NCBI GenBank assembly: GCA_963842945.1
Contig: CAWJIM010000018.1
Coordinates: forward strand, 84,550 to 148,549
Reading direction: 5' to 3'
DNA from: an uncultured Gemmatimonadales bacterium
Lineage (GTDB): Bacteria; Gemmatimonadota; Gemmatimonadetes; Gemmatimonadales; GWC2-71-9
DNA length: 64,000 bases
Shown here: positions 1 through 64,000 of the stretch, piece by piece
Numbering within the stretch: the stretch's first letter is position 1
Layout: each line of letters opens with the position of its first letter
Translations under genes and position numbers: made by a program
Notes under the pieces: generated by a model
Database searches by the model: none
The model's input: the letters and a program-made list of their open reading frames with translations, nothing else
Told to the model about the DNA's origin: nothing

Positions 1-744
1 CACTTCGTGGCCCACCGCCGAGATGGTGGGCACGCGTACATCGGCCAGCGCGCGGCACACTGGTTCGCTGTTGAAGGCCGCGAGATCCTCCCTCGCACCG
101 CCGCCGCGCCCCAGGATGCAGAGATCAACCCGGCGCAAGCGATTCACCTGACGAAGGGCACGCACCAGCTCTTCGACCGCGCCTTCACCCTGGACTCTGG
201 CGCCGAGCACCAGCAGCCGGACACCGGGCCAGCGCTTGCGGGTGACGGTGACAATGTCGTGCACCGCCGCCCCATCGCGGCTGGTCACCAGGGCTATCAG
301 GGAGGGATAGGTCGGGAGCCTGCGCTTGCGAGCGGGGTCGAACAGTCCATCCTGGTGCAGGAGGGCTCTGACTCGCTCGAGCTCCTGCTGCTGCCGCCCG
401 AGAGCGGAGGTGGGCAGCATCCGGGAAACGACCAGCTGGAATTCGCCCTTCTCCTCGTACAGCGCGGGCTTGCCCAGCACATACACCTCGGTGCCGTCCG
501 CGGGAGGCTTTCCGGCCCGCATGGTATTCAGCCGAAACATGCAGCAGCGCACCTGGCTGCCCGCATCGCGCAGGGTGAAATACCAGTGTCCGCTGGAGTA
601 GGCCTTGCATTGCACCACTTCACCCCGAACCCAGAGCTGGATGCCGTGCTTCTCGATCAATCGCTTGACCGAAGCACTCAGCTGGGAGACGGACCAGACC
701 TGATCGGTTGCAGCGGGGGACCCCAGGCTCAACGGCAGAGTCAT
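1..744 (-). CDS. xseA: Exodeoxyribonuclease VII large subunit (partial, runs off window start)
   Basis: Manual minus-strand translation from ATG 744 gives VWSVSQLS...WVRGEV...SGHWYFTLRD...GLFDPARKRRLP...GRGGG.REDL..FN...PTISAVGHEV. It is missing from the ORF track because its stop lies outside the window. Confidence 0.93.
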   Translation of the reverse strand, partial: MTLPLSLGSPAATDQVWSVSQLSASVKRLIEKHGIQLWVRGEVVQCKAYSSGHWYFTLRDAGSQVRCCMFRLNTMRAGKPPADGTEVYVLGKPALYEEKGEFQLVVSRMLPTSALGRQQQELERVRALLHQDGLFDPARKRRLPTYPSLIALVTSRDGAAVHDIVTVTRKRWPGVRLLVLGARVQGEGAVEELVRALRQVNRLRRVDLCILGRGGGAREDLAAFNSEPVCRALADVRVPTISAVGHEV

Positions 745-753
745 ACGGGAAGA

Positions 754-1641
754 CTAATCCAGTGCCGCCTGCTGCATGGCTTGCAGCGTGTTCTGCAGCA
801 GCATGGCGATGGTCATGGGGCCGACGCCGCCGGGCACGGGAGTGATTGCGGAAGCGACCTGCGACACCGGGCCGTACGCCACATCTCCCACCAGCCGGTA
901 CCCTCGGGGCTTGGATGAGTCGTCCACCCGGTTGATGCCCACATCGATCACCACCGCGCCGGGCCGAACCATATCAGCGGTGACGAACTCAGCCTTTCCG
1001 ATGGCTGCGATCAGGATGTCGGCGGTCCGGGTGACCGCCGGAAGATCGCGGGTCTTCGAATGGCACACCGTCACCGTGGCATCGCCCCCGGGTCCCTGCT
1101 GGATCAGGAGGTTGGCCATCGGCCGGCCCACGATGTTCGAGCGTCCGACGATCACCGCATTGGCGCCCCGTGTCTCGATCCCGGAGCGGATCAGCATCTG
1201 CTGCACTCCGTATGGAGTCGCGGGACGGAATGCGGTCCGGTCGCCGACCACCAGCTTGCCTACGTTGACCGGGTGGAACCCGTCCACGTCTTTGGTCGGG
1301 TCGATCCGCCGGAGCACCCGCTCCGAGTTGATGTGCTTGGGAAGCGGTAGCTGGACCAGGATGCCATGGATCTGCTGGTCGGCATTGAGCCGGTCCACCG
1401 TCTCCAGCAGCTCCGCTTCGCTGGTGGTGGCGGGGAGCCGCAGGGTGATGGAATGCATGCCCGCTTCCTCGCAGGCTTTTCCCTTGGAGCGGACGTACAC
1501 CGCGCTGGCGGGATCTTCTCCTACCAGCACGGCGGCCAGGCCCGGCTTGCGCCCCTGGGCCGAGAGTTTGCCCACCTGAGCCGCCACTTCGGCGCGGATG
1601 GCCTGCGCGATGGCGGTTCCGTCGAGAACTCTGGCCGTCAT
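754..1641 (-). CDS. folD: Methylenetetrahydrofolate dehydrogenase/cyclohydrolase
   Basis: Motifs [33 protein letters not shown]. Start MTARVLDG at 1641. Confidence 0.97.
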
Positions 1642-3218
1642 CGGGCGAAATCGACCGCGCGGGTCTCGCGAATGACCACGACCTTGATCTGACCCGGATA
1701 CTGCAATTCGCTCTCGATCTTCCGGGCGATCGATTCCGACAGCGTGGCCGCGGCGCCATCGTCGATCCGGTCCGGTGTCACCACCACCCGGATCTCGCGG
1801 CCGGCCTGAATGACGTTGCTCTTTTCCACCCCGGCAAAGCCATTGGCGATTTCTTCCAGCCGGGTCAGACGCTTCACGTAGGTCTCGAACGCCTCGCGGC
1901 GTGCCCCGGGGCGGGAGCCGCTGATCGCGTCGGCCGCCTGCACCAGGACCGATTCGGCTGACTCGTGCGGCACGTCGTCGTGGTGCGCCTGAATGCAATT
2001 GATCACCGCCGCGCTCTCCCCATATTTGCGCGCCACCTCCACCCCCAGTTCCACGTGCGTGCCCTCGGTGTCATGGGTCAGCACCTTGCCGATGTCGTGC
2101 AGGAGACCGCCCCGCTTGGCCAGGCCTATGTCCAGGTGCAGCTCGGCCGCCATCATTCCGGCCAGCCAGGCTACCTCTTTCGAGTGATCGAGGATGTTCT
2201 GACCGTACGACGTGCGGTAGCGCATACGGCCGATCAGCTTGATCAGCTCGGCGTGAAGCCCGTGAACGCCGGTGTCGTATGCCGCCTGCTCACCCAGCTC
2301 CACCAGCTGCCCGTCCAGCTCGCGCTGGACCTTGAGTACGATCTCCTCGATGCGTCCCGGGTGAATCCTGCCATCGGTGATCAGCGCCTCGAGCGAGCGC
2401 CGGGCCACTTCCCGCCGGATGGGGTCGAAGCAGGAGATGATCACGGTGTCGGGTGTGTCATCGATGATCACATCAACGCCGGTGGCGGTTTCGAACGCTC
2501 GAATGTTGCGGCCTTCTCTCCCGATGATCCGGCCTTTCATCTCATCACTGGGGAGCGCCACGGCGGCAACCGTGCTTTCAGCGGTGTGCTCGGCGCCGAG
2601 TCGCTGGATGGCGATGGAGATGATTCGGCGGGCATCCCGGTCGGCGGTCCGGCGAGCCTGCTCCTTGATCTCCCGGACGAGCGCGGCCGCCTGGCCCCGC
2701 GCTTCATCTTCTAAGCGTTGAAGAATTTCCCTCTTAGCCTCCTCCGCGGTGAGTCCGGCGATACGTTCGAGCTTGGCGCGCTGCTCCTGGGCCAGCCGGT
2801 CCGCCTCGCCCTCGCGGTTGCGGAGCGCCTGCTCCCGCTGGGTGAGGGCTTCCTCCCGGTGTCCGGCGTTGCGCTCGCGGGCTTCGATTTCCTCCAGCTT
2901 GCGTTCCTGAACCCGGGAGCGCTCCTCGACCCGCCGTTCCAGCCTTTCCCATTCCTCCCGGCGGCGTAGGATCTCACGGTCGAGATCCTCCCGCAGCTTG
3001 AGGGTTTCCATCTTGGCGCTGAGGAGCAGGTCGGACTTGGTGGATTCGGCGTCTCGCTGGCCTTCGGTGCGCAACCGGTCGGCTTCGGCCCGGGCGAGCG
3101 CCAGAATGCTGCTGCTGCTGCGCCGCTGACTGCGGGTGTAGAGCAGAATGAACACCAGGGCAGCGGCCAATCCGGCCGCCACCCCCGCGAGCAGTGGCAG
3201 GAGCAGCGATTGGAGCAT
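1638..3218 (-). CDS. rny: Ribonuclease Y
   Basis: N-terminal TM helix, coiled coil, KH domain ([13 protein letters not shown]) and HD domain (LLHDIGK). Confidence 0.97.
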
Positions 3219-3227
3219 CGATTGGCC

Positions 3228-3536
3228 TCAGGATGCCGCGCGATTACCGCGTTTGGCCGGCGGCAGCAGTCGAGCCAGATCGTCGGCCATGGCCGAGATC
3301 CGGTCGGCTATTTCGCGGTCGCCCCGTCGCGCCTGAAACAGCTCGTCGGTGATGGCGAGTCCGGCGAGAATGGCTGCCTTGTGAGACTCCACCATGGGAA
3401 GACTGTCGCGAACGCGTTTCAGGGCTGCGTCGAGATAGGCGGCCACTTCACGGGTGTAGTCGGGAGGCACTTCGGATCGGACGGTATACTCCTCGCCTCC
3501 GATGAAGACTCGGACTGCGTTCTTAGTCGTGCTCAC
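3228..3536 (-). CDS. zapA: Cell division protein ZapA
   Basis: VRVFIGGEEYTVR...VAAYLD...AAILAGLAITDELF; pheT-zapA-rny context; GTG start inferred. Confidence 0.88.
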   Translation of the reverse strand: MSTTKNAVRVFIGGEEYTVRSEVPPDYTREVAAYLDAALKRVRDSLPMVESHKAAILAGLAITDELFQARRGDREIADRISAMADDLARLLPPAKRGNRAAS

Positions 3537-3844
3537 GCGGCTGTGCCTCCGCCATGCTGTTCGAGAAACGAGACCCGGCCGGTCAACGCCTGAAGCCGGT
3601 CCTTGGCGGCATCGATCCGGAGTCTGAGCGCCTGATTCTCCGTCTCCAGTTCGATGACCCGCTGGCGTGCCTGGGTGAGCTCGGGCCCGGCAAGCACGCC
3701 GCCGTTCGCGCGGGCCTGCTGCATTTCGCCTTCCGCCTTCAGTGTTCGCCTGCGCCAGCCGGCCAACTCCTCGGCCAGGTTCCGGACCACCTGTTCGAGG
3801 TCGCTCAACGCATTCTGGTCCGGGCGTTCGTAATAGTAAGACAC
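3533..3844 (-). CDS. Small coiled-coil protein (ZapB-like position)
   Basis: 103 aa, heptad-rich, between pheT and zapA; stop overlaps the zapA start. Confidence 0.65.
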   Translation of the reverse strand: MSYYYERPDQNALSDLEQVVRNLAEELAGWRRRTLKAEGEMQQARANGGVLAGPELTQARQRVIELETENQALRLRIDAAKDRLQALTGRVSFLEQHGGGTAA

Positions 3845-3846
3845 GC

Positions 3847-6242
3847 TCAGTCTCCGCTGCCTGCCGCACCAGCATCGCGGCGCTGGATGCCGAGCTCCCC
3901 GGCCAGGCCGGCGAGCATACGCTTTTCGACTGCATCAACCTCTGCGTCACGCAGGGTCCTGTCCGGCGCCCGGAAGGTCAGCCGAAACGCGACGCTGCGA
4001 GTGCCGGCCGGGAGCTCGGGACCACGATAGTCGCTCTGGACAGTAACAGACTCGAGCAACCCACTGCCCTCGCGCCGAAGGAGCTCCTGCACCTGCTGTG
4101 CGGTGATGGACTCTGGCAGAAGCAGGGCCAGCACCCGCTCTGACGACGGAGTCACGGGCAGGGCAGTAAATCGGATGGGCGATCGCGGAGTCGGATCGAG
4201 CAGCAGCTCGAACCCAAAGAGCGGGTCGGCCCAGGGCGGCGCGTCGGCCTCCAGAAGCCCAGCCTGTCCTACGATATGCCCCCGAGAATCCCGTGCGATC
4301 CAGCCGGACCCTTCAACCTGCACCGCGCCTCCGGGAACCGCCAGACCGACCGCGAACTCGAATTGTCCCTTGAGATCCCACAGATCGATCCGTTCCTCCC
4401 CCGAGCCGGACCAGTGTGCCGGCGCCCGCCGGCCGGTCAGCACTCCCGCCACGTGTCGTTCCTCTCGGGGCCGCTCCCCTGCCGGTCCGGCTCGAAACAC
4501 GTTGCCGATCTCGAAGAGACGCACGTCGGGCACGTGCTTAGCCCAGTTGCCTTCCACCAGCCGCACCAGCCCGGGAAGAAGGCGCCGCCGCAGGTAGCCC
4601 TCTGTGCTCGAGAGCGGATTGGCCAGGCGCACGCTCTCTGGCCCGTCCGCCGGCGCCGTCGGCAGGGGCAGCACCTCCAATAGCCCTTGCCGGGTGAGGC
4701 CGGCGCGCACTGTCGGACGCGACCTGCTCAATGGCGGCGTCGGCCAGATGGCTGGGACGAAATGCGCGAAGGTCGGACGGAAAGTTCTGATACCCGTGGA
4801 GCCGAGCTACCTCTTCGATCAGATCGATCTCACGGCTCAGGTCCGGACGCCAGCTCGGCGCTTCGACCGCGATCCTGTCGTCTTCCGGCTTGGGCACCAG
4901 AGTGGCGCCGATGGCGACCAGATAGCTCTCCACCGCGTGCCAGGGCAGGTCTACCCCGAGCAGGTGAGACACGCGAGAAGGACGGAGGAAGATGCGGGAT
5001 GGGTTGCCGGGGCCCGGGCCGAGATCGAGCGGCGCCTCGGCCAGCTTGCCGCCTGCGGTTGCCGCAATGATCTCCACACAGCGGCGAAGCGCTTCGGCCC
5101 CACCCCAGCGGTCGATGCCGCGCTCGAACCGGTAACTGGCCTCGGTGGACAGGCCAAGGGCGCGCCGAGTCCGCCGAATTCCGGCGGGGGTGAAGTAGGC
5201 GCACTCGAGGAATACGTCCTCGGTCTCAGCGCTCACCTCCGTGTTGGCGCCACCCATCACGCCGGCGACGCCGATCGGTCCAGCCTCATCGGCGATAATC
5301 GTCATGCTCGAGTCGAGCGTCCGGGAGACGCCGTCCAGCGTGGTGAGCGTCTCACCGGACTGGGCTCGACGGGCGATCACGGCCGGCCCGCGAAGCTTCC
5401 TCACGTCGTAGGCATGCATCGGCTGATTCAGCTCGAGCAGGACGTAGTTGGTTGCGTCGACCACATTGTTGATGGCGCGAACGCCAACCGCCTCGAGTCG
5501 CCGGGCCAGCCAGTGGGGCGACGGCGCGATCCTGACTCCGCGGATGACCGCACCCAGCAGCCTGGGACACCCCTCGATGTCCTCGGTGCCGGCCTGCACT
5601 CCGCCGACCACACCCCTGTTCCCCACCCGCCGGACCTGAGGAACATCGATGGCGGGCTGGGTTGGCAAGGCAGGGAGACGGAACGGGCATCCCGAACGAC
5701 GCGGCCAGCTCACGCGCGATTCCCTTGTGCCCCAGGAGGTCGGGCCGGTTGGGACCGATGTCGAGCACCAATCGGTGATCCGCCAGCGGCACGGCCTCGA
5801 GCAGCGGGGTTCCGGGAGCGGCGTCGGTCTGCAGCTCCCAGAGACCGTCGCCATCCTGTCCCAGTCCGAGCTCCCGGGCGGAGCACAGCATTCCCTGCGA
5901 GGTCTGCCCTCTCAGCTTTCGCTCCTCGATCCGAAGCCCGCCGGGGAGCGTCGCCCCGACGGGGGCAAACGGGTACTTCCGTCCCGCCGTGACGTTGGGC
6001 GCGCCGCAGACCACGTGCAGCCGCTCGGCGTTACCCCCGTTCACCACGCAGACGCGCAGCCGGTCTGCATTCGGGTGAGGCTGCACCTCCTCCACCTCGG
6101 CCACGAGCACATCGCTCAGGTCGCCGTGCAGCGGCTCCGCCGCATCGACCGGCGCGCCCAGCATGGTGAGCCGCTCGGTGAGGTCGCGCACCTCCAACGG
6201 TCGGCGGAGGAAATCCTCCAGCCAGCGACGGGAGACGTTCAT
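3847..6242 (-). CDS. pheT: Phenylalanine-tRNA ligase beta subunit (two apparent frameshifts, ~5695 and ~4710)
   Basis: Three consecutive ORF pieces carry VVCGAPN and [16 protein letters not shown] and [14 protein letters not shown] and the FDX-ACB domain. Confidence 0.95.
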
Positions 6243-7337
6243 CCGCTACTGTGCTCCCCTGCCCCGTTGCCCGCTCCCCCCGCCACGAACTGCCCGAGGA
6301 ACCGCATGTCCCCGTCGTACAACAGGCGAATGTCTGGTATGCCGTAGCGGAGCATGGCGATCCGGTGCGGACCCATGCCAAAGGCCCAGCCGGTGTAGCG
6401 CTCGGAATCGACACCCGTATGCTCGAACACCACGGGATGAACCATTCCGCAGCCCAGGATCTCCATCCATCCGGTGCCCTTGCACGCCGGGCAGCCGCTC
6501 CCATGGCAGAGCTGACACTCCACGTCCATCTCGGCGGAGGGCTCGGTGAAAGGGAAGAAGGATGGCCGGAACCGCACCTTGGTAGTTGGGGTGAAGAACC
6601 GGTGGGCGAAGTGCACCAGCGTGGCCTTGAGATCGACGAAGGAGATTCCCTCGTCCACGGCCAGGCCTTCAATCTGAGAGAAGGCCGGCGCATGCGATGG
6701 GTCGAAGGGATCATTCCGGTAGACCAGGCCCGGGATCACGACTCTGACCGGTGGCGGCGATTCGAGCAAGGTTCGGATCTGCACCGGCGAGGTGTGGGTG
6801 CGGAGCAGGAGCCGCCCGCCTTGCTCCCCCGGGATCGGAGGGGCATCGACGTACAACGTGTCGTGCATGTCCATCGCGGGGTGATCCGGGGGAAAGTTCA
6901 GCGCGATGAAGTTGTACCAGTCGGTTTCCACTTCGGGGCCGACCGCAACGGTAAAGCCGATCCCACGGAAGATCTGTACGATTTCGTCGATCACTCGGGT
7001 GACGGGATGCTCCGCGCCCACCCACCGGTGCCGGGCCGGCATGGTCAGATCCAGGCCGGCTTGCTCCTGCTGCCGATGTTCCGCCTCGAGCGCTTCGCTC
7101 CTCCGAGCAAAGGCTTCCTCGAACTGCGCCTTCAGCCGATTGACGGCGGCGCCGTACGACTTGCGCTCTTCAGCCGGCTTGGAGGGCACCGACCGAAGCG
7201 CCGCCGTGAGCTCGCCGTGCTTCCGCCCCAGCACGGCCACGATCTCCGCCGCCAAGCGCGTCGGGAGCGAGGCCGGGCACGGCCGCGAGCCGGGGCAGCA
7301 AGCCATCGAGTTCGGGATAACCGGTCGGATCAGACAT
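6239..7337 (-). CDS. pheS: Phenylalanine-tRNA ligase alpha subunit (apparent frameshift ~7255)
   Basis: HPAMDMHDT, LLRTHTSPVQ, RFRPSFFPFTEPS, GWAFGMG. The likely N-terminus MSDPTG is in another frame. Confidence 0.95.
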
Positions 7338-7424
7338 CGGGATCACGGGTCGATACGTCAATTACGTACATGGGGCCGCCCGCCCATCGCGAACGGCCCC
7401 ACAGGGCACCAGGGGCACGTGCGG

Positions 7425-7784
7425 CTACTGGCGATCGGCGCCCTTCGCCATCTCGGCGATGCGGGCAAAGGCCTCCAGATCGTGGACTGCGAGATCGGCG
7501 AGGACCTTGCGGTTGATGTCCACGCCGGCCTTCCGCAGCCCCGCCATAAATCGGCTGTAGCTCATTCCCTGACCCCTGGCCGCCGCATTGATGCGGGTGA
7601 TCCAGAGGGCGCGGAACTCGCCCTTCTTTTTCCGCCGGTCCCGATAAGCGTACCGCATGGCGCGCTCGGCGGTTTCCTTGGCGGATTTGTAGAGCTTGCT
7701 CCGGCCGCCGCGAGCGCCTTTGGCGGCCTCCATGATCTTCTTTTTTCTGGCGTGATGGGCCACGCCGTTCTTGACCCGGGGCAT
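7425..7784 (-). CDS. rplT: 50S ribosomal protein L20
   Basis: MPRVK...YAYRDRR...[12 protein letters not shown]. Confidence 0.98.
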
Positions 7785-7796
7785 CGGAGTGTGTCC

Positions 7797-7991
7797 TTAG
7801 GCCTGAAGGAGACGGCTGACGCGCGGGAAATCGGCGCTACTGACGAGGTCGCCCTTCTTCAGCCGGTTTTTCCGCTTGCGCGTCTTCTTGGTCAGGATGT
7901 GACTGTGGTTCGCGTGCCAGCGCTTGAGCTTGCCACTCCCGGTGGTCTTGAAGCGCTTCATTGCGGCTCGCTTGGTCTTCTGCTTTGGCAT
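7797..7991 (-). CDS. rpmI: 50S ribosomal protein L35
   Basis: [21 protein letters not shown]...HILTKK. Confidence 0.97.
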
Positions 7992-8105
7992 TTTATTCCT
8001 CGTCACTGGGCAGATCCGGGTCACCCCATACCGCCGCTGTATCTACCGCCTTACCGCACCAGCTCATCGAGGGCCGGGCTCTATCCCAGCCCATGAGGGC
8101 TGGGC

Positions 8106-8627
8106 TCACTTCGGCGCCAGCACCATCGTCATGTTGCGGCCTTCGAGCTTGGCGTCGGACTCGATCTTTCCCACGTCGGCCAGGCTCGCAGCCACCCGAT
8201 CGAGCACCGCCTTCCCCAGTTCCAGATGCGCCATCTGCCGCCCCCGGAACATCATCGTCACCTTGACCTTGTTTCCATCGCCCAGGAACTCGCGCGCATG
8301 ACGGGTCTTGAAGTCGAAATCATGATCGTCGATGCCTGGCCGGTACTTCACTTCCTTGAGCTGAATGACGTGCTGCTTCTTCTTTGCTGCCCGCGCCGCC
8401 TTGGCCTCCTCGAACTTGAACTTCCCGTAGTCCATGATCTTGACCACCGGGGGGCGGGCGGTGGGCGCCACCTCCACAAGATCCAGTCCGCGTTCCATTG
8501 CCGCCGCCAAGGCCTCTTCGATCGGCAGCACGCCGAGTTGTTCGCCAGCAGCGGTGATCACCCGCACCGGGCTGATCCGGATCATCCGGTTGACGCGGAT
8601 TCGCTTTTCACGATCGTTTGTGGCCAG
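8106..8627 (-). CDS. infC: Translation initiation factor IF-3 (probable CTG start)
   Basis: RVNRMIR, LDLVEVAP, MDYGKFKF, KVKVTMMFRGR. GGAGG lies 6 nt before an in-frame CTG at 8627. Confidence 0.96.
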   Translation of the reverse strand: MATNDREKRIRVNRMIRISPVRVITAAGEQLGVLPIEEALAAAMERGLDLVEVAPTARPPVVKIMDYGKFKFEEAKAARAAKKKQHVIQLKEVKYRPGIDDHDFDFKTRHAREFLGDGNKVKVTMMFRGRQMAHLELGKAVLDRVAASLADVGKIESDAKLEGRNMTMVLAPK

Positions 8628-8640
8628 TGCATGCCTCCAG

Positions 8641-8795
8641 GCAATAAAAGAAAAAGAGCACCCGGCAATGACCGGGTGCCCACGACCGAAGCACGGTGGC
8701 AGTGCCACCTGAACGCCTCGAAGCCAGGACCCGGCTGCGCTGCGGCATCGGGCCGGCAGGCTCAGGGTGGAGGAGCCTGAGCTCCTCACTTACAG
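8641..8795 (-). ncRNA. L20-leader-like cis-regulatory RNA
   Basis: AAGTGAGGAGC-TCAG-GCTCCTC hairpin, CCACCCTGA...TCAGGTGG stem and a terminator upstream of infC-rpmI-rplT. Confidence 0.6.
8646..8682 (-). terminator. Intrinsic terminator in the infC leader
   Basis: GGGCACCCGG-TCATTG-CCGGGTGCTC followed by TTTTTCTTTT. Confidence 0.75.
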
Positions 8796-8801
8796 GCCGG
8801 G

Positions 8802-8830
8802 AACCTAGCGGGCAAGCGGAGGAGTGTCAA
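8802..8830 (-). promoter_or_regulatory. Sigma70-type promoter of the infC operon
   Basis: TTGACA-17 nt-TAGGTT. Confidence 0.75.
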
Positions 8831-9746
8831 CCGAAAGCTGGGGCACAGGTTCGGGCGCGGCAGTGATCTCCCGCAGCTCGATTCCCTTCCCCTCGCGCAC
8901 TGGCCGGGCCATGGCCACCCGGGGATCGTGCTCGAAGATCATCCGCCAACCGCCTGCCACCGCGTCGGCCAGAAAAGCGCGCTTGCTTTCCAGCGTGCGA
9001 AGCGGCTCGAGGTCGTATCCCATGATCCAGGGAAGCGGCAGATGGGCCGTGGTAGGGAATAAATCGCCGACGAAGACTCCCGTCTCGCCGCCGCTCTCGA
9101 TCAACAGCACCTGGTGATAGGGCACGTGCCCGGGAGTCACTCGGGCTCGGATCCCGGGAAGAATTTCGCCGTCACCGTCCAGCAGCCGCCAGCGATCGGC
9201 TGCCGCGACTGGGTCGAAGTTATGGGGCAGGTAGCTGGCCCGGGTACGCTCGTTGGTATGCCGGGCAAACTCGAGCTCGCCCCGCTGCACGACATAGGTC
9301 GCGTTGGGGAACGTCATCCGGATGTGACGACGGGGATCGTTCTCCAGATCGGGATCCATGGTGGTGTTGCCCCCCGCGTGGTCGAAGTGCAGATGGGTGT
9401 TGATCACCCACTTCACCTCCCGGGGAAGGAAGCCGGCAGAGGCCAGCGCATCCTCCAGCTGGGTGGCGCCCTCCAGTCCCTGATTCTCCACGCCGTAGAT
9501 GTCCAGGAACCTGGCGTCCTCCTTGTTACCCAGGGCGGTGTCGATCAGAACCAGACCATCGGGATGCTCCACCAGCACACAGCGCATGGCCAGGGGAATG
9601 CGGTTGCGGTCATCGGGCTCGATCCGGGTCTTCCAGAGAGTGCGCGGCACGACGCCGAACATTGCTCCACCATCCAGCCGCTGCCGGCCGCCTTCGAGCG
9701 TATGACAGCGGAGCCGTCCTATGGTGAACGACCTCTGCAGAGTCAA
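8805..9746 (-). CDS. MBL-fold metallo-hydrolase (YtnP-like)
   Basis: LDGGAMFGVVP, THLHFDHAGG, TPGH, HD. TTG start after AGGAGG. Confidence 0.9.
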   Translation of the reverse strand: MTLQRSFTIGRLRCHTLEGGRQRLDGGAMFGVVPRTLWKTRIEPDDRNRIPLAMRCVLVEHPDGLVLIDTALGNKEDARFLDIYGVENQGLEGATQLEDALASAGFLPREVKWVINTHLHFDHAGGNTTMDPDLENDPRRHIRMTFPNATYVVQRGELEFARHTNERTRASYLPHNFDPVAAADRWRLLDGDGEILPGIRARVTPGHVPYHQVLLIESGGETGVFVGDLFPTTAHLPLPWIMGYDLEPLRTLESKRAFLADAVAGGWRMIFEHDPRVAMARPVREGKGIELREITAAPEPVPQLSVDTPPLAR

Positions 9747-10618
9747 TGCAGCTCCTCCTGGCAGGAATCCTCGCGGGGAGGCGTAGGCATGGCGCTCCGG
9801 CGACGGCGGCGGCGGCGCGAGCGGCGGGACTCGATCGAGGCGAGGTCGTGCAGCGTGCGCGCACCCTCTTCCCGGGCGAGCATCAGCAATCGCGCCAACA
9901 GCTCGGCGGTAACCAGGGCGTCGCCCGCGGCCCGATGCCGGGCGTTGTTGCGGAAGCCGAAGAATCGGCAAAGGTTGTCCAGCCCGCAGGAACGCACCCC
10001 CTTTACCAGGCGGCGCGCGAGCCGGACGGTACAGAGTCGGGTTCCTCCCAGGGTGAGATCCTGGGACCGCCGCAGCTCTGCGCTGACGAAGTTCCAGTCG
10101 AAGCGGGCATTGTGGGCGACGAAGATCCTCCCCGACAGCACCGCCAGAATTCGCTCAGCCAGCTCGGCAAAGCGAGGCGCGTGACGCACCATCTCGTCGG
10201 TGATGTTGGTGATGGCGCAGACGGCACGGGGTATCGGGCGCTCCGGGTTGACCAGCGACTCGAACACGATCTCCCGCCGGCTCCCATGGACTACCGCCAC
10301 CGCGATCTCGGTGATCCGGTCGCCGAACCCCGCTCGCGCGCCGGTCGTCTCCACGTCCACTACCGCAAAGGCGCAATCATCCAGGAGCGGAGATCCATGG
10401 GCCTCGGGCACCAGGGACCAGCGCCCGTCCTCCAGCAGCCGCACCCTCGGGTCCGCGCCCAGCAGGGCGAAGGCAAGCCGGTCACAGATGGCCCCCGGGG
10501 CGTTGAACAGTCCGAGGATGTCGCGGCAGAGCGCAGCGGGAGCGCGCGGCCCGCCATGCAGCTGGAGCAAGACCCGCTCGAGCAGTGTGCTGTCCGGATA
10601 GGCGGAGGTGCCGATCAC
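9743..10618 (-). CDS. DEDDh 3'-5' exonuclease (DNA Pol III epsilon-like)
   Basis: VVDVETTG, VAHNARFD, HRAAGDA. GTG start overlaps the upstream stop. Confidence 0.9.
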   Translation of the reverse strand: MIGTSAYPDSTLLERVLLQLHGGPRAPAALCRDILGLFNAPGAICDRLAFALLGADPRVRLLEDGRWSLVPEAHGSPLLDDCAFAVVDVETTGARAGFGDRITEIAVAVVHGSRREIVFESLVNPERPIPRAVCAITNITDEMVRHAPRFAELAERILAVLSGRIFVAHNARFDWNFVSAELRRSQDLTLGGTRLCTVRLARRLVKGVRSCGLDNLCRFFGFRNNARHRAAGDALVTAELLARLLMLAREEGARTLHDLASIESRRSRRRRRRRSAMPTPPREDSCQEELH

Positions 10619-11844
10619 ACCGGCTCCCGGCGGAGCGGAAGCGACATGCAGCGGGGGCCGCCGCCCCCGCGGGCCAGCTCGCTGCCCTCGACGGTGATCA
10701 CCGTGCGGTGCTTGGCATCGGTCCAGTCGTCGAACGCGAGAAAAGTCGCCGCGGGCAGCACCCGGAATCCCGCTGCCATCAGGGCGCACAAGGTCTGCTC
10801 GTTGCGCCGGTAGCTCACCAGGGTACCCGGCCGGACCGCCAGGAAATTGCACGCCGAGCTCCACTGTTCCCGCTCCTGATTGATCCGCCGCTCGCCGCCG
10901 GCAAACACCGGCTGGAGCGGGAGGCCGACCTGGCGCAGGGCGGCGAAGAAGTCGGGCTCTTCCGTCACACCGTCGGTGCCTTTGCGCCGGTGAATGACCG
11001 GCAGCCGCTCGGGTCCCACAAAGAACGGCGGATACACCACGCACAGCTCCTGGTCGACCTGGCTGAAGATCATGTCGAGGTGAATGGCGGTGGGGGCCTT
11101 CGGCATGACCACCACCAGCACGTCGGTGACCTGGCCCCGCTCGAAGACGGTGTCGCACAGGGTGTCCAGCGCCGCGGGCGAGGTGCGCTCGCTGAAGCCC
11201 ACGACCAGAAGGTCGGGACGGAGATAGTGCACGTCGCCCCCTTCCAGAGTGTAGTTGCTTCGCCGCTCTTCCGATCCGTCGTACAGCAGTCCGGAGTTGG
11301 CCAGTTCGGGATGAAACCGGAACAGCGCCTTGATCAACAGCTCCTCGGTCCAGCGCACGCCGTATCGCATCGAGCCGACCACCACGTGGTCGCCGATCAC
11401 CATGCCGATGTCGCGGGGGAAAAACAGGTTGGGCAGCGGTGGAAACGCAAAACCGACTTCGTTGAGGGCCCGGGCGATCGGGCCGCTCTCCTCCTCCGTC
11501 CCCTCGATCAGCATCTGCACGATCTCCTCGGCGGGAAGCGCGCTGAGCCGCTGTCCCAGCTCGTCCGAGGGGACCACGTCCATGGTCTTGCTGATCAGGA
11601 AATCGCGGCCGTCTTGTTCATGGAGGATCTCGGTCAGCAGATCCCGTACGTGATACACCCGGGCGAAACGGCGGAGCACGGAGACAAACTGGCGGTGTTC
11701 CCGCTGGGCAATCTCGAGGTCGATGATGTCGTCGTAGAGGTAGTCCTCCCGGTTGCCCGGCGTAACCGCCTCCAGCTCGCGACCGGGCGTGTGGACGAGG
11801 ACCGTTTGCAGCGGCCCGATTTCAGAGGTGACGTGAACCGACAT
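10615..11844 (-). CDS. arcA: Arginine deiminase family protein
   Basis: SEIGPL, PNLFFPRD, EGGD, HLD, GGGGPRCMS. Confidence 0.85.
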   Translation of the reverse strand: MSVHVTSEIGPLQTVLVHTPGRELEAVTPGNREDYLYDDIIDLEIAQREHRQFVSVLRRFARVYHVRDLLTEILHEQDGRDFLISKTMDVVPSDELGQRLSALPAEEIVQMLIEGTEEESGPIARALNEVGFAFPPLPNLFFPRDIGMVIGDHVVVGSMRYGVRWTEELLIKALFRFHPELANSGLLYDGSEERRSNYTLEGGDVHYLRPDLLVVGFSERTSPAALDTLCDTVFERGQVTDVLVVVMPKAPTAIHLDMIFSQVDQELCVVYPPFFVGPERLPVIHRRKGTDGVTEEPDFFAALRQVGLPLQPVFAGGERRINQEREQWSSACNFLAVRPGTLVSYRRNEQTLCALMAAGFRVLPAATFLAFDDWTDAKHRTVITVEGSELARGGGGPRCMSLPLRREPV

Positions 11845-11889
11845 ACCACAAACTATTCGGGGACCTGGAGGGAGGGGTAGGCTCCGCCG

Positions 11890-13582
11890 CTAGTGAGAGG
11901 AAGCAGGAGTTGCCGCCCCGGCGCCTCGCAGCACTTTGCCCGGCAACGCGCGGGTTGCCTTTCCCTCCGCGATCACCGGCACCCCGTTCACCAAGACCCA
12001 GCGCATGCCTGCACTCAGCTGATTGGGCTTTTCGAAAGTGGCGAGATCTCTCACGCTGTCCGGATCGAACACCACGATGTCCGCCCACATTCCGGCCTTG
12101 AGCACGCCCCGGTCGGCTAGATGCATCCGCTGGGCCGGCAGCGAGCTGAACTTGCGGATGGCATCCTCCAGGCTGAGACCGCTTCTCCTCCCGCACATAC
12201 TTCCGGAGAATCCGGGGGAAGGTGCCGTACGCCCGAGGGTGAGGGTGCTCCTGTCCCAGGATGCCATCCGGCGCGGTCCCCTCCGAGTCATTGTTGATCG
12301 AGACCCAGGGTTGCCGCAGCGCCAGGGTCACGTCGCGTTCGTCCATGCCGAAGACCGCCACCGAGGTGAAGGCGCGGTCGGCGATCAGCAGATCGAGCAA
12401 GGCGTCGAGCGGGTCGGCCTTCTTCTCCCGGGCGATGGCGCCAAGCGTCTTGCCCTGGAGCGGCAATAACTCCGGATTCTGTACCGCTCCGATCAGGATG
12501 GCATCCGGATTGGAAATCTCCTGCCACGCGTTGTTCTCCCACGAGCCCTGCGTCTCCATGTCCCGTCGGATCCTTTTCCGGGCCGCCGGGTCCTTGAGCC
12601 TTTCGATCAGCTTCTCGGTGCCGCCATCGTGCGCCCAGGGTGGCACCATGGCCGAGAGCGAGTTGAACCAGGCGGTATAGGCATAGGTGTCGGCCGCGAT
12701 GTCCACCCCCGCCTTCCGCGCCGAATCGATCTTCCCGATAACCTCCGGCATTCGTCCAAAGTTGCGCTTCCCGGCCACCTTGATGTGCCAGATCTCCACC
12801 GGCAGCTTGGCCTCCCGCCCGATTCGGATGGCTTCATCCAGGGCGGGCAGAATCTCGTCCGACTCGGACCGCATGTGGGTGGCATAGCTGCCGCCGTACC
12901 GGGAGGCTTCACTCGCCAGGGCAATCAGCTCGTCGGTTTTGGCATAGGGAGCCGGAGGGTACTGCAAGGAGGTGGAGAGCCCCATCGCTCCCTCTTCCAT
13001 GGCTTCCCGCACCAGACGGCGCATCTGCTCCAGCTCCTGCGGCGTGGGCGATCGATCGTCGTCCCCGATAACTACGCGGCGCACCTGAGTCGCACCCACA
13101 TAGTCACCCACATTGATGCCGATGCCCTGGCGTTCCAGCCGGGCAAAGTACTGGCCCAGGGTCTGCCAATCGGGTGTGATCTTGAGATGGTCGTAGACGA
13201 GGCGATCCGCGGCAATGATTCGGGCGTTCAGCGGGGCGACGCTGCTGCCTTCTCCGGTAAACTCCGTCGTGATCCCCTGAAATATCTTCGACGGCAGGTC
13301 GGGCCGGACCAGAATCGTCAGATCCGACTGACCCAGCATATCGATGAAGCCGGGAGCCACGACCATACCGCGCGCATCGATTGTCTTCCCCGCCTTCGCC
13401 CCGAGCACCGGTCCAATTGCCGCGATCTTGCCGTCGCGGATAGCGATATCGCCCGCATACCAGGGCGAGCCGGTTCCGTCGACGATGTGGCCGTTCCGGA
13501 TTACGAGGTCGTAGGATTTCTGCTGACCGGCGAGAAGAGCCGGAGTTGCAGTGATGATGAGAAGCGAGAGAAGCGCGCGCAT
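11890..13582 (-). CDS. N-acyl-D-amino-acid deacylase (amidohydrolase) with signal peptide; apparent frameshift ~12180
   Basis: DGTGSPW, APGFID, HPRAYGTFPR, then ADIVVFDP and VLVNG in a second frame. Confidence 0.88.
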
Positions 13583-13623
13583 ATCCTGGCACGGGTGAGG
13601 GTGGAGATCCACTTCAGGAGAGG

Positions 13624-14244
13624 TTAGCGGCTGGCCAGCGCGTAACTCAACGTCTCCAGCTCCAGCGCCAGGTTGACCGTCTTGACCACCACATCGTCGG
13701 GAACCGAGAGCTGCACCGGCGCGAAGTTCAGAATGGCTTTGATCCTGAGCCCCACCAGCCGATCGGTCACCCCCTGGGCCACATCACCTGGGACGACGAG
13801 CACCGCCATGTCCACTGGCCGGTGCTGCAGCTCCTTCTCCAGAGTCGCGATGTCCAGGACCGTGAGCCCGTTCCACTGCCGCCCGATCTTGGCCGGATCG
13901 CTGTCGAAGATGGCCACGATATCAAAGCCCCGCTGCTTGAATCCGCGGTACTGCACCAGCGCGCTTCCGATCTTCCCTGCCCCGATCATCCCCACCCGGT
14001 AGCGGCGCTTGAGTCCGAGGATCTCGCGCAGCCGATCCGCCAGCTCCGGGACCGGATATCCCAGCCCGCGTTTGCCAAACGATCCGAAGAACGAGAGATC
14101 CTTGCGGACCTGGGCTGAGGTCGTCCCACCTCGCGACGCCAGGGCGCCGGAGCTTACAGTACCGATACCCTGTCCTTCGAATTCTTCCAGGAAGCGGAGA
14201 TACAGCGAGAGACGACGGACAGTAGACTCGGCGACTTTGCGCAT
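13624..14244 (-). CDS. rex: Redox-sensing transcriptional repressor Rex
   Basis: RRLSLYLR, QVRKDLSFFG.FGKRGLGY, GAGKIG, ILNFAP. Confidence 0.97.
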   Translation of the reverse strand: MRKVAESTVRRLSLYLRFLEEFEGQGIGTVSSGALASRGGTTSAQVRKDLSFFGSFGKRGLGYPVPELADRLREILGLKRRYRVGMIGAGKIGSALVQYRGFKQRGFDIVAIFDSDPAKIGRQWNGLTVLDIATLEKELQHRPVDMAVLVVPGDVAQGVTDRLVGLRIKAILNFAPVQLSVPDDVVVKTVNLALELETLSYALASR

Positions 14245-14258
14245 GCAGCGTTGGCTTT

Positions 14259-14276
14259 ATGTGAAATGTTTCACAA
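14259..14276. promoter_or_regulatory. Rex operator
   Basis: ATGTGAA-ATGT-TTCACAA against the consensus TTGTGAA-N4-TTCACAA (one mismatch). Confidence 0.85.
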
Positions 14277-14304
14277 AGTTACCGCCTCTGCCACCCTCCG
14301 TCAA
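14276..14304 (-). promoter_or_regulatory. Sigma70-type promoter of rex (within the rsmA 3' end)
   Basis: TTGACG-17 nt-TAACTT abutting the Rex box. Confidence 0.65.
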
Positions 14305-15073
14305 CGAGTGCATGGTGAAGCCTCACGAAATCAGCGGGACTCAGCATTTCCGGCCTGGCGGTTGGATCTATGGCCGCACGCTCGAGTCGTTCTCCCGCCC
14401 GAGCGGGCTCCCATCCGGTGAGCTCCCGAACCCCGCGGTGGAGCTGCTTCCGCCGAAATCCGAACAGACCTACGACCATCGCCCGAAAGCTGTGCTGCTG
14501 ACCCAGCGGGATCAGCGGCTGCTCCAGCGGGGTGAGACGAAGCACCGCCGAGTCGACTTGCGGCCGGGGATGAAACGCTCCCGCGGAAACAGAAAACAAA
14601 CGCTCGGCCCTGGCGACGGCCTGCACTCCGATACTGAGTGCGCCATAGGCCGATGTTCCGGGGCGAGCCGTTACCCGCTCGGCCACTTCCTTCTGCAGCA
14701 GAAAGACGATGCGGCGGGGGAGCGGAGGAGTAAGCGCCTTGTCCAGCAGCGGTGACGTGATGTTGTAAGGGATGTTTCCGGCGACGAGATAGGGCCCCCC
14801 TGCGATGCTCCCCCAATCGACTTTGAGCGCGTCGGCCTCGACCAGCTCGACGGAGGGAAACCGCGAGCGGAGCGGAGCAATGAGGTCGCGGTCCTTCTCT
14901 ATGGCAATGACCCGCGCTGCTCTGCTCACAAGTGCGGCGGTGAGGCTGCCCGGACCGGGGCCGATTTCGAGTACGGTCTCGTCCGGCCTGGCCTCGAGTG
15001 CGTCGGCGATGCGGGCCAGAATGCCGGGGTCGGAAAGAAAGTGCTGACCCAGGCGGCGCTTCGCCCGGGGCAC
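14279..15073 (-). CDS. rsmA: 16S rRNA dimethyladenosine transferase
   Basis: LGQHFL, VLEIGPGPG, GNIPYNIT, QKEVAER, P.VDSA. Confidence 0.96.
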   Translation of the reverse strand: MPRAKRRLGQHFLSDPGILARIADALEARPDETVLEIGPGPGSLTAALVSRAARVIAIEKDRDLIAPLRSRFPSVELVEADALKVDWGSIAGGPYLVAGNIPYNITSPLLDKALTPPLPRRIVFLLQKEVAERVTARPGTSAYGALSIGVQAVARAERLFSVSAGAFHPRPQVDSAVLRLTPLEQPLIPLGQQHSFRAMVVGLFGFRRKQLHRGVRELTGWEPARAGERLERAAIDPTARPEMLSPADFVRLHHALVDGGWQRR

Positions 15074-15074
15074 G

Positions 15075-16637
15075 TCAGATCCGCAGGACCAACAGCGTGC
15101 GATCGTCGATCGGATCCCCACCGAAGGACTCGGCATCTGCCAGGGCGGCGTTGACGATCGACTCAACCGGCTCGGTGCGGTGGGCCGCGAGGCTGGCGAG
15201 CAGCCGCTCCTCTCCGTAGGCCTCGCCCGCCTCGTTCCGGGCGTCAACTAGGCCATCGGTCCAGAGCGCCAACAGGTCGTCTCCCGGAATCCAAGGCACC
15301 TGGCGGCGCTGTATCGTGCCCATCGCGGCGAGACCCAGCGGAGGCGCCGTGGCCTCGAGCCGTTCGGGCGGCCCGGAACGCGGAATCCGGAACGCGTGCG
15401 GGTGCCCTGCGCTGGCGTAGGACAGCCGCCGGCCGCTAGGGTCGAGCACCCCGTAGAACACACTGAAATGCATTTCCGTCGTGGCCAGCTCAGTGGCCAG
15501 GCTCTCGAGCAGCGCCGTGAGGGTCTCGTCCGGTGTGGTTTCGGCGGCGGCGTGGATGCCCGCGGCAGACATCACCAGCGCCATCACCAGAGCGGCGGAG
15601 AACCCGTGCGAGGCCACGTCGCCCAGCATGACGCCAACCCGGCCCCGTCCCAAGCGACTGAAGGTGTAGAAATCACCCCCGACCGAATCGGCCGGCAGAC
15701 ATCGCGCCGCCACCTCGGCGTCTCCCTGAAGCACGGAAGGAGAGGGCAGCAGCTTCAGCTGGAGATCGTGCGCCAGCTCCAGCTCCCGCTGCAGCCGCTG
15801 CTGCTGCAGGTCTCGGTCGACCAGCCGGGCGTTCTCGACGGCCGCACCAATCTGGTTGGCCACCGCACCCACCAGCTTCCGGTCGTCCAGGGTGAAGCGG
15901 TCTCCACCGATGCGGTCGGTCAGGTTGATTACGCCGACGCAGCGAAGTGCGGCCCCGTCGGTGCCATAGCAGATCGGCACGCTGATGAACGAGTGCCCCC
16001 GGTAGCCCCGGGCATCGCCACACTCGGGCGCCACGGAGTCGGGATTGGTTGGGTCGAAGGTGATGATCCGCTGCTCCCGAAAGACCCGGGCCGCCACCGA
16101 GCACTCGTCATCCACTTCGACGGGATCCAGGCCGTGTGTGGCAAAGCCCCGTGCCGCGGCGGTTCGGAGCGTGCGGGTGGCATCTTCATAGACCATGATC
16201 GATGCCCGGCGCGCGCCCACCACCGCGCTCACCTCCCGCACGATGATCTGTGCCGCCTCCTCCAGCCGTACGGTGCGCCCCAGGATTTCGCTGATGGCAT
16301 AGAGGAGATCGATTTCCTCGTAGCGGCCGGCCAGTTCTTCCGCCACGTAGGCCCGCTGCCGTTCCGATTCGAGAAGCGCACCCACTACCGGGCTGACCCG
16401 CTGGGCCGCGCGCTCCAGCCCTGCGACATCGCCGTCGGCGATTTCCAGCCATACACCGGGTGCGCCCGGGACCGGCTGGAGCCAGGCCTGACCCTCCGTG
16501 GTCCTGGTGAGCCCTGGCTTGGCCGGAAGGACAAGCGACCATCCGGGGTCGGCCCCGGCGACGACCCGGAGACTTCGCTGATCGGCACGCCAGAGCCGCA
16601 CCCGTCCGTGGACGAGCGCGCCCAATGCGTGCAGCAC
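15075..16637 (-). CDS. GAF + PP2C/SpoIIE serine phosphatase (RsbU-like)
   Basis: GAF region, VGGDFY, GDVASHG, SAGHP, TDGL, DDRT. Confidence 0.9.
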   Translation of the reverse strand: MLHALGALVHGRVRLWRADQRSLRVVAGADPGWSLVLPAKPGLTRTTEGQAWLQPVPGAPGVWLEIADGDVAGLERAAQRVSPVVGALLESERQRAYVAEELAGRYEEIDLLYAISEILGRTVRLEEAAQIIVREVSAVVGARRASIMVYEDATRTLRTAAARGFATHGLDPVEVDDECSVAARVFREQRIITFDPTNPDSVAPECGDARGYRGHSFISVPICYGTDGAALRCVGVINLTDRIGGDRFTLDDRKLVGAVANQIGAAVENARLVDRDLQQQRLQRELELAHDLQLKLLPSPSVLQGDAEVAARCLPADSVGGDFYTFSRLGRGRVGVMLGDVASHGFSAALVMALVMSAAGIHAAAETTPDETLTALLESLATELATTEMHFSVFYGVLDPSGRRLSYASAGHPHAFRIPRSGPPERLEATAPPLGLAAMGTIQRRQVPWIPGDDLLALWTDGLVDARNEAGEAYGEERLLASLAAHRTEPVESIVNAALADAESFGGDPIDDRTLLVLRI

Positions 16638-16651
16638 GTGATCGAGGCGCC

Positions 16652-17116
16652 CTACCAGCGGCGCAGTATCATGCAGATGGAGTTCCCCTGCGCGTTGAAC
16701 TGAACAGCGTCGACGAGCTTGCGAATCAGGAAAAGGCCACGCCCGCTTGCCTCGTCGAGCTGCTCCGGACGAAGTGGCTCGGGTATGGTGGAGGGATCGA
16801 ACCCAGGCCCTTCGTCGGTGACATAGACGCTAATGGCTTCGGGCCCCAGCTCGGCCCGAACGTCCACCCACTTGTTGCAGTCTTCGCAGTTGCCCCGCAC
16901 GATGGCATTGCTGAGTGCCTCGGAGAGCACGACACGGAGCCGAAAGCGGACGCTCTCGGTGGCCTCGTGCCCGGCCAGGCAGTGGCGGGTGACCAGCTCG
17001 ACTGCCTCTTCGATGCAGTTGACGTCGCTCGGAAGCCGCAGCGTTACCAGGGTTGCGGCCTCGCGCGAGTCCGGCACCGCGGTGCGGCGGACGCAAAGAC
17101 GAAGCGGCGAGGTCAT
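16652..17116 (-). CDS. RsbW-like anti-sigma factor / Ser kinase
   Basis: EALSNAIVRG, DEGPGFD, GRGLFLI (HATPase_c_2-type motifs). Confidence 0.88.
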   Translation of the reverse strand: MTSPLRLCVRRTAVPDSREAATLVTLRLPSDVNCIEEAVELVTRHCLAGHEATESVRFRLRVVLSEALSNAIVRGNCEDCNKWVDVRAELGPEAISVYVTDEGPGFDPSTIPEPLRPEQLDEASGRGLFLIRKLVDAVQFNAQGNSICMILRRW

Positions 17117-17125
17117 GCCCTGGAA

Positions 17126-17461
17126 TTAAAAGCTGGACAGGGCCTGCTCGGGAGTCTCCGTGATGGCGAACAGGGTGTCCAGCTTGGTCAATTCGAACAA
17201 TGAGCGGAGGTCGTCGTTGAGGCCGGAGAGACGAAGCTCCCCTCCAGCTTCGCGAATCCGCTTGGAGACGGAGACCAGCGCGCCGAGACCCGACGAGTCG
17301 ATATAGCCGGTCCGGGAGAAATCCACCAGCAGCCGCCGGTCTCCGCGATCCAGCGCCGTCTGGACCAGATCCTTGAGCTCGTGCCGATTCCCGATAATCA
17401 GTTGTCCATCCACTTTGACGACGGTGACGCCGCCCGAGTCCTTGCTTTCGCTGAACCCCAT
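17126..17461 (-). CDS. STAS anti-anti-sigma factor (RsbV-like)
   Basis: YIDSSGLGALV...LFELTKLD. Confidence 0.92.
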   Translation of the reverse strand: MGFSESKDSGGVTVVKVDGQLIIGNRHELKDLVQTALDRGDRRLLVDFSRTGYIDSSGLGALVSVSKRIREAGGELRLSGLNDDLRSLFELTKLDTLFAITETPEQALSSF

Positions 17462-17479
17462 CCCGGTTAGTCCCTCACT

Positions 17480-18411
17480 TCATGGTTCTCCGCACTGCAA
17501 CGCCACCATTGCGGTGACCTCGACAATATCGTCCGCGGTGGCGCCCCGCGACAGGTCGGCCATGGGCCGGGCCAGCCCCTGAAGGATGGGGCCAATGGCG
17601 ATGGCGCCTCCCAAACGCTGGACCAGTTTGTAGCCGATGTTGCCGGCATCGAGATCCGGAAAGACCAGAACATTGGCCCGTCCGGCGACCGCGGAGCCGG
17701 GCGCCTTTCGCTCCCCCACCTCCGGACTCAGTGCCGCATCGGCCTGGAGCTCTCCGTCGCACAGGATGTTTGGGGCCAGCTGCTGAAAATGGGCGGCCGC
17801 CTCCTGTACCCGGGCCACGTGGGGTCCACCCGCACTCCCTTTGGTACTATAAGAGAGAAAGGCCACCCGGGGCGAGTCTCCCACCAGCCGGTGGCGATCG
17901 CGGGCAGCGGCAAGCGCGATTTCGGCCAGCTGGCCCGGCGTTGGTTCCGGCACCACGGCACAGTCGGTGAAAGTGAGGACCGTGTCACTTCCGGATAGTA
18001 CCATATAAAAGGAAGAGCTCACCAGACTCATTCCCGGCGCCGTGCCGATGGCCCACAGTGCCGCCCGAACCACCTCGCCTGTGGGATATACCGCGCCGGC
18101 GACACAGCCGTCGGCTTCACCCAATGCCACGAGCGCCGCGCCGAAGTTGACCGGATCGGCCGCGACATCGAGGGCGTGGACTCCGTCTCGAATCCGATCC
18201 GGCCTCCGCTCTCGGAGAAACGTGGCGATTTTCCCCAGCCGCGGGTCCTTGGCCGGATCCAGGCCGTCTCCCCCAGAACGATCGGCTCGACCACCTTCCT
18301 GGCCCGAAGCTGCTCGATCGCGCTGCGCACCCGCGCGTCCTCGCCCTCACAAAGGACCACCCGGGCCTTCCGGCGGGCGGCGCGGTCGATCAGCTGGCCT
18401 CGGAAGCTCAC
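17480..18411 (-). CDS. pta: Phosphate acetyltransferase (short form); apparent frameshift ~18270
   Basis: VVLCEGEDARV, LSYSTKGS, DGELQADAA, FPDLDAGNIGYKL, DLSRG. Confidence 0.9.
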
Positions 18412-18890
18412 GAGCGAAACCGCCGGCCCAAGGCCTTGGCTACAGCCGGATGCACCAGGGGGCTCACGTCTCCACCGAAGCGGGCGACTTCGCGCACCAG
18501 GCTCGAGCTCAGATAGGTCAGGTCCACCGCCGGCACCAGGAATACCGTTTCCAGTGAAGGGTGGAGCTGGCGATTCATCAACGCCATCTGGGTCTCGTAC
18601 TCGAAGTCGCTCACCGCCCGCAGGCCTCGAATGATGATGGTGGCGCCCACCCCCTTGGCGAACTCCGCCAGCAACCCGTCAAAGGACTCGAAGGACACCC
18701 GCTGATCGTTACCGACCGCGGCCCGCAGCATGTCCAACCGCTCCTCCACCGAGAAGAGCGGCTGCTTCATCAGGTTTACCGCCACGGCAACGATCAGCCG
18801 GTCGGCCAGTCCCAGGCTGCGCCGAACCAAATCTTCGTGGCCCCGGGTGGGCGGATCGAAGGAGCCGGGATAGACCGCGATGCGGGTCAT
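18408..18890 (-). CDS. coaD: Phosphopantetheine adenylyltransferase
   Basis: YPGSFDPPTRGH, RGLRAVSDFEYE, SSSLVRE. Confidence 0.97.
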   Translation of the reverse strand: MTRIAVYPGSFDPPTRGHEDLVRRSLGLADRLIVAVAVNLMKQPLFSVEERLDMLRAAVGNDQRVSFESFDGLLAEFAKGVGATIIIRGLRAVSDFEYETQMALMNRQLHPSLETVFLVPAVDLTYLSSSLVREVARFGGDVSPLVHPAVAKALGRRFRS

Positions 18891-19402
18891 GAGGCGTGAC
18901 AGAAGGTGATGGCTGTATCGCCGTAGCGCCGGGTGTCGTCGCCGGCGAGCTGGAGACCGGCCCGGTGCTCGACGGAAAGCATGCGGGCGAAGGGACGGCG
19001 GCGGAAGAGCTGCACGAGCTGTGCAGCGTAATCGATGGTGTACGGCGGATCGGCCAGGACGACATCGAAGGCGTGCTCCGGCAGCCGCTGGACGAAGCGG
19101 ATGGCATCACCCCGGTGTACCGTCACCCGGTCATCTACGCCGAGGGCAGCGATATTGCTCTCCAATGCTTTGAGCGACGGGGGATTCAGCTCCACGAAGG
19201 TGGCCGAGCCGGCTCCGCGAGACAAGGCTTCAAGGCCAAGCGCTCCACTGCCGGCAAACAGATCGAGTACCCGCGCGCCCTCCAGCGCGTCACCCAGGAT
19301 ACTCATCCACGCCTCGCGCACCCGGTCGGAGGTTGGGCGGACCCGGGCGTCCTTGGGGGCCGCCAGTTTCCGTCCGCCAAACTGACCCCCCACAACTCTC
19401 AC
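18887..19402 (-). CDS. rsmD: 16S rRNA m2G966 methyltransferase
   Basis: RPTSDRVREA, LDLFAGSGALGLEALSRGA, DPPY. Confidence 0.95.
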   Translation of the reverse strand: MRVVGGQFGGRKLAAPKDARVRPTSDRVREAWMSILGDALEGARVLDLFAGSGALGLEALSRGAGSATFVELNPPSLKALESNIAALGVDDRVTVHRGDAIRFVQRLPEHAFDVVLADPPYTIDYAAQLVQLFRRRPFARMLSVEHRAGLQLAGDDTRRYGDTAITFCHAS

Positions 19403-19405
19403 TAT

Positions 19406-19435
19406 CCTTTGTGTCCTTTGTGCCTTTGTGGTGAA
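19406..19435. repeat. Short tandem repeat of CCTTTGTG(T), three units
   Basis: CCTTTGTGT-CCTTTGTG-CCTTTGTG-GTGAA fills the recJ-rsmD gap. Confidence 0.7.
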
Positions 19436-19439
19436 GATT

Positions 19440-21194
19440 TTACGGAGATATATGCGGCGTGAGCGCGCAGAGCCGCGCCTGGAGACTGCTCATGCCGTTC
19501 CAGTCGTCGCATTCAATTCGGAAGGCCACGTCGACCGGTTCGTCTCCCAGCCAGGGCACCCGGTCGGCCCACTGAAACCCGATGGTCCACAACCGGGTGG
19601 TGCCGTCATCCAGAGCTCCCTTGAGGTGGCCGTTGCCCACCACACTGCGGCTGGTGAAGCGCACGCCGCGGATGCCGAACACCGGGCCGGGATTGCCCTG
19701 TCCGCAAGGCTCGAGATAGCGGCAGAGCCGCTCGAGGTCCCGGGTGACCTCGCGCAAGGAGACCTCCAGGTCGACCCGCTGCTCCGGGCCGAGATCGTCC
19801 GGACCGAGCGACTGCCGGGCCACATCGCCAAACCGCTCGCGAAAGGCATCCAGCTGGCCCCGGCGGATGGTCAGTCCGGCCGCCATATGGTGACCGCCGT
19901 AGCGCTCGAGCAAGTCGCCACAGGAGAGCAGCGCCGAATGGAGATTGAATCGGGAGGTGCTCCGCCCTGAGCCTTTGCCGATTTCGCCGTCAAACGCTAT
20001 CAGAAACGTGGGCCGCCCGTACCGCTCCACCACGCGAGAGGCGACGATGCCTACGACTCCGGGATGCCAGCCTTCGCCCGACAAGACGAACCCGGCATCG
20101 CGCTCGGGGTGGGCGGTACGCTCGACCTGCTCCAGAGCCTCGTCGAGAATGCGCTGATCCAGCGCCTGACGCTCCGTGTTGAGCGCCTCGAGCTTCTGGG
20201 CCAGGGCTGCCGCTTCTGCCGGATCGTCACACAGGAGGAGCCTGAGCCCGTCGGTGGCGTCGCCCACCCGGCCGGCCGCGTTGAGCCGGGGTCCCAGAAT
20301 GAAGCCCAGGTGGTGGGCCTTTATCTCTTTGCCGCTGAGGCCGGTGGCGTCGAGCAGGGCCCGGATGCCGGGCCAGCGGCTCTCGTGCAGCACCTTGAGG
20401 CCGTGCTTGACCAGGATGCGATTCTCTCCCTGCAGCGGCACTACGTCGGCCACGGTGGCGAGAGCGACCAGATCGAGAAGGTGAAACGGCAGGTTGGCCG
20501 GCAATCCCAGGGCCGGCACCAGGGCCTGCACCAGCTTGAAGGCGATGCCCGTGCCGCAGAGCTGATTGGCGCCGGAAGTGTCGTCTTCCCTTTGCGGATC
20601 GATGACCGAGAGCGCCGGCGGCAGCTGTTCTCCCGGCAAGTGGTGATCGGTCACGACCACATCGATGCCGGCTGACCGGGCGGCAACAACCGTGTCATAC
20701 GCGGTAATACCGCAGTCGCAGGTGATCACCAGAGAAGCCCCGGCAGCCCGGGCAGCCTCCAGGCCGGCCGGCCCGAAGTCGTAGCCATCGCGAAGCCGGT
20801 GGGGCAGGAATGGGAGCACGTCGGCCCCGGCGACGCGCAAGGCGCGGGTGAGTAGCGTCGAGGCGCACTGGCCATCGACATCGTAATCGCCATGCACCAG
20901 AATGCGGCCGCCCGACCTGATAGTGGAGACGATGGCCTCCACTGCTTCCGCCATGCCGGCGAGCCGCCACGGGTCGGAGAGCTCAGCCAGGGCGGGACGC
21001 AGGAAGCGACGAGCCGCCTCCTCACTATCGTAGCCACGCTGGACCAGCAGCCCGGCGAGTGCAGTCGGAAGATTGAGCGCGGTGGCGAGCGCCTGAACCT
21101 GGGCTGGATCGGGCCGAGGCACGACTCTCCAGCGCAGCACGGGTGGAGGAAAGACGCTCACCCTGGGGAGTGTATCGGTTTCGGGAGCAGTCAC
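19440..21194 (-). CDS. recJ: ssDNA exonuclease RecJ
   Basis: GDYDVDG, TCDCG, TDHH, DVVPL.GENR, PRLNAAGR, GSGRS, GGH..AAG. Confidence 0.97.
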   Translation of the reverse strand: MTAPETDTLPRVSVFPPPVLRWRVVPRPDPAQVQALATALNLPTALAGLLVQRGYDSEEAARRFLRPALAELSDPWRLAGMAEAVEAIVSTIRSGGRILVHGDYDVDGQCASTLLTRALRVAGADVLPFLPHRLRDGYDFGPAGLEAARAAGASLVITCDCGITAYDTVVAARSAGIDVVVTDHHLPGEQLPPALSVIDPQREDDTSGANQLCGTGIAFKLVQALVPALGLPANLPFHLLDLVALATVADVVPLQGENRILVKHGLKVLHESRWPGIRALLDATGLSGKEIKAHHLGFILGPRLNAAGRVGDATDGLRLLLCDDPAEAAALAQKLEALNTERQALDQRILDEALEQVERTAHPERDAGFVLSGEGWHPGVVGIVASRVVERYGRPTFLIAFDGEIGKGSGRSTSRFNLHSALLSCGDLLERYGGHHMAAGLTIRRGQLDAFRERFGDVARQSLGPDDLGPEQRVDLEVSLREVTRDLERLCRYLEPCGQGNPGPVFGIRGVRFTSRSVVGNGHLKGALDDGTTRLWTIGFQWADRVPWLGDEPVDVAFRIECDDWNGMSSLQARLCALTPHISP

Positions 21195-21910
21195 GCTGAT
21201 CCGCTCGGCTCAGATGGGTACAGAATTGCGCCGCAGGCTTCACATCCGTCTATAACCGAACCCGCCTTGATCTGGCTTCGCCGATTCAGCGTCACCGCGG
21301 TATGACAACCCCCGCAGGCGCCGCCCACCAGCGGCACCACAACATCGGTGGACCGGCTCCGGCGCAGGCGGTCGTAGCGGGTCCGGAGCGGCCGGTCGAT
21401 GGTGGCAGCACTCAATTCCCGCTCGCGCAGCGCCGCCGCCCGTTCTACCTCAAGGGCAGCCCGCCGCTGGCCCAGTAAGGCACGTTCTTCGGCCTGAGAC
21501 GATTCGATCGTCTTCAGGTTGGATTCCTCGGCCTGAACCCTGATCTCCAGCTGTACTACGCCGTCGGCGGTCCGAACCCAGTCGCCCTCCTCCTTGGCCA
21601 TGACCGAGCGGGCCAGGTCGAGCTCCGCCATCACTGCTGAGGCCTCCTTGGAGGTCTTGACCTGGTCCAGCCGCTGCTTGCGCCGGTCCTGCAGCAGGCG
21701 ATAGCTCTCGATCTTTGCTTCCAGCTCATCGCGCCGCTGCCGCCCGTCCGCCAGAGCCCGTTGCGCCGCGTCGAGAGTCTCCCGGGCACGCTGCAGTGCC
21801 TGATCGAGCGCCGCCGCATTCCGGTCCAGCGCGGTGAGTCGTTGCTCGGCGTCGTGGAGGACGGCGTCCTTGGCTTGGAGGTCGAGCAGCTTGATGAGAT
21901 CGGCGTGCAT
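21191..21910 (-). CDS. Coiled-coil protein with C4 zinc ribbon (DUF164/CT398-like)
   Basis: Long coiled coil, then CGGCH...CEACGAILY. Confidence 0.85.
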   Translation of the reverse strand: MHADLIKLLDLQAKDAVLHDAEQRLTALDRNAAALDQALQRARETLDAAQRALADGRQRRDELEAKIESYRLLQDRRKQRLDQVKTSKEASAVMAELDLARSVMAKEEGDWVRTADGVVQLEIRVQAEESNLKTIESSQAEERALLGQRRAALEVERAAALRERELSAATIDRPLRTRYDRLRRSRSTDVVVPLVGGACGGCHTAVTLNRRSQIKAGSVIDGCEACGAILYPSEPSGSA

Positions 21911-23699
21911 TCAGGAGCCCCTGAGCCGATTGGCAGCTCGGACACCGCGCATCACAGTGTACCAGCGGTCCGCCTCGGGATACAACCGCTGGAGCTCCTC
22001 TCTGCGCCGCCGCTTCTCACCGGGATCGCTAATGGAGGAGATCTTCTCGTACTCGGGTCTGGCACGAAGGATCTGGGAAGCTTGATCAAAGGTCCCCAAC
22101 TGATCGCTGCCTACAAGCCTTTGGGAGGCTTCCTTCAAGCGGATCCACGCCGACTCGGCTTCGGGCGACAATGACTCCGGCAGCTGAGCCGTCCCGGCTT
22201 CCGAACGCAATAAAGCCTCGAACACTTCCCGCAGTCGCGCGGGACTGGAACAGAGCGGGACTGAGCTCCGTCCGGGCCCGCTCGATCCAGTCGAGCGAGG
22301 CAAACATGGCCTTCAACAATTGGGTCTCTGGACCGGTCCTGGTGCGGGCCGGAGTGGCGGGCGCGGCGGCGGGTTGTCTCGGCGCCGGGGCCGGTCCACG
22401 TCCCACCTGCTGATATCCACTCCGCACCTCTGCCAGCTCCCGCTCCAGCACCTCTTTGCTGATCTTGGTTCGCTCCGACGCCAACGAAAGATACAGCTCT
22501 CGAGTGATGGGATCTGCTGCCGCGCGAATGGTTGGGAGCAGGCGATCGACCGCGTCCCGCAGATGCTCGAACCCATCGAAGTAACCCTTCCGCTCCATGA
22601 TCTGGATCTTGCGCTCGAACACGTCGACCGCGTCGCGGAGAACCTGGTCCAGCGCATCCACGCCTCCCGACTTGACCAGCGTGTCCGGATCTTCGCCCGG
22701 GGGAAGTGTGGCCACCCGGACCCGCACCTGGTGACGCAGCAGCTCGTCGCCGGCGCGGAAGGTCGCCTTCAGTCCGGCCTGGTCGCTGTCGTACAGGAGG
22801 GTAGCGCTCGAAGCGTAGCGCTTGAGCAAGGCCGCCTGGTCCGCGGTGAGCGCCGTGCCCAGCGGCGCCACCACATGTTCGACGCCGGCCAGCATCAGCC
22901 GCAGCACATCGAAGTACCCCTCCACCAGGATCACCAGTTCTTCTTTTCGGATCGGCCCCTTGGCCTGGTGCAGATTGTACAGCTGCTTCCCCTTGTGAAA
23001 TATCGGGGTCTCCGGGGAGTTGAGGTACTTCGGCTCACCCTCGGTGAGTAGCCGCCCACCGAACCCGACCACTCTGCCCCGGAGATCATGGATGGGAAAG
23101 AGCAGGCGGCCGCGAAACCGGGCGCTCACTTGACCATCGTCCCGCTGGGCCGCAAGGCCCGCTTCAAGCAGGACTGCATGCTCGATCCCCAGTTTCTGCA
23201 TCGCCTCGAGGAACGCTTTCCCCTGGGGCGCGAAGCCCAGCCCCAATAGAGCGGCCGTGTCCAGAGGCACGTCGCGGCGCTCCAGATACTCCCGGGCGAT
23301 TCTGGCATCCGGCAGCTCCAGCAGCTGACGGGCGAACCAGTCGTGCGCCGCCGCAACCGCCGTGTACAAGGCCTCGTGCGGATCGGGTCCGGCCCGGTCG
23401 GGCCGGTCTGGAATGTTTACGCCCACCCGTTTGGCCGCCTCCCGGACCGCATCGGGGTAGCCCAGGCCCATGCGTTTCATGAACCAGGAGAATACGTCGC
23501 CCGACTCATGGCACACGAAACAGTAGTAACGCCCTTTCTTGGGGATGACCGTGAAGTTCCGATTGGTACCTCCGTGGAAGGGACACGGTCCCCGGTAATC
23601 GGCACCGGTGCGCTTGAGCGAGACCGACTCTCCGATCAGCGCAACCAGGTCGGTGCTGTCCCGCACCTGCTCGATGGTATCCTCAGGGATCATGCTCAC
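21911..23699 (-). CDS. dnaG: DNA primase; apparent frameshift ~22240
   Basis: CPFH zinc finger, GFGGR, KYLNSPET, EGYFD, YDSDQAG, DPD. Confidence 0.96.
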
Positions 23700-26146
23700 G
23701 CGGAGAACTCGACGATGGTGACTCCGGTCCCGCCCTGATTGCGCGGCGCGAACCCGTATCGCGAGATCCGACGGTCCCGCGACACAACTCGGCGGACTCG
23801 CTCCCGCACCGCTCCCGTTCCCATGCCGTGAATGATTCTGAGGTACGGCTGTTCGGCCAACACGGCCGCGTCCACCGCGGCGACGGTGGCGGTCTCGGCC
23901 TCGTCGCCGGTCATGCCCCGGAGGTCGATTTCCAGCGGGGCAGCCGGGCCGCTGGGCAGATGGGCCGAGTCGCTACGCGTCTTTCGCTGCTCGCGTTTGG
24001 ACACGCTCGAGACGGTCGAAGGATCTGCCACCATCCTTATGGCGCCGGCAGCAACCACGACTTTCCCATCGGACCGAATCTCGATGACCTCACCGGTACC
24101 CCCGGTCTCCAGTCGGACTGTTGAGCCTATCTCCAGCATATCCGCCCCGCTTCCCCGCTGCCCCGCTTCCCCGCTGTTCACCAACGCCTGCCCCTGCTCC
24201 ACGATTGCCTCTTCCACCAGCCTCCGCGCCTCACGGGCAGCCGCGTCGTCCACCGCACCGCGTGCTTGAGCCAATGCGTCTTCGACCCTCTGCCTTGCCT
24301 CCATCAGGTGCGCGCGGGCAAGTCTTCTTCCCTCCCGGTCGGCCTCTTTCTCCCGCCGCTTCAACTCTGCGTCGCGTGCGGTTTGACTCTCTTCCTGGAC
24401 TCTGAGTCGCGCATTCAGGGAATCCAGCTCTATCGTCCGCTCCTCCAGCTCCTGCTGCCTCATTCGCAATTCTCGTTCGCGCTCCTCGACGGCTGCCAGC
24501 AAGGCATCCAATCGCCGTTCCGCATCGGGTACCCGGGCCTCAGCGTCGGCCAGAATTGCCGGACCAACGCCGAGCCGGCGAGCGATGGCCAGGCCATAGG
24601 ACCGTCCAGGTACACCTTTGAGGAGGCGGTAAGTCGGCGTGAGAGTGGCTGCGTCGAACTGAAGAGACGCGTTCACGATACCCTCGGTCTGGCTGGCCAG
24701 CTCTTTCAGGGCGCCGAGGTGGGTGGTGGCGAGCGTTACCGAACTGCGCTCAGTCAGGGAGACCAGGGTGGCCGCCGCCAACGCGGCGCCCTCCACTGGA
24801 TCGGTCCCACTCCCGATCTCGTCCAGCAGCACGAGGGTGGCCTCGTCCGCCTGATCCAGTACCTGTCGCAGCATGCGAACGTGAGCGCTGAATGTCGAGA
24901 GGCTCGCCGCGATCGATTGCTGGTCTCCGATGTCGGCGTACATGCGCCGGAAGACCGGCAGGGTGCTTCCCTCACCCACCGGCGGGATGATGCCGGAGGC
25001 GGCAAGCGCGGCGGCCAGACCGACGGCCTTGAGCAGGACGGTCTTTCCGCCCGTGTTTGGACCGGTGACCAGCAGAGTGCGTTCGTCCAGCGCGAGCTCC
25101 AGGTCGAAGGGGACCACCTCGATCGTTCCCGGCAGGAGAAGCGGGTGTCGCCCGTTCACGATCCTGAGAGGAGCGGGCGCTTCGGCCACAGCCGGCTTTT
25201 CGCCCCCTACCGCGACGGCGTATCTGGAGCGGGCGACCAGATCATCCACCCCAACGCACATCTCCACGATTTCCCGGAGTACGGTGAAATGCGGTCGGAG
25301 CAGGTCGGTGAGCTCCCGGAGCACCCGGAGCGTCTCCCGCTCCTCCTCAACCTGAGCCTCACGCAGCGCATTGCCCAGTTCTATGGTCTCCGAGGGCTCG
25401 ATGAACAGGGTGCCCGCGCTGCCGGACTCGTCGTGGATGATGCCCGGGGGCCGGCTCCGGGAATCCCGCCGGACCGGGATGACGTAACGGTTTCCCCGCA
25501 CTGTCACCGAGGCGTCCGAAGGAGTCGAGCCGCTCTCCAGACCGCGAAGCAGCGTGTCGAGCCGGCGGAGGAGGCGCTGTCGGGCGGCCTGGACTTCGCG
25601 CCGGGCGGCGGCCAGCCGGGGACTTGCCGTGTCCAGCAGGTTTCCATCGGGGTCCACCGATTGATCCAGCCTCCGCTCCAGCGTCTTCTCCGGCAACGGA
25701 CGCAGCAACTCAGCGGTAAGCGGCGCGAGATGGGCAATGCGCTCGAGATCGGCGTGAACCGTTCGCGCGGCTCGGAGGACTTGGAGCAGGGCGACCAGGT
25801 CCACGCCTTCGAGCACGCTTCCATTGATGCGTAGCCGGGCGAGGACCTGGGTGACGTCGGGGATCGCTTCGGAGACTAAACCGTCACCCCGGCGAAAGAG
25901 GCCGGCCACCTCGCCCACCCGGTCAAGCTCGGCTCGAATCCAGTTCAGGCCTTGCGTGGGGCGCCGGCTCCGGACCCGCGCGGCGCCGAGCGGGCCCGCT
26001 GCGTGCTCGGCGACCAGATCGAGCACCGCCTGGAATTCGATGGTCTCCAGCGCGTCGGCAATCTGCGTCTCCGGCAACGGCGACGGGGTGCCGCCCTTGA
26101 TCTGGGCCGGCACCCCGTCGGGAGAGAGGAATTCCACCTGCGCCAT
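23696..26146 (-). CDS. mutS2: Endonuclease MutS2
   Basis: TGPNTGGKT, DEIGSGTDP, TTH, and a C-terminal Smr domain (IIHGMGTG). Confidence 0.95.
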   Translation of the reverse strand: MAQVEFLSPDGVPAQIKGGTPSPLPETQIADALETIEFQAVLDLVAEHAAGPLGAARVRSRRPTQGLNWIRAELDRVGEVAGLFRRGDGLVSEAIPDVTQVLARLRINGSVLEGVDLVALLQVLRAARTVHADLERIAHLAPLTAELLRPLPEKTLERRLDQSVDPDGNLLDTASPRLAAARREVQAARQRLLRRLDTLLRGLESGSTPSDASVTVRGNRYVIPVRRDSRSRPPGIIHDESGSAGTLFIEPSETIELGNALREAQVEEERETLRVLRELTDLLRPHFTVLREIVEMCVGVDDLVARSRYAVAVGGEKPAVAEAPAPLRIVNGRHPLLLPGTIEVVPFDLELALDERTLLVTGPNTGGKTVLLKAVGLAAALAASGIIPPVGEGSTLPVFRRMYADIGDQQSIAASLSTFSAHVRMLRQVLDQADEATLVLLDEIGSGTDPVEGAALAAATLVSLTERSSVTLATTHLGALKELASQTEGIVNASLQFDAATLTPTYRLLKGVPGRSYGLAIARRLGVGPAILADAEARVPDAERRLDALLAAVEERERELRMRQQELEERTIELDSLNARLRVQEESQTARDAELKRREKEADREGRRLARAHLMEARQRVEDALAQARGAVDDAAAREARRLVEEAIVEQGQALVNSGEAGQRGSGADMLEIGSTVRLETGGTGEVIEIRSDGKVVVAAGAIRMVADPSTVSSVSKREQRKTRSDSAHLPSGPAAPLEIDLRGMTGDEAETATVAAVDAAVLAEQPYLRIIHGMGTGAVRERVRRVVSRDRRISRYGFAPRNQGGTGVTIVEFSA
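24145..24176. repeat. Four copies of CCCCGCT(T/G) inside mutS2
   Basis: ccccgctt ccccgctg ccccgctt ccccgctg. Confidence 0.85.
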
Positions 26147-26595
26147 CAGCCGGCCTGCAGCTCCTCACGCACAATCTGGTTGATCAACTTTCCGTCGGCC
26201 CGGCCCTTGTACTTCGGCAACACTTGGGACATGACCTTGCCGATGTCCTTGGCGCCAGCCCCGATCGCACTCCGGACTGCGGCGCGAATCTCCTCCGGAT
26301 CGACCGCCGGTGGCAGGAACTCCTCCAGAATCTTGATCTGGCCCGCCTCGGCCTCCGCCAGATCCGGCCGGGCGGCGCTGGTGTACTGCTCCACGGCCTC
26401 CCGGCGGATCTTGATGCCCTTGCGGAGGACATCGGTTACCTCATCGTCGGTGGCGGGCCGGCGGAGCTCGATCTCTCGATTCTTCAGGTTGGCCAGGATC
26501 GTACCGAGGACCAGGGTGCGTACTTTATCCTGCGCCTTACGCGCGGCGTTCAACGCGGCGCGCAGGGTTGAGGCAAGGTCAGACGCGGGGGACAC
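26146..26595 (-). CDS. GatB/YqeY domain protein
   Basis: [15 protein letters not shown]...GKVM...GRADGK; rpsU-yqeY context; start uncertain. Confidence 0.9.
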
Positions 26596-26776
26596 GCGGA
26601 CCACGGCGGCTCTTGCGGACTGCGGCGCTCATTTTCCGCTTCCGCTTTTCGCTCGGCTTTTCGAAGTGACGGTGCTTGCGAAGATCCGACAGAATTCCGG
26701 CTTTTTCGCACTTCTTCTTGAACCGCTTTAGTGCCCGCTCGAAGCTCTCGTCATCGTGAATGATGACCTCTGGCAT
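26579..26776 (-). CDS. rpsU: 30S ribosomal protein S21
   Basis: [12 protein letters not shown]...[11 protein letters not shown]. Confidence 0.97.
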
Positions 26777-26829
26777 TCGCTTACTCACCCCTCTCGGCCC
26801 GGTAAGGGCAGAAATTCTAAGAAGTTGGA

Positions 26830-26857
26830 AAATTATTGGCTGTCCGGCTGGAGTCAA
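26830..26857 (-). promoter_or_regulatory. Possible sigma70 promoter of rpsU
   Basis: TTGACT-16 nt-TAATTT in an AT-rich gap. Confidence 0.4.
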
Positions 26858-26879
26858 ATATTGTGCGAGAATGATGCCA

Positions 26880-27227
26880 TCACCCTGGAGGCCAACTCAA
26901 CTTTCTTCCACCAAGCAAATGAAAATGCAGATGATCGACGCTCTGGCCAGCATTCTTTCCCGTGTTCGTCACAATCCGGTAGCCATCACGGTCGAGACCT
27001 TGCTCGGCTGCCACCTCGGCGGCAAAGGCGAGGAGCCGGCCCAGCAAACGCTCTCCGTCTGGGCCTTCAGCGTTCCGGACGGCTGCCACGTGGCTGGTGG
27101 GAATCACCAGCACGTGCACCGGCGCCTTGGCATCGATGTCCCGGAAGGCCAGCGCTTCGTCCGAACGCTTGACGATCGTAGCCGGAATCTCTCCGGCCAC
27201 GATCCGGCAAAACAGGCAGTCAGCCAT
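26880..27227 (-). CDS. HIT family nucleotide-binding protein
   Basis: [28 protein letters not shown]. Confidence 0.95.
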
Positions 27228-27930
27228 GGGCGCTCCGCATCCGGGCGTGGGTCACCGCCGCAGCGGCGGCAAGGGCGGCGGTCTCGAAGCGAAGGGTGTG
27301 GAGGCCCAGGCTCACGAGCCGGTAGCCCGCCGCAACTGCGGTCTCCCGCTCAGTCGAGGTCAGTCCGCCCTCCGGGCCTATGATAACCGTCACCGCCCCA
27401 GCATCCAGCGATGCCGGAGCCGGAGCACCGCACTCATCCGCCAGCCACGCCGTGCCATCCACCGGTTCTCTCGCGAATGCGCCGAGCGTCTTGGGAGGAT
27501 CGACGGCGGGGACCCAGGCGGCGCCACATTGTTTGATGGCGTCCAGCGCCGAGCGGCGGAGCCGGTCCAGGTGAATGTCCTTCAATCGGGTGGCCACTCC
27601 GCCAGTCCGCTCGCTCTGGAGCGGGACGATTCTGGTCACTCCCAGCTCGACCGATTTCTCCACCATCCAGGAAAACCGGTCCCGGTCGCCCATGGCAACC
27701 GCTAGCGTGAGGGGCGCCGAAGGGGGCTGCAGCTGGGCGGAGCCAATCTCCACCATCCATTCACGCCCCGATTGGATCAGGGTTCCCGTTCCCATGAAGC
27801 CAGCGCCATCCAGGACCTCTACCGTTTCTCCATCCCGGGCGCGCCTGACCTTCAGATGATGTGCCTCGTGTTCATCCAGGCCGACCCGCTTCCCCGCTCC
27901 CCCGGTTCCCCCCGGTATGACCACCTTCAT
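27220..27930 (-). CDS. rsmE: 16S rRNA m3U1498 methyltransferase
   Basis: HHLKVRR, EKSVELGV, IGPEGG, LRFETA. Confidence 0.93.
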   Translation of the reverse strand: MKVVIPGGTGGAGKRVGLDEHEAHHLKVRRARDGETVEVLDGAGFMGTGTLIQSGREWMVEIGSAQLQPPSAPLTLAVAMGDRDRFSWMVEKSVELGVTRIVPLQSERTGGVATRLKDIHLDRLRRSALDAIKQCGAAWVPAVDPPKTLGAFAREPVDGTAWLADECGAPAPASLDAGAVTVIIGPEGGLTSTERETAVAAGYRLVSLGLHTLRFETAALAAAAAVTHARMRSAHG

Positions 27931-28763
27931 TCCGGGCGCTCGGCAGCCACCCCCCACCACCCTGCGTCGAGTGTCTCCTGAACTACGCTGAATCCGGCGG
28001 CGATGAGATCGCGGCGGAACTGGTCGGCCTCGCTCTGCTCCATTCCGGAGAAGATGGCAAGGGCTCCCGGCCGGAGTGATGCCGCGATCAGCGGCAGAAG
28101 GGTGGTGTTGACGGTCCGCAGAATATTGGAGAGCAGGAGATCGGCCGGACCGGCCAGGGGAGCCAGGGTCCCGGCGTCGCCCTCGAGAAACTCTACCCGT
28201 TCGTCCACGCCGTTCCGGGCAGCATTGCGATGGGCCACCTCGTTCGCTTCGGCGTCGATCTCGATGCCGATCGCCCTCGCTGCGCCGAGCTTGATGGCGG
28301 CTATGGTAAGGATGCCACTCCCGCTTCCGAGGTCGAGCACCCGGTCGCCCGGTTTGATCAGCCGGCTCAGCAGAGTCAGCGCCGCGCGGGTAGATCCGTG
28401 CTCGCCGCTGCCGAACGCGGTTTCGGGGTCGAGCACGACGGTGAGCGGGTCCGGATCCGCGGCCTCGGGCAACCAGGATGGGACAATCGTGAGTCGGCCC
28501 AGCTGACGGGGGCCCAGCCCTTCGCGCCAGCGGGTGGACCAGTCCTCCGCCTCGATTGGGTGGCGCTCGGTCTCTACTGGTCCGTCCCCGCTTCGGTCCA
28601 GCTCGCGGACAAGGGCATTGGCCGCGTCTTCGTCCGGCGCAAAGGCGACCAGCGTGCCATCGTCACGCTCTTCCACCGCCTGACCGGTTCGTGCCACCAG
28701 CCAGGCACCCAACACCTCTCTGCGATCGGCGGCTGCCCGAACGTCGATGGCCCACCAGCTCAT
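27927..28763 (-). CDS. prmA: Ribosomal protein L11 methyltransferase
   Basis: AFGSGEHGST, VLDLGSGSGIL, SNIL. Confidence 0.93.
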   Translation of the reverse strand: MSWWAIDVRAAADRREVLGAWLVARTGQAVEERDDGTLVAFAPDEDAANALVRELDRSGDGPVETERHPIEAEDWSTRWREGLGPRQLGRLTIVPSWLPEAADPDPLTVVLDPETAFGSGEHGSTRAALTLLSRLIKPGDRVLDLGSGSGILTIAAIKLGAARAIGIEIDAEANEVAHRNAARNGVDERVEFLEGDAGTLAPLAGPADLLLSNILRTVNTTLLPLIAASLRPGALAIFSGMEQSEADQFRRDLIAAGFSVVQETLDAGWWGVAAERPE

Positions 28764-29890
28764 GCGCCGAGCGCCTCCTTGAGCTTGGACCAGAAGCCGG
28801 GCGCGCGCTTGGGTGCCTCTCCTTCGAGCTTGGCAAGCTCGCGGAAAAGCCGCTCCTGCTCGTCCGTGAGGCGCTCCGGCGTCCACACATGTACTCGCAC
28901 CAGGAGGTCACCCTTGCTGTCCTGTCCCAGGACCGGAAGTCCCTTTCCCCGAAGCCGGAGCACCGTCTCCGGCTGAGTACCGGGAGGAATCCGAAGCCGC
29001 TCTTCGCCGTACGGCGTGGGCACCTCGTGCTCACCGCCGAGCGCCGCCTGGGAAAATGCGAGCGGAAGGTCGAAGATCAGGTCGTCGCCCTGACGCTCGA
29101 ACCGATCGTCCTCCTTGATATCCAGCATCACGAGGAGATCGCCGCTGGGCCCGTTGCGCGGGCCGGCCGCACCCTGTCCCCTAAGCGTCAGATAGTTGTT
29201 GGTGGACACGCCGGCGGGGATATCCACCGTCACACTGCGGTCGCCCCGCACCCGGCCCTCGCCCCGGCAGACGTCACAGGTCTCGCGAATGACGCTGCCC
29301 TCCCCGCCACAGGTGGGACATGGTGCCACCGAGATGAACTGCCCGAACATGCTGCGGGTGGCGCGGCGGACCTCGCCGCTCCCGTTGCAGGTGCCGCAGG
29401 TGGTCGGCTTGGTCCCGGGCTTCGCTCCGGTGCCCTCGCAGGTGGTACAACGCTCCAGACTCTTGAGCTTGACCGTCTTCTTGGCGCCGAGGGCGACCTC
29501 CTGCAGTGTGAGCCGAACGGTCACCCGGATGTCCTGGCCCCGCCGCTCTTCCGCCCTGGTCCGCCGGCCGCCGAAGAGGCCCTCGAGGCCACCCATGGCG
29601 CCGAAATCGCGCATGAAGATGTTCAGCGCTTCGCTCAGATCCACGTGGTGAAAGCCGAAGCCACCGGCAGCTCCGCCGATCCCGGCCCTGCCGTAGCGAT
29701 CGTAGGCTGCCCGTTTCTGCGGATCGCGCAGGATCTCGTACGCCTCGGTGATCTCCTTGAACTTCGCCTCTGCTTCCGGCGACTGGTTCCGGTCCGGATG
29801 GTATTCCATCGCCAGCTTCCGGTAGGCCTTCTTGATCTCGGCTTCGGAAGCGTCCCGGGAGACACCGAGCAGGGCGTAGAATTCGCTCAC
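28760..29890 (-). CDS. dnaJ: Chaperone DnaJ
   Basis: J-domain HPD and four CxxCxGxG motifs. Confidence 0.97.
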   Translation of the reverse strand: MSEFYALLGVSRDASEAEIKKAYRKLAMEYHPDRNQSPEAEAKFKEITEAYEILRDPQKRAAYDRYGRAGIGGAAGGFGFHHVDLSEALNIFMRDFGAMGGLEGLFGGRRTRAEERRGQDIRVTVRLTLQEVALGAKKTVKLKSLERCTTCEGTGAKPGTKPTTCGTCNGSGEVRRATRSMFGQFISVAPCPTCGGEGSVIRETCDVCRGEGRVRGDRSVTVDIPAGVSTNNYLTLRGQGAAGPRNGPSGDLLVMLDIKEDDRFERQGDDLIFDLPLAFSQAALGGEHEVPTPYGEERLRIPPGTQPETVLRLRGKGLPVLGQDSKGDLLVRVHVWTPERLTDEQERLFRELAKLEGEAPKRAPGFWSKLKEALGA

Positions 29891-30922
29891 TCCAGCAATC
29901 CTTCCACCAGACGGCTGGTATGCTCCACCAGGCCGATGATTTTGTCGTAGGGCATGCGGGTAGGGCCCATCACTCCGATAACACCCTTCAGGCTGCCGGC
30001 CTCGTAGGAGGAGGTGACCAGGGTAAAGTCGCTGAGCCTGGCATCGGGATTTTCGGCCCCGATGGTCACGGAAAGCCCCCGCTGCCGGCGGGATTCCAGC
30101 GCCTGTTTCAGGAGATCGCGTCCCTCGGTGAGCCGGAGGAGCTCGCGCATCCGGGCGTTGGAGGCGAACTCCGGCTGATCCGCCAGCATTTGGGCGCTAC
30201 CCAGCACCACCCCATACTCGTCCGTTCGACAGATCGAAGAGACCATCGCCCTCGGCGATGAAGATGTTGAGCAGCTCGCGATCGTCCTCGCTCCCGCAGT
30301 CCCGTAGCCGCTCGGAAAGCGTCGCCCGAATATCCTTGAGGGTGAGTCCAGCCAGCCGCTGATTGAGGATCTTCGCCACCTGCTGCACGGCGTTGGGAGC
30401 CACTACCCGGGGGACTTCCACGAAGATCGTGCGGACCACACCGCTCCGGAGATTGAACACCAGGAGCAGGCGTTCGGAGCTCACCTGAACCAGCTCGAGT
30501 CGCTCCAGCACCACCTGATCCAGAGCGGGCGCCACCGCCACGCCCAGCTCCTGGGTAAGAACTCCGAGGACCTGGGCGGCTCGCCGGAGAATCTCTTCTA
30601 CCGCACTACGGGGGACTGCCAGCTCCGCTCGCAGCGTGTGCTGTTGCTCGTGACTCGGGGGAGACAGCCGCATGATGGCATCCACATACACCCGATAGGC
30701 CCGGTCGGTGGGGATCCGCCCGGCGGAGGTGTGCGGATGAAAGAGGAAGCCCTTGTCTTCCAGTTCGCTCATGGTGTTGCGAATCGTGGCTGGAGAGACG
30801 CCCAGACCGAACTTCCGGGCAATCGTCTGACTGCCCGCCGGCTCGGCGGTCTCGATATACGTCTGCACCACGGCTTCGAGCACCCGAAGCTCGCGCTCGC
30901 TCAACTGCTCTGATAGCGGCAT
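29887..30922 (-). CDS. hrcA: Heat-inducible repressor HrcA; apparent frameshift ~30205
   Basis: SPATIRN.M..LE, PHTSAGRIPT, then GVMGPTRMPY in a second frame. Confidence 0.94.
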
Positions 30923-30931
30923 GGAACAAAT

Positions 30932-32030
30932 CTAGACGGAGGCTACCAAGGCGTCCAAACGGAGCCAACCTTCCGGGGTGAGCCGGATCCGGCCGTCCTG
31001 GAGCTCCGCCCACCCGCTTCTGATCCAGGTAGTTCGGAGGGCAGACGCAATGCTATGCTCTGGCAGCCCGTCCCTGGTTCGGAGGCCCAAGTACAGCTCC
31101 TCCAACCGGATGGCCGATTCGTCCAGCTCCTCCCGGCCGCCCAGGGGTGAGCCTCCTGCCTGCAGCGCGCGCTCGTATTCGGCCCATTCCCTGACGTTCC
31201 ACCGGCGTTGCCGGCCGAAGCCACTGTGGGCCGAGGGCCCCAGCCCAATGAAGGGTGCTCGTTTCCAGTAGGCCGAGTTGTGCCGGGCGCGGCGCCCGGG
31301 TAGTGCGGCGTTGGAGACCTCGTAGTGATCGTACCCCCGCTGGCGAGATCGCCTGATGGGCGGCCAGAAACTCCGCGGCATAGCGCTCCTCGTCCACCGG
31401 GGTCAGCTCGCCTCGGCCGGCTCTATGACCCAGCACGGTGTGGGGCTCGACTGTGAGGCCGTAGAACGAGAGATGCTCCGGTTCCAGGCCGAACGCGAGG
31501 TTCAGGTCTGTTTCCCAGTCCCTGGCGAGGTCGGCCGGAAGGCCGAAAATCAGATCCAGCGAGAGGTCCTGAAACCCGGCGCAGCGGAGCGCCTCCACCG
31601 CGGAGGGTACCTGCTCGGCCGTGTGGACCCGGTGCATCCACTGGAGCACCGCGGGATCAAATGATTGGACTCCCAACGAAATCCGGTTCACCCCCGCGGC
31701 TCGCCAGGAGGCCGATACCGGAAGGGTCACGTCATCGGGGTTGGCTTCCAACGTGATCTCGGCGTTCGCCGCAAGTGGCCGGTCGCGGGTGAAGCGGTCG
31801 AGCAGTCGGGCGATGGCGTCGGGCGGGACCCGGGACGGCGTGCCTCCACCGAAGTAGATGGTTTCAATGGCGGGCGATTCATCCCAGACCGGATCTTCCA
31901 ACCAGAGGGCCCATTCGTCGAGGACTGCGTGGGTGTACGCGGCGGACGGGACCTCCCGCCTGACCGCGATGGCAAAGTCGCAGTAGCTGCAGCGCCGGGC
32001 GCAAAATGGGACGTGGACATACACGTGCAT
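30932..32030 (-). CDS. hemW: Radical SAM heme chaperone HemW; apparent frameshift ~31345
   Basis: YVHVPFC..RCSYCDF, YFGGGTPS, YEVSN, HNSAYW. Confidence 0.93.
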
Positions 32031-32090
32031 GCCTGAATGTAGGCCCCACATGGGCGTGGAGGGCAAATAGCCTTGAATGGTCGTATGAGG

Positions 32091-32177
32091 GTGAGCCGGG
32101 TGGGCACTCGCGCAGGCTCCGCGACAACCGCTACTCCACCCCCCTGGGAGCCTGCGGCTCGCACCCACCCGGCTCAC
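32091..32177 (+). repeat. Structured element copy 1 (two-stem hairpin with 26-nt loop)
   Basis: 14-bp and 10-bp perfect stems; loop GCGACAACC-N11-CCCCTG. Confidence 0.85.
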
Positions 32178-32224
32178 GCTGGTGCATGCTGACAAGTCGA
32201 TCTCAGCGACTCTGAGACCATGCA

Positions 32225-32316
32225 AATGGAATGGGGATGGGTTCGATGGCAGCGTCCCAGGGGAAGGGTTGCGTGGTTGTCGCGGACGCTGCCCGAGGAC
32301 CCATCCCCATTCCATT
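32225..32316 (-). repeat. Structured element copy 2 (inverted homologue of copy 1)
   Basis: 17-bp and 10-bp perfect stems; minus-strand loop GCGACAACC-N11-CCCCTG. Confidence 0.85.
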
Positions 32317-32328
32317 CCCTACCCTGCT

Positions 32329-33444
32329 TCAGAATGACCGACGGACTCGCCGGAACACCCGGCCCGGCCCCTGCTCTACCACACCAGCAATCTCCAGCCC
32401 ACACAGAATCCCCAGCACATCGCCAATCGGCCGGCCGCATCGGGTTGCCAACTCATCAGGGTGCAGCGGTTGACCGCCGATGAGCTCCGCCAATTCCCGT
32501 TCAGCGTGTGACAAGGTCTCCGGCAGGGGCGGCTGAGCTGGACGAGCCACGCTCCCTTCGGCAGATGGCGCTCCGAGCTCGGGGAAATGCTGCAAGAGGT
32601 CGCCCGGATCGAGGAGCGGCGTTGCCCCGTCGCGGATCAACCGGTTGGTACCCTCCGAAACCGCGCTGGTGATGTTACCCGGTACGGCCATCACTTCCCT
32701 GCCCTGATCCAGCGCAGTTCCCGCGGTGATGAGCGCGCCCGAGCCGACTGCCGCCTCGACCACTACCGTAACCCGCGACAACCCGCTAATCAGCCGGTTC
32801 CTTCGGGGGAAGCTCCCGGCGTGGGGCCGCTCTCCCGGGGGAAACTCGCTGAGCAGTAGTCCTTCGGCTGCAACCCGCTGGTAGAGTTTGCTGTTGGCCG
32901 CGGGATAGACCACCCCGTGACCGTTGCCCAGGACTCCTATCGTGGTTCCCCCAGCATCGAGTGCCGCGGCATGCGCCACCGCGTCGAGCCCTCGGGCCAT
33001 GCCGCTCACGATTACCGCGCCGGCCCGAGCGGCCTCTCCCGCAACCTCCCGGCACACCGAGGCTCCATAGCTCGAATGGTCGCGGCTCCCTACCACTGCG
33101 GCCGCTGGACGGGAGAGCAGAGCGCGATCTCCCAGCGCAAACAGGACCGGGGGCGGGTCGGGAATGTGACGGAGAAGGGTCGGATACTCCTGGTCGTCCG
33201 GCAGCAGGACGGTTACACCCAGCTTCTCAGCGGCCTCGAGCGTCTTTTGCCCGATGTCCAGAGGTGTCTCTTTGAGCGCAGTCGCCATGGCGCGAGAAAA
33301 CCCGGACACGGTGCATAAAAGCTCGAACGGCGCCGAATGGGCGCCGAGTGGTGAGGGGTAGGCTGTGAGGAGCGCCGCAAGCCGGGCTGGTCCCATACCC
33401 GGCACTTGGGTGAGCGCCAGATACGCGACTCGCTCGTCGGGCAT
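32329..33444 (-). CDS. dprA: DNA processing protein DprA
   Basis: IPDPPPVL, VGSR, VSGMARGLD, FPRRNRLISGLS, SGALITA. Confidence 0.96.
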   Translation of the reverse strand: MPDERVAYLALTQVPGMGPARLAALLTAYPSPLGAHSAPFELLCTVSGFSRAMATALKETPLDIGQKTLEAAEKLGVTVLLPDDQEYPTLLRHIPDPPPVLFALGDRALLSRPAAAVVGSRDHSSYGASVCREVAGEAARAGAVIVSGMARGLDAVAHAAALDAGGTTIGVLGNGHGVVYPAANSKLYQRVAAEGLLLSEFPPGERPHAGSFPRRNRLISGLSRVTVVVEAAVGSGALITAGTALDQGREVMAVPGNITSAVSEGTNRLIRDGATPLLDPGDLLQHFPELGAPSAEGSVARPAQPPLPETLSHAERELAELIGGQPLHPDELATRCGRPIGDVLGILCGLEIAGVVEQGPGRVFRRVRRSF

Positions 33445-34481
33445 CACCCGTCTTCCTCCGACCAGGAGATCTCCGTCTCCGCGGTGTCCGCTTCGCTGCT
33501 TTTTGCCTGCTCCACCCATCTCCAGAGAAACTCCTTCAGGTCCTCGATGCCCTGCCCACTGGCGCTCGAGACGGGAATGATGCCGGCCGCCTCAGGAGCG
33601 CTCACAACCGGCAAGGCATCGTCGGGATGAAGGAGATCCGCCTTGGTGAGCAGAACGACATGGTTCTTCTGGGTGAGCTCCGGGCTGTACGCTTCGATTT
33701 CCTGGCGGAGCCGCTGATAGGTTGCCTGGGGATCTTCGCTCTCGAGCGGAACCAGGAAGGCAAGCACCCGGGTTCGCTCCACGTGCTGCAGGAAGCGGAA
33801 GCCGAGTCCCTTGCCCTGGTGGGCTCCTTCGATGATGCCGGGGATATCGGCCATGACAAACGTGCGATGGCCCGAGAGTGCGACCACGCCGAGGTTAGGC
33901 TCGAGCGTGGTGAACGGATAGTCTGCGATCTTGGGCCGGGCCGCCGATACTACCGACAGTAGCGTGCTCTTGCCGGCATTGGGCTCGCCCACCAGTCCCA
34001 CGTCGGCAATGAGCTTCAGCACCAGCTCGATTTGCCGGTCTTCACCCTCTTCTCCGGGCTCCCACTCGCGCGGAGCCTGATGAGTGGAGGTGGCGAATCG
34101 GGCATTGCCGCGCCCACCACGTCCGCCTCGCGCCACCCTCAGCGTGTCTCCGGCCTGGAGCACTTCCCCCAGGAGTTGTCCGGTGTCCGCATCGCGAACG
34201 ACCGTGCCGGGCGGGACCGGGAGATAAATGTCTGCCGATGAAGCGCCGGTCTGGGTTTTTCCTTTCCCGTGTTCTCCCCGGTCTGCCTTCCAGGTGGTCC
34301 GGTACCGGTAATCAAGCAGAGTGGCGAGGTTGGGATCGCCCTTGACGTAGACACTGCCGCCGTGGCCACCGTCGCCGCCATCAGGGCCGCCCTTCGGCTT
34401 GTACTTGAACCGGGCGAAGGAGCTGGCCCCCGATCCTCCGGTGCCACCCACCACTTTCACCACCGCGCGATCGATCAGCAT
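33444..34481 (-). CDS. obgE: GTPase ObgE
   Basis: GGPDGGDGG, GEPNAGKST, DYPFTT, DIPG. Confidence 0.97.
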   Translation of the reverse strand: MLIDRAVVKVVGGTGGSGASSFARFKYKPKGGPDGGDGGHGGSVYVKGDPNLATLLDYRYRTTWKADRGEHGKGKTQTGASSADIYLPVPPGTVVRDADTGQLLGEVLQAGDTLRVARGGRGGRGNARFATSTHQAPREWEPGEEGEDRQIELVLKLIADVGLVGEPNAGKSTLLSVVSAARPKIADYPFTTLEPNLGVVALSGHRTFVMADIPGIIEGAHQGKGLGFRFLQHVERTRVLAFLVPLESEDPQATYQRLRQEIEAYSPELTQKNHVVLLTKADLLHPDDALPVVSAPEAAGIIPVSSASGQGIEDLKEFLWRWVEQAKSSEADTAETEISWSEEDG

Positions 34482-35128
34482 CAGTCGGCGGGCGCCCAGC
34501 CGTTGCGCACCGTTTTCCAGAGCTCCTTGACCTTTTTCCACTGATCGAACGAGAGCAGCGGGTTCACGATAGAAAGCGCTCCCTCGATCTGACCGAAGGT
34601 GGCGCCGGCGTTCAGCGCCCCGCGAAGATGTGAGTGAAGCTGGCGAGGAGCCTCCAGCACCGCTGTCTGGGCCACGGTGCAGAGCTCACGCCGCCGGAGG
34701 TCGAGGCCGGGACGCGCCAGCGTGCGACCGTAACCCTCGGTGACCATCCAGCTGTCCACCGCCGGATGCAGCGCGTGGACGCTGTCCCGGAGCTTGCGGT
34801 AATTCTCTCCGTAAACCACAGCACACAGCTCCTCGCCTCGCCGAGCCCACTCGGGCGCGCGCGAGTAGTCCTGATCTGGATCCGAATCTGGCGCCTCGAG
34901 GCCGCTCGACTTCCGCCAGACCGTGAAGGCGATGAGCGCGCGCGGGTACCCCACCATGAGCGCGCTCTGCAGCAGCAGCTCCTCGACCCACATCGCCGGT
35001 ACCTGCGATGACCGGAGCTGGGTGACCCGCTCCCGGAGCTCCGGTTCGTAGCCCTGGGCTACGGCGGCAGCGAACCGCACCAGGTCTCGCGTTTGGAGAT
35101 CGAGGTTGTCCTGTTTCGCCATCATCAT
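34481..35128 (-). CDS. Carboxymuconolactone decarboxylase (AhpD-like) family protein
   Basis: YG..LARPGLDLRRREL...QLHSHLRGALNAG. Confidence 0.8.
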   Translation of the reverse strand: MMMAKQDNLDLQTRDLVRFAAAVAQGYEPELRERVTQLRSSQVPAMWVEELLLQSALMVGYPRALIAFTVWRKSSGLEAPDSDPDQDYSRAPEWARRGEELCAVVYGENYRKLRDSVHALHPAVDSWMVTEGYGRTLARPGLDLRRRELCTVAQTAVLEAPRQLHSHLRGALNAGATFGQIEGALSIVNPLLSFDQWKKVKELWKTVRNGWAPAD

Positions 35129-35246
35129 AATCCCGTGGAAGACGAACAGCGGATCGAATCGCCGCGGAGCCTACCATTTCCACTGCCATCGGCTTCAGTG
35201 CCAAGAAGATAGCAGAATTGCCCGCCCCGCCTTAGGTTTCGCCGCG

Positions 35247-36755
35247 ATGCCGTCACCAATCCGCGTTGTCCTCCTGGCGACGGCTTTGGCCGGCGTCGCC
35301 CTCCCCGCGCGACTCACCGCACAGGCATCTCCCTACATCCGGTTGGACGATCCCCGGCTGCCGCTGCTGGAACACCTGATCTCGCGGGGTGAGATAGAAG
35401 ATCCCTCGCCCATGCTGCGACCGTTCCGTCGGCGCGATGCCGTGCGGGTTCTCGCCGCGGCCGACACCGCCGGCGCCTCGAGTCTGTCCCTGATTCAGCG
35501 GCTCCGCCGCGAGTTCGGCGACTCGGCCGGCAATGTGTGGACCCTGGGCGGGCGAGGCGGGCTCCAGGGCTACACCCACGCTCGCCGCGAGCTGCTGCAC
35601 CCGAGCGGGGCCAGCGGGATCAGTCCCTACGCCGAGGTCCTGGGCGAGCTCACCCTGGGAAATCTGGTTCTGGTGACCCGTCCCACCGTCGAGCCCAGAT
35701 TGACGCACGACCAGGACTGGATCGGCCGGCGGGAGCTCAAGGTGTCCGGCCGCATGGCCGATGCGTACATCGGTGTGCAGTTCAAGTACGCCGATCTGTC
35801 CTACGGCCAGCTGGACCGGAACTGGGGCCCGGTGGGACTGCCGGGTATTCCGCTCAGCAACTACGGCTACGAGCGGCAGGGACTCACCATCGACATCGGT
35901 ACCCCCACCATTCGACTCTCTTCCCTGGCCACCGATCTGCAGGATCAGACCGACAGCCTGGGTCAGACGGTGCATCGATACTACTTCGTGCACCGGCTCC
36001 ACCTCCGCCCGTCGCGCCGGTTGATCCTCGCGCCCTGGGAAGGAATCATCGTGTCGGGCGTGGATCGGAACTTCGAAACCCGCTACCGCAATCCGCTTTC
36101 CATCGGTTATCTGGCAAACACCATTGGCTTCGGCGACCGGAGTAACGTGATGCTGGGGCTGGACGTGCAGTGGCGCCCGTTCCGGCACACCACCCTCCTT
36201 GCTCAGTTGGCGCTGGATGACTTCTGGTACGACGACCGGGAGCAAAACCGCGACCGCTGGGCGCTCACACTGGGGGCTCAGGGCCCACTGGGCAGGAACC
36301 TGGGCTGGCAGGCCCTGTACACCCAGGTTTCCAGCCTGGCGCTCCGGGCATTCAATCCCGGGGATAATTTCACCGACGCCGGTATAGGCATCGGGCGAAA
36401 TTTCAGCGACCAGGACCAGCTCACGCTGCGGGTCACCCTCCCGGTGAGAGGGAGATGGCTGTTGACGCCCGAGCTCACCGTGCTCCGGCAGGGAGAGGGA
36501 CAGATCAACGATCCCTATCCGGTCCCCGATGCCAACGGCGTGCGGTCGACTCCAGCACTATTCATCGGCGTGGTGGAGCGAACCTATCGCGGGGCGCTGG
36601 GACTGGCTGGGCGCACCGGTCCGCTCGATGTTTCGGCCACTGCCGGCTTTCATCACGTAGTGAACAGCGAGCACGAGGAGGGACACAGCGTGGATCGCTT
36701 CGAGGGTCGGATTCAGGCCACGCTGGGAATCAGCCGAACGGGAATACTCCGGTGA
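35247..36755 (+). CDS. Secreted/outer-membrane beta-barrel protein (Wzi-like)
   Basis: Signal peptide (ARLTA/Q), amphipathic strands, YGQLDRNWGP, HRL, DRSNVMLGLD. The Wzi resemblance is inference. Confidence 0.6.
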   Translation: MPSPIRVVLLATALAGVALPARLTAQASPYIRLDDPRLPLLEHLISRGEIEDPSPMLRPFRRRDAVRVLAAADTAGASSLSLIQRLRREFGDSAGNVWTLGGRGGLQGYTHARRELLHPSGASGISPYAEVLGELTLGNLVLVTRPTVEPRLTHDQDWIGRRELKVSGRMADAYIGVQFKYADLSYGQLDRNWGPVGLPGIPLSNYGYERQGLTIDIGTPTIRLSSLATDLQDQTDSLGQTVHRYYFVHRLHLRPSRRLILAPWEGIIVSGVDRNFETRYRNPLSIGYLANTIGFGDRSNVMLGLDVQWRPFRHTTLLAQLALDDFWYDDREQNRDRWALTLGAQGPLGRNLGWQALYTQVSSLALRAFNPGDNFTDAGIGIGRNFSDQDQLTLRVTLPVRGRWLLTPELTVLRQGEGQINDPYPVPDANGVRSTPALFIGVVERTYRGALGLAGRTGPLDVSATAGFHHVVNSEHEEGHSVDRFEGRIQATLGISRTGILR

Positions 36756-37783
36756 AGCCACCTCAGCCACTCGCGCGGGAGCGGGTGCTCCAGCTGATCC
36801 AGCGGATGCGGAGCAGCCGGGTGGTTGTCGTGGGCGACATCATGCTCGACCGCTACCTCATTGGCGACACCGAGCGGCTCTCCCCGGAGGCGCCCGTCCC
36901 GGTAGTTACCGTGGCCGAGCGGCATGCTGCGCTCGGCGGCGCGGCCAACGTCGCAGCCAACGTGGCTGCCGTGGGCGCTCGCTGTTTTCTGGTCGGCGCC
37001 GTCGGCGACGACGGTGACGGCGCCACAATCCGGCAGGAGCTGGCTGTGGCCCGGCTGGAGGATCGCTTCGTGCTGACCATTGCCGGGCGGCCCACCACTT
37101 CCAAGACCCGGATCATCGCCCGCGGCCAGCAGATCGTCCGCATCGACGACGAGGTTGACTCTCTGCTCGATGGACAGGACCTGGCCCGGCTGACTGCCGC
37201 CGCGCGCGAGGCTTTGGCCGACGCGGACGCGCTGCTCCTGGAGGACTACAACAAGGGCGCGCTGTCGCCGACGCTGATTCTGGCGGTCATGGAGGTTGCC
37301 CGGCGGCGCGGCATCCCCGTTGTGGTGGACCCGAAGTATCGCCAGTTCTTCGAGTACGCCGGGGCGACCGTATTCAAGCCTAACCGCCGGGAACTGGAAT
37401 CCGCTCTGGGCGCGGCAGCGGACCTCGAGAATGGCAACGTACTTCCGGACGTCCTCACCCGGCTCAAGGTGGACAACCTGCTGGTCACGCTGGGAGCTGA
37501 GGGGATGCTGCTGGTCACCAAGGACGGAAGTCTGACGCAGATCCCGAGCATAGCCCGGCAGATCTTCGATGTGTCAGGCGCCGGTGACACGGTCACCGCA
37601 TGGCTTGGAACTGCCCTGGCCGCAGGAGCTACGGTGCGGGAGGCGGCTCAGCTGGCTAACTACGCCGCCGGGGTGGAGGTCGGGAAACGGGGTGTGGCTA
37701 CGGTGTCGTCGGAGGAGGTGCTGGCAGTGTACGAGGAGCGGTTCGACCAGATCGGCAAGCTTCGCCGGGGAGGTGTGATCTAG
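36752..37783 (+). CDS. rfaE1: D-glycero-beta-D-manno-heptose-7-phosphate kinase (PfkB family)
   Basis: GDIMLDRY, RLSPEAPVPV, GGAANVA, DYNKG, DVSGAGDTV. Confidence 0.92.
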   Translation: MKPPQPLARERVLQLIQRMRSSRVVVVGDIMLDRYLIGDTERLSPEAPVPVVTVAERHAALGGAANVAANVAAVGARCFLVGAVGDDGDGATIRQELAVARLEDRFVLTIAGRPTTSKTRIIARGQQIVRIDDEVDSLLDGQDLARLTAAAREALADADALLLEDYNKGALSPTLILAVMEVARRRGIPVVVDPKYRQFFEYAGATVFKPNRRELESALGAAADLENGNVLPDVLTRLKVDNLLVTLGAEGMLLVTKDGSLTQIPSIARQIFDVSGAGDTVTAWLGTALAAGATVREAAQLANYAAGVEVGKRGVATVSSEEVLAVYEERFDQIGKLRRGGVI

Positions 37784-38910
37784 GATTCGGCCTGGGGCTC
37801 AGCGTCTGCCTGCCGCATGCTCCGGCGGACGCCGGTGCCGAAGCCAAGCCAGACCCGCCAGGTTTCCTTCACGTCTGCGATGTAGGTGCCCAGCCTGGCT
37901 GCCGCCTCGGCATACTCGGGCGCCAGCTCCACTGCCCCCGACTCCTCCATTCGCGTGCGTACCGCTCCTTCACAGTCGGCCAGGGCCACCTCGGCCAGCC
38001 GATCCTTGCTCCAGGACTTGGGGGCTCGAATACCGCACTTGGTCAGGAAGTTGAGCAGATGCCGACGGGTCCACCCCTTGATCCAGGTCTCCATGTCCCG
38101 GGCCGGAATCACCAGGCCGCTATCCAGCACTAGGCGAGATGAATCGGGAACGTCGAGGCCCCACCGCTGGGTCTCGTAGCGGCAGACGCTGGCCAGGGAC
38201 CGGGGGGTGGCTGGCTCCGCCACGATGTGCCGGAGGGCGTCCACGGCGTGGGCCCGGGAACCGAGGGGAAGCCGCGCCAGGATGGCGAGCAGTACCTGAA
38301 AGCTGCTGTCGTGCGGCGGGATCGGGGATCGCAGCGCATCGGGAGGAAGGGGGGCCCAGCAGGCCCAGTATTCCATTTCCTGCGCCATTTCCGATACGAA
38401 AGAATTCCGCCGCTCGAGCAGCTCGTTGATGCCCACCAGCGAAAAGCTGTGCGGGGCCATAACCGCGGCCAGGTAGTCCGAGGCCTCGCTAGCCATGATG
38501 AAGCCGGAAAAGAACTCGTGGGCAGCGAGCATGATGAGCGCGACCCGAAGGTCCAGGTACCCCACTTCGGTGCCCCGCTCGAGATGGCGGTCGAGCGGGG
38601 TTGCCATGACAGCCCGGGCCAAGTCGTGATACTTCCGGAGAACCTGCTCGCTGGTTCCGCGGACATCCGGATCGGCCCGCCGGACCCGCCAGAGATATTC
38701 GGCCAGTGCGTCCACATCCCCTCGGCGGACTCGCTCCCGGATCCAGGGAGAGAAGTCCTGACAGGGGATGCAGCTCGAGGGCTTGTGGGTCCGCGAGAGG
38801 CAGGGAAACTCGCGGTGCCCCCGCCCGGCGGCGTAACCCAGCAGATCGCTGGAAATGGGATCTTCCAGAGCGAGAACACCGCCCGATATCCGAAACTCTT
38901 CGTACCTCAA
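37780..38910 (-). CDS. Hypothetical protein
   Basis: 376-aa ORF filling the gap; C-x3-H-x4-C-x2-C near the N-terminus; start uncertain. Confidence 0.65.
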   Translation of the reverse strand: MRYEEFRISGGVLALEDPISSDLLGYAAGRGHREFPCLSRTHKPSSCIPCQDFSPWIRERVRRGDVDALAEYLWRVRRADPDVRGTSEQVLRKYHDLARAVMATPLDRHLERGTEVGYLDLRVALIMLAAHEFFSGFIMASEASDYLAAVMAPHSFSLVGINELLERRNSFVSEMAQEMEYWACWAPLPPDALRSPIPPHDSSFQVLLAILARLPLGSRAHAVDALRHIVAEPATPRSLASVCRYETQRWGLDVPDSSRLVLDSGLVIPARDMETWIKGWTRRHLLNFLTKCGIRAPKSWSKDRLAEVALADCEGAVRTRMEESGAVELAPEYAEAAARLGTYIADVKETWRVWLGFGTGVRRSMRQADAEPQAES

Positions 38911-39068
38911 AAGTTACCCCTAAGCAAATAGCGACTTGGAATGTTTCGCCGGACCGGAAAGACGGCAAGGGCCGGGGACACCGTTCAAGGGGCCAAATCC
39001 CGCGTCTGGAAGGTAAACCGGGCCAGATGGGCGCGGCACAGGGGAGTTCTTGCTGATGGCAATGAGAA

Positions 39069-39142
39069 TGGGCGATGAGGGGCTCGAACCCCCGACCTCG
39101 CGCATGTGAGGCGCGCGCTCTAACCAGCTGAGCTAATCGCCC
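39069..39142 (-). tRNA. tRNA-Val(CAC)
   Basis: GGGCGATTAGCTCAGCTGGTTAGAGC-GCGCGC-CTCACAT-GCGCG-AGGTCGGGGGTTCGAGCCCCTCATCGCCCA forms a cloverleaf; CCA not encoded. Confidence 0.97.
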
Positions 39143-39154
39143 GAACCCGGGCGG

Positions 39155-39183
39155 AGTCTACACCCGGCTCTGCCGAGTGGCAA
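39155..39183 (-). promoter_or_regulatory. Sigma70-type promoter of tRNA-Val
   Basis: TTGCCA-17 nt-TAGACT. Confidence 0.7.
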
Positions 39184-39187
39184 GCAG

Positions 39188-39218
39188 AAAAAAGCCCCGC
39201 GATCTCGCAGGGCTTTTT
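39188..39218. terminator. Intrinsic terminator (bidirectional form)
   Basis: AAAAAAGCCC...GGGCTTTTT hairpin downstream of 39250..40377. Confidence 0.75.
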
Positions 39219-39249
39219 CGATCAGATCTGAACTGACTGAGAACCCGAG

Positions 39250-40377
39250 CTACCTGCAGCTCTTGAACGGCTTGCTGCGGGCCTTGGTCCCCAGAGCGCT
39301 CAGGGCCGCCTTGATGTCCGAGCGAGCCATGTACTGGGCGTTGTACTTCCAGTTGAGGAAGGCACAGGGATAGGAGTTGCTGAGCAAGGCAGATCCCAAG
39401 GTCTTGAGCTGAGTGGCGGTCATGGATCCCCACCCACTGTAATAGCCCCGCAGGCCACCGTTCTTGGTTGCGGCGAGCTGATTCATCCCAACCACCAAGG
39501 AAAGTCCCGCCGCCTTGGCGTAATTCACGTTCGAGTTCAGGTAGTTGGTGACCGAGCCGAACCGCAGGGTGTACTGAGCCCAGGCACCGTCCAGATAGCT
39601 GTAGCGGTAGCCCTTGAGATAGGTGGGCGGGGAGCGAACGAGGGTGGCCATCCCGGGCCAGATCGACTTGCTGAACTTGGCCATGGCATCGAGGGTCTGG
39701 CGAGAGACCGTGGTGCCATTCCAGTTGCTGGGATCGTGCGGCTCATCGATCAGCCGGTGGCCAATGATGGTGCCGTCGGTGATGTACGGGTTCAGGTTGA
39801 GACCCTTGTACCGCGACACCAGGGACCTCCACTTGTCGAAGCTGAAGTGGCCGGCGCCGTCCTTGAAGTAGCGTTCGTTACCGACCATCACCACCATAAC
39901 GCGGGTGCCGCTGCGGCGCGCCGCCTCGAGATAGCTGAGGAGGGCGGACGGGCCGGGGTTGCTGAGCGCGCCGCTGTAGCGGCCGTAGAGCTCCTTCGGC
40001 AGCTGGGTGACGCCGAGGGGGATGCCGCCCCGGTACAGCAGGTTCGACATTCCAGGCGCGGCCGCGATGGCGCTGGGCGCGGAGAAGTTAAAGGGCCCAT
40101 TGTCCTCTTCGACCGGATCGTCGTCGGTGTTGTAGATCGGCCTACCGCCGGTGGGATCGTTCGGATCGGTGGCGCCGAGGGTGTCCTCCAGCGTCAGGGC
40201 AGTGGGATCGGCCGCACTGGGCTCGACCGCTGCGGGGACTACAGGCTGCTCTTCGGCTGGGGTGCTGCTGGTGATCTGATCGGCTGAGTCGCAGGCGGCA
40301 AAGCTCAGGGCAGCAAGGGCAATCAGGGACGCTCGAAATCGTGCCGGACGCCGATTCAGATGCAGGGTGTAGGTCAT
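39250..40377 (-). CDS. Lipoprotein with putative TIM-barrel glycoside-hydrolase-like domain (paralog A)
   Basis: MTYTLHLNRR N-terminus, FAAC lipobox, GH.LIDEP motif; homologous to 40833..42092. Confidence 0.8.
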   Translation of the reverse strand: MTYTLHLNRRPARFRASLIALAALSFAACDSADQITSSTPAEEQPVVPAAVEPSAADPTALTLEDTLGATDPNDPTGGRPIYNTDDDPVEEDNGPFNFSAPSAIAAAPGMSNLLYRGGIPLGVTQLPKELYGRYSGALSNPGPSALLSYLEAARRSGTRVMVVMVGNERYFKDGAGHFSFDKWRSLVSRYKGLNLNPYITDGTIIGHRLIDEPHDPSNWNGTTVSRQTLDAMAKFSKSIWPGMATLVRSPPTYLKGYRYSYLDGAWAQYTLRFGSVTNYLNSNVNYAKAAGLSLVVGMNQLAATKNGGLRGYYSGWGSMTATQLKTLGSALLSNSYPCAFLNWKYNAQYMARSDIKAALSALGTKARSKPFKSCR

Positions 40378-40427
40378 ACGTAACGTTCCTCTCTCCGTCG
40401 AAAGAATGAAGGAGACTCCACGGTTTG

Positions 40428-40500
40428 GTCGCGGCAGGCGAGGGGCCGACGCCGGCAGGGCCGGGTACGGCGGCTCATCGCGCGAGTTCTGACGCGAGGG
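40428..40500 (-). ncRNA. Candidate cis-regulatory leader RNA, copy A
   Basis: Conserved blocks shared with 42127..42199; 50 nt upstream of the ATG. Confidence 0.55.
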
Positions 40501-40783
40501 GAAAGGCTACAATTAGCCTTTGGCCCGACTGTGTTGTGTTACGGGGTGTTGCTGAGACTACGGGGAAATAGTCGTACAGGGCGCGATGGAATGACCACCG
40601 GGTAGCGATCATCTCGTTGTCATGAGTGCCCGCGCCGGATACAGAATCGTGACGTCAGTCACTTTTGTCAAGGGCCAAATTCCTAAGTCGTGCCTGAGTC
40701 ACGATCTACAAAGAAGTTGCGGATGGGAGGACTCCATCCCGTGGGCCGGAGCGGAAGACTCTGGCTGTTGGTCCCAATAACAC

Positions 40784-40810
40784 AGAACCCCCGGCGAAAC
40801 CGGGGGCTCT
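40784..40810 (-). terminator. Hairpin/probable terminator after paralog B
   Basis: AGAGCCCCCGG-TTTCG-CCGGGGGTTCT followed by GTGTTATT. Confidence 0.6.
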
Positions 40811-40832
40811 GGTCAAGTGCGGTGGGGAAATA

Positions 40833-42092
40833 TCAAGGGAAGCTGATCGTAACCTTGTTGGAACAGCGCGATGTTCCGGTCTCGCAGATCCAATAGGTAT
40901 ACTGGCCGGAGCTCTTGGGATGGTTTCTCCAGCGGCCGTCGTTCTCGATCGTCCTGCTGAGCGTTGCGTTGCGGTGCACTTTCACCGATGCGCCTGAGGC
41001 GCCCAACCAGGTGAGCACGTTGTAGCGAATCCGGTTCTGTACCATCGAGGTCACCTTGAGTGCAATGCCGCTGACTCCAGGCAGCGAAGGCGGTGGCGGC
41101 TCGTCCGGCGGAGGAGGAGGAGCAGATGCACCGTTTCCGCAGGAGCGGGACGCATGCGCCCGGGCCTTCTGCGCCAGGGAGGACATCGCCGTTCTGATTT
41201 CGGGCCGTGACATATACGAATCACGATACTGCCAGCTGATGAAGGCGCAGGGATAGCTGTCGGACAGGAGCGCCGAGCCCCAGGTCTCGAGCTGCTGCGG
41301 GCTGAGCTCGGTACCCTTTAGGGTTCCCAGGCTGATGTTCAGTCCCACCACCAGAGCCAGACCCTTGCTCTTGGCCGAGGCGACGTTGGCCGCGAGGAAC
41401 GCCCTGGGGTCGCCGAAACGCTCGGTGTACTGGGCCCAGGCCGCATCCAGGTACTTGTAGGTGGTAGTGAAATTGTCCATGTACGTCGGAGAGGCCCGTA
41501 CGATGGTGTTCATGCCAGGCCAGAGTGACTTGCTGTATTTGGCCATTTCGTCGACCATAGAGCCCGGAATCGGTTCGCCGTTCCAGTTTGCCGGATCATT
41601 GGGCTCATCGATCAGGTAGTGCCCGATGACAGTCCCATCGGCTACGTAGGAGCTGAGGTTCAGCCCTTTGTACCGATTGATCCGCTCCTTCCACAGGCTC
41701 AAGCTGAAGTGTCCCTGCCCGTCCCGGAAGTACTTTTGATCGCCCCCCATCGCGAGGATCACCCGGCCGCCCCGGGCCTTGATCTCGGCCAGAGTCCTCA
41801 GCATGAGGTCGGGAGAAATGTTCATCTTGGCGCCGTTGAGGACGTTGCCGAACGCCTCAGTGGGCTGAGCGAAAGTGCCGAAGGGAATCCCGCCGGCGAA
41901 GGTGGCGGAGAGCGAAGGCGCCACGGTGCTGGTGGCGACGGGGGCCGGCTCACTGAGGCTGATGACTTCTGGTTCGTCGGAGTTGGGTGCGACTTGGTCG
42001 GTGTTGCAGGCGGCGATGGCGGCGGTGAGCGCGATCAACGGCAATGCTCGGTGACCGGCGGTCCGTCGGGCCAACTTGAACAGGTAGGTCAT
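40833..42092 (-). CDS. Lipoprotein with putative TIM-barrel GH-like domain plus Pro linker and small C-terminal beta domain (paralog B)
   Basis: MTYLFKLARR N-terminus, IAAC lipobox, GHYLIDEP. Confidence 0.8.
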   Translation of the reverse strand: MTYLFKLARRTAGHRALPLIALTAAIAACNTDQVAPNSDEPEVISLSEPAPVATSTVAPSLSATFAGGIPFGTFAQPTEAFGNVLNGAKMNISPDLMLRTLAEIKARGGRVILAMGGDQKYFRDGQGHFSLSLWKERINRYKGLNLSSYVADGTVIGHYLIDEPNDPANWNGEPIPGSMVDEMAKYSKSLWPGMNTIVRASPTYMDNFTTTYKYLDAAWAQYTERFGDPRAFLAANVASAKSKGLALVVGLNISLGTLKGTELSPQQLETWGSALLSDSYPCAFISWQYRDSYMSRPEIRTAMSSLAQKARAHASRSCGNGASAPPPPPDEPPPPSLPGVSGIALKVTSMVQNRIRYNVLTWLGASGASVKVHRNATLSRTIENDGRWRNHPKSSGQYTYWICETGTSRCSNKVTISFP

Positions 42093-42126
42093 GCTGTCGC
42101 CTTCCGATAGCTGAGGGTGGCGGTAC

Positions 42127-42199
42127 GTCGCGGTCAGTTCGGTGGGCCGGCGCCGGCGTAGCGGTGCGGCGGCTCATCGAGATCGGGCTGACCCGAGGG
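42127..42199 (-). ncRNA. Candidate cis-regulatory leader RNA, copy B
   Basis: Conserved blocks shared with 40428..40500; 34 nt upstream of the ATG. Confidence 0.55.
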
Positions 42200-42421
42200 A
42201 CGAGAGAGGGACTCGACCCGAAGTACGGCGGCTACGGGACTTGCGCGGGTGGCCCTGAAGGCAGGCCCTGCCGCGTTGGTCGAGTATCGGTCAGGAACGT
42301 GGGAGCTTTAGCGCCTAGTGTGCGATTGGACTGACCAGCAGAGGTTCAGGACGGACCTTAGCAGCGCGGGGGGAGTGTGGCTGGGCGGCTTGAGCAGGCT
42401 AACTCGGCGGTCCCTTCGTGA

Positions 42422-45400
42422 TCAAGTTTCCTCATTTCGCACACTGCCTGGGGGTACCCCCACCGAGATCGTCTGCGCAGGCGGCGGCTCGTTCACTGTA
42501 TGCTGCGCGGTAGCGGAGCTGCCTTGGAAGCTCGCGTTTCCCTCATAGGTGGCGCTGATTGTTCGGCTGCCGGTTCCGTTGGGGGTGTAGCTGCAGTTCC
42601 CCGAGGGTGCACTTCCGGTGCAGCCGCCGCCACTTTCATCAGTGATGGTGACGGTGCCACCGGGAGTTCCTGACCCAGAGGTGACGGTGAAGCTCACGGT
42701 AATCTGCTGCCCCGGATCGGAGGGCTCAGGGTTGTGATTCGTGATGGTCGTGGTGGTGGCAGCCGGCTGTGGCGGCGGCGGTTCATTCACGGTGTGCTGG
42801 TCCGTGTCGCTGCTGCCCTGGAAGCTCTGGTTCCCCTCGTAGGTTGCAGTGATGGTTCGACTCCCACTCCCGCTGGGGGTATAGCTACAGCTGCCGGAGG
42901 GAGCATTCCCCGTACATCCGCCACCGTTCGCGTCACTTATTCGCACCGTCCCGTTCGGAGTGCCCGAACTCGAGGTCACGCTAAAGGTCACCGTGATCTG
43001 CTGCCCCGGATCCGATGGATCTGGATTGTCACTCGTGAGCTCCGTCGTCGTAGTTCGCCGGGGGCGGCGCCTTGGCCTCCGCGTCGTGGTCTCTGCTATC
43101 GGTGCCACCCCGATCGTCCGTCACCACCAGAGTGACCTTGTACTTGCCGGGCGTCGTGTACGTATGACTCGGATTCGTCTCAGTCGAGCTGGTGCCGTCG
43201 CCGAAGGTCCAGCTGTGGCTCTGGATCGTCCCGTCATCGTCGGTGCTGCGATCCTGGAACCCGCAGGTCATGTCAGTGCAGTGGACCTCGAATTCGGCAT
43301 GCGGCGCCTTGTTCTCAGGCGGTGGTGGGGGCGCCTTGGCCTCTGCGTCATGGTCCCTGCTATCGGTCCCACCCCGATCGTCCGTCACCACCAGAGTGAC
43401 CTTGTACTTGCCGGGCGTGGTGTACGTATGACTCGGATTCGTCTCCGTCGAATTAGTGCCGTCGCCAAAGCTCCAGCTGTGGCCCTGGATCGTCCCATCA
43501 TCGTCGGTGCTGCGATCCTGGAACGCGCAGGTCATGTCGGTGCAGTGGACCTCGAACTCCGCATGCGGCGCTTTGTTGGCCGGTGGCGGAGGCGGCGTCG
43601 CGGTGACCTGGTGGGTGACCGAGGCGCTGGCGCCGTCGTCGTCGGTCACGGTCAGCGTCACATTGTAGGTATTTGGGGCACCATACGTATGGTTCGGACT
43701 CCGCTGATCTGAGCTGCCGCCGTCTCCGAAGTTCCAGCTGTAGCTCCGGACCTGCCCGTCGCTGTCGCCGCTTCCATCCGAATTGAAGCCGCAGGTGAGC
43801 TGGTTGCAGGTCGCGCTGAACGCCGCAGTCGGAGGCTGATTCCCGGCGCGGGGGCGGCGGCGCATCCACCCGGTGCGATTCGGTATCGAAGCTCCCGGTG
43901 AGTCCCGCCGACCCGGCATACGTCGCCCGCAGGGTTCTGTTCCCTACGGTCGAGAGCGGCAGCGGGCAGCCTCCCGTCCCTCCCACCAGCGTTGCGTCGC
44001 AGCTCTCCACGCCATCGGTCACCGTCACCGTCCCGAGCGGTACCACCCCCACAGCCGTAACCTGGACCGTAACCGTCACCGCTCCGCCGGCCACCGACGG
44101 ATCGGGCGAGTCGCTGGTGATGGCGGTGCTGGTCGGAACAGTGCTGTACCACGATGACATCCGACGTCGCGCCGCCGAAGCCGCCCGCGGTGAACACCAG
44201 ACGGCGCGGCCCCTCCGCACCCGCGATGGCGAGATCGGTGTACGCCACCCGTCCATTCGCGTCGCTGCCGAGCTGGCGGGTGCCCAGCAGCTCACCGCCG
44301 CCTCCGGCGAGCTGGGCGGTCACGACGACGCCCGGTTGGGGGTTCCCTGCCCCGTCCCGTACCTGGATCACCGGCTGCCGCTCCAGCGCCTGTCCGTTGG
44401 TGGCCGAGCCGGAGGGCTGGGTCACGATGACCAGTCCAGCCGGGCGAGCAGCGGTTCCGATCGCGGTGAAGTGCACCACCCCTACACCCGACACCACCGC
44501 GTCCACCCGATTCTCCCCCGGGTTTGGACCCAGCGTCCAGCGGGAGGAGCTGCGGCCGGCCTCATCGGTGACGGTATTTTCGGGCGAGACCCCGCCGCCT
44601 CCGGTTCCCACCACCCAGGTCACGGCCGCCCCGGGGACGCCGTTCCCGCCAGCATCCACCAGCCGTACTACCAGATCCCCGGGAAGCGTGCTCCCGGCCT
44701 GCGCCGTCTGCCCGTCGCCGGAGACGACTGAGAGACCGGCTGCGCTTCCGGCGGTAGCATTATGAGTGAAGGTGACCGGGGATCCGGCGAGCCCCTCCGA
44801 TGTGGCCACGGTGGTCTGGATTCCGGCGGTGGGCCCCAGAGTGCGCTGAACCGACGCGCGTCCGTCGGCATCGGTTTGATTCGACGCCACACTGACGCTT
44901 CCCCCGCCTTCGGCTGCCCAGTTGATCGGCACCCCGGCGATGGGATTGCCGAATGCGTCGCTCACCTGCACTACCAGCGGCTGGCTCAGCGCCGTGCCGG
45001 CTGGCGCGGTCTGGTCGTCGCCCGAGAGCGCAGTGATTCCGTTGGCGTTCTCCGAGAGCGCAGTAGATGTGAAGTTAGTCGTCGGCCCGGGCGACCCATC
45101 GGGCATCACCACCCGGGCCTGCCCCACTTGCGCGCCGATCGTAGTGCCCAGCACCACGCGGATCGCCGCCCGTCCGTCCGCGTTGGTCTCTGTCGTATCG
45201 GGCACCACATCCGCCCCCGGCACCGAGCTGAGGTCGAACACGATCCGGGCACCCTCGACCGGGCGAAGCCGCGAGTCGCTCACCATGAAGGAAACGGAAT
45301 CGGCCAGCGGCTCGCCCACCCGCCCGCTTTGCCCATCGTTCTCCGCCCGGATCGAGACCGGCTGTCCGTCGCCCGGGAGCAGCAGGAGGTCAGACCCCTC

Positions 45401-45508
45401 GCCGCAGGCGGCGGCGAGCAGCACGGCGCATGCGGCCAGGATGGCGTTCAAGGGCGCCCGGCGGCTAGACGGGGTCTCCGGATCGAGGCAAGCGGCGGGG
45501 AGTGGCAC
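42422..45508 (-). CDS. Large surface lipoprotein with Big_1/Ig-like and PKD domains (several apparent frameshifts)
   Basis: LAAC lipobox; SGDDQTA..G..L..PLVV.V.D..GN repeats; WNFGDG/WSFGDG PKD motifs spread over four ORF pieces. Confidence 0.8.
43066..43577. repeat. Tandem 264-bp duplication encoding two PKD domains
   Basis: Near-identical DNA at 43066-43313 and 43330-43577 (NKAPHAEFEVHCTDMTC... twice). Confidence 0.9.
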
Positions 45509-45646
45509 GGGTTAGACTCTCTACACGCCCAAGGGGAGGCGCCTAAGCGGGTTAAACGGCTGCTGGGTGAAAGCCCTAAGTCGACAAACCCGGCCGAGAA
45601 TGAAGCTAGTGACTGCTCGCTTTTCCAGTGGTGATGGCTGACACGC

Positions 45647-45922
45647 TCATTCTGCGCGGGGCGCCGGCTCCAGCATCAGCTGGTCGGCGTAACACCAGGC
45701 CCAGTCTTCCCCCGGCTCCAGGCTTCGGACCAGCGGGTGGTGCGAGCTGCGGAAGTGTTTGGTGGCATGCTTGTTGGGCGACGAATCGCAGCAGCCGACG
45801 TGGCCGCAGGAAAGACAAAGCCGGAGATGAACCCACCAGCTGCCGGTCTTGAGGCATTCCTCACATCCAGCGGGAGTGTTCGGGGTCACCGGGCGAATCT
45901 GATCGAGGTGGGTGCAGGTCAT
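45647..45922 (-). CDS. UBP-type zinc finger protein
   Basis: CTHL, GCEECL, WVHLRLCLSCGHVGCCDSSPNKHA..H, WAWCY.D. Confidence 0.93.
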   Translation of the reverse strand: MTCTHLDQIRPVTPNTPAGCEECLKTGSWWVHLRLCLSCGHVGCCDSSPNKHATKHFRSSHHPLVRSLEPGEDWAWCYADQLMLEPAPRAE

Positions 45923-45994
45923 ATTCAGTCCGCAGTCCTCAGTCGACGGTCCTCAGTGCGTGCAACGCATGCTTCGGGTACTCAGAGTCTTGGA

Positions 45995-46969
45995 TCACTC
46001 ACCACTTTTACCTGACGACCGCGGACTGGCAACTGGCAACTTTCTCTCCAGCGCGCTTCGGTCCCAGCCTCCCAGATTGGCCCCGGCTTCGTAGGTCGAC
46101 TGAAGAAACTCCAGCAGCAATTCCTCGGGACGACCGGCCGTGCGCACCGCATCGTATGGCAGAACGAATTCTTTCAGGTCCGGGCTGTAGTACGCTGCGT
46201 CAGGTTGAATCCGCCCCTCGGCGAACCCGGCCGGTTCCGGATAGCAGTAAGCATAAAACGCCGGCTCCATTAGCGCACCACCTCCGGGCCACCAGCCGGC
46301 GCTGATACACTCGTGGGAATAGGCCTCGCGCACCGCCCAGTCCGGCAGATTGGGGACCCCGCCCGGGTGAGTCGGCGCGGTCCGGCCGCTGAACCGGGTG
46401 CAGGCCAGATCGAAGGCCCCCCAGAAGAAGTGGACGGGGCTGCACTTTCCGATGAACCGGCCCCGAAACTCCTGCAGCACCCGGCTGGCCTGGGCAAGCG
46501 CGGTCCAGCAGCGGTGCACCGCGTCGCGGTCGTAGGAGTGATGCTGGCTGTCGTCGGTGAAGCGCAGCGTGTCTGCCATCTCCCGGGGAACCGGCCAGAT
46601 CTTTACCGGCGCGCCGGCCGCCCGCAGCAGCGCCATGTAATCCCGATAAAAGTCGGCAACGGACTGGGGAGCCAGCCGCATGCTCTGGACGGCGCCGTCA
46701 CTGGTGCGGGCTATCAGCTGGTGATCGATGAAATCGAATTCGACCTCGAGCCATCGGTCTCCGTACGGCATAGCCGAGGTGGTGAGTCCTCGGCTGGAGA
46801 GATAGAGGGTGACGTGCCACCAGTGGTTGACCGATGGTGCCAGCGCGAGGCGCGTCTTCCCTACGATTTGGAACCAGCGATGGAGAGTGGTCTGCGTGTC
46901 TTGCCACTCAGCGAGCGGAAGCGCGGGCCAACCGGCCTGTTCTGGGGAACGAGCGGGAATAGTGGTCAC
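45995..46969 (-). CDS. DUF5996 family protein
   Basis: TLHRWFQIVGK, NHWWHV, SPVHFFWGAFDLA.TRFSGR, EAYSHE. Confidence 0.88.
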   Translation of the reverse strand: MTTIPARSPEQAGWPALPLAEWQDTQTTLHRWFQIVGKTRLALAPSVNHWWHVTLYLSSRGLTTSAMPYGDRWLEVEFDFIDHQLIARTSDGAVQSMRLAPQSVADFYRDYMALLRAAGAPVKIWPVPREMADTLRFTDDSQHHSYDRDAVHRCWTALAQASRVLQEFRGRFIGKCSPVHFFWGAFDLACTRFSGRTAPTHPGGVPNLPDWAVREAYSHECISAGWWPGGGALMEPAFYAYCYPEPAGFAEGRIQPDAAYYSPDLKEFVLPYDAVRTAGRPEELLLEFLQSTYEAGANLGGWDRSALERKLPVASPRSSGKSGE

Positions 46970-49240
46970 TCTGCGGGGTTCACCTGGATTGTAGCAACGC
47001 CGGTGCTCTCTCCTCCTCGACCATCGATCACCGTGTACTCGAAACTATCGGGTCCCGTGAAGCCCCCAGCTGGCGTGTAGTCAAAAGACCCATCCGCCCC
47101 GATCACCACATTACCCTGCTCCCTCGTGGACTTCGCTTCGGGGACGGTGCTCAGGTTGTCGCCATCGATGTCGCTGTCGTTCGCAAGCAAGCTGGCCACA
47201 TCCTGTCCCGGAGCTCGAAGTTGAGTTCCGACGCTGGTAATGTAGGAGTCGTTCTCGGCAGTCGGAGAAGTGTTCGCGGCCGCCGCGGAACAGATCACGT
47301 CAAACTGGACGTTCTTCTGATCTCCCGCAGCAACATCTACCGATCGAGGGTTGTCACTCTGGACACTACAATTGCTCGCATTCCCACTGAGAGTCACGTT
47401 GTGACCGCCTGGCGTCACGTTGTCAAAGGTCACAGGGTTGCCATCGCTTATCTGACGCCCGGATCCGGCACCATCGAGGGTGACCTCGTAGCCATCATCC
47501 AGGTCGTCTCCAGTAGTTGAGACGCTTACCTCGATGCTCCCAGTGGTGGCATCGCATACGACTTCGAAGCCCACATTCTCGGTGTTATTGGCGGTGACTG
47601 TAACCGTCCGCGGCGTTATCACCCTGAATGTTGCAGTTCTCGGCCTCGCCCGACAGCTGCACCGTGTGCTGCCCCGGAGTCAGATCAGGAACGGTGACGG
47701 CATCGCTGGTGCCGATGTGTCGGGCCGAGCCGCCATCCACAACGAAATCATATCCGTTGTTGTCCTGATCCTCGCCCGATGTCGACGTCGTGACCCGGAT
47801 GGCGCCGGTTTGAGCTGGAATAGGAGTGCACGTAATCGTGTAGTTGACGGGTGAGTTCTGACCATCCAGCACAGTCACCCCGCGGGCATTGGTTCCCGCG
47901 ATCTGGCAGTTTCCAGCTACGCCGTCCAGCTGAACCACGTAGCTCCCCGGAGCCAAGCCCTGAATCGTCTGCTGGCCGGCGGCCGGAACCGAGGCAAGCG
48001 CGTCCCCATTGACCAGCACCGAGTATCCGTCGGGATCGAGATCTGACCCGCTGGTCTCGGTGGTCACAAGAATGCTCCCGCTTCCACCGCCTGTCTCGCT
48101 GCAGGTTACGGCAAACCTGACGTCGGCGGTGCGACCCGTTGTCACCGCAATTTGCCTGGCCGGCCCCTCACTCACCGAGCAGTTCTCCGCAATATCCGTC
48201 AGCATGACTGCGTGACTGCCGACGGCGACATCGTTGAATCGCAGCGAGCCATCCGGATCGATGTGCTGCCCTGTTCCGCCATCCAGGGTTACCTGATAGC
48301 CGTTGGGATCGGCCGGGCTACCCGAGGTGGCCACCGTAACCCGGATCGATCCCGCTGGGCGGGTGCACGAGACATTGAAGGTCACATCGTTCGAGCCGCC
48401 GCCCGGGACGTTGACCGTGCGCGAGCTGGTCCCCTGGACCCGGCAATCGTCGGACAGTCCTGAGAGCTCCACCAGGTGGGCGCCCGCAGCCAGGTTGGTG
48501 ATGGTGGCCGTTGCGTTCGCCCCGATCGGCTGATTGTCTCCTCGGTCGAGCGAGAAGCTGTAGCCGTCCGGGTCGGGACTGTCGCCGGTAGTCGCCGTGA
48601 TGACTCGCAGGGTGCCGGCATTCGCGGGCGGCGCCGAGCAGGTGATGGCGTAGTCCACCGGCGCGCTGCTCCCGGGAGCTACTGTCACCGGCCGCAGATT
48701 GTCGCCCTGAAGACTGCAATTCCCCGCCAATCCGCTCAGGCCCACCACGTGGTTGCCCAGCCCGAGGCCGGTAAGGCTGAGCTGGCCGTTGGCCGGGACC
48801 GCACCCTGGTCCACGCCGTCCAGAACCACCCCGTATCCGTCGGGATCGGGGGCGGCACCGGTGGTGACAGTAGTGATCACCACCCCGCCACTGGTGGCAC
48901 TACATGCCACGGCGAAGGTGCTTGTTGTAGTTTGTCCGGCGTCGATCCGGACGGTGCGGGGGTTTTCGGCGACACTGCAGTTCGGCGCAAGGCCATCGAG
49001 CCGAATTGTGTGGTCGCCCGGCTCCAGCTCGGACCGCGCGATGGTGGCGGCCGCTCCGATGGGCTGGGGCACCTCTCCATCGAGCTGGACGGTGTAGCCG
49101 TCCGGGTCAGGCTCATCGCCCGCGGTGGTGGTGGTAACTTGGAGGGTGCCCTTGGTGGGCGGGATCTGAATGCCCCCATCGCCCCCTCCGCACCCGCTCA
49201 GAGCGAGGAGGAGAAGGCTGCAAGCTGCGACTGGCGCCAA
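46966..49240 (-). CDS. Lipoprotein with tandem ~90-aa Ig-like repeats and a C-terminal cadherin/Big_9-like domain; apparent frameshift ~47620
   Basis: LSGC lipobox; repeated TTG...DPDGY...LSG...NC; C-terminal NDSD.DGD...FDYTP..GFTG.DSF.Y. Confidence 0.8.
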
Positions 49241-49559
49241 AGCGAGTCAAACCTGCTGGTTCGCGAGACCGCATGCGCGAACTCCTAGTAGGGCAAGGGG
49301 CAATACGGAAAGGTCCTGCGCCTGAACCAGATAAGGTAGCTGCCACCTGGCCGCCGGATAGAGGGAAGCTCCAGAGCATTGGCTTCTCCCGCGAGTCTGT
49401 CCCGGCTGTAAGTTCCCCTCCACAGTCAAGGAATGGTCAAGTCTCCGGCCGCGCTGTGACCCAGACCCACCGCAGCCTCAGGCGTCTTTGCTTATTCCTT
49501 ACCAGTGTCGAACTGAAACCACACGGTGGAGGCCGGGGCGACCCGGGAGGCCTTACCTG

Positions 49560-51433
49560 ATGCGTGCATGGATCGCCCTGGTTCTGGGGCTGCTGGTCCT
49601 TGATGGCTGCGGGGGCGATGAAGGTGGTGTCGGGCCACCCTCGGTCGGCAATCTCACGATTACCACCGGTACCACTGGCGAGCCGGCGTCCGGAGGCGGC
49701 CTATAACTACGCGCTGGACGGCGGGACGGCTGTTCCGATCGGTCTTAACGCTACCGCCACCCTGACCGACATCGAAACCGGTTCCCATACAGTCACCCTG
49801 AGCGGGCTGCCCGAGGGCTGCACAGTCGAGGGAGAGAACCTCGTCACCGTGACGATCACCGGCGGCGAAACCGCGGCGGTCTCCTTCGCGGTAACCTGCG
49901 TACCTCCAATCGGCAGTATCCAGGTGACCACCGCCTCCACCGGGCCGGCCCCGGAGAGCTACACGCTGCTGCTCGATGGAACAGCCCAGGGGAGCATCGG
50001 GTCCAGCGTCGGCCAGACGCTGGCCAACATTGCGGCCGGCCCCCATGCCGTGGGTTTGGCCGAGGTGCCCGGCAACTGCACCGTGGCGGAGACCAACCCC
50101 CAGACGGTGACCGTGACGATGGGGGCAACCGCCTCGGTGACCTTCACCGTTGTCTGCAGCCCGGCGCCTCCGGTGACCGGCAGCCTCGAGATCCTGGCCA
50201 GCACCAGCGGCGAGGAGCCCGATGGCTATCAAGTCACGGTCGATGGGGCGGCCTCTCAGGCGCTGGGCGCCAACGCCTCCATCACGGTGCTCAACCTCGC
50301 CGCCGGCAGCCACACCGTACTGCTGGGCGACGTGGAGCCGACCTGCACGGTCGGGGGAGAGAACCCGCGGAGCGTCAACGTGCCTGCCGGTGGAACGGCT
50401 ATGGTGACCTTTACCGTCACCTGTGACCGGAGTTCCGGCGCCCTCCCGCATTGCCTTCACTTCGGTGCGGAACGGCACCGGCGCGATCATGGTGGTGAAC
50501 CCGGATGGCAGTGGGCTCACCCGGCTGAGTCCGGGTTCGGGCGGCGACTTCTTCCCGGTGTGGTCGCCCGATGGGCACAAGCTGGTGTTCAGCATGGCCA
50601 GCGGCGATCTCTGGGTGATGAATGCCGACGGCACCGGCCGCACCAAGCTGGCCCTGGGCTCCATCAGTCAGTACCGGTGGTCGCCGGATGGAACCCGGAT
50701 TGCCTTCATCCGGGATCGCGTGACCGGCCAGAATGTCTTCGACGATCTCTGGGTGATCGGGTCGGACGGGAACAGGGAGACCCGGGTCGCGGCCAACGCG
50801 ACGTACCCCTCCTGGTCGCCCGATGGGCAGCGGATTGCCTATGCCAGCTCCAATCTGAGCGACAACGGCATCCACGTGGTCACGGTGAATGGAACCGGAG
50901 ACATCAAGATCACGCCCGCCGAGGTAGGGGGGTTCGAGACTGCATGGGCGCCGGACGGGAGCGTGATTGCCTTTGCCAGCCTGGGCGACAAGGACATCCT
51001 GCTGATCAATCCGGACGGAAGTGGGCTGATCAATCTGACGAACGGCGTGGGGGAGGACGACGGTCCGGTGTGGTCACCCGACAGCAGGCGAATCCTGTTC
51101 ACCACCAATCCGGAGGACGATCCGCTGGACAGCGAGATCGCCGTGATGAATCGGGATGGGTCCGGCCGGGCCTCCCTTACGGCCCACGTGGGCTTCGACC
51201 TCAGTCCCGACTGGTCGCCCGATGGCTCCCAGATCGTCTACACCGAAGCGAATCAAGTCGACGCCGAAATTCTGGTGATGAATGCGGACGGCAGCGCGAA
51301 GCTGAATGTCAGCAACGACCCCGCGGCTGAGGATGGCTTTGCCGACTGGGGCGGCGGCGGGAACTTCGGTTTTGTGCGGTCGAGCAGTTCCGGGCAGAGT
51401 CTCCGGGAGCGGCTGCTGTTCAAGCGGTTCTAA
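49560..51433 (+). CDS. Lipoprotein with Ig-like repeats and a TolB-like (PD40) beta-propeller; apparent frameshifts ~49700 and ~50440
   Basis: MRAWIALVLGLLVLDGC; the same repeat type as the divergent gene; multiple WSPDG repeats. Confidence 0.8.
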
Positions 51434-51475
51434 ACGGCGGAGTGGACCCTCTGTCACCGGGGTCTCGCCTGGTGG

Positions 51476-52111
51476 CTATCGCCTCCGCTTCAACCGCCTC
51501 CTGATTGACCGAAGCGCTCGCCGCGGCGGGCTCATGAGCCTCCTCGCGAAGATCTCCGCCTTGCTGCGATGGGGAAACGTGCCCCGAAACTCCGCGACGG
51601 CGACGCCGGGAAGCAGCGGCACGGCTCGCTCGTAGATCTCTCGTTGGCGCTTCATCCACACGACGTCGTGCCTCGTCCGAGGCAGCTGCTCCAGGCGGTT
51701 CGCGAGATCCAGGGCCATCAGGTCTGCGAGCTGCGCCAGGCTGAGCGGCATCTCCCCGCCGTCCCGTGTCTTCACCGCGTACGGGGCGCCCACGTCGAGG
51801 TTTCGATAGAGCGATTGTCGCGACAGGACGCAGTAGAGGTAGGCGATCTCCTCGGCCCGTTCCCCGATTGCTTCCCGAACCTCGTCGCGAGCCTCGAGCG
51901 GCACGGTCCGCTTCTGGAATTTCTCCGTCCCGTACACGCTGTGGTAGAGGCCCGCCCGACACAGGTCCTTACTGCACCCCCATCGGTCGAGTTGCTCATA
52001 GGTCCCGCGCAGATGCTCGTCAAGGGTGCCGCTGGGATGCTCAACGGAGACCGCCCCAAATCGCTCGAGCAGCTCCACCGCACGCGCGTACATCGGGTCG
52101 TCGGCCGGCAT
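51476..52111 (-). CDS. DUF6817-like (HD-related) protein
   Basis: H..GTLDEHLRGT...W....CRAGLYHSVYGT...IGERAEEIAYLYC. Confidence 0.75.
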   Translation of the reverse strand: MPADDPMYARAVELLERFGAVSVEHPSGTLDEHLRGTYEQLDRWGCSKDLCRAGLYHSVYGTEKFQKRTVPLEARDEVREAIGERAEEIAYLYCVLSRQSLYRNLDVGAPYAVKTRDGGEMPLSLAQLADLMALDLANRLEQLPRTRHDVVWMKRQREIYERAVPLLPGVAVAEFRGTFPHRSKAEIFARRLMSPPRRALRSIRRRLKRRR

Positions 52112-52198
52112 GGCGTCCTCTGGGTACGTTTAGCTACGAGGAGTGTCCCTGAAATAGCTTAAGTAGATAGCATGGTTAGCAGACTTCTCTCTGGCAAG

Positions 52199-52225
52199 AC
52201 TGGACCACAAACTGGACCAGACTGG
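52199..52225. repeat. ACTGGACCA direct repeats (integrase arm-type-like)
   Basis: ACTGGACCA-CAA-ACTGGACCA-G-ACTGG; the same motif recurs at 56618 and 56771-56791. Confidence 0.7.
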
Positions 52226-52420
52226 GCAGGGGCTCTGCCGAGCGTAGCGATGGGTCTGTGCACTTCGCCCCAATCGCTTCGAGTCATCGTCGACTGGAAG
52301 ATTGTGGGGCACTGGATGACAACGGGCAGATCAGCTTCCGGGAACTGATGCGCGGCTGGCAGAGCATGAGCAGGCTAGCGAGACGCCCCACCTTCGGGAG
52401 AGTTGATCGACTTGGACCGG

Positions 52421-52672
52421 CTAGGCTTCCGTCGTAGAGGTGATGATACGCAGCGCCATAATGCTCGTCAGGGGGCCGCACACGAGGTTTCCGTTGGCAT
52501 CCCGAAACCTGAACCCCGATGAAGTCGCTCCATTTTGTCCCCCAGACTCTATGGCCATCCTTTCACTGTGAAATTTGAAGGTATCTATCTCGAAACTGCC
52601 GGTTTTGACGTCCATCCAGCCGCTATGCAATAGCACTGCACGCACCTTCGCAACGTCTATGTCTAGGCTCAT
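52421..52672 (-). CDS. Small hypothetical protein
   Basis: 83-aa ORF (MSLDIDVAKV...) with globular composition in a lower-GC segment. Confidence 0.5.
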   Translation of the reverse strand: MSLDIDVAKVRAVLLHSGWMDVKTGSFEIDTFKFHSERMAIESGGQNGATSSGFRFRDANGNLVCGPLTSIMALRIITSTTEA

Positions 52673-53047
52673 GGAAAAGTTCCCTGTGCTGTCCCGTCCC
52701 ACATCCAGCAGGTGAGCAGACCAGCGAGCGCGTTGCTACAGCGCGTCCCCAGTATCCGGGTGGGCCGCAGCCGCGTGATTTTGGTGCCGTCTCTTAGCTG
52801 ACCACCAAAGTTATCTCCCAGCAATATGTAACTGCCGCCGAGATCTTGCCCTACGTGAGCTGCTTGGATGGGCCGCCATCAGCCGGGAAGCTGAAGAGCT
52901 GCCCGCCCCTCGGCCGTCGCTTGAACCCTCCTCGCTTTACTCTAGTAGTCCGATCGGGTATATAGGTTATTGCCTGGACTGTGGGTCCGCGCACGGCTGC
53001 GGCACGGCCGTTACGGCATCGACACCTAAGACTCGAGAGGTCTGCCC

Positions 53048-54040
53048 ATGAAGGCCGGTATACTTGCCAGCACCCTCGGCAGCGTCTACGCGCTCGCGCC
53101 CGATTCTGAGTTGAGAGTCATTGAGCGGGATGCGGACGGACACTGGAGACACTGGCAGTCTTTCGGAGGTGGGGTGAAACGGGTCGTGCATGGCGGTAGC
53201 GTGGTCGCGAAGCTGGGGCTCGACAATCGCGTGGCTGCCTTCCAGCGCACTCCCCCGTCGGCGTGGTTCACGTGGAACCTCAACGCACAGGATCTTTGCG
53301 CTGCCCGGCTGCCGGATGGTACGCCGGCCCTCTTCGCTCTCGCTGAACGAATGGTGTGGTATACCTGCAAGGACACCCCGGAGGCACCCTGGCGTGACTG
53401 GGAACCTCTCTATGGCCCCGTGACTGAGATCGACGCGGCAGCAATTGCCGGGGGTGGTCTGGCTGTCTTCGGCATTCGTGAGGGCGTGGTGTACCACAAA
53501 TGGCAGGATCGACCGAATGCGGGATGGAAGCAGTGGACGGCCTTAGGCGCGCCGCCGGAAGGAGCCAGGTCGCTCGAGGTCACCAGCCTCAATGGAGGCG
53601 GGCTCGTCGTTTTCGCCCTGGCCGGAGACGGCGCGCTGTATCACCGCTGGCAAGACCACCCGTTCGGGGTCTGGCAGTCTTGGTACGGCTTGGGCGGATC
53701 AGTCAAGAGCTTCGCCGTCACCAAGTCCCCGGGTGGTGGCCTGGCGGTATTCGCGATCGGAACGGATAGCAGGGTATGGTCCAGGTGGCAGCCCAAAGCA
53801 TTCGGTGAGTGGACCCCGTGGATGGACTTGCAGGGGCATGCTACCAGCATCGCGGCGCAGCGCAGTTATGCGGATGGTCTCGAACTGTTCGCACTGGCCG
53901 CCGATGCGCAGGTTTACCACAGGTGGTGCATGAGGCTGGACTTGCCGTGGACTGAATGGACCCGGCTCGATTACGAGCCGGCTCCGCTGTGGACCACGGC
54001 AGACGTCCCGACATCTCTTCCGGCCCATCCTGCTGAATGA
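53048..54040 (+). CDS. Trp-rich beta-propeller, PLL/fucose-lectin-like repeats
   Basis: ~45-aa repeats GGL.VFA...DG..YH.WQ......W..W..LG; no clear signal peptide. Confidence 0.75.
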   Translation: MKAGILASTLGSVYALAPDSELRVIERDADGHWRHWQSFGGGVKRVVHGGSVVAKLGLDNRVAAFQRTPPSAWFTWNLNAQDLCAARLPDGTPALFALAERMVWYTCKDTPEAPWRDWEPLYGPVTEIDAAAIAGGGLAVFGIREGVVYHKWQDRPNAGWKQWTALGAPPEGARSLEVTSLNGGGLVVFALAGDGALYHRWQDHPFGVWQSWYGLGGSVKSFAVTKSPGGGLAVFAIGTDSRVWSRWQPKAFGEWTPWMDLQGHATSIAAQRSYADGLELFALAADAQVYHRWCMRLDLPWTEWTRLDYEPAPLWTTADVPTSLPAHPAE

Positions 54041-54208
54041 ACTTATCGGCAACAGCGAAACGTGCTTCCGGGCGCAGTTGCCACGGCTCGGGAGGAAGTC
54101 GGGTCACAATCTGTTCTGTAAGGCGCTCACTGTTTGAGGGAAGTTCGCCCTCACCGGGCGCAGGCGCTCGGTTTGACAGTCTTTATGCCAATCCCCGACC
54201 TGAAGACC

Positions 54209-54535
54209 TCAAGGGAGCAGTGGAAGGCCAAAGTACCGAGGCTTCAGTCGCTCTCGTTCCACCAGTTCCCTGCGCCGGTGAAGTCGGCCGCCAAGAACTT
54301 TTTCCACCACAACCGCGGCGAGCTCCCATGTATCGGGAAGGAGCCACGGGTACACGTGCCCGTACTCCGGACGCAGGCGCGCCTCCCGCCATCGAGATAC
54401 CGAGAATCCTTGGTGTTGACCAGGCACTACGTTTGGAACCTCAACATCTCGGAACTCGAAATGCTTGTCCAAAAGCACCCGAGGCCGAAGCTCTAGCTTG
54501 GTGGATCCGACAATGTCGGGGTTCTTCTCGCTCAC
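54209..54535 (-). pseudogene. Truncated homologue of the 55818..56087 protein
   Basis: Contains RVLLDKHFEFR followed by REARLRPEYGHVYP...W, both matching motifs of 55818..56087. Confidence 0.55.
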
Positions 54536-54577
54536 GAGTTTCCCCTTCTCAATCGTTCGGATTACACCGGCCTTCGA

Positions 54578-55272
54578 CTAATAGGCAACGGCATACCGCG
54601 AGAAGTGGTCGATATCACCAATGACCTCCGACAGGTCCTTCCGGTCTTCGGACGGAGGTAGCTCAAGTACACGCTGACCCCAACCTAGGTATGCCAAGCG
54701 GAGGTCGATGTCGCCGGGAACGTCACACTCCTTGTAGCTCAGAGTGAGTTCTGCCGGACGTGCAAACCTCAGTCCCTCCGGCTCGAACTCCACATCGATC
54801 AGTGAGGACGTAGGCGCCTCGGCACCGATCATGTACTCCTTGTCAAGCGCCCGCGGGGTATGACAAGCTTGTGTTCCCCCACGTGGATCGTCCCGCCGTC
54901 CGGGCCGATGATCTCCACCTCCCGTTCGTACGGCCTGGGTTTGCAGCGCAGCAGGTCGAACTCGAACATCAGCTTGGCCTTCTTCGCGTGCTTCCAGGTG
55001 TGCTCTTTCCTATACGCCTTCCATTCCTGGCGCGCTAGCTCATAGTCGCCTTTCCGCAGCTCCTTCTCGGCCTTGATACGTTCCTTCTCTCGTTTGAGAA
55101 GGACCTTGAGCTCTTCATGGCGCTGCTGCCACTCCTCTTGAGTCATCTCCTGGTTCGCAACGCTGAAGCTCACCGAAGGATTCGCCGGGGCCGTCGGCGA
55201 ATTAGCGTCGCTGCAGGCCATAACAATGCCAGTCACAGCCAGGAGCATCGTGAGCAACGAGATGTCGCGCAA
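54578..55272 (-). CDS. Lipoprotein with coiled coil and ZU5-like domain; apparent frameshift ~54850
   Basis: VMAC lipobox; IGPDGGTI...LVIP.G, F.PEGL.FARPA.LTLSY, IDHFSRYAVA. Confidence 0.7.
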
Positions 55273-55817
55273 TGCGCATACTTCCTCCAGTATCAGCCAG
55301 TGAAATTGGAACCCTGCATTTCGACTTCATGGTGTCTACACAAAAAGCGGTGCCGTTCTGGGCTCGAGGCCGAGGACGGCACCGCGCTGGTAAGCGCTGT
55401 GACTACCTTCGGCACCGGGCTATCTCACATCGCCCTGTGAGACCCCTTAGTTTTGCGGCCCCGGATCACTCCGGGTGTGCTCTTATCGGGCAGTTCAGCA
55501 TTGTGGACGACTGGTTCTGCGAAGGGTGTGTCTCTGCAAAGTGCAGGCCTCCGGGCACCTACGGAGGTTTGTTTTAGTTATGCAATCGGGTGCGGTGCGC
55601 GCTGGCCCCTATCGCGAACCGACATCAGTGGTGTCTTCGAATTAGCAATGTCATAATCTTGACCTCGTAAGCCGATGCAGGTGCACAAAAGGGCATCTCA
55701 GACTTCCTGCATCTCGCGAGGACTCGGGTGAACCTGCCTGAGCCGGAGGACAGCTGTCCGAGGTGGTGCCGCCTGGCCCTTAACCATTCGGGCCGCCGTA
55801 CCGACCTGTTCAAATCC

Positions 55818-56087
55818 CTATTGATCTCGGTCGAAGTTCACTTTTTCCTCCCGTCGGCTTGGCGGATCTTCCACACCGACAGGGGAGCCACCACGGAACT
55901 CGAAATGCTCTGGTCGCAGCATCCGACTTGCCTGCCCGACGCCCGGATCCGATCTCCGCACTAGCCACGCCATGAGCCGGTGTGCCATCGCGCTAGCCGA
56001 ATCCCAAACGCCGGGCTTAAGAGGAGGGTAGAGGTGAGCGAACTCCGGCTTGAGCCGAGCTTCTCGTCTGCCGGGACGCGGACTCAC
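55818..56087 (-). CDS. Small hypothetical protein (REARLxPE...HFEFRGG family)
   Basis: 89-aa ORF with a homologous fragment at 54209..54535. Confidence 0.65.
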   Translation of the reverse strand: MSPRPGRREARLKPEFAHLYPPLKPGVWDSASAMAHRLMAWLVRRSDPGVGQASRMLRPEHFEFRGGSPVGVEDPPSRREEKVNFDRDQ

Positions 56088-56617
56088 GGAACTTGACCTA
56101 GTTGCGTGTCCCGATTTCCCATTGTGCTCAGGCTCCCGAGCGACGATGCGGCTCCTTGCTGGTTTGCCCTGCCATAGCCCGCGTGCGCCTCGGGGTCGGT
56201 CTCTGCCTGTCCTATCGGCCTAGAGGTGGTCGACTTTTACTGTGAGAGAACACCTTATCGGGAGTTTTATGGTGTGATAGGCCCCGGTTGCGACAAGTAG
56301 GCCCCTTTTGCGACATGTTCGCGCGGGCCCGGGTGGCCGAGTAATGTCGAACACTTCTCACACGGCAGTAATCAGGGATCTGAGTAGGTGCGTCAGCTCA
56401 GCCTCGAAGGCAAGCATCTGGGACCCATCCCGGAGCGACCCGAAGCATCTGGTATCAGCGGACGGTAGGGAACTGAGAGAAGGTACGGCACAGCTTAGCT
56501 CACAAGGTAAGCTATGCAGTTTTAGGTCTGCGGGATGGGATCCCTCGACGACATTCGAGAGGAACTGACTCACCTCGGAGTCCTCTAGCCCCAAGCAGGG
56601 GAGTAACGGGTCTCCAA

Positions 56618-56791
56618 ACTGGACCAGGAAACGCTAAGTCAGTGGGCCCTCTGGGATTCGAACCCAGGACCTACGGATTATGAGTCGGAAGTGAGGGGGA
56701 GGATCTTACAATAGATCCCCCATATTTCCACGGTGCTGCCGGGGATGGGTACCGGAGATTCTCCGGCCAAACTGGACCACAATCTGGACCA
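56618..56791 (-). mobile_element. att site: 3' fragment of tRNA(CAT) with flanking arm-type repeats
   Basis: 56643-56686 on the minus strand reads GACTCATAATCCGTAGGTCCTGGGTTCGAATCCCAGAGGGCCCA, with no 5' half. (A/T)CTGGACCA occurs at 56618, 56771 and 56783. Confidence 0.75.
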
Positions 56792-57242
56792 ACCCGAATT
56801 AGAGACTCACACGAGCGCACGTTGGGCTTGTCGATGCCTAAGCCTTACCCCGAGACCAAATTTGCCAAGCTGCACATTTTAATGTGCAGGCTGCACACAC
56901 GCGAACCCCGGATGTGCAGGAAGTCAGATCAAGTTGGCACAAAGTTCGCACACCATCAGGGAACAGCCAGCCGGTCATCATCCCGTACATGCTACGCAGC
57001 GACGCTAGTCGCGGGGGTGACTCGGGTGATGTCGAACATGTTAACCTTCATCATCGCGTCGTAGAACGCCTCGTTCTCCAGGCCATGCTCAAGCATGAAC
57101 TCGCCAGCCGACTGCTTCACGCTGGCCTTGACCGGGCCAGTAGCCAGGAAGCAAAGGAGAGCCGCCCACCAACTGTGGTGACTCTGCGCTCTAGATCGGA
57201 GATCAGCATTGCCCGACCACTCTTTGATTGTATCCGCGCGCG

Positions 57243-58439
57243 CTAGGGTTCAGCGGGGTTCCAGTCCGGGGCAAACGCGCCGCCCGGCATACTGATGACA
57301 CGCCGAAGGCCAGTGCCGTCCACATTGACTGCGAACACCTCACTCGGCTCTCGTCCCGTCCAGGGGTAGAAGAATTGTTCAAAGACAATGGATTGCCCGT
57401 CCGGTGACCAGGAGGGTGAGGTTATGGTCAGCCCGCTGCTGCTGCCCCACACGAACATGTCACCGGTCCCATCGGCGTTGATGATCTCCAAGTGGTGTGT
57501 CTGCCACCTGTTCTCGAGGGTTCCGCCGGACGAGAAGACAATCCGCTGGCCGTCCGGCGCCCACGCCGGCTCAGTATGATGGGCGCCGAAGCTAGTCAGG
57601 ACTCGCTGCCCGGTCCCATCGGCGTTCACGACCTGGATGTTGCAGGTCTCACTGCCGTGTCCCCCCCAGCACCCAGAGTAGGCGATCCGCTGCCCGTCCG
57701 GAGACCAGGCCTCCGCCGTGAGATTCTCGCAGTGGGTGTAGTACTCGTCGCAAGGGAGGTCCGCGACCCGCGTCCGGTCGGAGCCGTCCAAATTCATGAC
57801 GAACAGATCGAAGTTAGGAGTATTCCCCTCCGCCGCAGGAGGCCCCATTGCTCCGAACGCGATGCGTGTCCCATCGGGTGAGACGGACGCCCCAGAGACG
57901 CCGCTGAGAACGGAGGTGTCCACGACCACGTGGACGTCGGTACCGTTGGCATTCATGGCGTACAAACCACCGTACCACCCGAAGTAGATCTGCCGACCGT
58001 CGCCCGACCAGGAAGGGTTGGCCATTGGTCAACCTGGTCAGTCCGGAGCCGTCGGCATTATGACATAGATGTCAGCACTGGAGCTGTCGTCTGCCTGGAA
58101 GACGATCTCCGTGCCCGGCGGAGTCACCACGATCTGAACGCTGTCCTCGGCCTCGCCGCCCGGGCCGGTGCAGGAGAGCCGATAGGTCGTAGCGCCGGTG
58201 AGATGCTCCGACGTCGGCGGAGCCCGCGGTGCCGCTCCACCCTCCAGGGCTACCTGACAGGACGTGGCATTCTCCGAGTTCCAGCTCAGGTGGACGGGTA
58301 CGTTGGTGCTCACGGTGACTGACCCATCGCCGCCCTCTGCCTTGATGTCCGCCATCGGAGGATCCGGCGGCTCCGTACCGCCGCCACAGGCCATGACCAC
58401 CAGCACGAGACCTGCCCAGAGGCTCTTGTCGTGGGGCAT
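57243..58439 (-). pseudogene. TolB-like propeller lipoprotein copy 1 (frameshifts/small deletions near 58030-58230)
   Basis: MPHDKSLWAGLVLVVMACGGG; WSPDG repeats; collinear with 59356..60587. Confidence 0.75.
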
Positions 58440-58691
58440 TGTCTTGGTCCCTTTTAAGGAGGACTGACTCCTTCCTCTTGGGTACCTCTAGCTGCCCTAA
58501 ATACCAGGTCCAAGTGTACGTGCTCCTTGTGAAGGCAGCCCTCAAGCGCCTGCTATCGCCCGGGAATGCGCCAGCGCGGAGGAAATGAGACCCGCGGCTT
58601 TGCGTCACTCCCTACGGCGTATAGAGCTCGCTGGCGTTAGGAGTGTTGTCTTGAAAGCGGTGGCATCGCCGCACTCGGCTCGAAGCTGCAG

Positions 58692-59286
58692 TCACCAAGT
58701 CGCCGCCATCAGCACGCCAAGCCCGAGCGTCGCCACTGGGGCGAGCCAAGTGCCGAACCGGACGCCCGCCTGGCCTTGCCACTGCGTCCCGCCTTCGGCT
58801 TGGCGGAGTCCATCCACACCAAGCGCAAGACCGATTCGATCGCCATAGTTGAAAGCGAGGTCCGCTGTAGGACTCGGGAATTTCAATGTCATGAAATTGT
58901 CTTTGCCTCCAACGAAGAGCCTGGGCAAGGCTGATGCTGAAGGTCTGGTTGACCCAGCGACGATACCGTAGCACTGGCCCGTACCGATGGCCGTCGCTGT
59001 CGGCGGTGATCTTGAAAGCCGCCCCCAAGGCAGATTCCCGATCGAGGTTCTGGAGGTAGCCGCCGCTCCAGTAAACGAACGCGGCGTTCTGGTCGGTGGC
59101 CCCGGCCTTCTCATTCAGTCGGATTGCGCCGGTAAACTCCAGCACTATGAAGCCGGCGCAGCCGGGCTCCGGTTGGCCGCGAAGGCAGGTCTGCCCGACC
59201 GCCACCTGGGATGATCCGAAAGTGAGGACAACTGCCAGCGTGGAGATCAGGGTAGCGTCGCGCACGGTTTCCGCTCGCTTTCGCAT
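58692..59286 (-). CDS. Hypothetical secreted protein, possible small beta-barrel; apparent frameshift ~58920
   Basis: Signal-like N-terminus and beta-strand-rich halves in two frames. Confidence 0.55.
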
Positions 59287-59355
59287 TATCCTACGTTGTA
59301 GGAGGCAAAGCGCCGGCTGCATACCATGGCTAGCTCCGTTGGCGCGACCTTGACC

Positions 59356-60587
59356 TTAGGGAACGGGATTCCAGTCCGGGGCAAACGCACCGCCAGGCAC
59401 AGTGAGGACAGGCCGAAGGTCAGTCCCGTCCACGTTGATGGCAAACAACTCACCCTGCGTCGGCAGCGGCGATGTCCAGCTGGGTAGGAAACGGCCAAAA
59501 ACAATGGAGTGTCCGTCCGGTGACCAGGAGGGTGAACTGTTGGGTGCCAAGCCCGTTAGCAGGACCATGCGACCGGTCCCATCGGCGTTGATGATCTCCA
59601 GGTCCAGCGGGAACTCCAGGGACGATCTGGTTCCGTTGGACGAGAAGACAATCCGCTGGCCGTCCGGCGACCACGCTGGCTTAGTAGTGATAGCCTCGAA
59701 GCTAGCCAGGACTCTCTGCCCGGTCCCATCAGCGTTCACGACCCCGATGCTGCAGGTGTAACTGCCGTGAGCCGACCAGCACGGAGCGTAGGCGATCCGC
59801 TGCCCATCCGGCGACCAGGCCACCGCCTCGAGATACTCGCAGTGGTAGTAGTACTCGTCGCAGGGAAGGTCCACGAGCGGCGTTAGTTGGGAGCCGTTCA
59901 CATTCATAACGAACAGATCAGCGTTCGCAGGAGACTGCAGGGGCGTGATCCCTCCGAGCGCGATGCGCGTCCCATCGGGTGAGACAGCATACGGTACGTG
60001 GCCCCATGGAGGCTCCGTGGTGCCGAGGCCGGCCACGACCGAGTGGACGTCGGTGCCATCGGCCTTCATGACGTACAAGTCCAACGTCTGGCGACCATCA
60101 CGGTTGTAGGAGAGGAAGTAGATCTGCCGACCGTCGCCTGACCACGAAGGGGCCACATCGGCATACGGGTGATCGGTCAACCGCGTCACTCCGGAGCCGT
60201 CCGCGTTCGCCACGTAGATGTCGGAGATGGTGCTGTCGCTTGACTGGAAGACGATCTCCGTGCCCGGCGGAGTCACCACGATCTGAACGCCGTCCTCGGC
60301 CTCGCCGCCCGGGCCGCTGCAGGAGAGCCGGTACGTAGTGGTGGCCGGGAGATCCTCCACGACTGCCAACCCGTGGTACCGCTCCACCCGCCGGGGCTGA
60401 CCAGGCAACTCGAGGCATTCTCCGAGCTCCAGCTCAGGTGGACGGGTACGTTGGTGCTCACGGTGACCGGCCCGTCGGCGCCATCTGCCTTGATGTCCGC
60501 CGTAGTGGGATCCGGCGGCTCCGTCCCGCCGCCACAGGCCATGACTACCAGCACGAGACCTGCCCCCAGCCTCTTGGTATGGGGCAT
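59356..60587 (-). CDS. TolB-like propeller lipoprotein copy 2; apparent frameshift ~60360
   Basis: MPHTKRLGAGLVLVVMACGGG; NADG.G and WSPDG repeats. Confidence 0.8.
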
Positions 60588-60932
60588 TGTGTTGGGTCTC
60601 AGCCGGGTCATGGAACTCTCCTCGAGATGAGTTCGCCGATCAACTCTCGCGTATCGCTAAGACCAGCCCCTCAAGTACGAGTCAAGCGCACAACTCATCG
60701 CACTCCACGGGATTTTGACCAGGCTATGTGAAGGGGTGACTACCGGGGGATCACTGCACCCGCGGACGAAGCTTCGCGGCGAATTTGCGCGTAGGAAAGA
60801 ACATACGATGGTCGTCAAGACTCGCAGTCCGCGGTGAGTCTGGGTGCAATCACCGCGTTCTGCGAACACTCCAGCTTGCGCAAACTGTCAACCTGGGGCG
60901 CGTGAGCTTGAGCTCAGCAGGAAGCATTCTCA

Positions 60933-60948
60933 AGGCACACCGCTTGCT
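60933..60948 (+). promoter_or_regulatory. Possible sigma54 -24/-12 promoter
   Basis: AGGCAC-ACCGC-TTGCT upstream of the 61006..61407 gene. Confidence 0.45.
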
Positions 60949-61005
60949 CGGGGCACGGTGCTCGACTTGACTGGCCCTTGATTCGTTGCTCGGATCTTCC
61001 TGGCC

Positions 61006-61407
61006 ATGGTCGCCATCACAAATCTATTGATAGGGCTTATGTCGTTGCGAAGCCATCCCCGGTCGATTGCTTGGGTCTTCTTGGTGGCATGCCTACCCGC
61101 TTGTTCCAGTTGGAAGGTCTCCACGGTCCCTCCAGCGCAACTCCTCGCTGACGAGCATCCGGCCAAGATCCGGATCACTCTGGCCGACAGCTCGAAAGTG
61201 GTCCTCAGCCAACCTGAGTTGGTGGAAGACACCTTGGTGGGCCAGTTCGGAAATCATCAGCTACGCGTCGCTACAGCGGACGCGGTGCACCTGGCTGTGC
61301 GCAGGAAGGATGCGGTCTCGACTGTCGGTCTGACTGTCGGTCTGGTCGGAGGCTTGTGGCTTGTGGCTTTTATCGCCTCACGGGAAACCTGCTATGTGTA
61401 CTGCTGA
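61006..61407 (+). CDS. Small lipoprotein with C-terminal TM segment
   Basis: LPAC lipobox and hydrophobic tail; start may be ATG 61039. Confidence 0.65.
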   Translation: MVAITNLLIGLMSLRSHPRSIAWVFLVACLPACSSWKVSTVPPAQLLADEHPAKIRITLADSSKVVLSQPELVEDTLVGQFGNHQLRVATADAVHLAVRRKDAVSTVGLTVGLVGGLWLVAFIASRETCYVYC

Positions 61408-61634
61408 TGAGCAGTCCAATAGTAGGGGATCAATCTGTCTCGCTCGGCGATACGAGCCCGCGGCCGGGCGAAACCGTTCTGCTCGACAACAGTCTTGACG
61501 GCCCGGCGCTAGCCTGGCTTCGACCAACGCATATCGGAGGTCAGTCAAGCCTCCGCTGGAACGGTTCCGGGAAGTGCCGAATGTTCCGGCCGGCGCGCCG
61601 CCGGCAGTCTGCGGGTGCCCTGTCTGGAGGTCTC

Positions 61635-63035
61635 ATGCTTAAGTGGCTGATGCTGATGCTGGGTGTGGGAGCGTGCAGCAGCGACGACGGCAACGAGCCC
61701 AACGTGCCGGTCGCCACGGTCACGGTAACTCCGTCGAGCCCGAGCATTCAGGTTGGTGGCGAGATGCAGCTGCAGGCGACGACGCTGGACGCAAATGGCG
61801 GCACGCTTAGCGGCCGCCAGATCACGTGGACGACCAGTGACGCTGCAATCGCCACGGTTTCTTCATCGGGCGTTGTGGCGGGGATGGCCGAGGGGAACGC
61901 CACGGTCACGGCGACCTCCGAGACGAAGGCCGGATCGGCCACGGTGATGGTGGAGACACCCGAACCGGGGCCACAACCAGAGGTCGGGGTCCTGCGCACC
62001 GGCGGGACGTCCAGCTGCGCCATCCTCGAAGAAGATGGATCCGCATACTGCTGGGGCGGCAACGACTTCGGCCAGCTCGGCGATGGCACGACCACGGACC
62101 GGCTTCGGCCTACGAAGATCGTCGGCTCTCCGCTCTATAGCGTCCCGTTGCCGGGCAGCCACACCTGCACTCTCGATCGGGACGCACTTCTGTGCTGGGG
62201 GCTCAACCTGTCCGGCGAGGTCGGCGTCGGCAACACCGATCCGGTCCACACACCAGCGATCGTGAGCGGCGGTCTCGTTTTCTGGGATGTTGTCGTCGGA
62301 GACGACTTCACCTGCGGCACCGCGAACGAGGGGACGTTTTGCTGGGGAGCGAACGACTTCGGCCAGCTCGGCACCGGCGAGCCTGGCGACTCGCCCACAC
62401 CGGTGCTGGTGGCTGGTGGTCACCAGTTCCGACTCCTTGCCGCGGCCGGACACACCGTCTGCGGCAATACTAGCCTTGGCGAAGTGTTCTGCTGGGGCAA
62501 CGGAGCCGATGGCGAGCTGGGCAACGGCCAGTTCGGGGTGACCTCCAGCAGGCCAACTCAGGTTTCAGCCCCCTTCCAGATTTTCTGGATGGCGATCGGC
62601 GCCAACGCCGCAGGGCAAGCCACGGTCTGTGCTACGAGCAATGACGCGACGTATTGCTGGGGCAAGAACACGGACGGCGAGATCGGAGACGGGACCAAGC
62701 TGCGGAAGGGCGTTCCCACGGAGGTGCTGGGGTTGCCGGGAAACACCCAGATCGCGCCGGGAGGAAGTCATACCTGCGCGGTGACGGGAACAAAAGCGGT
62801 GTTCTGCTGGGGTAAAGGCGGGCGGCTCGGAACCGGCAGCGAACAGGCGAGTGTGACTCCGGTGGCCATCGCGGGCGGACTCGAGTTTCCCGCTATCTGG
62901 TCGGCGCTGGACCACACCTGCGGCTGGACCCAAGCCGAGCCGAGCCAGGCCTATTGCTGGGGCGACAACGCCAGAGGGCAGCTGGGGGACGGGACCACGA
63001 CAGCGCGGCTGGCCCCGAGGCTCGTCATCTTCTGA
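61635..63035 (+). CDS. Lipoprotein with Big_2 Ig-like domain and RCC1 repeats
   Basis: GGAGG RBS; VGAC lipobox; WTTSDAAIATVS; seven CWG.N..GQLG-type repeats. Confidence 0.9.
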   Translation: MLKWLMLMLGVGACSSDDGNEPNVPVATVTVTPSSPSIQVGGEMQLQATTLDANGGTLSGRQITWTTSDAAIATVSSSGVVAGMAEGNATVTATSETKAGSATVMVETPEPGPQPEVGVLRTGGTSSCAILEEDGSAYCWGGNDFGQLGDGTTTDRLRPTKIVGSPLYSVPLPGSHTCTLDRDALLCWGLNLSGEVGVGNTDPVHTPAIVSGGLVFWDVVVGDDFTCGTANEGTFCWGANDFGQLGTGEPGDSPTPVLVAGGHQFRLLAAAGHTVCGNTSLGEVFCWGNGADGELGNGQFGVTSSRPTQVSAPFQIFWMAIGANAAGQATVCATSNDATYCWGKNTDGEIGDGTKLRKGVPTEVLGLPGNTQIAPGGSHTCAVTGTKAVFCWGKGGRLGTGSEQASVTPVAIAGGLEFPAIWSALDHTCGWTQAEPSQAYCWGDNARGQLGDGTTTARLAPRLVIF

Positions 63036-63137
63036 TGCTGCATTCAGGGCTTCAGGAGGATGCATGTCCGGTCAGGGACCCCGCAGTTGGCATGGTGAGA
63101 TTGTGTCCCTCTCACTCGCACTTGAAGGGTGGGTGTC

Positions 63138-63287
63138 ATGAGACCGATCACACTGTTCTCCGTGTTCGCCGCCTGGGGAATGGTGGGCTGTAGCTCCGAG
63201 CCTACCTCGCCCGAGCTGTCCACGAGCAGCGCGACTGGTCCATGGTGCAAACTGTGGCGCAATCGCTCCTTGAGCCGTGCCGCCTAG
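63138..63287 (+). pseudogene. Truncated lipoprotein start
   Basis: MRPITLFSVFAAWGMVGCSSEPTSP followed by an early stop. Confidence 0.35.
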
Positions 63288-63397
63288 GTCATTGATGGCG
63301 CTGCCTCGGAGGAGGAGACCCGAGGGGAATCTTGGCGAAAGCCCTGACGATCCGCTCCACCACATCCACCATTTGATGAAGCGTCGGGAGTAGCGGC

Positions 63398-64000
63398 TCA
63401 CCGAGATAGAACACCCTCCCCGAATGCGACCGCAAAGGTGAACCTCGGCTTCGCCCTCATCTCAGCGGGACGGCCCGGGAGGGACTCGTAGATTATCGCG
63501 CCATCATACAGGAGGTTCGTGGGAATAGGTTCGGTAAGGGTCATTAGCCACTCTTGCCACTGCTTGCCCGGTGGTGGAGCACCAAACCAAAGCTCGGTAA
63601 TGTCAAACTCAATATTGAAATTCGCGAACGCAGCAGCCGTGAGAACGTTGTGTTTGTCGCTGTTGTAGGAGAATCACCAGTTCCAGAGTCGACTTCCACC
63701 CTTGTACGGTAAGGCCGCTTTGATGATGTCCATCGCCCCCTTACTGCACCGCTCTATCTCTCCCCCTCCCAGCGTTCTCAAAACTCTGCCGGGACTCCCA
63801 AATGGGGAATTGAACAGTGGGGCTAGGTTTGCACCCGCTGGCCAAAGAAACTGATAGACCAAAATGTCGAGAGCAGAGCGGAGGTTGTGAATTACGTCAC
63901 TCGTGATACAGCCCCAATTTAAGAGCGGGAATTCTCGTATGACCTTGGCTCGCCAGACCCGACGCGCTGTATAAGCGGATGCGGGAGGTGAGCACCTACA
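63398..64000 (-). CDS. Hypothetical HEPN-like protein (partial; in-frame TGA at 63674-63676)
   Basis: SDVIHNLRSALD...LPYKGG...LW...YNSDKH, with open frame on both sides of the stop; lower GC. Confidence 0.55.

What the first reader, a model, noticed from the sequence alone, without database searches (positions are those of the whole stretch)
32091..32316. Twin inverted ~90-nt hairpins with compensatory stems and conserved, mutually complementary 26-nt loops
Copy 1 (+) and copy 2 (-) share one architecture: outer stem ending GGRTGGG, internal loop with CTCG opposite TCG.A, 10-bp inner stem, and loop GCGACAACC-N11-CCCCTG closed by TCC/GGA. The inner stems differ at 3 pairs (CGCAGGCTCC vs GGCAGCGTCC) yet both pair perfectly. 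The outer stems differ widely yet are perfect (14 and 17 bp). That pattern implies selection on structure. Because the copies are inverted, the two loops on one strand are complementary (9+6 bp), allowing a kissing-loop or switch fold. A third small hairpin (TCTCAG-CGACT-CTGAGA inside TGCATG...CATGCA) lies between them. I recognise no family. Candidates are a pair of sRNAs, a structured ncRNA, or a REPIN/MITE-like ssDNA element beside dprA.
Basis: partly seen in the sequence, partly recalled or inferred. Interest (0 to 1): 0.8.

Follow-up and report, generated by a model that had tools for sequence, protein, structure and literature searches.

The report
Dispersed G-capped hairpin repeat pair
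The twin hairpins are two of ten copies in this genome of a roughly 95-base intergenic hairpin repeat found across one Gemmatimonadales family, likely a selfish REP-like mobile element rather than a dedicated RNA switch, and its copying enzyme was not found.

Summary
The two hairpins are real (fold z -5 to -9; stems and loops as described). The small middle hairpin is chance (z about -0.5). They are not a locus-specific RNA pair. The same unit occurs 10 times in this genome, in 18 of 103 genomes of the genus and in other genera of the family, but in 0 of 79 sampled genomes of other families. It sits beside unrelated genes in either orientation, usually alone, often in inverted mosaics with a sister hairpin. 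The dprA-hemW spacer is empty or holds other repeats in most relatives, and a second site is filled only here (0 of 5 relatives). Conserved parts are a GA-rich internal loop and a 24-27-nt cap (AGGGG...GG..GTC); the outer stems vary freely. Loop complementarity simply follows from inversion. Best reading: a REP/BIME-like non-autonomous repeat that is not a canonical REP, being longer, mostly lacking the GTAG foot, and with no flanked transposase found. No Rfam match, no paper found in my searches, no earlier scan finding on it. Transcription is untested; a quadruplex cap is not supported beyond G-richness.

The parts
32091..32177 (-). Copy 1 of the repeat (type A); the G-rich, structured strand is the minus strand
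   Evidence: (G000:C18:116632-116740:-, 89 bits, a training sequence)
32121..32146 (-). Conserved 26-nt G-rich cap of copy 1
32178..32224 (.). Spacer holding the 5' feet of both copies back to back; the small hairpin here is not significant
   Evidence: z -0.4/-0.6; not conserved in G011 or G050
32225..32316 (+). Copy 2 of the repeat (type A); the G-rich, structured strand is the plus strand
   Evidence: (G000:C18:116763-116870:+, 111 bits, a training sequence)
32242..32299 (+). Core of copy 2: GA-containing internal loop (32242-32247 / 32294-32299), 10-bp inner stem and 26-nt cap (32258-32283)
32329..33444 (-). dprA (context only; its stop lies 12 nt from copy 2)
   Evidence: Pfam DNA_processg_A E 2.5e-76 and DprA_WH; start from my coding model
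31053..32030 (-). hemW-like radical SAM gene upstream of hrcA (context only; starts about 60 nt from copy 1)
   Evidence: Pfam Radical_SAM E 6.8e-20; the name hemW is inferred from sequence and position beside hrcA-dnaJ

Best explanation
The two hairpins are a head-to-head pair of a dispersed, roughly 95-base intergenic repeat that comes and goes at orthologous sites in one Gemmatimonadales family, and they are likely a non-autonomous REP/BIME-like mobile element, copied as folded single-stranded DNA by an enzyme encoded elsewhere. Shown: multi-copy dispersal, genome-specific subtypes, presence and absence at orthologous sites, inverted mosaics, insertion into another hairpin family, and folding bias to the G-rich strand. 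Inferred: the GA-rich internal loop and the G-rich cap are the handle a hairpin-reading nuclease or transposase binds, while the outer stem only has to pair; cutting and rejoining near existing hairpins would explain hot-spot spacers and mosaics. The enzyme is unidentified. My lead candidate is the single-copy Y1 (HUH) transposase gene beside atpH, which I put at only about 0.2. Any effect on the dprA-hemW-hrcA mRNA (stability, processing) would be secondary.
For: 10 distinct copies in G000 on 6 contigs. 18 of 103 genus genomes, up to about 20 copies each. 14 of 151 family genomes in 10 of 78 genera with the broader model; 0 of 79 genomes from other families of the phylum. Mean identity within G096 0.89 against 0.56-0.67 to other genomes; within G067 0.91. 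dprA-hemW spacer is 19-36 nt in 5 of 16 relatives with both genes, holds unrelated hairpins or an extra gene in most others, and this pair in 1 of 16. thrS-side copy absent in 5 of 5 relatives whose flanks are 81-93% identical; V4R-side copy absent in 2 of 2 spanning loci; at sodA the G000 copy interrupts a different hairpin element that is intact in G105 and G087 and missing in G054. 27 of 102 clusters are inverted doublets, A/A or A/B. Convergent gene pairs 25 of 81 against 112 of 929 background gaps of 100 nt or more (Fisher p 2e-5, kin not independent). Stem mismatches on the G-rich strand: G.T 96 against A.C 28, A.G 88 against C.T 8. Strand-specific recognition of irregular stems is described for group 2 REPs (PMC8266576, passages).
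Against: No cognate enzyme gene was found. Among 64 loci (some overlapping) around Y1, RAYT-like, GIY-YIG, IS91 and reverse-transcriptase genes none is flanked by these hairpins; the only hits were an A copy at the 3' end of a uvrC-like core gene and a B copy about 700 nt from a Y1 gene that has its own different hairpins. 0 of 48 four-helix-bundle and GxxExxY loci carried one. The GT[AG]G foot is present in only 13 of 131 copies and the size exceeds REPs. Copy numbers (1 to about 20) are low for REPs. G000's own copies are old and diverged (mean identity 0.67), and some sites keep a copy across genera (kdsA-kdsC in 6 genomes), which would also suit a host function. Two fairly complete element-positive genomes (G008, G074) lack a Y1 match. 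Mobility itself was not observed.
Confidence: 0.62

Rival explanations
1. The unit is mainly a structured RNA element (small RNA, mRNA stabiliser or protein-binding site) that is selected as RNA and has spread secondarily.
For: G.U-type wobbles and GA-rich internal loops favour one strand; strong covariation; cap conserved while stems change completely across genera; enrichment between convergent genes; long retention at some sites.
Against: No bias to the mRNA strand: between co-oriented genes, single copies have the G-rich strand sense in 10 and antisense in 16 of 26 (p 0.33). At kdsA-kdsC 4 are sense and 2 antisense. DNA energies give the same strand preference. No sigma-70-type promoter or intrinsic terminator in 31950-32450. 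85 of 103 genus genomes have no R1 match. No Rfam match.
Confidence: 0.2
2. The cap folds into a G-quadruplex stacked on the stem, a natural duplex-quadruplex handle for a protein or ligand (compatible with either a DNA or an RNA role).
For: About ten G positions in the cap are 80-100% conserved among 124 copies; 122 of 124 have four GG steps if zero-length loops are allowed, against 110 +/- 3 in shuffles (0 of 1000). The resemblance to in vitro selected duplex-quadruplex aptamers is recalled, not tested.
Against: With ordinary loops of 1-7 nt, 91 of 124 qualify against 89 +/- 4 expected from composition (393 of 1000 shuffles as high); 0 of 124 have four GGG runs. An earlier whole-loop shuffle gave 68 of 97 against 57 +/- 4.6. 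Copy 2 of this window has only three separate G runs. Many copies were retrieved with a pattern that fixed CAGGGG, which inflates conservation there.
Confidence: 0.1
3. The pair is a locus-specific kissing-loop switch or antisense sRNA pair controlling dprA or hemW-hrcA.
For: The loops on one strand can pair (duplex -33 kcal/mol); the head-to-head pair is kept in G011 and G050; the cross-copy duplex is within 5-9 kcal/mol of the separate hairpins.
Against: Complementarity is limited to family-conserved bases; the middle 11 nt differ. Most copies are unpaired. The site is empty, single or tail-to-tail in relatives. MFE and centroid folds keep the hairpins separate on both strands.
Confidence: 0.03
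4. The units are MITEs or insertion-sequence ends, or integron attC sites.
For: Long inverted arms, 70-160 nt size, presence and absence at orthologous sites.
Against: The ends are the variable part and the centre is the conserved part, the reverse of a MITE; direct repeats at the stem foot in 6, 3 and 1 of 131 copies for 3, 4 and 5 nt; attC R boxes in 0 of 131 on either strand; no cassette-like arrangement.
Confidence: 0.05

Closest known systems
REP / BIME / REPIN elements with RAYT (TnpA-REP), especially group 2 long REPs with an irregular stem (PMC8266576 passages; PMC6006769 passages; PMC3733652 part 1 of 8 plus passages)
   Same: Intergenic, multi-copy, lineage-specific imperfect palindromes; single or in inverted dimers and mosaics of two related types; enriched between convergent genes; stem broken by conserved purine mismatches; one strand preferred.
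   Different: Median 93 nt against 21-65 nt; GT[AG]G foot in 13 of 131; conserved part is a 24-27-nt G-rich cap, not the foot; few copies; no flanked RAYT. A canonical GTAG REPtron with different repeats exists in G084.
Class 3 TnpA-Y1 with CnGA-footed atypical hairpins, and TIR/TIRYT repeats (PMC6006769 section 27; PMC3733652 passages)
   Same: REP-like families without the GTAG tag in soil phyla; the foot here often ends in GA (52 of 131 among the commonest feet); a Y1 gene is present in 16 of 18 element-positive genomes.
   Different: Strict CnGA in 17 of 131. The Y1 genes in this genus are flanked by short, different palindromes. I did not assign them to a class by profile.
Ssn GIY-YIG nucleases with SRM/NTS (CGTC-type) hairpin repeats (PMC11893778 passages)
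   Same: A precedent for a dispersed hairpin repeat with a dedicated ssDNA nuclease outside the RAYT family; such genes with their own hairpins occur at the same hot-spot spacers (L010, L127).
   Different: SRMs are about 30 nt and unrelated in sequence; the small GIY-YIG genes checked are not flanked by this element.
Bacterial MITEs (RUP, NEMIS, ERIC; as summarised in PMC3733652)
   Same: Size range, intergenic position, stable fold.
   Different: No conserved terminal repeats, no target duplication, no parent IS found.

Membership tests
REP/BIME (GTAG type) | GT[AG]G tetranucleotide 0-2 nt 5' of the stem | tested here: not met
   13 of 131 copies; absent from both window copies
REP/BIME (GTAG type) | Short palindrome of about 21-65 nt | tested here: not met
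   median 93 nt, range 70-161
REP/BIME (GTAG type) | Multi-copy and extragenic | tested here: met
   10 copies in G000; 1 of 102 clusters inside a called gene, 20 lacked a called gene on one side
REP/BIME (GTAG type) | Inverted dimers or mosaics of related units | tested here: met
   27 of 102 clusters are inverted A/A or A/B doublets, 3 are triplets, 2 are direct doublets
REP/BIME (GTAG type) | Strand-specific irregular stem | tested here: met
   conserved GA-rich internal loop; mismatch asymmetry
REP/BIME (GTAG type) | Cognate RAYT gene flanked by copies | tested here: not met
   NF047646 over cut-off in 0 of 5 high-copy genomes; no Y1 locus examined is flanked; 40 or so of 61 Y1 matches in the genus were fetched, and genomes are incomplete
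REP/BIME (GTAG type) | Cleavage of the single-stranded hairpin by the cognate enzyme | not testable with these tools
   needs biochemistry
Class 3 TnpA-Y1 hairpins | 5' CnGA foot and position around the Y1 gene | tested here: not met
   17 of 131; Y1 flanks are other palindromes
Ssn/SRM repeats | Copies flank a small GIY-YIG gene | tested here: not met
   18 GIY-YIG loci from 5 genomes: only a uvrC-like gene has a copy on one side
Ssn/SRM repeats | Match to the published SRM degenerate pattern | not tested
   pattern seen but not run; sizes differ threefold
MITE | Conserved terminal inverted repeats and target-site duplication | tested here: not met
   outer stems vary most; short direct repeats in at most 6 of 131
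Integron attC | RYYYAAC / GTTRRRY boxes at the ends | tested here: not met
   0 of 131 on either strand
Any Rfam 15 family | Covariance-model match over the element | tested here: not met
   no hit on the element at E 5 in the window or at E 10 in 20 loci of varied subtypes

The most novel reading that the evidence does not exclude
An undescribed class of mobile structured element: a roughly 95-nt hairpin whose G-rich cap forms a non-canonical quadruplex or zipped purine motif read by an unknown mobilising enzyme (or a domesticated Y1 transposase at atpH), with sister families (B, F3) built on the same plan that recombine into mosaics and can flip in place.
Probability: 0.15. Interest if true: 0.7.

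Novelty: new variant of a known kind. Interest (0 to 1): 0.36.

Why it matters
How REP-like repeats arise and spread is still open, and almost all work concerns short GTAG-tagged units in Proteobacteria. This family is three times longer, keeps its cap rather than its foot, and lives in a little-studied soil phylum beside several other hairpin families that mostly do have a visible partner gene. Finding its enzyme could yield a new sequence- and structure-specific ssDNA nuclease, as happened for the Ssn family. Without that enzyme or a phenotype it is a lineage-specific repeat of modest interest. It also warns that covarying twin hairpins in these genomes are usually repeats, not new ncRNAs.

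Tried and rejected
Rfam: nothing on the element. Phage and plasmid collections: no real match. IMG/VR patterns: 4, 4 and 0 hits; the 8 hits lack the hairpin and are chance. RNA runs: two metatranscriptomes with 5-6% word share were laid as contigs; neither covers 32044-32304, but the organism is barely present, so this says nothing about transcription. Partner enzyme: Y1_Tnp, NF047646 (55), GIY-YIG (35), Y2_Tnp 1 of 5 genomes (80), RVT_1 1 of 5 (81), DUF559 0 of 5 (82), PF05635 (97; 30 of 59 matches fetched) and PF13366 (98) gave no gene flanked by the element. Pfam on 62 of 93 short ORFs near copies (I left out fragments and evident housekeeping repeats) gave one HNH and one GIY-YIG gene, no recurrent mobile gene. 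Y1 co-occurrence, 16 of 18 against 34 of 85 (Fisher p 2e-4), is uncorrected for kinship and kept only as a lead. The constrained fold failed (it blocked all pairs) and was replaced by a duplex calculation. Hairpin-ribozyme and primase-site ideas were considered by eye from recalled motifs and dropped; not tested. Literature: searches found no description of this repeat; the library lacks most subscription papers, and I read no supplements (repeat lists in the supplements of PMC3733652 and PMC6006769 could bear on novelty). Earlier scan notes held nothing on it.

Full report
Observation. The region 32091-32316 lies between dprA (stop at 32329) and a hemW-like radical SAM gene (start at 32030), both on the minus strand, upstream of hrcA. 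The two hairpins are as described, with 14- and 17-bp outer stems, 10-bp inner stems differing at three pairs and 26-nt loops. Each folds far better than shuffles (z -5.2 to -8.7). The small middle hairpin does not (z -0.4, -0.6) and is not kept in G011 or G050. Relatives that carry the element are titled Gemmatimonadales bacterium.

It is a dispersed repeat. Model R1 matched 18 of 103 genomes of the genus. The broader model R2, which adds a sister unit B and distant copies, matched 14 of 151 family genomes in 10 of 78 genera. Neither matched any of 79 sampled genomes from other families of the phylum; these scans use strict filters and score few candidates per genome, so counts are lower bounds. 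An exact pattern gave 22 loci in GTDB, all Gemmatimonadales, and 37 in metagenomes. Phage, plasmid and viral collections gave nothing real.

Anatomy. On the G-rich strand the unit reads: a foot that often ends in GA, an outer stem of 14-22 bp whose sequence varies freely, a roughly 3x3 internal loop rich in G and A, an inner stem of about 10 bp (broken by a second small loop in B and distant types), and a 24-27-nt cap beginning (C/A)AGGGG and ending GG..GTC... In alignment A1, 93% of cells pair and 18 of 27 pairs show double changes, above all 500 shuffles and all slid controls. The structure came from that alignment, the copies are related, and template switching in DNA palindromes can make compensatory changes (my knowledge), so this alone does not prove selection. 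Strand asymmetry is harder to explain that way: G.T 96 against A.C 28 and A.G 88 against C.T 8 in outer stems, and the G-rich strand folds better in 147 of 152 copies as RNA and 146 of 152 as DNA.

Context and turnover. Neighbouring genes are unrelated from site to site. Of 81 clusters with genes called on both sides, 42 are tandem, 25 convergent and 14 divergent; convergent pairs are 12% of background gaps of 100 nt or more (gene calls are from my own coding model). Single copies between co-oriented genes show no sense bias (10 against 16). Of 102 clusters, 70 show one A unit, 27 are inverted A/A or A/B doublets, head to head or tail to tail; some of the 70 adjoin a third hairpin family. At dprA-hemW, 5 of 16 relatives have a 19-36-nt spacer, one has this pair, and most others carry unrelated hairpins or an inserted gene. 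G050 has the pair, G016, G023 and L139 a single copy, and metagenome locus L137 has both copies in the same order but each reversed; a near-identical contig, L124, ends in a fold-back-like junction, so that flip may be an artefact. The thrS-side copy is missing in 5 of 5 relatives; at sodA the G000 copy interrupts another hairpin element that is whole in two relatives and absent in a third. G096 has its own subtype (0.89 identity within, at most 0.67 outside), which points to recent amplification, whereas G000's copies are diverged (0.67). Against pure selfishness, the kdsA-kdsC spacer holds a distant copy in six genomes of five genera, four sense and two antisense.

The switch idea. The loops pair because the copies are inverted homologues; only the family-conserved 9+6 bases match. 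Folding keeps the hairpins separate on both strands, by 5 and 9 kcal/mol over the cross-copy duplex in a rough calculation. No sigma-70-type promoter or intrinsic terminator was found. The RNA runs available do not hold this organism well enough to test transcription.

The cap. About ten G positions are 80-100% conserved. Four GG runs with ordinary loops occur no more often than composition predicts (91 of 124 against 89 +/- 4); the excess appears only if zero-length loops are allowed (122 against 110 +/- 3). A quadruplex is therefore possible but unsupported; a zipped purine-rich motif bound by a protein fits as well.

Search for the enzyme. Other hairpin families in these genomes sit around their partner genes: small GIY-YIG genes, Y1 transposases, a GTAG-type RAYT-like gene and GxxExxY genes. 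None of 64 Y1, RAYT-like, GIY-YIG, IS91 and RT loci (some overlapping) and none of 48 four-helix-bundle and GxxExxY loci is flanked by A or B. A single-copy Y1 gene, mostly at a fixed site beside atpH, makes up most of the Y1 matches in 50 of 103 genus genomes; Y1 matches occur in 16 of 18 element-positive ones, uncorrected for kinship. It is a lead only.

Comparison. The family behaves like REP/BIME elements as described in PMC3733652 (part 1 of 8 and passages read), PMC6006769 (passages and section 27) and PMC8266576 (passages): extragenic, lineage-specific, inverted mosaics, irregular stem, one strand preferred. It fails the defining tests of foot, size and flanked RAYT, so it works like a REP but is not filed as one. 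Ssn/SRM (PMC11893778, passages) shows that such repeats can have non-RAYT partners. MITE and attC tests fail. No Rfam family matches, and eight literature searches found no description, with supplements unread.

Verdict. A real, structurally constrained and apparently undescribed repeat family, of a known general kind. The mobile REP-like reading gets 0.62, an RNA-first reading 0.2, the locus-specific switch 0.03. Interest 0.36.

Noticed in passing
G000:C4:92900-93160, C21:162630-162890, C24:168950-169220, C24:480750-481000, C3:184830-184990: A third hairpin family ('F3', 160-260 nt) with the same stem / GA-loop / stem plan and an AGGGG...GTC motif, often adjacent to type A in relatives; it may share the same enzyme.
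   Followed up: partly
L033:1809-1916, L044:2829-2943, L054:3098-3209 and 19 further loci: Sister unit B, homologous in plan to A, next to an A unit in 21 of 22 cases (loci were fetched around A); not found in G000.
   Followed up: partly
L137:1987-2243 and L124:1-230: dprA-hemW orthologue in which both hairpins are reversed in place; a near-identical contig shows a fold-back-like junction, so true flipping or artefact is undecided.
   Followed up: partly
G000:C21:326712-327050 (L066) and orthologues: Single-copy Y1 (HUH) transposase gene at a fixed site beside atpH in many genomes of the genus, flanked by short palindromes; looks domesticated.
   Followed up: partly
L067:1100-2000, L068:1120-1980, L168: A second Y1 type flanked by long direct-repeated hairpins of its own, REPtron-like.
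   Followed up: no
L173:1200-1960 (G084:C5): RAYT-like gene with GTAG-type REPs upstream and copies inserted inside its coding sequence.
   Followed up: no
L010 (dprA-hemW spacer of G015) and L127:860-1150: Small GIY-YIG (Ssn-like) genes flanked by their own hairpins inserted at the same hot-spot spacers as this element.
   Followed up: no
G000 genome-wide: At least eight other intergenic hairpin families, many with arms of tandem 7-9-mers, purine-rich on the 5' arm.
   Followed up: no
L099, L179, L182, L189, L199, L201: The kdsA-kdsC spacer holds a distant copy in six genomes with unrelated outer stems and both orientations.
   Followed up: partly
window 29887-32030: hemW (325 aa plus an overlapping 149-aa frame; 365 aa in relatives) and hrcA (241 plus 119 aa) appear frameshifted, probably indel errors in this assembly.
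   Followed up: no
G000:C19:424560-424630: A truncated copy lacking inner stem and cap lies head to head with the full C19 copy; L068:2510-2545 likewise keeps only the two ends of an A unit.
   Followed up: no

Follow-up and report, generated by a model that had tools for sequence, protein, structure and literature searches.

A conserved hairpin in the modular 5' leader of surface lipoprotein genes in a Gemmatimonadales genus

We analyzed a stretch of 64,000 nucleotides from an uncultured Gemmatimonadales bacterium (the window), in which a block of 73 nt is repeated upstream of two paralogous lipoprotein genes, A and B. As judged from comparative sequence analysis, the repeat is real and forms an undescribed RNA hairpin, named D3 here, which appears as one module of a leader of about 260 nt that also carries a second undescribed structured motif, D1. 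The leader with D3 probably controls the amount of surface glycosidase-type lipoproteins made. Our preferred reading, which we put forward tentatively, is that D3 may be a factor-bound post-transcriptional control hairpin in a modular leader of surface lipoprotein genes.

The repeated block and its fold

Both blocks are located on the minus strand, at 40428-40500 and 42127-42199, with a gap of 50 nt to the start codon of gene A (ATG 40377) and of 34 nt to that of gene B (ATG 42092). The coordinates and spacing of the original prediction are thus confirmed, and the blocks are also more alike than neutral sites: they share 79% identity in a pairwise comparison, against 33 of 84 four-fold sites (39%) of the paralogues, which places block conservation well above neutral. 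A global alignment of the two 73-mers scores 84 (56 identities, 15 mismatches, 4 gaps) versus a mean of 28 and a maximum of 56 for 2000 shuffled 73-mers, and the local score between A and B is 52, with the best match elsewhere in the window at 32/31. The prediction that the block belongs to no known riboswitch family holds as well, since Rfam gives no match on either block at gathering score. At E ≤ 10, five Rfam matches are found in 40300-42500, none of which overlaps a block, and no Rfam 15 family reaches the gathering threshold over D3 or D1. Two short upstream elements had been considered part of the conserved unit. The first, CCCGTAG, is no shared conserved element (A orthologues have CCCCTAG and B orthologues CCAAGTAG), while the second, TCGGG, does occur in both copies but belongs to D2, as the 5' arm of a separate upstream hairpin. 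The flanks are indeed unrelated between A and B, but the flank of A is strongly conserved across the genus.

D3 of copy A (40431..40495, minus strand) is a long irregular hairpin with an outer helix (GCGUCAG/CUGCCGC), an inner helix (CGA..GCC/GGC..UCG, mismatches included), a GGC-loop-GCC apex and a variable 5' bulge of 4-12 nt. D3 of copy B (42131..42195, minus strand) scores 49.1 bits (E 1.8e-7) with a covariance model whose training alignment includes copy B itself. The predicted pairing of the block ends exists as the outer helix, but 48 of 97 sequences carry a U.C mismatch in this helix, and its pairing reaches only 72-82%.

In a model-fitted alignment of 97 sequences, mostly held-out, 91.3% of the cells are paired and 16 of the 23 pairs show two-sided changes, a level that none of 500 shuffles reached. 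The top four helices by compensatory events in a structure-free alignment are all local hairpins, including the inner helix of D3 with 7.0 events. The outer helix has, by eye, acquired a new sequence with retained complementarity in five loci (L197, L204, L205, L206, L209), and several paired columns are near-invariant (96-97 of 97), which suggests sequence-specific recognition. In L145, L180, and L006, among others, Watson-Crick pairs take the place of mismatches. An R-scape-like, tree-aware all-pairs test (null rate-weighted in one run and uniform in the other) returned no D3 pair at E < 0.05, and the same covariation test on the proposed D3 pairs gave 3 of 23 in the model-fitted and 1 of 23 in the MAFFT alignment. 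Single-sequence folding is mildly better than that of shuffled sequences (mean z of -1.34 over 33 homologues; -1.79 for copy A and +0.17 for copy B). No junction or pseudoknot was detected in the structure-free alignment, the hairpin being unbranched, and long-range pairings of D1 with D3 or of D3 with the anti-SD were rejected, since the complementary runs that exist for them have 0-1.6 compensatory events. From these alignments, we consider the covariation support for D3 to be moderate.

The ends of the block form an imperfect inverted repeat and the two copies in the window each contain an ATG, as would be expected of a DNA-level site (an inverted-repeat operator or a cruciform) or of a short uORF starting MSRR. 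However, just 62 of 136 copies have ATG as the presumed start triplet (52 have ACG, 13 AAG, and 9 others), so that the uORF suggested by the original prediction was rejected. Moreover, the mRNA strand makes use of G-U pairing, with 29 cases of GU at one position and 29 of UG at a second, the arm spacing varies with the bulge, and D3 is located downstream of both the predicted promoters and the RNA contig ends. Reading the block as a DNA site or uORF is thus largely refuted and highly improbable. A uORF from an ATG inside D1 was rejected by eye for its in-frame stops and for indels at differing places.

Organization and transcription of the leaders

Leader A consists of a sigma70 promoter with a CRP-like site, D1, further hairpins, D3, and an SD-hiding hairpin, in this order. 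The predicted sigma70 promoter (40643..40671, minus strand) combines TTGACA (40666-40671) and GATTCT (40643-40648) at a distance of 17 nt; TTGAC is found in 120 of 121 leaders with D1 and D3. Its spacer contains a CRP/FNR-like palindrome, GTGA-N6-TCAC (40649-40662, minus strand), which we take to be a CRP-like site from the consensus of CRP. This site is present in 87 of the 121 leaders with D1 and D3 versus none of 40 leaders with D1 only, and the host genome encodes two CRP-family genes over the cut-off.

D1 (40580..40636, minus strand) is situated at the predicted transcript 5' end and comprises an outer helix GGCGCG(A/G)/UCGCGCC, an inner hairpin and the conserved stretches ACGAGAUG and CAUUCC, with two-sided changes at 9 of 16 pairs (MAFFT alignment, n = 64). 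It is followed by D1b (40551..40573, minus strand), a small hairpin GACUA/UAGUC with a conserved UCAGC behind it, which was paired by eye and is outside the covarying helices of the structure-free alignment. D2 (40498..40526, minus strand) is a hairpin GGCUA/UAGCC in copy A and GGCAG/CUGCC in most homologues, having 5.8 independent compensatory events in the structure-free alignment. D4 (40387..40415, minus strand) is a local hairpin in which UCUCC pairs with GGAGAGAGGA, the strong SD of the main ORF of gene A. Among 89 homologous leaders with an SD pattern, 92% are predicted to have over half of the SD in pairs. The consensus of 121 leaders has, by eye, no conserved U run of an intrinsic terminator. 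The longer leader around the block and the more widespread D1 had been overlooked in the earlier reading.

We modeled the effect of D3 on the ribosome binding site in 36 of 61 sampled leaders, 25 being excluded by pattern filters. In-silico removal of D3 shifts the opening energy by a mean of -0.33 kcal, and freeing its 5' half by a mean of -0.71 kcal (more than 1.5 kcal in 9 of the 36). No consistent effect, and thus no conserved switch in folding, was found across these 36 leaders; given the small effect of removal, coupling between D3 and the ribosome binding site is not predicted by secondary structure alone.

The leader of copy B has no D1. It is preceded by a predicted promoter (42285..42310, minus strand; TAAA-N15-ACCGATA) that we presume from the consensus to be of the sigma28 (FliA/WhiG) type. 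The pattern occurs once in the genome and not in the control, FliA_WhiG is found over the cut-off in the host genome, and a sigma28-like pattern was recognized by eye upstream of 10 of 18 D3 matches that have no D1. A D2-like hairpin (42197..42219, minus strand) was also identified by eye, from the sequence and from the orthologues L034, L035, and L042. A terminator-like hairpin located 3' of gene B (40783..40811, minus strand), recognized from an Rfam-search alignment and the sequence, presumably separates gene B from the leader of gene A. A second, bidirectional terminator-like hairpin is read from the sequence 3' of gene A (39188..39218).

Metatranscriptome contigs from three studies, derived from related strains, with strand and start not resolvable and without a DNA-run control, cover leader A and end at 40623-40626, which is 10-13 nt inside the predicted start. 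In two studies, contigs extend across D1 and D3 and reach the coding sequence (X1 record 8, 40259-40623; X5 record 32, 40125-40626), and D1 to D3 are spanned in the third. All four runs have zero cover at 40638-40988, run X4 does not cover leader A, and leader B is almost uncovered in any run; such gaps are no evidence against transcription. One X2 contig, of depth 2.8, lacks 40464-40577 and has 23 letters to one side of this gap. The predicted upstream promoters and the RNA contigs weakly suggest that D3 is located in a transcribed 5' leader.

Another X2 contig (40429-40626) ends at the 3' base of D3 with a depth of 18, the listed coding-sequence pieces having depths of 2-7. Such an end would suit a processing or stability element, i.e., an RNase III-cut duplex or nuclease barrier that works without a signal-specific factor and sets mRNA lifetime or frees a stable leader fragment. 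The length of D3 and its irregular duplex shape are compatible with a substrate of double-strand nucleases, and the outer helix can be replaced in sequence with its pairing kept. However, the X2 end is that of a single contig, contig depth is unfit to rank gene parts, the X1 and X5 contigs run through the same point, and the near-invariant inner helices exceed the needs of a generic duplex. We consider a purely processing role rather unlikely.

Distribution and possible function of D3

Within one Gemmatimonadales genus, D3 occurs in 90 of 103 genomes (146 matches) and D1 in 96 of them (288 matches). In the host genome (4.3 Mb), the covariance model finds exactly two D3 copies, and profile or pattern searches seeded with both copies find no third one. 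Under strict filters, the D3 model has no match in 147 genomes from 77 other genera of the family, and no credible match was found among 139 genomes of the phylum outside the genus; three weak matches (29-33 bits) were dismissed as chance, having no core and being inside long open frames. The D1 models, under strict filters, are likewise without a match in the family (0/147) and phylum (0/139) samples. A metagenome pattern scan yielded at least 120 pattern loci and at least 11 full D3 elements, 10 of these 11 preceding the barrel lipoprotein family described below, while none of 18 viral contigs contains D3. After leaving out L154 and L155 (both weak, without D1 or barrel gene, and the former apparently within a coding region), a weak reverse-strand match (L179) and one truncated match, D1 is located upstream of D3 in 121 of 136 distinct copies. 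D3 itself lies downstream of the predicted promoter, typically 20-45 nt 5' of the start codon region. Conservation in the leader is highest at D1 and D3 rather than at the SD hairpin: D3 has a mean of 10.7 substitutions per column (6.1 in its 5' core), compared with 25 for the first codons, 40 for the promoter spacer, and 47 for the DNA 5' of the promoter.

In our preferred reading of D3 as a factor-bound control hairpin, transcription would start at D1 (A-type) or at the sigma28 promoter (B-type), being gated separately by a CRP-family regulator or by sigma28, respectively. The SD shut in a local hairpin would lead to weak default translation. D3 would be recognized by a factor acting in trans, in all likelihood an RNA-binding protein, although a nuclease or an sRNA is conceivable. 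The features read by this factor would be the G-C pairs that hardly vary, the middle helix with its many mismatches, and the GGC-loop-GCC apex. By binding or cutting D3, the factor would then alter ribosome access or mRNA lifetime.

D3, alone or with D1 and D2, could also be a riboswitch of a new class that responds to a nucleotide second messenger or a sugar or cell-surface precursor and switches the translation of a surface-glycan regulon. Locus L211 has the promoter, D1, D1b, and linker followed by a c-di-GMP-I riboswitch (56.9 bits) in the usual slot of D2 and D3, and in L219 D1 stands in tandem with c-di-GMP-I (46.9 bits); these are 2 of 20 scanned loci, with no other Rfam family found behind D1. 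Secreted glycan-type folds recur among the products of the downstream genes, with sugar transferases among some neighbors, the irregular regions of D3 are conserved in sequence, and the SD is sequestered. On the other hand, the hairpin has neither junction nor pseudoknot in the alignments, its mismatches can turn into Watson-Crick pairs, and the leader has no alternative long-range helix with compensatory support, no conserved folding switch, and no intrinsic terminator. D3 is confined to a single genus in the genomes sampled, and 100 of the 103 genomes already have c-di-GMP-I riboswitches (10 in the host genome), making a second c-di-GMP sensor less needed. We therefore doubt that D3 is a riboswitch. 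The original proposal of a cis-regulatory RNA stands as far as a conserved, structured, probably transcribed leader element with compensatory changes is concerned. We are similarly skeptical of a broader version, in which the genus would run a surface-glycan regulon by means of a plug-in leader. Here, D1 (about 290 copies) would precede an exchangeable sensor slot that is filled by D2 and D3, by a c-di-GMP-I riboswitch, or by further sets of hairpins; D3, D1, or both would be a new riboswitch class, and a second messenger or sugar signal would gate an undescribed glycoside-hydrolase-fold lipoprotein family.

The c-di-GMP-I riboswitch (GEMM-I, RF01051), which also occurs in the window at 55408-55491, resembles D3 in residing in 5' leaders of secreted or surface protein genes of the same genus and in its exchange for D2 and D3 in L211. 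It differs in that D3 has no RF01051 match, is unbranched, and contains none of the elements GGCAAA, GNRA loop, and GACGCAAA of the family consensus. A decorated c-di-GMP-I riboswitch was rejected by eye, since the core elements are absent from alignments of 30 and 99 copies.

The RAT (BglG/LicT) and the EAR element of Bacillus eps operons are protein-bound leader hairpins associated with carbohydrate-related genes. They and D3 are alike as irregular hairpins with internal loops, placed before or within carbohydrate-related genes, but D3 has no Rfam match and no overlapping terminator; antitermination is not needed here, as there is no terminator over D3 and gene A is apparently monocistronic. 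ROSE thermometers and RNase III-processed leaders are hairpin chains ending in an SD-hiding hairpin, an arrangement shared by the D3 leader. The D3 leader has no Rfam match, does not precede heat-shock genes, and has its conservation peak at D1 and D3 instead of the SD hairpin. We also noted a presumed resemblance to guanidine-III (ykkC-III) in a short GCCGUACCCGG-like stretch, which is limited to similar letters in copy A. This stretch is variable across homologues, has no guanidine-III match in Rfam even at E ≤ 10, and belongs to genes unrelated to guanidine export.

D3 resembles the orphan cis-regulatory motifs from comparative genomics, going by the main texts of three such studies (PMC5737381, PMC8632094, PMC11109978), as it is lineage-restricted, structured, and placed before a consistent gene class; it differs from these in that the leader with D3 and D1 joins two separable motifs and a swappable slot in one family. 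The term 'Gemmatimonad' has no occurrence in these main texts. No prior description of the motif was found in the open-access literature, nor any paper on an RNA motif of the Gemmatimonadota, whose gene regulation is almost undescribed. Narrow distribution and an unproven switch temper the significance of D3. D3 and D1 are nevertheless compact RNA motifs present in many copies, for which alignments of about 136 and 64 sequences, promoter predictions, and a natural exchange with a known c-di-GMP riboswitch are available, and both can be tested without culturing the organism. If D3 or D1 binds a ligand, it would constitute a new riboswitch class; if the partner is a protein, the motif would point to a regulon by which a lineage from soil remodels its surface under post-transcriptional control.

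The downstream lipoproteins

Gene A (39250..40377, minus strand) encodes a 375-aa lipoprotein with an extended basic n-region, a lipobox, a low-complexity linker, and a glycoside-hydrolase-type (beta/alpha)8 barrel. Gene B (40833..42092, minus strand) encodes a paralogous lipoprotein of 419 aa with 49% identity to A and an extra C-terminal domain. The barrel family is found downstream of D3 in 126 of the 136 distinct copies. D3 also precedes unrelated mature domains, namely a beta-helix (L140, L151, L153) and GT2 (L147), as well as proteins without a Pfam match (L114, L146, L195, L207). A lipobox-like pattern matches 126 of 135 ORFs downstream of D3, with the Cys column more than 90% conserved, and an FKLxRR-like N-terminal tag is found in 46 of these 135. 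Two other genes of the host genome carry the tag without D3, so tag and D3 are not an obligate unit. The proposal of leader, tag, and barrel as one system thus holds for a barrel of the glycosidase type, but the tag is loose and not tied to D3.

Paralogues show visible homology in the 5' parts of their genes, all elements are restricted to one genus, and no switch is predicted by folding. These features would fit an inherited expression cassette copied onto new catalytic domains, with D3 as constitutive folding insulation and not a regulatory element. Shared ancestry of a promoter-leader-signal-peptide cassette does explain part of the pattern, as the copies are kin from one genus and mostly from one gene family. 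However, D3 surpasses both the codons of the signal peptide and the remaining hairpins in conservation, it is retained behind two promoter types, including B-type copies without D1, and same-family paralogues live without it (five of seven matches in the host genome). We regard a merely inherited, non-regulatory D3 as improbable.

The mature domain is supported as a glycosidase-type barrel by structure prediction: the AlphaFold model of gene A (aa 112-375) has a pLDDT of 95.8, with GH42 (4ucf, Z 17.6) and GH5 (1rh9, Z 17.4) as top structural matches. Gene A has no Pfam family. Across 69 members of the barrel family, Pfam yields nothing beyond a weak DUF4434 in two, a PDB sequence search gave no informative match, and the ESM Atlas returned unnamed clusters, with DUF4434 at 0.89 as a lead only. 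The protein shares its (beta/alpha)8 barrel with clan GH-A (GH5, GH42, GH164; Z 17.0-17.6, rmsd 3.3-3.6 over 240-243 residues), and model and alignment place a putative acid/base Glu after strand 4, in the acidic pair D211-E212 at the strand end (69 and 67 of 69). It differs in an identity of just 8-15% and at strand 7. Clan GH-A enzymes have a nucleophile Glu at the end of strand 7, whereas this strand (182-188 of the model) ends here in Asn299, invariant in 69 of 69. The barrel family is thus unclassified, expanded in the genus, and has a glycosidase fold without the canonical nucleophile. At some loci (L037, L040), glycosyl- and sugar transferases are found among its neighbors.

A repeated leader element found in one genus

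The paralogous lipoprotein genes A (39250-40377) and B (40833-42092), both on the minus strand, encode products that are 49% identical. Each is preceded on the same strand by a copy of a repeated block, D3 (40428-40500 and 42127-42199), which lies 50 nt (A) or 34 nt (B) ahead of the start codon, as originally predicted. Aligned to each other, the copies have 56 identical positions, 15 mismatches and four gaps; the score of 84 compares with a maximum of 56 in 2000 shuffles, and identity at four-fold sites of the two genes is only 33 of 84. The 73 nt upstream of the blocks align no better than shuffles, in agreement with the prediction of unrelated flanks, and Rfam yields no match on either block, whether at the gathering score or with E<=10, as expected for an RNA outside the known families.

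A covariance model built from an alignment of 30 motif copies finds two copies in this genome and 146 matches (E<=0.01) in 90 of 103 genomes of one Gemmatimonadales genus; relatives of protein A likewise come from Gemmatimonadales assemblies. There were no matches in a sample of 147 genomes from 77 other genera of the family, and just three weak ones, all within long open frames, in a phylum sample of 139 out-of-genus genomes. These genome counts are samples of kin genomes that are not independent of each other, and the genus tallies (D3, the second motif D1, c-di-GMP-I) and one pairing count include the unpublished genome G214. Search loci and 100 further regions yielded 139 distinct full matches, of which L154, L155 and the reverse match at L179 were removed as false, leaving 136. 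Loci retrieved by pattern contained a full D3 in 11 of 120 metagenomic cases among the matches listed (10 of the 11 before the same gene family as A and B) and in none of 18 viral cases.

D3 is a real, undescribed structured leader RNA family of a known general kind, with a putative function, and is accompanied by D1. Paper listings and abstract openings contain no description of either motif, and the term ‘Gemmatimonad’ is absent from the main text of PMC11109978 and bioRxiv 10.64898/2026.10.21.760802; an unnamed cluster with D3 or D1 may be present in the supplements of PMC11109978, PMC5737381 or preprints.

Fold, leader architecture and transcription

In an alignment of 97 distinct, mostly held-out D3 sequences that was fitted to the structure, 91.3% of cells pair and two-sided changes occur at 16 of the 23 pairs, higher than in either the shuffle or the slid control. 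Within the MAFFT-aligned training set, pairing reaches 96.7 and 99.2% in the inner helices and 72.5% in the outer one. Among the helices of 121 whole leaders in a structure-free alignment, compensatory events on the tree are most numerous in D1 inner (8.8), D3 inner (7.0), D2 (5.8; a module just upstream of D3) and D1 outer (5.0). Five divergent copies, inspected by eye, have swapped their outer-helix sequence while keeping complementarity. A tree-aware G-test, patterned on the R-scape null model as outlined in PMC11234323, gave no significant D3 pair when all pairs were tested, and 3/23 (fitted alignment) or 1/23 (MAFFT) among the proposed pairs; its power is low because many paired D3 columns hardly vary. 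D1 fares somewhat better, with one pair all-against-all and 3/16 among those proposed. For the expected covariation, compensatory counts above controls speak in favour and the all-pairs test speaks against; with modest folding z-scores, the D3 hairpin is probable, not proven.

It is highly improbable that the block is a DNA site or an upstream open reading frame. Frequent G-U pairs on the mRNA strand, variable bulge length and predicted promoters lying upstream argue against the former, and the latter, an alternative in the original prediction, was rejected with the start triplet being ATG in only 62 of 136 copies.

The same upstream chain precedes D3 in 121 of 136 copies: promoter, D1 at the predicted transcript start, D1b (a small hairpin 3' of D1), an A/C-rich linker, D2, D3 and a hairpin predicted to pair more than half of the SD in 92% of 89 leaders. 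The promoter reads TTGACA-17-GATTCT, with TTGAC in 120 of the 121 leaders. A CRP/FNR-like palindrome (40649-40662) lies between -35 and -10, a position that suggests repression; it occurs in 87/121 leaders with D1 and D3 versus 0/40 with D1 only. D1 is missing from copy B and its orthologues, which carry a predicted sigma28/FliA-type promoter (42285-42310, minus strand) that is unique in the genome and kept in B-type copies; FliA/WhiG is encoded in this genome. D3 is thus retained despite a promoter change and without D1. Directly after this promoter there is a TTGAC-like hexamer, which at locus L006 forms a complete sigma70 promoter with D1 behind it.

Small portions of the region occur in 16 RNA runs from soil or rhizosphere, four of which were aligned to it. 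In three studies, contigs with 0-2 differences extend over leader A and stop at 40623, 40626 and 40626, 10-13 nt within the transcript that is predicted to start at ~40636; 40638-40988 has zero cover in the four runs. Two contigs traverse D3 into the coding region and one, from run X2, terminates at the 3' base of D3. Run X4 has no leader A cover, and leader B is barely covered in any run. Since these are contigs with neither strand information nor a DNA control, they give a weak but consistent hint that leader A is transcribed. Another X2 contig (depth 2.8) omits 40464-40577 (112 nt), joining D1 to mid-D3; this one record, whose short side comprises 23 letters, is probably another organism or an artefact.

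Downstream lipoproteins

The original prediction linked the leader to an N-terminal tag and a secreted barrel. The gene classes uphold the barrel, whose family follows 126 of 136 D3 copies, and a lipobox-like pattern is found in 126 of 135 downstream ORFs; the FKLxRR-like tag falls short (46 of 135). Among the remaining downstream genes, three encode beta-helix proteins (L140, L151, L153), one encodes a GT2 whose start is uncertain (L147), and the products of four lack a Pfam match. Two further genes with an MTYTFKxxRR N-terminus in this genome (contig C20, 168971; contig C23, 206635; both minus strand) lack D3 and appear by eye to be Ig-like lipoproteins.

The unclassified barrel family, with up to 12 matches per genome, is almost restricted to the genus (36/36 genomes versus one weak match in 24 others). 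Its confidently predicted structure (pLDDT 95.8) matches GH42, GH5 and GH164 with Z 17.0-17.6 at 8-15% identity, and Foldseek concurs. The protein looks like a glycosidase, yet not a canonical clan GH-A member: strand 4 ends in a nearly invariant D211-E212 pair, whereas an invariant Asn299 takes the place of the nucleophile at the end of strand 7. The H-x-x-x-D-E spacing is presumably reminiscent of GH20.

Nearby, a tRNA gene (39069-39142, minus strand; Rfam search) lies directly 3' of the putative terminator of gene A, and an Ig/PKD-repeat surface protein (42422-45508, minus strand) is apparently divided among three overlapping ORFs, probably by assembly frameshifts, as orthologous loci have a single long PKD ORF.

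Candidate functions and the companion motif D1

D3 accumulates 10.7 substitutions per column (6.1 in its 5' core), against 12.6 for the SD, 18.1 for D2 and 25.4 for the first codons. Blocking D3 or either half changes the predicted RBS opening energy by a mean of 0 to -0.7 kcal in 36 leaders, versus -1.9 kcal for the local anti-SD spacer; D3 thus does not stand out as a secondary-structure switch. The leader contains no terminator, and its structure-free alignment gives no compensatory support for a long-range alternative helix. We infer every mechanistic step beyond position, conservation and probable fold. The simplest account, a tentative one, is that a trans-acting factor would recognise D3 and modulate translation or mRNA lifetime. 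An element for nuclease processing or stability is clearly less likely, and a passive leader cassette somewhat less so again.

A new riboswitch, which we rate on a par with the processing element, would fit the glycan theme of the downstream genes and a swap of slots: at L211 (1221-1309, minus strand) a c-di-GMP-I riboswitch stands behind D1 where D2 and D3 are found elsewhere. Another is in tandem with D1 at L219 (1336-1426, minus strand), giving two such tandems in 20 loci scanned. In the window, one (55408-55491, minus strand; 47.1 bits, Rfam) precedes a small ORF that putatively encodes a lipoprotein. Ten c-di-GMP-I riboswitches are present in this genome, and 100 of 103 genomes of the genus have 1-14 each, versus 0/14 control genomes.

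D1 (40580-40636, minus strand) is a structured motif of ~60 nt that closely follows the TTGACA promoters of various lipoprotein genes. It has three further copies in this genome (C24, 391409-391468, plus; C20, 169464-169522, minus; C18, 54228-54294, plus) and is commoner than D3, with 288 matches in 96/103 genomes of the genus and none in the family (0/147) or phylum (0/139) samples. We retrieved 40 of the 55 D1-only loci among 150 matches listed; TTGAC lies just 5' of D1 in all 40. Their downstream genes encode barrel paralogues (14), di-haem DHOR (11), di-haem peroxidase (2), ricin-lectin/beta-helix (2), beta-helix (4) and unclassified proteins (7). Because the di-haem class is unrelated to glycans, the signal of D1 may differ from that of D3. 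Di-haem DHOR-family or peroxidase lipoproteins follow D1 at L212, L220, L225, L229, L233, L234, L236-L239, L241, L242, L244 and L247 (L238 and others by Pfam). Other conserved hairpin sets precede the RBS in D1-only leaders in this genome (C18, 54300-54480, plus strand) and at L213-L215, L222, L230, L235, L243 and L249; some share by eye the apical CGGC-loop-GCC(G) of D3, and these sets may be distant D3 relatives missed by the model.
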